From: Candidatus Hermodarchaeota archaeon
GTDB taxonomy: Archaea; Asgardarchaeota; Hermodarchaeia; Hermodarchaeales; Hermodarchaeaceae
Assembly (NCBI GenBank): GCA_016840135.1
Contig: JAEOSX010000007.1
Location: 1-31,732, forward strand
Reading direction: 5' to 3'
Length of the DNA: 31,732 bases
Made by a program: the position numbers and the translations under genes. Shown piece after piece: positions 1 through 31,732 of the stretch. Below the pieces are notes generated by a model that had not been told where the DNA came from, searched no databases, and was given only the letters and a program-made list of their open reading frames with translations. Position 1 is the stretch's first letter, and each line of letters starts with the position of its first letter.

Positions 1-843
1 CGGACAGCAATACACGAAGTCATGGAACAACACTCTGTTAGTATAGCCAAGGCTGGTATTGTTGCAACGTTGAATGCGCGTACTGCGATTTTGGCTGCAG
101 CAAATCCTGTGTTGGGTCGTTATGTTGCTGAGCGACCGTTTAATGAGAATGTGAATTTACCTGTTCCATTGTTGTCGCGGTTTGATCTTATTTTTACGTT
201 GACGGATCAACCCGAGGCTGAACGGGATGAGCGGATGGCGGCTCATATTATCGAGCTTCACAAACGCCGCGATATTCCGAGGGAGCCCCCCATTTCAATG
301 GATATTCTACGCAAGTATATTGCTCATGCTCGACGGGAGGTCAGACCTAATCTTACCGATGAGGCTTTGAAGGTGTTGAAGGATTTCTACCTACAGATGC
401 GTAAGATGGGAGAGAAGGAGAACGCTCCGGTCCCAATTACTGCTCGGCAATTGGAGTCTCTCATTCGTTTGGCTGAGGCTCACGCGAAGATGGCGCTGCG
501 TGAAAAAGTGCTAGCAGATGACGCCCAATCAGCCATCCGGCTGGTTCACATATCACTCAGACAGGTTGGTATAGACCCAGAAACTGGACAGTTCGACATT
601 GATTCCATTGTGGTCGGTCGACCCAAATCTCAAAGCGATAAAATCCAATCTATTCTCAAGATGATTCGTGAGTTGCAAGAGGAGATTGGTGGTGCGGTGC
701 CCATGGAGAAGTTAGAGCAGCGCGCTGAACTAGAGGGAATATCTCGCGAGTTTCTTCAACGTGCAATAATTCAGCTTCGAGACAAGGAAGGACTAATCTT
801 TGAGCCGAGGCCTGGAATGCTCAAATACATCAAGAGTAGCTAG
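1..843 (+). CDS. mcm: MCM replicative helicase, C-terminal part (5' end outside window)
   Basis: Frame 1 is open from base 1 (RTAIHEVMEQHSVSIAKAGI...), matching the MCM AIHEAMEQQ-ISIAKAGI block. It continues through SRFDLIF (arginine-finger region) and a winged-helix-like C-terminal tail. Stop TAG at 841-843. Confidence 0.9.
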   Translation, partial: RTAIHEVMEQHSVSIAKAGIVATLNARTAILAAANPVLGRYVAERPFNENVNLPVPLLSRFDLIFTLTDQPEAERDERMAAHIIELHKRRDIPREPPISMDILRKYIAHARREVRPNLTDEALKVLKDFYLQMRKMGEKENAPVPITARQLESLIRLAEAHAKMALREKVLADDAQSAIRLVHISLRQVGIDPETGQFDIDSIVVGRPKSQSDKIQSILKMIRELQEEIGGAVPMEKLEQRAELEGISREFLQRAIIQLRDKEGLIFEPRPGMLKYIKSS

Positions 844-881
844 TAAATAGGTGGGAACTAGCAATAGAAAGTATTAGTGAT

Positions 882-3800
882 TTGCCTCTACCAGATAAGG
901 TAAAATCGTTCATCATGAAACGAGGCATAACGACGCTCTTCCCCCCTCAAATAAAAGCAATACAAGTTGGAGCTCTCGAAGGAAAACACATGGTTTTAGC
1001 GATTCCCACGGCTTCAGGGAAAACGCTTGTCGCAGAACTCTGTATGCTAAAAACAATATTGGAAAAAGGGCTCAAGGCAATCTACTTAACTCCTCTTCGG
1101 GCTTTGGCCTCTGAAAAGTACGATGAATTCCTCATGTTTGAGGAACTAGGCGTGAAAGTTGGAATAACCACGGGGGATTACGATTCTGCTGATGAAAAAC
1201 TAGGAGTTTACGATCTCCTTGTCTGTACTAATGAACGGGCAGACTCGCTGCTCCGCCACCAGGCTAGCTGGTTGTCTCAGATTGGTGTCGTTGTTGCCGA
1301 CGAGGTCCACCTAATCAACGATATAAGCCGAGGACCAACCTTGGAGGTTGTTCTTGTCAGGTTGAGGCAGGTTGCACCAAAGGCTCAAATCCTTGCACTC
1401 AGTGCAACCGTGGGTAATGCGGATGAACTTGCCGCATGGTTCAGGGGAGAAACAGTAACGAGTGATTGGCGTCCTGTGAAACTTCGGGAGGGTGTGTATC
1501 ACGAGGGAAGAGTGAGGTTTGCCGATAGTGATGAAGAAAGATACTCGCCTGTCTCGTCGTTCCCAATTGGGGACATCACGCGCCAAGTGCTCCGCGACCA
1601 AGGACAGCTTCTCATCTTCCTTAACACTAGGAAATCAGCAATGAACACAGCCCAGCGACTTAGTCCTCTCATTTCACGTTTTTTGTCCAAGTACGAGCGA
1701 AGTGAACTAGATACTATCGCGAAACGCATTCAACAAACGGGTGAAGTCACCCAAGTAACAGATAAACTGGCTCGACTTGTTAGCACCGGCGTTGCATTCC
1801 ATCATGCAGGCCTCCGACATGCCGAACGAAAACTCGTAGAAGATGCATTCCGACAGACACTAATCAAAGCAGTTTGCTGCACTCCGACACTTTGTCTTTC
1901 TCCTGAAACGAAAATATGGCATGGAGTTAGAGAAACAGAGGTGCGTGATTTTGATATATCTACTCCCCTCTTTGCACTTTCTAAAGATACCCTGATTCAG
2001 ATGAATGCGGTTGATGTTTGTAGATTAACTAATACTTCACCACTTATCGAGATTACATCAGTTTCAGGATATTCAATAAGAGTCACTCCGAACCATAGAG
2101 TGTTAGTTAAGCGAGATGGCAAATCAATAGTTATACCTGCTTCGAAGATAGTGAAAACAGATAGGATAGCCACAGTTGGAAAACTTTCTCTCGAATACAG
2201 CCGCTCCCTACGTGTGGGGGACTTTGTATTGGATAATAGGACTGAATCTGCTCAGGAAATAATCACACCGAAGATAGCGTATTTTATTGGTATGATGATT
2301 GGTGACGGTCATTCTGGTGCAGAAACAGAGGGCGAATCGGTTCAGTACAAAGGCTCGCCTTCAATAGTCAGTACACACGAGGAAGTCTTTGAATCTGTTG
2401 AACCGGTCTGCTTCCAGTTAGGCGTTTCCTACAGGCGTTCGATAGACTCGTACGGTACTCCTGTGCTCATTCTAGGGAAGAACAATTGGTTTAGAGAGTT
2501 TCTCGTTCGATGTGGTGTGGAGAAAGGAGACAGGAAACATATTTGCGATGCACTATTAGAAATGGATGAAGCGTGTATTGTTCAGCTTCTGCGTGGACTG
2601 TTTGATTCTGATGGGTATGTCATCAAGGACCGGGCAATTGGGTTTGGCAATACATCCGAAAAACTTGTCAGGCAAATACAAAGGCTACTCTTGAGATTCG
2701 GAATAGTAAGTCGAACCAGAAAGAGGAAAGCGACAACACAAACAATATACGGAAGAAAATACGGAAAGAAACCCTTTTTCGAGTTAATCGTTGCTCAAAA
2801 CCAGAGTCTGCTCAATTTCACGAGGTACTTGGGCTTTAACCTTCCTAGAAAACAACGGGATCTTAACTCGTTGATGTTTAGGGTAAATTCGAATGTCTTG
2901 TTTGTTTCTTGTCAAATTTGTAATTATCGAATATATCGCTCGCTATTTTCGGGGCGCACTCTACATCAAAAGGAGTGGGGCAAAATAAAACGCTCTGTAA
3001 TTCGCCTCTTGGGTGAGAAAGGTGAGTTAGGGTCTAGAGAGATTACAAGGATTCTAGGGGAAGCTCCTAGGAAGAATGAGATTCGGCTAAACCATCATTA
3101 TGAATTAATCACAAAAAGAAGGGTTGGGCATAGAAGCGGCACCGAATGGTTTTGGAGTCTTAATCCCATTGGAAGATGGATTTTCACTAATTTTCTTGTA
3201 GATGGGAATAACTTTGAGAAATTCTTCGGCTTAGAAAGATGTCCTTTATGTCAAGCGCAATTGGAACGCGTATTGAGAGGAACTTGGCGTTCAAAGGATG
3301 TTGATGGTGATATCTTCTGGGATGCTATTCGTGATTTAAAGCCGGTGTCTCTGTGCCCCATTGTGTATGATGTAGTTCTCCCAAATTCGCCAGAAAATAA
3401 CCATATGTTTGTAGCTAATGGGTTCATTGTTCACAATTCTGCTGGAATTAATATGCCAGCAAGGTTGGTTGTTATTAATGAGTATCGTCGATTCGATAGA
3501 ACTGAGGGTTACCAACCAATTCCGGTTTTAGAGTATAAACAGATGGCTGGTCGTGCTGGGCGTCCTAAATACGATAAAACAGGAACTTCTATTCTCATCG
3601 CTAGGCGTCAGGAAGAGGTCGCCTTCCTGACGGATAATTATATCCTAGGAGATGCAGAAGATATTGTTTCAAAGCTAGCCAGTGAATCCGCTTTACGCAG
3701 CCACATACTCTCAACTATTGCCTTAGGGTATGCCTCCAGTAAAGAGGATATCATGGGTTTCATTAGGAAAACCTTCTTTGGTCATCAACGTGACCCAGAA

Positions 3801-4637
3801 GAAGTCACCTACATGGTGGACTTGATTGTTAGATTTCTACAAGATGAAGCTCTCTTAACGCGCAAGGGTAACCTGTTGCTTGCAACGTCCTTTGGGAGGC
3901 GCGTTTCTCAACTTTATATCGATCCAAAGTCTGCTGTAATCATTAGGGATGGATTATTGACAGCTTCACGGGATGCGACAGAAGTAACTCACTTCTCCTA
4001 TCTACATCTGATTTGTCATACACCAGACCAATTTAGTATGTACCTCCGCAGAGGCGAAGAAGAAAGTACTCACGATTATGTTAGCGAGCATATCGAAGAG
4101 TTCTTAGTACCTGTACCAAATCCTCGTTATAATCGTACAAACTACGAATTTTTCCTTGCAGAAGTTAAAACAGCACTTCTTGCGAATGGGTGGATTGAAG
4201 AAATATCTGAAGAAAAACTCACTAGTCAATTCAACATAGGTTCTGGTGATTTAAGACGACTTGTTGATACTCAGGTTTGGCTTCTCTATGCTTGTCGGGA
4301 AATCGCTCGGGTCTTTAAGTACAAGTCACTCCTCGCTGATTTAGAACAATTAGAGCTTCGCGTGAGGTACGGCGTAAGAAGGGAATTAGCTGAGCTAGTC
4401 GAATTAAAAGGCATAGGACGTGTTCGTGGCCGGCTCCTTTTCCGTAATGGGTTTGTTAACAAGGATCGAATTCGAGATGCTCCACTTTCCAAACTAGCAG
4501 CTGTGCCCACAATAGGTTCAGAAATTGCGCGTTCCATCAAAGTCCAATGCGGTGGGGTGATTGCACCTGCAGAGGAGCAATCGTTAAAGGAATCTTCCAG
4601 CTCAACAACAAGACAGACGCGGCTTTCCCTAGAATGA
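882..4637 (+). CDS. hel308: Hel308/Ski2-like superfamily-2 DNA helicase interrupted by a large intein
   Basis: Walker A AIPTASGKT, DEVH box (VADEVHL), SAT, motif V split as TPTL|intein|SAGINMPAR, motif VI QMAGRAGRP. C-terminal Hel308-type ratchet/HhH region. The only canonical start in frame is TTG at 882. Confidence 0.88.
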   Translation: MPLPDKVKSFIMKRGITTLFPPQIKAIQVGALEGKHMVLAIPTASGKTLVAELCMLKTILEKGLKAIYLTPLRALASEKYDEFLMFEELGVKVGITTGDYDSADEKLGVYDLLVCTNERADSLLRHQASWLSQIGVVVADEVHLINDISRGPTLEVVLVRLRQVAPKAQILALSATVGNADELAAWFRGETVTSDWRPVKLREGVYHEGRVRFADSDEERYSPVSSFPIGDITRQVLRDQGQLLIFLNTRKSAMNTAQRLSPLISRFLSKYERSELDTIAKRIQQTGEVTQVTDKLARLVSTGVAFHHAGLRHAERKLVEDAFRQTLIKAVCCTPTLCLSPETKIWHGVRETEVRDFDISTPLFALSKDTLIQMNAVDVCRLTNTSPLIEITSVSGYSIRVTPNHRVLVKRDGKSIVIPASKIVKTDRIATVGKLSLEYSRSLRVGDFVLDNRTESAQEIITPKIAYFIGMMIGDGHSGAETEGESVQYKGSPSIVSTHEEVFESVEPVCFQLGVSYRRSIDSYGTPVLILGKNNWFREFLVRCGVEKGDRKHICDALLEMDEACIVQLLRGLFDSDGYVIKDRAIGFGNTSEKLVRQIQRLLLRFGIVSRTRKRKATTQTIYGRKYGKKPFFELIVAQNQSLLNFTRYLGFNLPRKQRDLNSLMFRVNSNVLFVSCQICNYRIYRSLFSGRTLHQKEWGKIKRSVIRLLGEKGELGSREITRILGEAPRKNEIRLNHHYELITKRRVGHRSGTEWFWSLNPIGRWIFTNFLVDGNNFEKFFGLERCPLCQAQLERVLRGTWRSKDVDGDIFWDAIRDLKPVSLCPIVYDVVLPNSPENNHMFVANGFIVHNSAGINMPARLVVINEYRRFDRTEGYQPIPVLEYKQMAGRAGRPKYDKTGTSILIARRQEEVAFLTDNYILGDAEDIVSKLASESALRSHILSTIALGYASSKEDIMGFIRKTFFGHQRDPEEVTYMVDLIVRFLQDEALLTRKGNLLLATSFGRRVSQLYIDPKSAVIIRDGLLTASRDATEVTHFSYLHLICHTPDQFSMYLRRGEEESTHDYVSEHIEEFLVPVPNPRYNRTNYEFFLAEVKTALLANGWIEEISEEKLTSQFNIGSGDLRRLVDTQVWLLYACREIARVFKYKSLLADLEQLELRVRYGVRRELAELVELKGIGRVRGRLLFRNGFVNKDRIRDAPLSKLAAVPTIGSEIARSIKVQCGGVIAPAEEQSLKESSSSTTRQTRLSLE
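1893..3437 (+). mobile_element. Intein (515 aa) with LAGLIDADG homing-endonuclease domain, in helicase motif V
   Basis: Begins with Cys (CLSPETKIW) directly after TPTL and ends VHN, followed by +1 Ser (SAGINMPAR). Block B TPNHRVLV. Two LAGLIDADG motifs (YFIGMMIGDGH, LLRGLFDSDGYV). Terminal block VYDVVLP...HMFVANGFIVHN. Confidence 0.88.
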
Positions 4638-4662
4638 ACATGAAGATTGCGAGGCGAACACC

Positions 4663-5724
4663 ATGACCACTGGCTTCTTTTATCATAAGGCATTTCTAAA
4701 ACATGATATGGGTGCGGGTCATCCAGAATGCCCTGAAAGATTGACTGCAGTTATGGAATTCCTTCAGAGGCGTAAGGCTTTCAACGAGGAAAACCTTTGT
4801 CTAGCTTCGCCACGTGCTGCCACTCTTCCCGAATTAGAACGTGTTCATCCAAAGGACTATATCGATTTCATTCGAACTGCATCTGAAAGAGAGAGCCGCT
4901 TTGACGCAGACACTCGTGCATCAAAAGGCTCCTATAACGCTGCTATATTAGCAGCGGGTGCTGGTCTAAAAGCTTGGGAGTCCATTAGCAATGGTGATAT
5001 TGACAATGCTTTTTCTCTAGCTCGACCACCAGGACACCACGCTAATGAAAATCAGGTTCGTGGATTCTGCCTCTTTAACAACGTCGCTGTCGTTGCCAAA
5101 CACATTACTGCAACAGTATCTGACAGCCGTGTTCTTATACTTGATATCGACGCCCACCATGGCAACGGAACACAAGAAATCTTGTACACAGATCCCTCTA
5201 CTCTCTACATTGGTCTCCACCAAGACCCACGAACACTTTATCCAGGCTATTCTGGTTACATAAATGAACTCGGTGAGGGCTCTGGGAAGGGCTACAACAT
5301 AAACATCCCACTTCCTCCTGGCGTTTCTGACTCATCCTTCCTCCAAGCCCTAAACGAAATATTCCCTCCTCTTGCCAAACAATTTCAACCAACTATTATC
5401 CTTGTATCCGCAGGGTATGACGCTCATTTTCGAGACTATCTCACAAACCTTCTACTGAGCACAACTGGCTTCTTCCAAATTTCTCATCTGATAAATGAGG
5501 TTGCCCAAAGAACATGTGATGGGAATGTAATCATGTTCCTCGAAGGTGGTTATGACTTGAAGGCATTATCTGAATCGATCTACAATACTCTAATTCCGAT
5601 GACTGGTGAAGGAAAGATAATTCAAGAAAAGCCGCCAAAGGAAGACCCACGAATACCAAAATACCTAGGGAAACTTCTGACAGAGACCAAAGAAATGCTG
5701 AAGCCCCAATGGGAAATACCGTGA
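4663..5724 (+). CDS. Histone deacetylase / acetoin-utilisation (AcuC/AphA) family deacetylase
   Basis: Motifs ARPPGHHA, DIDAHHGNGTQ, SAGYDAH and EGGY are diagnostic of the Zn-dependent HDAC fold. Confidence 0.85.
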   Translation: MTTGFFYHKAFLKHDMGAGHPECPERLTAVMEFLQRRKAFNEENLCLASPRAATLPELERVHPKDYIDFIRTASERESRFDADTRASKGSYNAAILAAGAGLKAWESISNGDIDNAFSLARPPGHHANENQVRGFCLFNNVAVVAKHITATVSDSRVLILDIDAHHGNGTQEILYTDPSTLYIGLHQDPRTLYPGYSGYINELGEGSGKGYNINIPLPPGVSDSSFLQALNEIFPPLAKQFQPTIILVSAGYDAHFRDYLTNLLLSTTGFFQISHLINEVAQRTCDGNVIMFLEGGYDLKALSESIYNTLIPMTGEGKIIQEKPPKEDPRIPKYLGKLLTETKEMLKPQWEIP

Positions 5725-5752
5725 TGTTGTGAAACCACAAAATGGAAAGTGG

Positions 5753-5859
5753 TGGTGGGACCGCCGGAATTCGAATCCGGGAGCATCTGCATTTCGGAGT
5801 CTCGCGGCATCACGAGCGGGTCCCCAAGCAGACATCCTACCAGGCTAGACCACGGTCCC
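5753..5859 (-). tRNA. tRNA-Pro(GGG) with a 30-nt canonical (37/38) intron; CCA encoded
   Basis: Reverse complement reads GGGACCG-TG-GTCT..GGAT-G-TCTGC-TTGGGG[30 nt]T-GCAGA-TGCTC-CCGGA-TTCGAAT-TCCGG-CGGTCCC-A-CCA. The intron (5792-5821) begins ACCC, complementary to the anticodon. Confidence 0.85.
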
Positions 5860-6016
5860 ACATTTTTTCTTTTAGAATATTCAATTCCTTTAATGCCTTT
5901 CCCAACTGATATTATACTCCTATCGAGGATTGCTATAAACAAAGAAGAAAAGGAGTTTTAAGAACGCTGTATAAGCTAGGACAATATCTTCTTTCAAAAA
6001 TTTAGGAGAAAAAACT

Positions 6017-7219
6017 GTGCCATCGCGTGTTTCCATAGTTAATATCAAAGATGACATTTATGCCGCTGTATGTCAAGCGGTGGAGCTGGCTGGTGGTCTA
6101 GAAATTAACCATGGCGAACGAATACTAATCAAACCGAATATGAGCTGTGGCAAACCATCAGGTTCAGGGCTAGTAACGAATGTTGATGTAGTAGCTGCAG
6201 TAGTGCGTTTAGTACGGGAACGTAGTAAATCAGTGGAGGTCCTTGTAGCAGATTTACCAATTTGTGGCTGGGACCCAGAAGAGACCTATCGATTGATTGG
6301 GATTCGTGAAGCAGTGGAACAGGCTGGTGGGACCTTTGTTGATTTAGCGAAAACTGAAATGGTTAGGGTCAAACTCCCAGGAGCCAGCAAACTGACAAAA
6401 GTTACTATGGCAAAACTTGTTTTGGAAGTTGACGGGATTATTGATGTACCAGTAATTAAGACTCATTTCATGACAGGGCACACAGGAGCTATCAAGAATC
6501 TGAAAGGGTTAACGCAGCAAGACCAACGTACACGAATGCATGTACTAGGCCTCCATGAACCTGTGGTTGATCTATTTGAGAATCTCCTTCCACAAGTGCG
6601 ATATTGTATTGTTGATGGAACAGTCGCTGCAGATGCGGTTAGACCAGCAGGTCCCTATCAAGGACCGACAGCAGGGGATCCTGTTGAATTAAATGTCATT
6701 CTTGCTGGCCGTGATCCCGTAGCAATTGATGCTACAATCGCCCGTCTAATGGGCTTCAAACCTAAGAAACTGAGCATTCTCAAGATGGCATTTGAGAGAG
6801 AGTTGGGTGAACTAGATGACATTGTAATAGTCGGCGACGCGGCAGACACTTTCAAGAGGCTTAGAGGTTCTAGACGCGGTGGACTAATAAGTAAATTACA
6901 AGGTCTGTGGACCTCACGAGTCTTCAATCGACTAACGCACGGTCTAGTTCGACGTTGGTTCGGCTCTGAAGTCGTCACCCGAAAAACCGCAAAGAAAGAA
7001 TTGGAAGATGATGCTTGTGAGGGTGCCATTGAGGTTACCGATGCGTGTAATGGTTGCGGGTTATGCGTGAAAGCCTGTAAACTCGGTAATATCACAATAC
7101 AGGAAGGAAAACCGCTAATTAATATGGATCATTGTGTCCGTTGCTGGATATGTTGCGAAGCCTGCCCTGAAGCGGCGTTAATGATACGTTCAGATTTGAT
7201 TCGCTCCGTTGATTACTAG
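6017..7219 (+). CDS. DUF362-family protein with C-terminal 2x[4Fe-4S] ferredoxin domain
   Basis: The N-terminal ~300 aa resemble the DUF362 family. The C-terminus has CNGCGLCVKAC and CVRCWICCEACP cluster motifs. GTG start. Confidence 0.6.
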   Translation: MPSRVSIVNIKDDIYAAVCQAVELAGGLEINHGERILIKPNMSCGKPSGSGLVTNVDVVAAVVRLVRERSKSVEVLVADLPICGWDPEETYRLIGIREAVEQAGGTFVDLAKTEMVRVKLPGASKLTKVTMAKLVLEVDGIIDVPVIKTHFMTGHTGAIKNLKGLTQQDQRTRMHVLGLHEPVVDLFENLLPQVRYCIVDGTVAADAVRPAGPYQGPTAGDPVELNVILAGRDPVAIDATIARLMGFKPKKLSILKMAFERELGELDDIVIVGDAADTFKRLRGSRRGGLISKLQGLWTSRVFNRLTHGLVRRWFGSEVVTRKTAKKELEDDACEGAIEVTDACNGCGLCVKACKLGNITIQEGKPLINMDHCVRCWICCEACPEAALMIRSDLIRSVDY

Positions 7220-7785
7220 CCTAGCTTCCGTACTTCTATATCTTCGTAGATTGGACCTCTAGGAGTGAGTATGCTCTTCTTTAACTTAACTTCATCAATA
7301 CGGGTAGTACCAAACTCGTAGTTAGCATACTGTTCTAGAATATCAAGAACTGGAAGTAACTGAGCCCGATTAGCGCCTTTACGTGCTCTCGCTACTGTTA
7401 AGTGAGGAGAGTATTTACGCCCCTCAAGGGAGAATCTTCGTCCTCTGAGTTGCTGTCCAAGCAGTTGCTGAAGCTTGATACATTCATCAGCCCCCTTAGA
7501 GACCCCCACCCAAACGACTCGGAGCCGAGTAGGGCGGAAGCAACGTAAACCGCTCAGTTCTAGGTCGAAGGCTGGGAATTTCAGTTCTTGGAAAATCTCT
7601 TTAATATCAGGAATTCGCGCGCTTTCTACATTGCCAAGAAAGTGGAGGGTGAAATGAAGATTCTGTGGCTCAACAAGTTTCAGCCTGGCACGGTTTCTTC
7701 CAAGTTCTTCTTGTATTTTCTCTATGTGGTCAAGGACAGCAGCTCCAGTGATTTCCAGCGCGATGAAACTCCGAATTGCAGTCAA
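7216..7785 (-). CDS. thpR: RNA 2',3'-cyclic phosphodiesterase / 2'-5' RNA ligase (LigT/ThpR, 2H family)
   Basis: Two HxT motifs at the expected spacing (HFTLHFLG and HLTVAR); length of about 190 aa fits the family. Confidence 0.8.
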   Translation of the reverse strand: MTAIRSFIALEITGAAVLDHIEKIQEELGRNRARLKLVEPQNLHFTLHFLGNVESARIPDIKEIFQELKFPAFDLELSGLRCFRPTRLRVVWVGVSKGADECIKLQQLLGQQLRGRRFSLEGRKYSPHLTVARARKGANRAQLLPVLDILEQYANYEFGTTRIDEVKLKKSILTPRGPIYEDIEVRKLG

Positions 7786-7888
7786 AAGAATTCGCCAATT
7801 TCAAATTGATGTCTCTACAACAATGGGGAAGGTTTATATCAATTCCCTATTTATTTGGAGTTAGTTTGCTTTTGGAGGCTCTGACTGT

Positions 7889-9007
7889 TTGAAGGATCGG
7901 AAATCAACGCGTACACGAAAGCAGATTGCCGAAATAACGCGATCCATAGGCGACCCAATGGCAAGTCCAATAACCCCTGCAAAGGAGGTTGTTCTTCGTC
8001 CTGCAGGTTACCCGCTTGAGATTAATGCATCAATCGGAACTCCTGCCTTGAGGATTCGGGATGAAAAACTCTTCACTGCTTATTGTGTTGATCAATGGCA
8101 GGGTATCAAAGTGAAGTGCCATGACTACCTTTTCGATCAGTTATTACTTCCTGACTTTGCCTTTGAAGTTGTTGAAGTCACTCCACCAGAAGCACATATT
8201 GTATCTGACACAAGGGTCCGTCTGATACAGGCAAAAGAGTTCAAACCTTCCCGCGGGCGAAAAATTCTATTTGATGATGTTATTGGACATGAAAGTGCCA
8301 AGATAAAATGTCTGATTATTAAGAAATATATGGAGGACCCTCAAGGCTTCGCTGAATGGGCACCTCGTAAGGTTCTGTTCTATGGATCACCAGGAACAGG
8401 GAAAACAATGATGGCAAAGGCACTAGCATGGGAAACTCAAGTCGAATTCTATTATGTGAAAGCAACCGCTCTCATTGGGCAACATGTAGGGGCTGGTGCT
8501 GATAAAGTGCATAGACTATTCGAAGACGCTACTAGCAGGGGGCCCTGTATTGTCTTCATTGATGAGATTGATTCAATCGGGCTGGACCGGAGTTTTCAGT
8601 CAGTACGCGGCGATGTTACCGAGATAGTTAATTCACTAATCTCCGAGCTCGACCTCATCGAGGAAAGGAACCGAATCGTAGTCATAGCAGCGACAAACAC
8701 GCGCGAAATGCTAGATACCGCGCTACGCAGCAGATTCGAAGAGGAAATCGAGTTCCCGAACCCTTCATACGAGGAAAGGCTCAAAATACTAGAAAAATAT
8801 GCGTCAACACTACCTCTTCCTTTGACGGCGGATCTTAAGGCAATTGCGAAACGAACAGATGGTTTTTCTGGTAGAGATTTGAAGGAGCGAGTGCTAAAAG
8901 GTGCATTACATTATGCTCTCTCTAATAATTTGTCAGAAATCGATGATTCAGCCTTCAAAAGAGTCGCTGTCACCGATTCAGCACAAGATAGGCGTTACTA
9001 CATCTAA
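7889..9007 (+). CDS. Single-domain AAA+ ATPase (archaeal CDC48-related, COG1223-like)
   Basis: Walker A GSPGTGKT, Walker B IVFIDEIDS, second region of homology AATN..LDTALRSRF. TTG start at 7889; ATG at 7958 is an alternative. Confidence 0.75.
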   Translation: MKDRKSTRTRKQIAEITRSIGDPMASPITPAKEVVLRPAGYPLEINASIGTPALRIRDEKLFTAYCVDQWQGIKVKCHDYLFDQLLLPDFAFEVVEVTPPEAHIVSDTRVRLIQAKEFKPSRGRKILFDDVIGHESAKIKCLIIKKYMEDPQGFAEWAPRKVLFYGSPGTGKTMMAKALAWETQVEFYYVKATALIGQHVGAGADKVHRLFEDATSRGPCIVFIDEIDSIGLDRSFQSVRGDVTEIVNSLISELDLIEERNRIVVIAATNTREMLDTALRSRFEEEIEFPNPSYEERLKILEKYASTLPLPLTADLKAIAKRTDGFSGRDLKERVLKGALHYALSNNLSEIDDSAFKRVAVTDSAQDRRYYI

Positions 9008-9062
9008 CTAGACCCAGCAATTATTCAGCGAGGGTAAGCAGTGTTTATAACAGAAGGCATTC

Positions 9063-9665
9063 TTGAAGGAGAGACTGGGTTTGTATGATCGCTGCAAATT
9101 CGAACAGAGGTTTGATGCCAAAGCATGTGTGTTTGTCGGAATGCCAGGGTCCGGTAAATCCATGGGTACAGAGAGCGCAAGAGAGCTAGGTATTCCTGTA
9201 CTCGTTATGGGTGATGTTGTACGAGAAGAAGCAACACGTATGGGTCTGGCGCATACACCGATGACCCTGGGCAAGATTATGATAGGACTCCGACGGAAGT
9301 ATGGGGGCGATGCAATAGCTAACGCGTGCATAGAAAAGTTTAGAAAAATAAACAGTCCCTATGTTGTTATCGAGGGCGCACGCAGTGAAGAGGAAATTAC
9401 CCGATTTCGAGAAGTGTTCAAATCGATGAAAGTTATTGTAGTACATGCATCTCCTCGGACAAGGTTTCAGCGGCTAGTTAAGAGAAAGCGTTCAGACGAT
9501 TCCCTGGTCTGGGAAGATTTTTGTGAGCGAGACCTCCGAGAGTTAGGTGTTGGTATTGGTAGGGTTATTGCGTGTGCGGATGTGATGCTTATTAACGAGG
9601 GTGAAGCATCTGAGCTGAAACAAGAAGTTCTACGCCAGCTTCAAGAAGAGTTTGGGATAGGCTGA
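9063..9665 (+). CDS. P-loop kinase-like protein, UPF0200 / dephospho-CoA-kinase-like family
   Basis: GMPGSGKS P-loop followed by GIPVLVMGDVVREEA and RKRSDD, as in archaeal UPF0200 proteins. The true start is more likely GTG at 9129 (MFVGMPGSGKS) than the listed TTG. Confidence 0.6.
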   Translation: MKERLGLYDRCKFEQRFDAKACVFVGMPGSGKSMGTESARELGIPVLVMGDVVREEATRMGLAHTPMTLGKIMIGLRRKYGGDAIANACIEKFRKINSPYVVIEGARSEEEITRFREVFKSMKVIVVHASPRTRFQRLVKRKRSDDSLVWEDFCERDLRELGVGIGRVIACADVMLINEGEASELKQEVLRQLQEEFGIG

Positions 9666-9672
9666 CACAACG

Positions 9673-10110
9673 GTGATTGTAATCCTTCTTCTTGCAGATG
9701 TAAAAGCAACAGAGAATCCGGAGAGGGTTCGTGAAGCCCTGTTAAACATCTGTCCTGTTGCTAACATAGAAGCCACTAAAGACGAGACAGGCATATATCT
9801 TCTAAAAGGGAGAGCTACAGACATTGAAGCTATCGCCACCCTAGTAAAAAAATTCCGTGAAGCGCGTATATTAGAAGCCGTTCGTCGTGTGTTTCTAAAA
9901 CAAGTGGAAGAAGACGTGTTGATTTTTGGGATTCATCGCCAAGCTGCCTATGTGGGTCGTCTTCATCTTTGTGATCTCGACGATATATCAGCGACTGGAC
10001 CAATACGAGTCGAAATTCGAGCAAAACACCTCCTAGATGTAATCGACTTTATTGCTCCACCCACCTTCAAGGGCAAACCTCAACTTCGGGAAAATCTACG
10101 ACTAGAATAG
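9673..10110 (+). CDS. UPF0201-family (COG1931) putative RNA-binding protein
   Basis: The N-terminus (V.A.V..TENPERV.EAL.NI.P) resembles UPF0201. It lies directly downstream of the UPF0200-like gene. Confidence 0.5.
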   Translation: MIVILLLADVKATENPERVREALLNICPVANIEATKDETGIYLLKGRATDIEAIATLVKKFREARILEAVRRVFLKQVEEDVLIFGIHRQAAYVGRLHLCDLDDISATGPIRVEIRAKHLLDVIDFIAPPTFKGKPQLRENLRLE

Positions 10111-10130
10111 TGAAGAATTCTTCCTGTGAT

Positions 10131-11054
10131 TTAATCCTCTTTGGAGACAGGGTGACTTATTTCAATAACATCTAAATCGTTTGGCACCACGCTTTGTTGG
10201 AATATACCTCTAGCTTCCTGTTCATGTTGCAGGTTATTCTCGTATCGAGGACTGATATGAATCAGAGCTAGTTGTCTAGCTTTAGCAAGGACGGCAATTT
10301 CCGCTGCTTGCGCTGCTGTTGAATGGAGATTTTCGCTTGCCTTCTCCTTTAACTCGTTAGTGTAAGTTGCTTCGTGTATTAGCAGCGAAACACCTCGTGC
10401 AGCAGCTGCAAGTTCAGGGTTGAACTTGGTATCTCCAGAGTAGGCAATAGACGCGCCCTTACGGCTGGGCCCTAGAACTTCACTTGGATGAATGATTCGA
10501 GTTCCTGCCAATCGAATACTGCGGCCCTGTTGAAGCTTCTTCCAGAGAGGACCTCTCGGCACACCAATATGTATTGCTTTTTCTGGATTGAACTGACCTT
10601 GTACTTCAGCCATTCTTAGTACGAAGGAAAGAGCAGGGACACCATGGTGCGCTGGTAGCGTTTCAACAGAATATTGTGATTGCTCAGGAAGCTTTGCTTT
10701 GCCCCCTTCTTTAACCTTCAAAGAAAATTTTGGTTCTACGTGGGTCATCTCTAGTGTGTTGGTAATAAAAGATTTGATTCCTTGGGGACCAATAATCGAT
10801 AATGGTTTCGTTCTGTGCAGCAATGACATAGTTGAAATCAATCCTGGCAAGCCAAGACAATGGTCTCCATGTAAATGCGAGATATAAATCTCAGTTATTC
10901 GTTGAAGGCTAAGATGAGCATGTTGAAGTTGAAGCTGCACCCCTTCTCCAGCATCAAATAACAGTATTTCCCGTTTCAGGCAAATGGCAACGGCGGGAAG
11001 AGCTCTTCGAATGGAGGGCATTCCGCAGCCGACTCCTAGAAACACGATTTTCAT
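10131..11054 (-). CDS. rnz: Ribonuclease Z (tRNA 3' endonuclease)
   Basis: Metallo-beta-lactamase motif SHLHGDHCLGLPGL, N-terminus MKIVFLGVG, length of about 307 aa. Confidence 0.85.
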   Translation of the reverse strand: MKIVFLGVGCGMPSIRRALPAVAICLKREILLFDAGEGVQLQLQHAHLSLQRITEIYISHLHGDHCLGLPGLISTMSLLHRTKPLSIIGPQGIKSFITNTLEMTHVEPKFSLKVKEGGKAKLPEQSQYSVETLPAHHGVPALSFVLRMAEVQGQFNPEKAIHIGVPRGPLWKKLQQGRSIRLAGTRIIHPSEVLGPSRKGASIAYSGDTKFNPELAAAARGVSLLIHEATYTNELKEKASENLHSTAAQAAEIAVLAKARQLALIHISPRYENNLQHEQEARGIFQQSVVPNDLDVIEISHPVSKED

Positions 11055-11067
11055 ATACAGTCCCGCT

Positions 11068-12126
11068 TTATTTTCTTTTCAATACGACGATGTGGCGAGT
11101 TAGACTGCGATGAACATAAACGCTATGTTCCTCTATAATTGCGTATTCTTTTGAGTCAATAATACTTTCCTTAAAGTACTTGAGTGGTATTGCAAAGCAG
11201 ATACACCTACCTGGATTGATTACATCTGCGACTCGTATTAGGCTCGCTTTTAGCAGCGCTGCTATACCTGCTTTCCTGGTTGAACTACTTCTTCCATAAG
11301 GAGGGTCTGTAGCTATTGCATCAATTGATCGAGAACGAAAAGGAAGAACCCTTGCATCAGCGTGCATTCCCAAGAAGTGTGTTTCGAAGTGGTTAAGATT
11401 GCGCCGGCAACCCAAAAGAATTCTACGGTCATTGTCGATTCCAATGGGAATAGACCCAATTGATGATGCTTCAAGGAGGAGACCTCCAGTACCACAAAAA
11501 GGATCAAGGAACAAGTCGCTGGACGCGCTACGACTTAGATTGACCATTGCCCTTGCAATCTTTGGATGAATCGTATCGGGATTGAAGAAAGGTCGACGAG
11601 GACTCCGGCGCTGATTGAACTCTCTACGATTCCGTGCCGTTAGATAGACACCGAAATAAAACCGTGTTGATGTAATCAATCCAAGAAATACTATGTCAGG
11701 AACCTCGAGGTCAACGTGTACCTTTCCATCCATCGCAGACCATATACGCGAGCCTATTTTCCTTTGAAGTTCTCCCACATTTAGCTGTTTGTTCTCCCGT
11801 TGAATGCGAGTTACCTTCACGGAAAAACCTGCGCTTTTATTCAGCCAGTGATGATAGTCAACATTATTCACGGCGTGGAGAATAGCTGGTTCTGTCATTG
11901 AACAATGAAAAATCAGTTGCATCGAGTAATTAACGAAACCTGAGCGACGCGTAGCTATTAACGCGCCCTGAGGATTTACTTCAACTAGGATAACACGCCT
12001 TTGTTGGTCCAAAATTTTATAGGAATATCCTTCTGCTTCTAAAGAAGCTCGAAGTTCAGCTACAGGCAATGTTGGGTGTTCTCCAGACAAAGTAAATGCA
12101 ATACAACAGGAATGAACATAACCCAA
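11068..12126 (-). CDS. trm11: THUMP-domain tRNA (guanine10-N2)-methyltransferase, Trm11/TrmG10 type
   Basis: N-terminal THUMP-like half. C-terminal SAM methyltransferase with DPFCGTGGLLLEA and the N-methyltransferase motif TDPPYGR. Confidence 0.75.
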   Translation of the reverse strand: MGYVHSCCIAFTLSGEHPTLPVAELRASLEAEGYSYKILDQQRRVILVEVNPQGALIATRRSGFVNYSMQLIFHCSMTEPAILHAVNNVDYHHWLNKSAGFSVKVTRIQRENKQLNVGELQRKIGSRIWSAMDGKVHVDLEVPDIVFLGLITSTRFYFGVYLTARNRREFNQRRSPRRPFFNPDTIHPKIARAMVNLSRSASSDLFLDPFCGTGGLLLEASSIGSIPIGIDNDRRILLGCRRNLNHFETHFLGMHADARVLPFRSRSIDAIATDPPYGRSSSTRKAGIAALLKASLIRVADVINPGRCICFAIPLKYFKESIIDSKEYAIIEEHSVYVHRSLTRHIVVLKRK

Positions 12127-12229
12127 TTTTCGTTCCCAACACTGTAACTACTCGACAACCCTTCAGGGTTTGGCATGCTGCGATGAATAAATAAGTGGAT
12201 TGGTTAAGAAAGTTGTGAGGCGGCGGAAT

Positions 12230-13321
12230 ATGAAGATTGTCGCAAGGAAATTAGAAAAAGGAATTATTGTTGTTGTGCCCGAGTCCATGGATGACTTATG
12301 GCACCTATACAACATAATCCTGCCTGGGGATCAGATAGCGGCACGTACTGTTCGTCGCGTTCGTCGTGACACGGAAGGGTCTCGACCAGATAAGGGTGAA
12401 CGGAGAAAAATGTTCATTCGCCTAGGTGTAGAGGAAGTATCGCTTCACAAGTATTCGAATAGGCTACGCGTCAAAGGGCGGATTCTATCGGGACCTGGGG
12501 ATTTTGTTTCCCTTGGAACGTACCACACAATCAATGTTGAACCAGGACTAAAAATCGAAATTCTGAAAGAGCATTGGCCTCGCTCACTATTGAATAGGTT
12601 GAAGGAGGCTGCTAAACAGAAAGGGCAACGAGTGATAGTTATTGCTATTGAGGAGGGGTGTGCTACTATCGGAATAGTTGACGATTCTGGTGTCGACATT
12701 CATCTCACGTTACAAGGAAACGCGATGGGCAAATATGGGAAGTATCAGAACTCTCCTGAAATGCTGGGTCAATTGTTTGGAGCTATTGTGTTGCATTTGA
12801 GAGAGTTGTTGAATCAATTTCCAGATGTGATAAAAATAATTGTAGTAGGTCCTGGCTTTACAAAAGATAAGTTTGGTGATTTCCTCCAGCAAAGAATACC
12901 TGAAATTAAAAATAAGATTCTGCTTGACCACGTAAGTAACGGAACAACAGCTGGTGTATATGAAGCACTACAAAGAGGTATCGTTGAACGCGTCGCTAGT
13001 GAGATTCGCCTCTCTCGGGAAATCAAGCTAATTGATGAATTATTACGACATCTGGGAAAAGGATCTGGCAAAGCTGCTTATGGCTGGGATGAAATCATAC
13101 GTGCAATACAATTTGGAGCAGTAGAAACTTTACTCATTTTAGATAAAACACTGCGAGAGGCACCACCAGAGAAGCGTAAAACACTAGAGGATTTGATGCG
13201 CGAAGTGGAAAAACAAGCAGGTTCCATTGAGATTTTCAGTACTGAACATCAGGCGGGGAGGCAGTTAGCTGGATTTGGTGGAATAGCAGGCATTCTCAGA
13301 TTTCCCCTTCCTACTAGTTAA
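12230..13321 (+). CDS. pelA: Pelota (Dom34) mRNA surveillance / ribosome rescue factor
   Basis: MKIV..K...G.I.VVPE..DDLWHLYNII.PGD N-terminus and eRF1-like central and C-terminal domains. I prefer ATG at 12230 over the listed TTG at 12200. Confidence 0.88.
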   Translation: MKIVARKLEKGIIVVVPESMDDLWHLYNIILPGDQIAARTVRRVRRDTEGSRPDKGERRKMFIRLGVEEVSLHKYSNRLRVKGRILSGPGDFVSLGTYHTINVEPGLKIEILKEHWPRSLLNRLKEAAKQKGQRVIVIAIEEGCATIGIVDDSGVDIHLTLQGNAMGKYGKYQNSPEMLGQLFGAIVLHLRELLNQFPDVIKIIVVGPGFTKDKFGDFLQQRIPEIKNKILLDHVSNGTTAGVYEALQRGIVERVASEIRLSREIKLIDELLRHLGKGSGKAAYGWDEIIRAIQFGAVETLLILDKTLREAPPEKRKTLEDLMREVEKQAGSIEIFSTEHQAGRQLAGFGGIAGILRFPLPTS

Positions 13322-14409
13322 AGGGGAGTAAAAGTAACTAGGAGCCGATTATCTGTTGGATGCTCTTCAGCTATTCCAACACGAAACCCCCGTAGCTTGA
13401 GATGTTTCGCAACACGCTTAACCAATAAAATGGATGTCTCAATTTGGCTCCGCTCGAAGTTAAGCCAAATCTGATTTTTTGGCAATTCATATTCACTGCA
13501 AAGGAACTCAAATGCATCCTTTAGAGTCATTGTAGGAGGCGGGATAATTATTCCCTTTACCAGCAATCCTTCATCGGTGATATATTCAAAAGGTTTCGCA
13601 ATATGTGTAGCTCTTCGGCGAAACCTGTTTCGAAGTTGAGTTCCATCCTTAAGTGTGAGTGGACAAAAGTGAACATTAAGCGATGTGTTTTCCTCTGCCC
13701 ACTCCACTAGAGCTATCGCCGTTTCTTCACTACCATTCACTGCTGCTACAGAATCTGGTCTGAGTTGAAATCCGTGCCGCCTTAGTTCACCAGCGTTTAA
13801 CGGTGAGAACTCTAACTCATTGATGTTTACAAAATCTAGGTTTAATATATCAAGTTCGTGTAACAATCGCTTCATTTGCTCTAGCTGGTCTGGAATTGCG
13901 GGGATTTCAAAACCGATTTTGACCTTTCGTTTCATCACTCGTACTATATTTTTTAAATCAACGCCTGCTGTAAATCGATGGAGACGTAGCTCGTCTAGAC
14001 CTGCTTCAATCAGTTGATTAATCACATTTATCGAAATTGGTACAATAGCAGTGTAAAGGTGGATATGGAACTGCTGGCCGAACCTGTTTTTGAAGGCTTG
14101 TATGTAGTTCAAGGTTCGCTGCAACTTCAACAAAGGTTCACCTCCAGTTATACCCATCCCCTCTGCATCAATCATCTGTGCTTCTGCTATAGCCTGTTCC
14201 ACAGATTCTACTTCCACTTCATTGGCAAAGATAACATCCCTTTCGCGCCGCTCTCCTGACAACGGGCAATAAAAACAACCTCTAGTGCAGAGACCAGTTA
14301 TGAGAAGAACCAGTTTGCTACCGCGCATACATTGCCGGCATCCTTCTGGTAAACGACCCACATATATTGAGCCCCCCCGTGAAACATGTATCTCTCGAAC
14401 CAAGAACAT
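13318..14409 (-). CDS. Radical SAM protein (COG2108-like, function unknown)
   Basis: CTRGCFYCP is a CxxxCxxC cluster motif, followed by GITGGEP. I prefer ATG at 14409 (MFLVREI...), which sits 1 nt after the stop of the upstream gene. Confidence 0.7.
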   Translation of the reverse strand: MFLVREIHVSRGGSIYVGRLPEGCRQCMRGSKLVLLITGLCTRGCFYCPLSGERRERDVIFANEVEVESVEQAIAEAQMIDAEGMGITGGEPLLKLQRTLNYIQAFKNRFGQQFHIHLYTAIVPISINVINQLIEAGLDELRLHRFTAGVDLKNIVRVMKRKVKIGFEIPAIPDQLEQMKRLLHELDILNLDFVNINELEFSPLNAGELRRHGFQLRPDSVAAVNGSEETAIALVEWAEENTSLNVHFCPLTLKDGTQLRNRFRRRATHIAKPFEYITDEGLLVKGIIIPPPTMTLKDAFEFLCSEYELPKNQIWLNFERSQIETSILLVKRVAKHLKLRGFRVGIAEEHPTDNRLLVTFTPL

Positions 14410-14410
14410 A

Positions 14411-15124
14411 TCACCCTTTTTGTATTCGACGGCGAACAACAGGATCACGGTCACTGATATACTTCAACAAAGATTCAAAGGTGTCATCTGGCGCAAGCTT
14501 GCGTTTTAGGTAAACTCCAGTGCGGCCAGTTTCGTCTCGGCGTATTAATATCTTCGACCGCTCCTCGACGATTTTTAGACTCACACCAACTTTCCTCGCA
14601 GTTATTATTTCATTCCCAATCACAGGTGTTTCTATATGCCCTTCCTTTGTGGGCTCGATAAGAACGAGGCGTTTGTCGACACCAGCCACCCGTTTATCTT
14701 CTAAGAGGGCTTTTTGTGTCAGGCTTCCGCCAAACTGATAAAACTCAAGCTCGATTGGAGCTGGGGTCGTGAGTGGAAGAGTAACTACCGAATCACCTTC
14801 AAGATAGATATGTGCCTTTATTGCGTGAAAGGGCGTGGCATGTACAAGTTCACGGTTAATGATGGAAAACCCCCCATGTTCAAGCGCTAGCTCTACAATA
14901 AATGAAGAAACTACTTGTGATATGTAGACATCGATGTCACTCTGAGCTGAGACATCTCCTCGACAAACACTGCCGTGAATGATAGGGCTCAATCCTTTCT
15001 CTTCTAGAACTGACATAACTTCAGCTGCTCTCTTTCGCAGAATTGAGAGGTGTCTCCATTGTGCATCAGTGTAGAATTTCACTTTGCTACCAGTGTCTCG
15101 CCGAGTTGGTTTTTCTCGCGGCAT
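14411..15124 (-). CDS. Pol-beta-superfamily nucleotidyltransferase (archaeal, uncharacterised)
   Basis: IIHGSVCRGDVSAQSDIDVYI matches the GS...D.D nucleotidyltransferase signature. Confidence 0.65.
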   Translation of the reverse strand: MPREKPTRRDTGSKVKFYTDAQWRHLSILRKRAAEVMSVLEEKGLSPIIHGSVCRGDVSAQSDIDVYISQVVSSFIVELALEHGGFSIINRELVHATPFHAIKAHIYLEGDSVVTLPLTTPAPIELEFYQFGGSLTQKALLEDKRVAGVDKRLVLIEPTKEGHIETPVIGNEIITARKVGVSLKIVEERSKILIRRDETGRTGVYLKRKLAPDDTFESLLKYISDRDPVVRRRIQKG

Positions 15125-15131
15125 TAGAACC

Positions 15132-15485
15132 TCATTTCCTGCTTCTAGCTACACTTTCAGTTATCCAATCAAGATATCCAGCATAACCTTCTGAAATGTC
15201 TATGCTGATTATTTCAGGCACATCATAACTATGGGTCGCTAACACCGCATCTTTTACTGCGTTAAAACGTTCGCGTGTTGTCTTGATGATTAATAGATAC
15301 TCATTGTCCTCTGTAACTTTATTTTCCCACCGATATAGTGACTGCTGTGTTTGGATACCTACACAAGCTGCCAAATGCTGTTCCACTAATTGACGTGCGA
15401 TTGCCTTTGCTTCTGGCTGATTTCCAACTGTGACAAAGACAAGGATATATTTCTTTGACAAGTCCAAAACTCCTCTTTCAAGCAT
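15132..15485 (-). CDS. cutA: CutA1 divalent-cation tolerance protein
   Basis: About 117 aa with ..AACV......S.Y.W......E..L.IKT......L.......HSYD.PEI. Confidence 0.8.
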   Translation of the reverse strand: MLERGVLDLSKKYILVFVTVGNQPEAKAIARQLVEQHLAACVGIQTQQSLYRWENKVTEDNEYLLIIKTTRERFNAVKDAVLATHSYDVPEIISIDISEGYAGYLDWITESVARSRK

Positions 15486-15573
15486 TTCCTGCTCTTCTTT
15501 AACACTTTCTTAAAACAGCAGGACATTTATATTGAATCATTATTTCGTTGTAGAATTCGTGGTGTCTCTATAG

Positions 15574-16788
15574 ATGCTTCAACTAGAATCTCTGTTACCC
15601 TTTCTTCTTCCCCTTCTTCCTTGGCTAATCATACTCCTAGCTTGGATGATTCTCTTCATTCTTGATGCTGCACTAAACCTAGAGAAACGTGGTGTTGATG
15701 TTGGTCCATTTATGGTGATGGCGCGCACTCAACGATTCAATAATCTTCTCAATCGAATCGGTCGATGGCACCCTCGAGCCTGGAGATATCTCTGGTCTGG
15801 TTTCGTAGCTGTATGTTTTGCCTTTTCCATAATTGGTTTCTACTTTCTAATACTCAATCTGATATCGTTCTTCGTTGAATTTGGCTTTCTCCCTCAAGCT
15901 GTATCACCTGGTCCAGCTGGACCAATTGTACCGTTAGTGCCAGGAATCACAATGTCCTTCTTCTTCTTTCTAACACTTCTTATTCCGCTAATCGTTTCTA
16001 TAATAGCTCATGAAATGGGGCATGGCATTGCTGCTCGTGCTGATGATATTCCGGTTAAAAGTTCAGGGTTATTCGCCCTCTTCTTTCTATTTGGTGCCTT
16101 CGTAGAACCCGACGAAGAATACGTCAAGGTGAGGACAACACGACGTGAAAGAGTCCGATTCTTCGCAGCAGGTTCAGCGGCAAACCTCTGCGTTGCTCTA
16201 CTTGTAACAATTCTCATGTTCGTTCTAGTTGTTCGAGTCCCTCAAGGCGTCCTCATCACTGAAATTTCTCCTGGGAGCTCCGCAGAAGGCGTTCTTTCTC
16301 CTTGGACAGTGATAACAGGTATGAATGAGACATCCATTGCGACAGCCGATGATCTCGGCGCCTTCCTAGATAACACGAGTCCTGGCGACTTGATTGTATT
16401 CACAATAAATGGTGAGTCGGTTAACTTGGTAGTAGGGGCTCACCCAGAAAACGTTTCACGCGCATATGTCGGGATTTACTTGACGACATATGTTCCTCTT
16501 ATTCCTCCATTGAATTTGTTGGGACCTTCCTTTGGTATCGAGTTTCAGCGAAGCCTCCTCTGGTTTTATATAATCAGCTTGAGCCTTGGAATAATGAATC
16601 TCCTACCTATTCCACCATTGGACGGTGATAGGCTCTTCAAGGAACTCATTGACGCAACTGTATCACTAGAGCGCCGAAGTGGACGAATACTACTGAACAG
16701 TCTCCGTATCTTCGCACTTGCACTCCTTGTCCTCAATATCGTATTTACATTCTTACGCCCTGACCTACTGTTCCTCTTCTTCGGATAG
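15574..16788 (+). CDS. Site-2 protease family (M50) membrane metalloprotease with PDZ-like insert
   Basis: HEMGH zinc motif inside a polytopic hydrophobic protein, and the downstream NLLPIPPLDGDR motif typical of M50. Confidence 0.8.
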   Translation: MLQLESLLPFLLPLLPWLIILLAWMILFILDAALNLEKRGVDVGPFMVMARTQRFNNLLNRIGRWHPRAWRYLWSGFVAVCFAFSIIGFYFLILNLISFFVEFGFLPQAVSPGPAGPIVPLVPGITMSFFFFLTLLIPLIVSIIAHEMGHGIAARADDIPVKSSGLFALFFLFGAFVEPDEEYVKVRTTRRERVRFFAAGSAANLCVALLVTILMFVLVVRVPQGVLITEISPGSSAEGVLSPWTVITGMNETSIATADDLGAFLDNTSPGDLIVFTINGESVNLVVGAHPENVSRAYVGIYLTTYVPLIPPLNLLGPSFGIEFQRSLLWFYIISLSLGIMNLLPIPPLDGDRLFKELIDATVSLERRSGRILLNSLRIFALALLVLNIVFTFLRPDLLFLFFG

Positions 16789-16830
16789 GTTACAATCGAA
16801 AATGAGCGGGTAAACAGAAAAATGTAGTAG

Positions 16831-17174
16831 ACAGTGAACCCCGACGTTCGACATCCTTCACCGCTGTCGTGCTCACAGCCAGGTCTCTGACCCGGAATCT
16901 CGGAAGCACCAACAGTGCGGGCTTACGCTGCTCCCTCCCGGGCCTCGCTGGGTTCACCCGCCAGAGACGATTCAGCCCTTCCTACGAAAAGCCTATCATC
17001 ACCAGCGATCCTCCGAGGCGGATCTTCACTGCCACGAACCGCGAGTCGTACACCGGGTTGGGAAGCCTAGCGTCGGTATTCAGCCCACCGTATAGAGCAT
17101 TTGCGGTAGAGGGGAGCCTTGGCCAGCCCGTAGCCGCGCTGCGGGGCTTCTAGCCCCCCGCCTAGGCTCACTGT
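16831..17174 (-). ncRNA. ffs: Signal recognition particle RNA (archaeal 7S RNA)
   Basis: Reverse complement starts ACAGUGAGCCUAGGCGGGGGGCU and ends GGUUCACUGU, so the termini pair. It contains the helix-8 core GGGUGAACCCAGCGAGGCCCGGGAGGGAGCAGCG. G+C-rich with no credible ORF. Ends are approximate. Confidence 0.85.
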
Positions 17175-17288
17175 CCAAATGCCTCACACTATTCCACCAT
17201 ATTTAACCATTTCTGGAACTATATTCATCTATTGGGAGGGAATACAAAGAGTGACAGGAAAGATGATTAGAAGACTAAAAAGCGTGGG

Positions 17289-17374
17289 TGGCGCCGGGGG
17301 CGGGATTCGAACCCGCGAGACCAATGGTCACAGACTTAGCAGGCCTGCTCCCTACCGGGCTAGGATACCCCGGC
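17289..17374 (-). tRNA. tRNA-Ser(GCU), intron-less, CCA encoded
   Basis: GCCGGGG-TA-...-CAGGC-CTGCTAA-GTCTG-long variable arm TGACCATTGGTCTC-GCGGG-TTCGAAT-CCCGC-CCCCGGC-G-CCA. Confidence 0.9.
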
Positions 17375-17450
17375 ACTGTAAATTTCGAGTTGTTGCTAAC
17401 TGGTGGGGTCTTTTATAAGTTTATGTAGCTCGCCCTGAAAAGATGAATAG

Positions 17451-17578
17451 TGGTGGGCCGAGGGAGATTCGAACTCCCGACCACCGCGGTTTGCTCCCTA
17501 TTGGGTTAGGTGTAAGCGCGGTGTCATAACCATCTAGTCCAATGGGGTGTCCCGATTGGATAGCTAGACCATCGGCCC
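17451..17578 (-). tRNA. tRNA-Val(UAC) with two introns (D-loop 30 nt; 37/38 21 nt), CCA encoded
   Basis: GGGCCGA-TG-GTCTAG[30 nt, 17534-17563]ATGGTTATGAC-A-CCGCG-CTTACA[21 nt, 17490-17510]C-CGCGG-TGGTC-GGGAG-TTCGAAT-CTCCC-TCGGCCC-A-CCA. Confidence 0.85.
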
Positions 17579-17612
17579 AACTTGTGGTTTCGGTTCCTTG
17601 CTTCTGGGTGTC

Positions 17613-18122
17613 TTAACCCGATTCAATATCAGCTTTTAGAAGCTCGATTTGTTCTCGGAGGATTCTGATAATTTCTGTGTTGTCGTCGTGGTCGAGGTGT
17701 CCGGCGCAGATTGGGCATTTAAAGGTGTTGCTCATCGCTTCTTCAAAGGTATGGCGCTGACAACCATTATTTTGACAATAATAAAAGGTATTCTCAGATT
17801 CGTATACCAGCCTCTGCTGCAGTCTTTCCAATACCTTCAGCTTCCTCTCACGAAGCAGCCCATGAATCCGTGTAGGTTCTAAAATCCAGTAATAGACAAA
17901 CCATCCGGTGTTTTTATCTCGTGTGCGACGGTATGACGCGAGGTGAAGATCGTAGAGTTTGTAAAGGATTTTTCGGACCGAATTCAAACGCATGCCCGTT
18001 TCAGTGGCAATAACTTCGTCGGTGGTTTCTTCCCCTTCTTTCAGGTGTACCAGTACTTCTATCGCATCTTCGCCTGCGAATTCTATCACAACGGTCTTGA
18101 TTAGTTCCTCACGTGCCGACAT
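17613..18122 (-). CDS. tfe: Transcription factor E (TFE alpha)
   Basis: N-terminal winged helix (..LN.VRK.LY.L.....ASY.R..DK.TGW..YYW) plus a zinc ribbon (C..NGC....CPIC). Confidence 0.85.
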   Translation of the reverse strand: MSAREELIKTVVIEFAGEDAIEVLVHLKEGEETTDEVIATETGMRLNSVRKILYKLYDLHLASYRRTRDKNTGWFVYYWILEPTRIHGLLRERKLKVLERLQQRLVYESENTFYYCQNNGCQRHTFEEAMSNTFKCPICAGHLDHDDNTEIIRILREQIELLKADIESG

Positions 18123-18163
18123 ATTTACTACCTTATTTTGTGCTTCATTGAATATAGGGTTTT

Positions 18164-18739
18164 TTATTGCACAGTCTTGTCCTCTTTCGGAGGAGTGCGT
18201 TCCTGTAAACGTTTCCCATGAGCAGTTGGCTCGACGACTAGTTCCGCATCATCTGGGACAATATGAAGAGAATTGCCTTGGTATAGACGGTCAAGGAAAA
18301 TTGCTAGCGCTGCAACTTCACTATGTGGCTGATGTCCGATTGCCACATTATAATCCGCGAGGGTGTATAATTCTCCAGGTACTTTTGGTCCCCCTACTAC
18401 CACAAGTTTGTCAAGTGATGAGGCTCTAATTCTCGGAATCACATCATCAATGTGGAGTCCATACATTGTCAAATGAATCACTTCACCATCTTTATTTTTC
18501 CATGTTCGAATACATTCACGCCACGATTTTTTCTGTTGAATGCTAAACGCTCTGTGTCCCCATTGGCAGCAAACCTGCAGAAGTGATTTGATGATATTCG
18601 GGTCACGAAGTCCAGTAATCCAGAAGCCTTGCGCGCCGAAGGCTCTGGCTGTTAACCCTAAATGAGTCGTTAGACGTTTATCCCGCTCGGGTCTATGATT
18701 AATTCTGAGTACGATTGTACGCCATTCAGGTAAATTCAT
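18164..18739 (-). CDS. trm56: tRNA (cytidine56-2'-O)-methyltransferase Trm56 (SPOUT)
   Basis: LRINHRPERDKRLTTHLGLTARAFGA and VVGG.KVP......ADYNV.IG.QPHSEVAALAIFLDRL match aTrm56. Confidence 0.85.
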   Translation of the reverse strand: MNLPEWRTIVLRINHRPERDKRLTTHLGLTARAFGAQGFWITGLRDPNIIKSLLQVCCQWGHRAFSIQQKKSWRECIRTWKNKDGEVIHLTMYGLHIDDVIPRIRASSLDKLVVVGGPKVPGELYTLADYNVAIGHQPHSEVAALAIFLDRLYQGNSLHIVPDDAELVVEPTAHGKRLQERTPPKEDKTVQ

Positions 18740-18795
18740 TACAAGTCCGCTCGTATCTCAGTAGTAGGAAGAATATATCCTGAAATTCTAAAAGT

Positions 18796-19332
18796 TCAGG
18801 GTTTTTGCTTCTTTCGCCTTATTTCAGCAACATCCCCGAGTGTTGTCTTGGAAGAATCCGAGCCCGTTGACAAGTCAAGAGGTTCAGCGACTTCAAGAAG
18901 AGTCAGTTTGAAAAGCCGTTCCAGCTTACGGGCTAGTTTGATAGTGCATACTGACATTTTTCCACTTTCAAGCTTACCAATCACTGAAGAACGTTCATTA
19001 ATTCGTTGGGCAACGTCCTGTTGGGACATTCCGCGCTCCACACGTGCGGCTCTAATTAATCGGGAAAAACCCTCGACAGGAACTAATTCACGTTTAGGAT
19101 GCCTCGACGGAGTATATCTGTGAGGAGATAGAGGAGGTCTACTTCGTCTTTGTGTGGAAGAAGTTTTGACTGAAGGAGGTGAGGCAGAATCAGGAGATTT
19201 CACTTTTCTAACTGGTTGACCTAAAGAGGCGCATCGACTGCACACCTGAAGCCTAGCACCTTCAAGTAAAACTTCTTGAGTTGAATGGGTTTCCCGTCCA
19301 CAAACTTCGCAATTCAAAATCGCTATCTCCAA
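18796..19332 (-). CDS. mbf1: Archaeal MBF1 (zinc ribbon + XRE-type HTH)
   Basis: CEVCG...CSRC ribbon, then HTH IRAARVERGMSQQDVAQRINERSSVIGKLESGK. TTG start. Confidence 0.8.
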   Translation of the reverse strand: MEIAILNCEVCGRETHSTQEVLLEGARLQVCSRCASLGQPVRKVKSPDSASPPSVKTSSTQRRSRPPLSPHRYTPSRHPKRELVPVEGFSRLIRAARVERGMSQQDVAQRINERSSVIGKLESGKMSVCTIKLARKLERLFKLTLLEVAEPLDLSTGSDSSKTTLGDVAEIRRKKQKP

Positions 19333-19460
19333 TAATTCATATTTACTCGTTGTTTTATTTTCTCTTTGCCTATTGTCTGTTTAAAGAATTTGTGGAGTAA
19401 CTTTCGGATATTGAATAGGTAATACCACGGCAACACAAAAACTTTTAGCGTTCTATGGTT

Positions 19461-19467
19461 AGGAGGG
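19461..19467 (+). promoter_or_regulatory. Shine-Dalgarno-like AGGAGGG upstream of pan
   Basis: AGGAGGG ends 7 nt before the ATG at 19475. Confidence 0.35.
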
Positions 19468-19474
19468 ACTTGCA

Positions 19475-20683
19475 ATGCCAGATTCAACTGAATCGGCCCG
19501 AAGAAAGACGGTCTCAGCAGAAGACTATATGACTCTCGCCGAACGATCTATTCTATTAGAGCAAAGGGTACGGGACCTTGAGCTAGAAAAGGAGCACCTT
19601 GCCGCAGAGCGCATACGGCTCGGGAATGAAGTACGCGTGCTACAGGCAGAACTAAACAAGCTACGCCAACCTCCACTTGTGGCAGCGACTGTGATAGATA
19701 GTCTTGATGACGGCCGCGTCATCGTAAAAAGCAGTACAGGCCCACAATTCGTTGTACATTTCCCTGAATCAGTGATGGGTGGGGAGTTAGAGGCAGGATC
19801 GAGAGTTGCATTGAATCAGCGCACACTTGCGGTTGTTGATATACTCCCAACCCCAATCGACCCGTTCGTTCGAGCGATGACCGTTGAAGAGGCGCCAAGT
19901 GCCACCTATGATGATATTGGTGGTTTGGAAACCCAAATCGCTGAGATACGTGAGACAGTTGAACTACCATTACTTCACCCCGAACTGTTCGAAAGAGTAG
20001 GTATTGAGCCTCCCAAAGGGGTGCTTCTCTGTGGCTCGCCGGGAACAGGAAAAACTCTTTTAGCGCGAGCAGTAGCTAATGAAACTAAAGCAACCTTCAT
20101 TCGTGTAATAGGGTCTGAACTTGTTCAGAAATTCATTGGTGAAGGCGCTCGACTTGTACGTGAGATTTTTTATTTGGCGAGAAAGCGGTCACCAAGCATC
20201 ATCTTCATAGACGAATTAGACGCCGTTGCCAGTAGACGATTAGATATTGCTACGAGTGGTGATCGCGAAGTACAACGTACATTAATGCAACTACTTAGTA
20301 TGCTAGACGGTTTCGATCCTCGCGGTGATGTACGCATTATCGCTGCAACAAATCGACCGGACATTCTTGACCCCGCTCTGACTCGCCCTGGTCGCTTTGA
20401 TCGTATTATTGAGTTTCCTTTACCAGACAAGCTGGCGAGAGAACATATTCTTCTAATTCACATGCGGAAAATGAACACTTCCTCAGATGTGGATGTCTCT
20501 CAACTAGCAGCAAAAACTCCTGGTGCTTCTGGTGCTGATCTAAAAGCAATTTGCACAGAAGCCGGTATGTTCGCAATCCGTGAATTGCGTGATATTGTTA
20601 CAAACCACGACTTTGTACAAGCGATAGCCAAGGTGTTAGGAGAAATCACAGACAAAGGGGACAACGCTGACATTTATGGTTAA
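19475..20683 (+). CDS. pan: Proteasome-activating nucleotidase (PAN)
   Basis: N-terminal coiled coil, OB segment, AAA module ([45 protein letters not shown]), hydrophobic-Tyr-X C-terminus (IYG). Confidence 0.92.
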
Positions 20684-21152
20684 TCCGCTCTTTAAAGTGA
20701 GGGGCGTGGCAAATTACCAGTTCGGAAAGGACATTGGAGAATCTTTGTTCCCTAATAAATGCGAAATGAAATTTTCCCGGCAAACAGGGCGCATTCGTTA
20801 TGTTTCGTATAAAGGAAAGCTTCTTGCTGTTATTCGCGCAAGAGATGGCCGTATTGTCCTAACATTTTGGGGTGCGAAGCGTCTCCACCAAGCATCAGAA
20901 CCACCAAGGTATCGAGTCATGATTCCCAATGAGATATCTTCCTTTATTACAAAAGGGCGTAGTGTCTTCGCTAAACATGTTATTCAAGTCGATCCCCAAT
21001 TAAGGGCGCGTGATGAAGCACTTATTGTTGATCAAGATGACACGCTCCTAGCAGTTGGTAAAGCATATCTCTGTCCCCAAGAAATGATGGATTTAACACG
21101 TGGAACAGCAGTTCGAGTACGTCATACCAGAGAATCGGGGATTTCTAATTAA
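20676..21152 (+). CDS. PUA-domain protein (COG1370-like)
   Basis: N-terminal RGVANYQFG block and a C-terminal PUA-like segment (.V.VD...R..D..LIVD..D.LLAVGKA). The start overlaps the pan stop (ATGGTTAA). Confidence 0.6.
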
Positions 21153-21296
21153 CAGAACATAAACTAAAAAAGTCGATTTATCTACTCATTCTAGTAAAAA
21201 TCGAAACCTGTCTCATAATCGCCATCCGAAAACCAATCTTCAAAATGGTTTCATTGGATATTTAATGAGGCAGTGATTAAATCTGAGTGACAAAAA

Positions 21297-21686
21297 ATGG
21301 TCAAAGTCAAAAGGCGTGTAAAACGTCGTTCAATGGAACGGCAAATGCGAAAAGCGGGTGTGGATTACGAACAAATGGATGGCGCCACAGAAGTAATAAT
21401 CCGTTTTCCCGATAAAGAGCTAGTCATCCCCGAACCTCAAATAGTGATGATGCAAGCCCAAGGCGAGAAAATCTATCAAATCATAGGTGAATCTGAAGAA
21501 AGGGCACCAACGGCTTCTACTAAAGTGGATAGTGAAATGCCTACAGAGTCAGCGGTTACATTTACTGAGGAAGATGTTCAGCTAGTAGCCAGCCAAGCAT
21601 CCGTCACGGAAGAACAAGCTCGGGAGGCGCTCCAACAAGCTGAAGGCAACTTGGCAAAAGCAATAATCGCTCTTACAGGTGGATAA
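21297..21686 (+). CDS. nac: Nascent polypeptide-associated complex protein (archaeal NAC)
   Basis: NAC domain (MRKAGVDYEQMDGATEVIIRF.DKELVI..PQI) plus a C-terminal UBA domain (EEDVQLVASQASVTEEQAREALQQAEGNLAKAIIAL). Confidence 0.85.
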   Translation: MVKVKRRVKRRSMERQMRKAGVDYEQMDGATEVIIRFPDKELVIPEPQIVMMQAQGEKIYQIIGESEERAPTASTKVDSEMPTESAVTFTEEDVQLVASQASVTEEQAREALQQAEGNLAKAIIALTGG

Positions 21687-21724
21687 CTACGAGTATTCTA
21701 AAAGAATACATACAAAAACAGAAA

Positions 21725-22387
21725 CTAACCCAGTTCAGATGTCGTTTTACTTTCAAGAAGTGCCTTAACGCGCTTTAATCTAAATAAATCCTCTCTCTCA
21801 GCTTCTTCTAGTGCGAGTTCGATGTACCTGATTGTATTGTTTATTCGCGGGAGAACAACGAAGTTTAGCGCGTTTACTCGTCTTTTGGTTTTCTCGATTT
21901 CTGCTGCCAATCGTTTTACTGAGGCTTCGACTTCTGCTAGTCTTACTATCTTATCTAGGGTTTCCCTTATTTTCTGAGCTGCAGCATCTACTACCGACGA
22001 GGTTCCTGCTAGGCTGTAGTGGATTCGCGGCTGATCTTCCTGCTGAGTTATTCGAAATATTGGAACTGGGACTCCCATGGTATTGCGTGTTGTGACTTCG
22101 AAGTCAAGGAAGCTCTGTGCACCTAGTGCAAGCCCCTCCAGTTTCATCTCCCCCTCCACAAGTTTAGCCTCCATCAGTGAGGAGAAGGCTTCACTCAGAG
22201 TTGTTTCAACTTCTTCTCTCAATTTCTTCGCTTCGGAGAGGATTGCGAAAAATTCGCGTACAAGAGCGTCACGTTTCTCTCGGAGCAATTCATAGCCACG
22301 TGCTGCTAACTTGCGCCGCTCCTTTAATGCAATCAATTCCATTCTCGTCGGCTTAATCCCATGAATTATTTCCGTCGATTCAGCCAT
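21725..22387 (-). CDS. atpD: A/V-type ATP synthase subunit D
   Basis: PTRMELIALKERRKLAARGYELLREKRDALV N-terminus and a long coiled coil of about 220 aa. Confidence 0.85.
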   Translation of the reverse strand: MAESTEIIHGIKPTRMELIALKERRKLAARGYELLREKRDALVREFFAILSEAKKLREEVETTLSEAFSSLMEAKLVEGEMKLEGLALGAQSFLDFEVTTRNTMGVPVPIFRITQQEDQPRIHYSLAGTSSVVDAAAQKIRETLDKIVRLAEVEASVKRLAAEIEKTKRRVNALNFVVLPRINNTIRYIELALEEAEREDLFRLKRVKALLESKTTSELG

Positions 22388-22397
22388 TATTCTGCCC

Positions 22398-22682
22398 CTA
22401 GATTAGTGCGTAAATAAAAACGACGACAACTAACACCGCTGAACAGCCAGCAAGCCACTCGCCAAAGAGTTTACGGGTTCTTTCAGGGTTTTCCGTCATA
22501 AGACCTGCTACACCAAAAGATAATCCACACAGTAATATCGTAGAAGTAAATAAAATCCCAGCAACGATATCCCACTCCCAATCTAGCACTAGGTTGAGGA
22601 AAACTACTATTCCAGCACTACAAGCAAAAAAGATTCCAACTAATTGTAGAGTCCTTGTGAATTCCAAACTTCTTTGCGTCAT
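22398..22682 (-). CDS. Small hypothetical membrane protein (about 3 TM segments)
   Basis: 94-aa ORF with three hydrophobic stretches, 10 nt upstream of atpD. I recognise no family. Confidence 0.4.
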   Translation of the reverse strand: MTQRSLEFTRTLQLVGIFFACSAGIVVFLNLVLDWEWDIVAGILFTSTILLCGLSFGVAGLMTENPERTRKLFGEWLAGCSAVLVVVVFIYALI

Positions 22683-22763
22683 GCTGGAGACTCCTTGCTA
22701 TGATTAGGCTGAAGGCGAAAATAAGGTACTCGCTATTTAAGCCTTGCTCCACATCGAAACTCT

Positions 22764-24058
22764 TTACAAATCGTTGAATGTGTGTATCTTAATTTTTACA
22801 GGTCTTTTTACTACATTCCCGATTCTTGCACCTATGATTAGACTAACTCCACGTTCACCAGCGATGTCTACAAGACGCTGGGTTATGACACCATCTAAGA
22901 TTATCGTTTTCGCTTTTTCTATCTCTTGTAGAATTGTAGCAAGCTCTGCAACATGAACTTCCTTCAAGATTTTCTTATCCTTGTCTAGTATTATTGCAGT
23001 CATTGTCTGTTGGATTTTCTCTGTTAACTCTCGTATTGGTTCAGGAATGGTTCCCTTTCTTGGTCGTGTAACACTTCTACTCGTGGTTTTAGAACGGGTT
23101 GTAGTTCGTCGTTTTGTGGTTGTTTTCTGTGTTGTGCGACGTGTTCTCCGCTTTGGAGATGAAGAAGCTCTAGCTGTGGCCGCCTCACTTGTTCCTCGTT
23201 TTATCCGTCCAACAATCTGGGATGCAGGCACTTTATTTCTCAGAGCCTTGGTTATCTCCTTTGTCGTTAGTTCTTCAACCTCACGCCCAGTTGGCGCTCG
23301 CGCGACAAATTTAATTTCAGTAACTTGGGACAATTCTTTGAGAATCAAGTCGCCACCACGATCTCCGTCTAGAAAGGCAATGATTGTTTTTGTCTTTGCG
23401 AGTTTTATGATTGAAGGGGGAATACTGGTGCCCTCAACTGCAACGACGTTCTTTATTCCTGCTCGAAGTAAAGCTAATACGTCTGCACGACCCTCAACGA
23501 CGATAATGGTTTCTGATTCTTGAACAGTAGGACCTGCTGGAAGCCCATTAAATCGAGTTATTTCTGCTGTCTTTGTCTCACGTGTAACCTTATCAGTTAT
23601 TTCCTGAGCGCCTGGAGAAGTCTCACCCTCCCATACGCGCAGTAAAGCTACGGCACGATCGATAATCCGTTTACGCTTAGAGTCACGGACATCCTCAACT
23701 TTTTCCAGAGTAATCTTCGCTGAACATGGTCCGACTCTGTCAACTGTCTCAAGCGCAGCTGCAAGAATTGCAGTTTCAGTACGGTCAAGGCTGCAAGGGA
23801 TTATTATTATTCCGCGAGATTTTCCTCCCTCTGAATGTAGTTCAACCTTAATTCGACCAATTCGTCCCGATTGTTGAAGTTCTCTTAAATCTAAATCTTC
23901 ACCGATTACCCCTTCAAGTCACCAGACGAGAAGTGTAGGCCCTCTGTTTGACCAAAGAGAGCTCCAACGACATCTGGGGTTTCCACAACTCCACTAATTT
24001 CCACTTTACATCGAATTTCATACTTTGTTGTAGCAGTACTAGGTGTACTTGAACCCAA
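22764..24058 (-). CDS. dnaG: Archaeal DnaG primase (Toprim), reading frame interrupted by a 29-nt insert
   Basis: Exon-1 frame from TTG 24058: MGSSTPSTATTKYEIRCKVEISGVVETPDVVGALFGQTEGL, then stop TAA 23906-23908. A second frame, open downstream of TGA 23919-23921, reads [18 protein letters not shown]...IIVVEGRADVLALLRAGIKNVVAVEGTS...AFLDGDRGGDLILKEL... to stop at 22764. The ORF track shows only the last 194 aa because no ATG/GTG/TTG occurs between 23918 and 23348. Confidence 0.85.
23906..23934 (-). other. Candidate BHB-type intron within dnaG mRNA (29 nt)
   Basis: mRNA sense: GCCU-[ACA]-CUUC-(14 nt)-GAAG-GGGU-[AAU]-C. A 4-bp central helix GCCU/GGGU is flanked by 3-nt bulges on opposite strands, with inner helix CUUC/GAAG. 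Cutting after the 2nd nt of each bulge removes 29 nt and joins ...GGC CUA C|UC GGU GAA..., giving [17 protein letters not shown]. Confidence 0.5.
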
Positions 24059-24135
24059 AGCTCATCACCTAGGTAATTTTGATTGATTATGTGTTTATTG
24101 TGGTGTTCTATTTCGTCACCACAATCATATCTGTG

Positions 24136-24149
24136 ATTGGTATACCAAT
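24136..24149. repeat. Perfect 14-bp palindrome ATTGGTATACCAAT in the dnaG/tyrS divergent intergenic region
   Basis: Read directly. The neighbouring 9-bp inverted repeat ATTGTGGTG(24097-24105)/CACCACAAT(24117-24125) lies just upstream. Confidence 0.6.
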
Positions 24150-24473
24150 TATACTAAAGACGTCAAGGTTAGGTTTGACGATATGTAAGCATGATACAAG
24201 ATGAGACACGAGCAGGATGATTAAAACTTTGTGGTATTTTCAATCACAAAACCCTTCTTTGAAAATTCTATCAGTGTTGCATCGCCATCCCTAAATCTCT
24301 CCTCGAATAATTCCAGCATTGCTGATGATGCATTACGCGTGCTTGGCATCTTCTAATGACACTGATTAGAATCATATTATGATTTTCCCCCTTTTTTCCA
24401 ATGAAGTAATATGAAAGGAAACAATAACCTTTATATCGCCTCTTTTGTTGCCTCGAAGTGGAGACTTTTGAAA

Positions 24474-25571
24474 ATGACAGAATTATTGCCTACTGTAGCC
24501 AAAGCCGTTTTTCAAACTGAAGAAGTTGTAACTCTGGAGGATTTGAAAGCAGCACTTGCTAGAAAAAAGAAACCTCGCGGCTACATTGGAGTGGAACCAA
24601 CTGGGTTGATGCACCTCGGTCACACAGTTTGGGTTCAGAAACTGCGAACACTCTCAGAGCTAGGCGTTAAGATGCATGTGTTACTCGCGACTTGGCATGC
24701 CAAGATTAACGACAAATTTAGTGGCAATATTGACCAAATTAGACGGTGCGCCGAGTATCTCTGTCATTGTCTTTCAGCATTGGGTGTAAATCTCCGAAAA
24801 GTCCGAGTTGTAACGGCTGAGGATTTAATGAAAAAACTCGAGTATTGGGAAGATACTCTTCGTGTCGCGAAAAGCCTTACTCTGGCTCGTGTTCGACGTT
24901 CAATGACAATTATGGGTCGAAGCGGAGAGGATGCTGAATTGGACTTCTCTAAACTCATCTACCCTTGCCTTCAAGTGTCAGATATCATTAACCAGCAATT
25001 CGAAGTATGTTTAGGAGGTATGGATCAACGGCGGGCTCATATTTTGGCAAGGGAAGTTGCAGAAAAACTAAAACTCGACTGGAAACCTGTTGGCATTCAT
25101 ACTCCTCTCCTCTCGGGGCTGAGTGGGAAGTCTAGAATGGCGGTATCATCCGGCACATCTCCTCAGGATTTAGCAGCTGTCACTAAAATGTCAAAATCTA
25201 AGCCCGATGATTCAATTCTCATTCATGACCCTTCTAAAGAAATAATGAAGAAATTGCGTAATGCCTACTGCCCTGCTAGGGAGGTCACTGATAACCCAGT
25301 TCTAGGCTATGTACATCATCTCCTCTTCTCCCAGAATGATTATGTGTTTAATATCGAGCGAGCACCCAAACATGGCGGCACTCTAGAAATTCAAAGTGCT
25401 AACGAGTTAGATGCTCTTTTCGCCTCAGGAGAAATCCATCCATTAGATTTGAAACAAGCTACTGCTAGGGCTATTGCGGAGCTACTAGCGCCTGTCCGGA
25501 AATACTTCAATGACAACACAGAAGCAATGGGATTATTAAAAGAAGTCCGCGGCTACTCTGTTACTCGCTAA
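24474..25571 (+). CDS. tyrS: Tyrosine--tRNA ligase (archaeal type)
   Basis: HIGH-type motif (GLMHLGH), YPCLQVSDI, GGMDQRRAHILAREVAEKL, KMSKS. I prefer ATG at 24474 (MTELLP) over 24411. TrpRS is a less likely alternative. Confidence 0.7.
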   Translation: MTELLPTVAKAVFQTEEVVTLEDLKAALARKKKPRGYIGVEPTGLMHLGHTVWVQKLRTLSELGVKMHVLLATWHAKINDKFSGNIDQIRRCAEYLCHCLSALGVNLRKVRVVTAEDLMKKLEYWEDTLRVAKSLTLARVRRSMTIMGRSGEDAELDFSKLIYPCLQVSDIINQQFEVCLGGMDQRRAHILAREVAEKLKLDWKPVGIHTPLLSGLSGKSRMAVSSGTSPQDLAAVTKMSKSKPDDSILIHDPSKEIMKKLRNAYCPAREVTDNPVLGYVHHLLFSQNDYVFNIERAPKHGGTLEIQSANELDALFASGEIHPLDLKQATARAIAELLAPVRKYFNDNTEAMGLLKEVRGYSVTR

Positions 25572-25585
25572 CCTCGACATTCCAT

Positions 25586-26452
25586 CTAGTCCACTTGCAC
25601 ATCTAGAACTACATGATCATTTTGTGGGTTATATGGCTTGATAATTCGTGCGCTGAGTATTCTCACTTCCCTATCCATTTCCTTCGCAGTATTTTCAATA
25701 ATCTTTGATGCCGCTATAATAGCTCTTGGGCGAGGACAGGTTTCATGAAAATGAAGAACGCCTCCTGGACGCAAACAGGTAATCCCTTTCTCTATGTATC
25801 GTGTAGTTCCTTGAATCAGACCCATTATCACACGGTCAGCTTTACCTTGAGACACCTCGACTGCTAATTTATCGGCATCTCCTTGATGAGGAGTGACGAT
25901 ACCTTTAACCCGATTTTCCTGAATGTTCCGCTCAAGAAAGTGGAATGCCTCTGGGTTCCACTCGATAGCATGAATTAATCGGGGAGAAGCATGAACTGCT
26001 ATCGGAATGGTGAACTGTCCGATACACGCGAACATATCTACAACTAACTCACCAGTTCCTAGTCGGCTCATGCGCTCTCGTTCAGCTTTGTTACCTAGAG
26101 AGAACATCACTTTCATTGGATCAATGTGAAAGATGCATCCATTCTCTGAAAGCATCGTTTCTGTCTCGCTGGAGCCAGCTATCAATTCGAGAGCGGGTTT
26201 TCGGAAGGGCCCTGAAATCGCGTCTGTGCGTCTCAACACTGAGCGTATCCTTGAATCATATTCAAGAACCTTCAGACCAATGACTTCCTTAAAAGAAAGC
26301 GCTTCAGGTTTCAACCAGAGAACCGCAACGTGACCGTAAATACGTAGACGGCGTGGAAGAAGATAATCAGGAATGATATCCCCCAGCTGCTCTTGAAGAA
26401 ACTGAATGAAAGTTCTTCGATGTCTGTGGTAAAGTCTCACCAAAGAAGTCAC
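25586..26452 (-). CDS. trm5: Trm5/Taw2-family (Met-10+) tRNA methyltransferase, probably tRNA (guanine37-N1)
   Basis: VVDMFACIGQFTIPIA SAM-binding motif and the EWNP block. The N-terminus resembles Trm5. GTG start. Confidence 0.7.
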   Translation of the reverse strand: MTSLVRLYHRHRRTFIQFLQEQLGDIIPDYLLPRRLRIYGHVAVLWLKPEALSFKEVIGLKVLEYDSRIRSVLRRTDAISGPFRKPALELIAGSSETETMLSENGCIFHIDPMKVMFSLGNKAERERMSRLGTGELVVDMFACIGQFTIPIAVHASPRLIHAIEWNPEAFHFLERNIQENRVKGIVTPHQGDADKLAVEVSQGKADRVIMGLIQGTTRYIEKGITCLRPGGVLHFHETCPRPRAIIAASKIIENTAKEMDREVRILSARIIKPYNPQNDHVVLDVQVD

Positions 26453-26459
26453 TTCACTA

Positions 26460-26800
26460 GGCTAGTCTGAATGATAATCGAAAGTTGTGGTGGGTCGGCC
26501 TTGCTCTGTTCCTCGAGTACACTAACTCCCCACCGTCCTTGGTGGGCGAAACGCCTTCAACCCTCCGGCAGGTCCTCTCTTGATGTGCCGAGATATATGA
26601 ACTCGACGCGACCCAGCGTTGAGTTGTGGACATTCTGGGTTGCCCCATCATTCACCTCTTGGCGTCACGCCGTTGATCGTGAAGGAGCCTGTCACATGCC
26701 GCATAACCCTCAACTAGCTCCAGTGTCGCCACCATTATGCTCAAGTCTTCATTAGGGTCCATACCTTCAGACCTGACCTCGTAGGTGGCAGTATCCTTTC
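26460..26800 (-). ncRNA. Candidate structured non-coding RNA, class unresolved
   Basis: A gap of about 390 bp between two CDSs is visibly more G+C-rich than its flanks. It holds only low-complexity R/S/W/P-rich ORFs on both strands. Many local stems are present, including (minus sense) UGGG-GCAA-CCCA, AACUCAACGC-UGGGUC-GCGUCGAGUU, CCCACC-AAGGAC-GGUGGG and GGCG-UUU-CGCC. Confidence 0.35.
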
Positions 26801-26817
26801 ATCGCTAAATGAAAGGA
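26794..26817. repeat. Hairpin TCCTTTCAT-CGCTAA-ATGAAAGGA, 30 nt downstream of the PPAT stop
   Basis: Perfect 9-bp stem read directly. It could be a 3'-end element for the PPAT gene or the 5' part of the adjacent RNA candidate. Confidence 0.4.
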
Positions 26818-26847
26818 CTAAATGCCTACACTTAAAGCCTTCCACTA

Positions 26848-27354
26848 TCAGGTGGAGTGGTCGCGATATTCGAGTTGACCATCTCGATCAATAATTCCTG
26901 CTCGGATCCGTGTTGAAGAAATAGTGGTTTTATCCTCTGCTAAAACCATTGTTAGTACTGCTATGTCTAGAATTGGGAGCCCACGTTGTTGCCGAATTTC
27001 GTTGATTTCGATGGCCCTGGAGTAGGTCTCTTCGCTTACAACAATGAGTTGTAGTTTCTCCTCTGTGATTGCTGGTCCATAAGGGTCACATAAGGGTTCG
27101 ATAGTGAAGCGTCCCTTAAAGTTCTCAGATTCCATCCATTGTTTTAGTTTTGCTGCTCTTTCTTCGTAAGGAGTAATTAACTTCCAGTCAGGTTTATGGG
27201 TTATCATTGATTGCGTTGTCAAGCCTATGAGAACATTGTAGCCAAGTTCGAAGGCTTTGCGCAATAGAACCTTGTGTCCTCTGTGAAGTCTGTCAAAGGT
27301 GCCACCTATTGCCACCCAATCGTAACGGTGTTCAGGCACTGAATAACCTCCCAT
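26848..27354 (-). CDS. coaD: Phosphopantetheine adenylyltransferase, archaeal type (cytidylyltransferase fold)
   Basis: VAIGGTFDRLHRGHKVLL (GxFxxxHxGH nucleotidyltransferase motif) and a C-terminal ISSTRIR motif. About 168 aa. Confidence 0.75.
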   Translation of the reverse strand: MGGYSVPEHRYDWVAIGGTFDRLHRGHKVLLRKAFELGYNVLIGLTTQSMITHKPDWKLITPYEERAAKLKQWMESENFKGRFTIEPLCDPYGPAITEEKLQLIVVSEETYSRAIEINEIRQQRGLPILDIAVLTMVLAEDKTTISSTRIRAGIIDRDGQLEYRDHST

Positions 27355-27414
27355 GATTCCTTTGGTTATTTTCGAATTCTTATTTTGAGAATCCTTTGAA
27401 TGAAGAAATTGACT

Positions 27415-28515
27415 TTACGCAATACCCATTGTGTTGCCAATGCCCGCTACAATGATTGTGTCACCCTTCTTCGTACGAAGTCGAATGGCACTCTTAATCC
27501 GTTCTACTACTTTTGGAACCGCGTCGACAAGGGCTTTTTTCATCGGGCTGAGCGCCTCTTCGAGAGATTCCTTTATCACAATAGCGTCAATCGGAATATC
27601 GTATCTGACACCAGAGTCTTCCATTTTCCATTTCTCAGGTCCAGGATCACCGATTGCCGCACCAACTCCTTCAATAACATGTCCGCTGTCTTCACCCTCA
27701 AGCTTCAAGCCAGCATCGACTGTAATAATTCTAGAGACTTTGCTCTTGTGACGGTCAACCAGTTTCCGAATCACTTCACCTGGTTTACCTACATGTGAGC
27801 CATGCCCTTTAGCTCGCACGATATACACAGTCCGTTCTTCAAACTTGGCAGGTATAGATACTGTGTGCTTGGCAAGTTCCTCGGATTTACCGGGCTTTAG
27901 CTCTCGAGCGAAATGCGCGACGGCTAAAGGACCCATACCATCTCCTATGGGTTTACCATCAGCAAAGGCCTTTATGGCGTCGAAGTAGGCTTTTGCCATC
28001 TGCATTATTTGTGGCAATTGCATCTGGACCTGCATAATTAGGTAAAGGCTCTTAGTTTTCTTTCCAAGAATTAGATAGTGACGAACAACCCGGAAAACAT
28101 AATAAACAGCCATGGTTGCAGCGAGTACGCTTTCTGCATTTGCAGCCTGCGCAGGCTCAGCGTCTGGAGCAACCCGCGCTATGTGTTTCTCATACCTATG
28201 CGAGCGCACATCTAAGAGATGTTCCAACCTCCCCAGAACGCCCGAAGGATCAACGCTCACTGGCTCGATTAAGAAAAACTCCATGAACTCCTCCACAGCT
28301 CCACTTATTTTCTCCTCCGCCACGCCCAACTCCTTAAACACTCTGAAGGCAATTTGCTTACCCTGCTTTGAAAGCGACTCTAGCTGTTTTGCTGCAGCCT
28401 CAACTTGACGAGTCATCATGTAGGTCTGGAGTCGTTGCCCGTAAAGGTAAATCACGAAGAACATGACCATAAATATGAGCTGAAATATCCATGACCATTC
28501 ATTGCCGTATTGCAT
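27415..28515 (-). CDS. DUF1512-family archaeal membrane-anchored protein
   Basis: N-terminal TM helix (WIFQLIFMVMFFVIYLYGQRLQ) and overall resemblance to DUF1512. I prefer ATG at 28515 (MQYGNEW); the track ORF extends to 28638. Confidence 0.5.
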   Translation of the reverse strand: MQYGNEWSWIFQLIFMVMFFVIYLYGQRLQTYMMTRQVEAAAKQLESLSKQGKQIAFRVFKELGVAEEKISGAVEEFMEFFLIEPVSVDPSGVLGRLEHLLDVRSHRYEKHIARVAPDAEPAQAANAESVLAATMAVYYVFRVVRHYLILGKKTKSLYLIMQVQMQLPQIMQMAKAYFDAIKAFADGKPIGDGMGPLAVAHFARELKPGKSEELAKHTVSIPAKFEERTVYIVRAKGHGSHVGKPGEVIRKLVDRHKSKVSRIITVDAGLKLEGEDSGHVIEGVGAAIGDPGPEKWKMEDSGVRYDIPIDAIVIKESLEEALSPMKKALVDAVPKVVERIKSAIRLRTKKGDTIIVAGIGNTMGIA

Positions 28516-28792
28516 CTTGTCCAATACCTCAACTTTCTTTGTCTTATGCTGGAACGATTTCGATAACGAATAAAAACCTTTGCAAGAAGGCAGAAGAAAT
28601 GGACGCAGTTCGGACCTTTTCCGAAGCCTCTCGGACATCAGTACTCGGACAGACGAAACTGGCTTAACTTCCGGGATCTGACGGGACCGGGTGTGACCCA
28701 GTTCCTATGACCGCGTCCAACCATCATCACCAATCCTGAATATATAACGGTTTCGTAGCTCCACAAATCCGAATCAAAGGGAAAAAGAGAAA

Positions 28793-28898
28793 TGGTGGGC
28801 CGGCCGGGATTTGAACCCGGGATCACATGGACCCAAACCACGTATCATACCAATCTAGTCAGGAGGAAGTTCCTTCCTGTAATCTAGACCACCAGCCC
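28793..28898 (-). tRNA. tRNA-Pro(UGG) with a 29-nt D-loop intron, CCA encoded
   Basis: GGGCTGG-TG-GTCTAG[29 nt, about 28855-28883]ATTGGTATGAT-A-CGTGG-TTTGGGT-CCATG-TGATC-CCGGG-TTCAAAT-CCCGG-CCGGCCC-A-CCA. Confidence 0.85.
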
Positions 28899-29009
28899 AC
28901 AGGACTGAAAAATGAATGACTGGGATATTGATAAAGGTTACCCGTCAAGTTCACCTCCTTCCCTAGCGCAATAAAAGTCAAATAGGAGTAATCCTTCACC
29001 TGCGGATGT

Positions 29010-29115
29010 GCCTCGGTAGCTCAGTGGTAGAGCGACAGAGTTCCTGGAGACTAAACCAGTAACGTTGAACCTTGTAAGCTGCTGGTCGTGGGTTCAATCC
29101 CCGCCCGAGGCTCCA
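29010..29115 (+). tRNA. tRNA-Thr (probably UGU) with a ~31-nt non-canonical intron near the 5' strand of the anticodon stem, CCA encoded
   Basis: The acceptor and T arms (GCCTCGG...GTGGG-TTCAATC-CCCGC-CCGAGGC-T-CCA) share the acceptor stem of tRNA-Thr(GGU) at 29592. The only loop-plus-3'-stem fit is CTTGTAA-GCTGC, which requires removing about 29039-29069. Confidence 0.65.
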
Positions 29116-29142
29116 CACTCCTTTCTATCCAGATACAAACAT

Positions 29143-29166
29143 CTCTACTCTCTAACTAGAGTAGAG
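29143..29166. repeat. Hairpin CTCTACTCT-CTAACT-AGAGTAGAG between convergent tRNA-Thr and tRNA-Leu
   Basis: Perfect 9-bp inverted repeat read directly; function unknown. Confidence 0.5.
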
Positions 29167-29184
29167 GCTGACTAAAAGGAAAGG

Positions 29185-29283
29185 TGCGGGGGCCGGGCTT
29201 CGAACCCGGGAACTCCTACGAGACAGGATCTTAAGTCCTGCGCCTTTGACCAGGCTTGGCTATAGGGTCATAGAAACCCCCGC
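29185..29283 (-). tRNA. tRNA-Leu(UAA) with a 14-nt insert at positions 8-10; CCA not encoded
   Basis: GCGGGGG-TT[TCTATGACCCTATA]GCC-AAGCCTGGTCAAA-GGC-G-CAGGA-CTTAAGA-TCCTG-long arm TCTCGTAGGAGTTC-CCGGG-TTCGAAG-CCCGG-CCCCCGC-A. Confidence 0.8.
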
Positions 29284-29427
29284 CGCCTAGTTTGCGGTCG
29301 CTGACCCTTGGAGGGCCCCCGCAATCATTGTTGAGACAACTCTCCCTTTAAAACTGCTTCGAGCATCGAAAGGGACAGGAGGTCCTGAGAATAAGAATTA
29401 AAAGGAACGAATCAAGGATAGGGAAAC

Positions 29428-29574
29428 GCCGAGGTAGCTTAGCCTGGTTCGAGCGCCAGACTCATAGGGCGTTGCCCCAGGGTCAGATATTATTTGAACC
29501 TGGCGCCGGAGCCATCTGGAGATCGCGGGTTCGAAACTGAACGGTAGCGTTCCGCGAGAAGCCCGCCCTCGGCA
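29428..29574 (+). tRNA. tRNA with CAU anticodon (elongator Met or Ile2) with two introns (37/38 47 nt; T-loop ~25 nt); CCA not encoded
   Basis: GCCGAGG-TA-GCTT..GAGC-G-CCAGA-CTCATA[29467-29513]A-TCTGG-AGATC-GCGGG-TTCGAA[within 29536-29561]-CCCGC-CCTCGGC-A. Confidence 0.8.
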
Positions 29575-29591
29575 CCTCTCCTCAATCGGAA

Positions 29592-29668
29592 GCCTCGGTG
29601 GCATAGCTCGGTAGCGCATCGCCTTGGTAAGGCGAGGGTCGCGGGTTCGAATCCCGCCCGAGGCTCCA
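29592..29668 (+). tRNA. tRNA-Thr(GGU), intron-less, CCA encoded
   Basis: GCCTCGG-TG-...-TCGCC-TTGGTAA-GGCGA-GGGTC-GCGGG-TTCGAAT-CCCGC-CCGAGGC-T-CCA. Confidence 0.9.
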
Positions 29669-29743
29669 TTTCATTTTTCTTTTCGATTCCTTGGGAAGTT
29701 ATTTTAAGTATCTAGGAGACTGGAGGGAAGGAAGGTAGAACCA

Positions 29744-30430
29744 ATGGCTGTTATGGATGAGAAGCGAAGGGCTGCTGAAGCTGCGTTGGCCCACGTTACT
29801 GATGGAATGACGCTTGGTGTTGGTACCGGTTCAACAGTAGAAATTTTCATAGATTTGTTAACAGAAAAGATGGCTGCTGATAAGATGTCTTTAGTTTGTG
29901 TTCCTAGCTCCTTTGCTACAGGTCATCGGCTTCGAGCTGCTGGATTTAGAGTCGAATGCCTTACCAGTATATCGACACTTCCACTCGCGATTGATGGTGC
30001 AGACGAAGTAGATAGCCACCTTGCCTTGATTAAAGGAGGAGGTGCTGCGCTTTTACGGGAGAAAATCATCGCCGAGGCCGCTCAGGAATTCATCGTTATT
30101 GTAGACCAAGGAAAACTTGTGTCGAGACTGGGTGTGAAAATGCCTGTACCAGTTGAAGTGATACCTCCTGCCTTGTCGCTTTCCTTGGAGAGAATTAGGG
30201 AGCTAGGGGGTACACCAAAAGTGAGGCAAGCCCATCTCAAAGCGGGTCCCGTGATTACCGACAACGGAAACTTCATCTTAGATGTGACATTTCCTGAAAT
30301 CACTGATGCTTCTCAGCTGGATAGCTACCTAATTACAATTCCTGGGGTTCTCGAAACTGGTCTTTTCCCCCACCAAGCTAGCTCTGTCTATGTAGGCACA
30401 GACTCGGATGTCAAACGCTTGGTAAAATGA
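29744..30430 (+). CDS. rpiA: Ribose-5-phosphate isomerase A
   Basis: GVGTGSTV, DGADEVD and LIKGGGAALLREKI motifs; about 228 aa. Confidence 0.88.
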   Translation: MAVMDEKRRAAEAALAHVTDGMTLGVGTGSTVEIFIDLLTEKMAADKMSLVCVPSSFATGHRLRAAGFRVECLTSISTLPLAIDGADEVDSHLALIKGGGAALLREKIIAEAAQEFIVIVDQGKLVSRLGVKMPVPVEVIPPALSLSLERIRELGGTPKVRQAHLKAGPVITDNGNFILDVTFPEITDASQLDSYLITIPGVLETGLFPHQASSVYVGTDSDVKRLVK

Positions 30431-30477
30431 AGCGAAATACGGAAATAGGTGTTTCATCTAGCAGACTGTGATTCCAA

Positions 30478-30604
30478 GGGCCCGTGGCCAAGTCGGATTG
30501 GTTCACTTTTACCCCGAAGAAGGCGCTGGCCTCCTAAGCCAGTAATCCCGGGTTCGAACGCGCAACACAGATCGTGTACGTCGAATTTCCCGGCGGGCCC
30601 GCCA
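30478..30604 (+). tRNA. tRNA-Arg(CCU) with two introns (D-loop ~21 nt; T-loop 29 nt), CCA encoded
   Basis: GGGCCCG-TG-GCC-[32-nt D region 30490-30521]-GGC-G-CTGGC-CTCCTAA-GCCAG-TAATC-CCGGG-[36 nt 30553-30588, starting TTCGAA and ending TCGAATTT]-CCCGG-CGGGCCC-G-CCA. Confidence 0.8.
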
Positions 30605-30612
30605 CCCACCCT

Positions 30613-31278
30613 TCATTTACCCGCTGTTATATCTGCTGGTGAAACTAAATAATAAGTTGCTTCGCCTTGCCGGTCCAACACCGCCAACATTAGCTTCTTT
30701 CGGTTCCTTAACGCTAGTCGGCTAAGTTTCTCTAGTTCGGCTACTTTCAGCGGCGAACCCTCTGATATAGCACATACAAAATACTTCGCTGTTACCTCAT
30801 TTAATTTGGCGCCGCGTGGATAGACACGAAACCAGAGCCCTTTCCCATATCCTGTTCGAACAACATAACCTCTGCTCCTAAGGTCACTATATACAAGATA
30901 TTGCGTCCACAATCTTGGGTGACGTTTGGATAATATCTGAAGCAACACCGAAAAATCCAGTTCCGCTCCTTTACTGTCAAGAACCTGAATCCGCTTTCGT
31001 CGAATAAGTAATAGGGCCTCCTCAGCCTCCAAAGCGAGTTCAACTTCATTTTTCAATGTGCCATAGTGTCCAGCATCATGTAGAACACGCGCCATCTCCC
31101 CCTTCACGATCACGCGTCCTCTGGATAACTTTGCGGGAATAGGCTCCTCAGGTAGCTGAGGGCGTGTCCCTTCCTTTCCTTCATCTTGAGAAACGTCTCC
31201 TAAAGGCTGCTCATCTGCCAAATAGTATACCCCTTCAACAAAACATTTGATGCTACTAGAAATAGCAACCTTTATCAC
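30613..31278 (-). CDS. tRNA-splicing endonuclease (EndA) family protein, probably a non-catalytic structural subunit
   Basis: YLVYSDLRSRGYVVRTGYGKGLWFRVYPRG matches the EndA C-terminal domain. Where catalytic subunits have ..HSKYLV.. this protein reads EVTAKYFV, with no His. The RNRKKLMLAV block is retained. Confidence 0.65.
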   Translation of the reverse strand: MIKVAISSSIKCFVEGVYYLADEQPLGDVSQDEGKEGTRPQLPEEPIPAKLSRGRVIVKGEMARVLHDAGHYGTLKNEVELALEAEEALLLIRRKRIQVLDSKGAELDFSVLLQILSKRHPRLWTQYLVYSDLRSRGYVVRTGYGKGLWFRVYPRGAKLNEVTAKYFVCAISEGSPLKVAELEKLSRLALRNRKKLMLAVLDRQGEATYYLVSPADITAGK

Positions 31279-31301
31279 TCATTATAAATTCTTCTCACCC
31301 A

Positions 31302-31732
31302 ATGGAGTCTTGGCGACAAAGTTTAACAGAAGCTCTTAGAAATTCATCACGAACCGTCATCATAGGCGTTGGAAACGATCTAAAAGCCGATGATGGAGTT
31401 GGTCCCTACATCGTGAAGCAGCTTCAAAACAGAGTCCCCGAAAATGTAGAACTAATAAACGCTAGCACCGTACCTGAAAACTTCATCAGCCACCTCTGCG
31501 ACACAAAGCCCTCCCTCATTCTCATCGTTGACGCAGCTTTAATGAACGAACCCCCCGGCACCATCCGCCTAATAGACAAGGACAATATAGGCGGCGTCGC
31601 CTTTTCCACCCATCAACTCCCTCTCACCTTCTTCATAGAGTACGTCCTCAACCAAATCGAAACAACTATTCTCATCCTAGGAATCCAACCGCTCAATGTC
31701 GAATTCACCAAACCAATTACATCTCCAGTACG
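31302..31732 (+). CDS. Hydrogenase maturation endopeptidase (HycI/HyaD family), 3' end outside window
   Basis: My own translation from ATG 31302: MESWRQSL...VIIGVGNDLKADDGVGPYIV...LILIVDAA...FSTHQLPL... The GxGNxxxxDDGxG and DA/H blocks are typical of the family. Open to the window end, so it is absent from the ORF track. Confidence 0.7.
   Translation, partial: MESWRQSLTEALRNSSRTVIIGVGNDLKADDGVGPYIVKQLQNRVPENVELINASTVPENFISHLCDTKPSLILIVDAALMNEPPGTIRLIDKDNIGGVAFSTHQLPLTFFIEYVLNQIETTILILGIQPLNVEFTKPITSPV

Follow-up and report, generated by a model that had tools for sequence, protein, structure and literature searches.

The gap between a gene for a PPAT-type cytidylyltransferase-like protein and a Trm5/TYW2 gene, in a stretch of 31,732 nucleotides of Candidatus Hermodarchaeota archaeon DNA (the window), very probably encodes a box H/ACA guide small RNA of about 330 nt, which contains three tandem motifs, belongs to the minus strand, and has its own TATA-type promoter. 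We infer its transcription, its assembly into a ribonucleoprotein, and the modifications that it would guide from conservation, covariation, motif geometry, best-ranked complementarity to rRNA, and the presence of the protein genes, all of which were observed. The assignment would resolve an unannotated RNA of Hermodarchaeota-like genomes as a ribosome-modification guide, and the alignments and models of the RNA could seed an Rfam family.

Locus, strand, and coding potential

The gap between the two minus-strand genes is 395 nt long. The G+C content of positions 26500-26800 is 0.535-0.565, compared with 0.43-0.47 in the flanks. The RNA gene spans positions 26480-26810, approximately, of the minus strand and has the same orientation as both flanking genes. 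The parts of the locus are listed from 5' to 3' on the minus strand, followed by the reading frames that are open in the gap:

26848-27354, minus strand: PPAT-like (cytidylyltransferase-like) gene
26830-26837, minus strand: putative promoter, with TATA-like box CUUUAAGU and, ahead of it, a BRE-like stretch rich in purines
26795-26808, minus strand: 5' leader UUAGC-GAU-GA-AAGG; bulged strand of the putative basal C/D-like K-turn
26728-26789, minus strand: H/ACA motif 1; lower stem GCCACC/GGUGGC; guides UACGAGG (5') and GCAUAAU (3'); upper stem of 8 bp
26768-26767 (GA) and 26753-26749 (AAU-GA), minus strand: K-turn of motif 1
26724-26726, minus strand: ACA box 1, located 14 nt 3' of the first nucleotide of the 3' guide
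26715-26723, minus strand: hinge CUG-GA-GC-UA; non-bulged strand of the basal K-turn, with GAGC invariant across families
26617-26715, minus strand: H/ACA motif 2 with its clamp; outer helix GUUGAG/CUCAAC; lower stem GCGGCAU/AUGUCC; guides GUGACAGGC (5') and (GC)AACCCAGA (3'); upper stem UCCUUCAC/AUGAUGGG
26678-26677 (GA) and 26656-26652 (GGU-GA), minus strand: K-turn of motif 2
26627-26625, minus strand: ACA box of motif 2
26492-26614, minus strand: H/ACA motif 3 with its clamp; outer helix GGGUCG/CGACCC plus GUUC/GAGC; lower stem UCUCGG/UCGAGG; guides ..AAGAGAG(GA) (5') and (GA)GUUAGUGUAC (3'); upper stem CCUGCCG/CGGUGGG; apical hairpin GGCG-UUU-CGCC
26565-26564 (GA) and 26540-26536 (AAG-GA), minus strand: K-turn of motif 3
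26509-26507, minus strand: ACA box of motif 3
26480-26491, minus strand: pyrimidine/T-rich 3' tail ACCACAACUUUC; probable termination region with the putative 3' end
25586-26452, minus strand: Trm5/TYW2 gene
26471-26755, plus strand: open reading frame of 94 aa
26457-26651, minus strand: open reading frame of 64 aa

The TATA-like box precedes the conserved GC-RAU-GA leader by about 29 nt. Its TTTA[AT] core is retained in all eighteen sequences from the same family, with T12-T14 invariant, and A/T-rich boxes are found at an equal distance in four other families. At the opposite end, the sequence CCCAYY followed by a U-rich tract is present in all the families examined. Some G.U pairs, among them 152-221 and 165-207, are invariant in the alignment of eighteen sequences and suit the minus strand only. 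The same positions would form A.C on the opposite strand, and therefore the RNA is encoded by the minus strand. The preliminary description of the DNA had proposed a G+C-richer non-coding block between trm5 and the PPAT gene, which encodes a structured RNA in the minus sense. The base composition, the absence of Pfam matches among the reading frames, the covarying fold of three modules described below, and the strand-specific G.U pairs bear out this proposal.

All the reading frames in the gap are short, and none of them has a match in Pfam. The 94-residue plus-strand frame and the 64-residue minus-strand frame are open; however, the alignment contains 1-nt insertions and deletions between two genera, which a conserved reading frame could not tolerate. 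Substitutions in the helices are compensatory and are not concentrated at third-codon positions. It is therefore extremely improbable that the gap contains a small protein-coding gene. The 1-nt insertions and deletions, together with the many paired substitutions, identify the conserved block as a non-coding element.

A search of Rfam at gathering thresholds found nothing in the gap, whereas it identified SRP RNA, 5S rRNA, and tRNAs in the same window. A tRNA match at window positions 29193-29262 is at the gathering score (29.1 versus 29 bits) and covers model positions 8-63 only. The sole match in the gap obtained in a permissive Rfam scan was to the H/ACA family HgcG/Pab40 (RF00064), which was aligned on the minus strand, in full length and weakly (17.2 bits, E-value 0.013), with positions 26728-26789 aligned to motif 1 of HgcG. 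Because 17.2 bits is below the HgcG gathering score of 77 bits, we classify the RNA as a functional counterpart or distant homologue of HgcG and not as a member of the family as it is now modelled. The weak match is explained by the alignment of the shared guide strings CGAGG and GGGNAACCC.

The preliminary description considered a divergent RNase P RNA because of strings resembling those of RNase P, and suggested comparison with Rfam as a check. That comparison retrieved the sub-threshold HgcG match and no RNaseP_arch match in the region. A divergent RNase P, MRP-like RNA, or other ribozyme would have in its favour the loose string resemblances only, which we consider coincidental. The source genome contains a full-length RNaseP_arch (RF00373) match elsewhere, on contig C197 (G000:C197:12414-12792, 183 bits, E-value 6e-55), whereas the permissive scan gave no RNase P or MRP match in the region at an E-value of 10 or better. 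Furthermore, the RNA is composed of three independent hairpin modules that covary, and it contains no P4-type pseudoknot. The chance that the locus encodes a ribozyme of this kind is therefore minimal.

Conservation and fold of the RNA

Comparison of the gap with 40 related genomes by BLAST identified matches in seventeen of the eighteen other genomes from the same family. Matches within the genus are 88-95% identical to the gap, those from the sister genus 72-78%, and the gene context of the family matches is constant. The only family genome lacking a match, according to both BLAST and covariance model searches, is G010, which is 75% complete; the absence is probably due to an assembly gap rather than to loss of the gene. 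Plain BLAST did not find any matches outside the family among the 40 relatives, and a scan of genome contigs for exact patterns retrieved the same family only, plus chance matches in bacteria. A covariance model of the middle module (motif 2), which was built in a first round (R1) and rebuilt with distant matches in a second round (R2), was used to search 151 sampled Asgard genomes. Full-length homologues of motif 2 were detected in 34 of the 151 genomes, which represent at least eight families. The helix sequences of the distant homologues are wholly different, whereas the pairing is retained; for example, the lower stem of motif 2 is replaced, among others, by CCGCAU/AUGCGG, CCGCAC/GUGCGG, and GUCUAC/GUAGAC. 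Inspection of the flanking sequences showed that the layout of three modules is also present in families f2, f5, f18, f20, and f21. The layout of motif 3 is the same in other families, with different helix sequences.

The fold calculated by RNAalifold from the alignment of eighteen family sequences (A1) and refined by hand contains 78 base pairs in thirteen helices, which form three hairpin modules. Among the eighteen sequences, 94.7% of the alignment cells are paired, compared with 37-47% when the 3' partners are slid by one to three columns. Double-sided changes affect 20 pairs, in contrast to 4-6 in the slid controls, and the covariation score is 0.228, in contrast to 0.05-0.07. In 500 shuffles, the observed values were never reached; the one exception is the number of further pair types, attained in 460 of them. 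The comparative folding with relatives proposed in the preliminary description thus revealed covariation. A wider alignment of motif 2, containing 28 distinct sequences, has double changes in 24 of 31 pairs, including all seven pairs of the outer helix and seven of the nine pairs of the lower stem. In this alignment, which was fitted to the model, 95.1% of the cells are paired versus 33-46% in the slid controls; alignments based on covariance models are biased towards the model's own structure. When the modules of the source genome were folded one at a time, the outer helix and lower stem were recovered in each of them, and the upper stem in the first two; motif 3 of the source genome, when folded alone, adopts a different fold in its inner part.

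Several local pairings can be compared with the consensus fold. The stem GGCG-UUU-CGCC noted in the preliminary description is real and conserved, and forms the apical hairpin of motif 3. Other stems listed there did not survive the comparison. The GNRA-capped stem UGGG-GCAA-CCCA overlaps one strand of the upper stem of motif 2 and the 3' guide (AACCCA), and could at best represent an alternative closed state. The 9-bp stem at positions 26600-26625 is limited to this genus, where the 3' half of the outer helix in motif 2 can pair instead with a downstream stretch, in competition with that conserved helix. Such a pairing could represent an alternative fold peculiar to the genus or a chance complementarity. 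CCCACC/GGUGGG is not the covarying pairing; GGUGGG pairs with CCUGCC in the upper stem of motif 3, and the suggested long-range interaction of CAGGUC with GACCUG is not retained in the sister genus. We also rejected some candidate helices of our own. A GGAGC/GCUCC hairpin with an unclosed terminal ACA was considered for motif 2. However, RNAalifold and the distant homologues support the outer helix and a GGCAU/AUGUC lower stem, and GGAGC is rather the hinge strand of the basal K-turn. In motif 3, the helix CCGACA/UGUCGG has weaker support than the combination of CCCGA/UCGG and CCUGUCG/UGAUGGG.

The linkage of the RNA to the Trm5/TYW2 gene (window positions 25586-26452), which is directly downstream and co-oriented, is retained in four Asgard families (f1, f2, f14, and f20; loci L100, L101, L112, L114, and L116). 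It is possible that the H/ACA RNA and Trm5/TYW2, which both function in RNA modification, are co-transcribed. The position of the RNA directly upstream of Trm5/TYW2 in these families, and the Shine-Dalgarno-like GGUGA that follows the RNA, would also fit a cis-acting 5' leader regulating the downstream gene. However, in families f5, f18, and f21 the neighbours of the RNA are Toprim or HAD-hydrolase genes, with opposite strands in one case, which indicates that it is an independent gene and not a trm5 leader. Furthermore, the RNA has its own TATA-like box and U-rich tail, and every feature conserved in it belongs to H/ACA motifs. We therefore consider regulation in cis very unlikely and interpret the locus as an independent H/ACA guide RNA gene.

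Guide geometry, predicted targets, and related guide RNAs

Each of the three motifs consists of a lower stem, an internal-loop pocket, and an upper stem, and the stems covary; in motif 1, compensatory changes affect three pairs of the lower stem and five pairs of the upper stem. The upper stem of every motif contains a K-turn with tandem G.A pairs and a 3-nt bulge, and the GA dinucleotides are invariant in the family alignment. The length of the so-called GA stem is 10 in motif 1, 10-12 in motif 2, and 9-11 in motif 3, while the published range is 8-11, with productive Pyrococcus folds having the value of 10 (PMC4652768). Motifs 1 and 2 have a distance of 14 nt from the ACA box to the first target-pairing guide nucleotide. 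For motif 3, the register that targets position 1917 likewise gives 14 nt, and the register that targets position 1915 gives 16 nt, extended to 17 nt in the source genome (G000) and in G001, which contain an extra C. The published rule is 14-15(16) nt (PMC2377435; PMC4652768). ACA box 1 is invariant in the family; in other lineages, it is ACA in three families, AAA in f21, and CCA in G022. The box of motif 3 is GCA, and not ACA, in seven of the eighteen family genomes. Genes for Cbf5, Nop10, Gar1, and an L7Ae-family protein, each scoring above the curated cut-offs, are present in the source genome. In contrast to the expected 7-9 bp with a single-stranded ACA, the lower stems are only 5-6 bp long. 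The short stems and enclosed ACA boxes are the main structural departure from known archaeal H/ACA RNAs, which concerns the architecture of the RNA and not its guide function.

Targets were predicted by scanning the sense strands of LSU and SSU rRNA pieces from the source genome and its relatives for bipartite complementarity around a uridine, with the ACA-distance rule applied. All three motifs have such complementarity of the pocket around an unpaired U-N, and in each case the predicted site is the top-ranked one on sense rRNA, with 4+7, 7+7, and 4+12 pairs for motifs 1, 2, and 3, respectively. The best site of motif 1 is the LSU sequence UUGC-UU-CCUCGAU, which forms 4+7 pairs in the sister genus and 3+5 in the source genome. 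The predicted target is the uridine located two nucleotides 5' of CCUCGAUGUCGG in the peptidyl-transferase ring, approximately position 2496 of E. coli, which is equivalent to P. abyssi 2588. The best site of motif 2, CUGGGUU-UA-GACCGUC, forms 7+7 pairs on the source genome's own LSU fragment (CUGGGUU-UA-GACCGUCGU). The uridine following CUGGGUU, between helices 90 and 93, is the predicted target (approximately E. coli 2586, equivalent to P. abyssi 2678 and H. volcanii 2605). Motif 3 is best matched to the loop of helix 69, GUAAC-UAUGA-CUCUCUUAA, in which CUCUCUUAA pairs with UUAAGAGAG, whereas the other strand may pair in two registers, GUUA with UAAC or UAGU with ACUA. The predicted targets are the helix 69 uridines equivalent to E. 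coli 1915/1917. Since UAUG is left unpaired in helix 69, both conserved uridines could be modified in sequence, as they are with sR-h45 of H. volcanii. The E. coli positions are approximate, as their numbering was derived here from sequence context; the offsets between P. abyssi and E. coli agree (2588-2496 = 92 and 2678-2586 = 92).

We propose that each motif would assemble with Cbf5, Nop10, Gar1, and L7Ae. L7Ae would bind to the K-turn of the upper stem, and the PUA domain of Cbf5 to the lower stem and ACA box. The strands of the internal loop would pair with LSU rRNA on both sides of the target uridine, which Cbf5 would isomerise to pseudouridine. Eukaryotic snR30/U17 and snR10 act as rRNA-folding or processing chaperones, and the RNA could similarly have the shape of an H/ACA RNA without guiding modification, either as such a chaperone or as an RNA with decayed guides. 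This alternative could account for the imperfect pairing: the 3' guide of motif 1 forms only three Watson-Crick pairs (GCA) in the source genome and four in most relatives, and the 5' guide of motif 2 has two mismatches to rRNA in its own family, one mismatch in G022, and weaker pairing in G058. The importance of the 3' guide has been stressed in published work. The non-ACA boxes of some genomes point in the same direction, and the clamps could hinder the canonical binding of Cbf5. However, the guide strands are the best conserved parts of the RNA across families, the rule of 14 nt and the spacing of the K-turns are retained, and in Pyrococcus, Archaeoglobus, and Haloferax, homologous motifs are known to guide the three sites. 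Therefore, we consider an RNA without guide function unlikely and a modification guide the preferred interpretation. The ACA box can be dispensable for the typical targets of sR-h45 and is needed in the UNUN case (PMC7075261), which leaves the GCA variants of box 3 unexplained.

The H/ACA sRNAs Pab40, Pf7, and Afu4 contain three motifs, of which motif 1 guides the formation of Psi2588 in P. abyssi 23S rRNA and motif 3 that of Psi2016 in stem-loop 69, while the "true" motif 2 target of Pf7 and Afu4 is the equivalent of P. abyssi U2678 (PMC2377435). Modification of the U2678-equivalent site is known from Haloarcula, Halobacterium, Drosophila, and mouse, and P. abyssi sites 2016 and 2588 are reported to be conserved in eukaryotic large rRNAs (PMC2377435). 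Like these RNAs of Thermococcales and Archaeoglobus (RF00064), the Asgard RNA contains three tandem motifs, K-turns, and ACA boxes, and the same three LSU sites are predicted for it in the same 5'-to-3' order. The 5' guide CGAGG of motif 1 and the 3' guide AACCC of motif 2 are common to HgcG and the Asgard RNA. The two differ in size, since the Asgard RNA has about 330 nt and lower stems of about 6 bp, whereas Pab40, Pf7, and Afu4 have about 230-276 nt and lower stems of 8-10. The comparison indicates that Thermococcales/Archaeoglobus and the Asgard archaea, the closest prokaryotic relatives of eukaryotes, have in common both the trio of LSU sites (two in the peptidyl-transferase ring and one in helix 69) and the combination of the three on a single RNA. 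A novel class of RNA, which the preliminary description had left as an option, is unsupported because the locus has the defining features of a box H/ACA guide sRNA and shares its target set and motif order with Pab40, Pf7, and Afu4.

In H. volcanii, the first stem-loop of sR-h45 targets U2605 between helices 90 and 93, and the second targets U1940/U1942 of helix 69, which requires an unpaired UVUN (PMC7075261). Motifs 2 and 3 of the Asgard RNA have the same targets in the same order as this double stem-loop RNA, and the Asgard target includes the unpaired stretch UAUG(A). According to the description of sR-h45, the Asgard RNA differs from it in the additional 5' motif and the outer clamps, and outside the guides there is no detectable similarity. 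Eukaryotic H/ACA snoRNAs share with the RNA described here the chemistry of Cbf5/dyskerin, Nop10, and Gar1, and conserved target sites. Among the eukaryotic guides for homologous sites are yeast snR191, which guides modification of helix 69, and snR46, which guides that of 25S Psi2865. However, eukaryotic guides have a hairpin-hinge-hairpin-tail organisation with H and ACA boxes and no K-turns, whereas the Asgard RNA contains three motifs, four K-turns, and closed modules. Full-text literature searches for H/ACA guide RNAs in Asgard archaea did not find any paper on the subject.

The rRNA sequences collected for target prediction contain interruptions. The LSU gene of the source genome (C187, L122, minus strand, positions of about 93-140) is interrupted in the peptidyl-transferase region (...GACCGUCGUGAG|AGUGGUUUAGG...). 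Those of G012 and G007 are interrupted just 3' of helix 69 (L107, L108, and L109; ...CUCUCUUAAGGU|GAACAGA...), where G003 is uninterrupted. The LSU interruptions are probably rRNA introns close to the predicted pseudouridylation sites. The Rfam archaeal SSU match of the source genome (G000:C142:2337-5006; L103-L106) is split into four separated pieces over about 2.7 kb, a sign that the 16S gene may contain large insertions or introns.

Outer helices and a putative basal K-turn

Motifs 2 and 3 are each located inside an additional helix of 5-10 bp, the 3' strand of which begins 0-1 nt past the ACA box. The strand facing the ACA within this clamp is 4-7 nt long and is rich in purines or A and U. 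In its own family, motif 3 has two stacked outer helices. The outer helices covary fully among families. Motif 1 is closed in a different manner: the leader, (UA)GC-RAU-GA-NNN, and the hinge that follows ACA box 1, NNN-GA-GC(UA), fit a C/D-type K-turn. It would contain a GC/GC C-stem, which has 3-4 bp in most lineages, a 3-nt bulge, tandem G.A pairs, and an NC stem. The pairing of the leader with the hinge is possible in fifteen genomes from five families, in which the 4b-4n pair is A-U, G-U, or G-C, and the 5b-5n pair is G-C or A-U. At the RNA's 3' end, we found no conserved D box that could be the partner of the C-box-like leader, and its partner is the hinge. A bulge-helix-bulge reading of the clamps, as substrates of the splicing endonuclease, was rejected because the loops are directly opposed and not staggered by 4 bp.

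On balance, we favour the interpretation that the multi-site H/ACA guide of Asgard archaea is built of clamped modules, in which the ACA box is held in the internal loop that separates a short lower stem from a closing helix, with a C/D-like K-turn as the closure of the first module, although the evidence leaves considerable room for doubt. The clamps would stabilise the short lower stems of about 6 bp and let the three modules fold independently. The architecture of clamped modules is not found in the Rfam HgcG consensus or in the published accounts consulted, with the absence of clamps outside Asgard archaea judged from the HgcG consensus alone. This consensus contains plain tandem hairpins with single-stranded ACA boxes, in contrast to the outer helix of each motif and the basal K-turn of the Asgard RNA. 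If the interpretation is correct, each RNA would contain four L7Ae sites, and the recognition of ACA by Cbf5 and the assembly of the ribonucleoprotein, or a step in which the clamps open, would be of a kind undescribed for Euryarchaeota, Crenarchaeota, and eukaryotes. Alternatively, the clamps would be a device for processing or insulation that is peculiar to the lineage closest to eukaryotes. The clamped modules and basal K-turn are testable structural novelties for the assembly of H/ACA ribonucleoproteins.

The RNA of family f14 (L116, G035:C78) contains two motifs only, which are modules 2 and 3 of the U2586 and helix 69 types, and in this respect it parallels sR-h45 of H. volcanii. Each motif of the f14 RNA has an outer helix of 7-10 bp, and the RNA begins immediately downstream of a TATA-like box.
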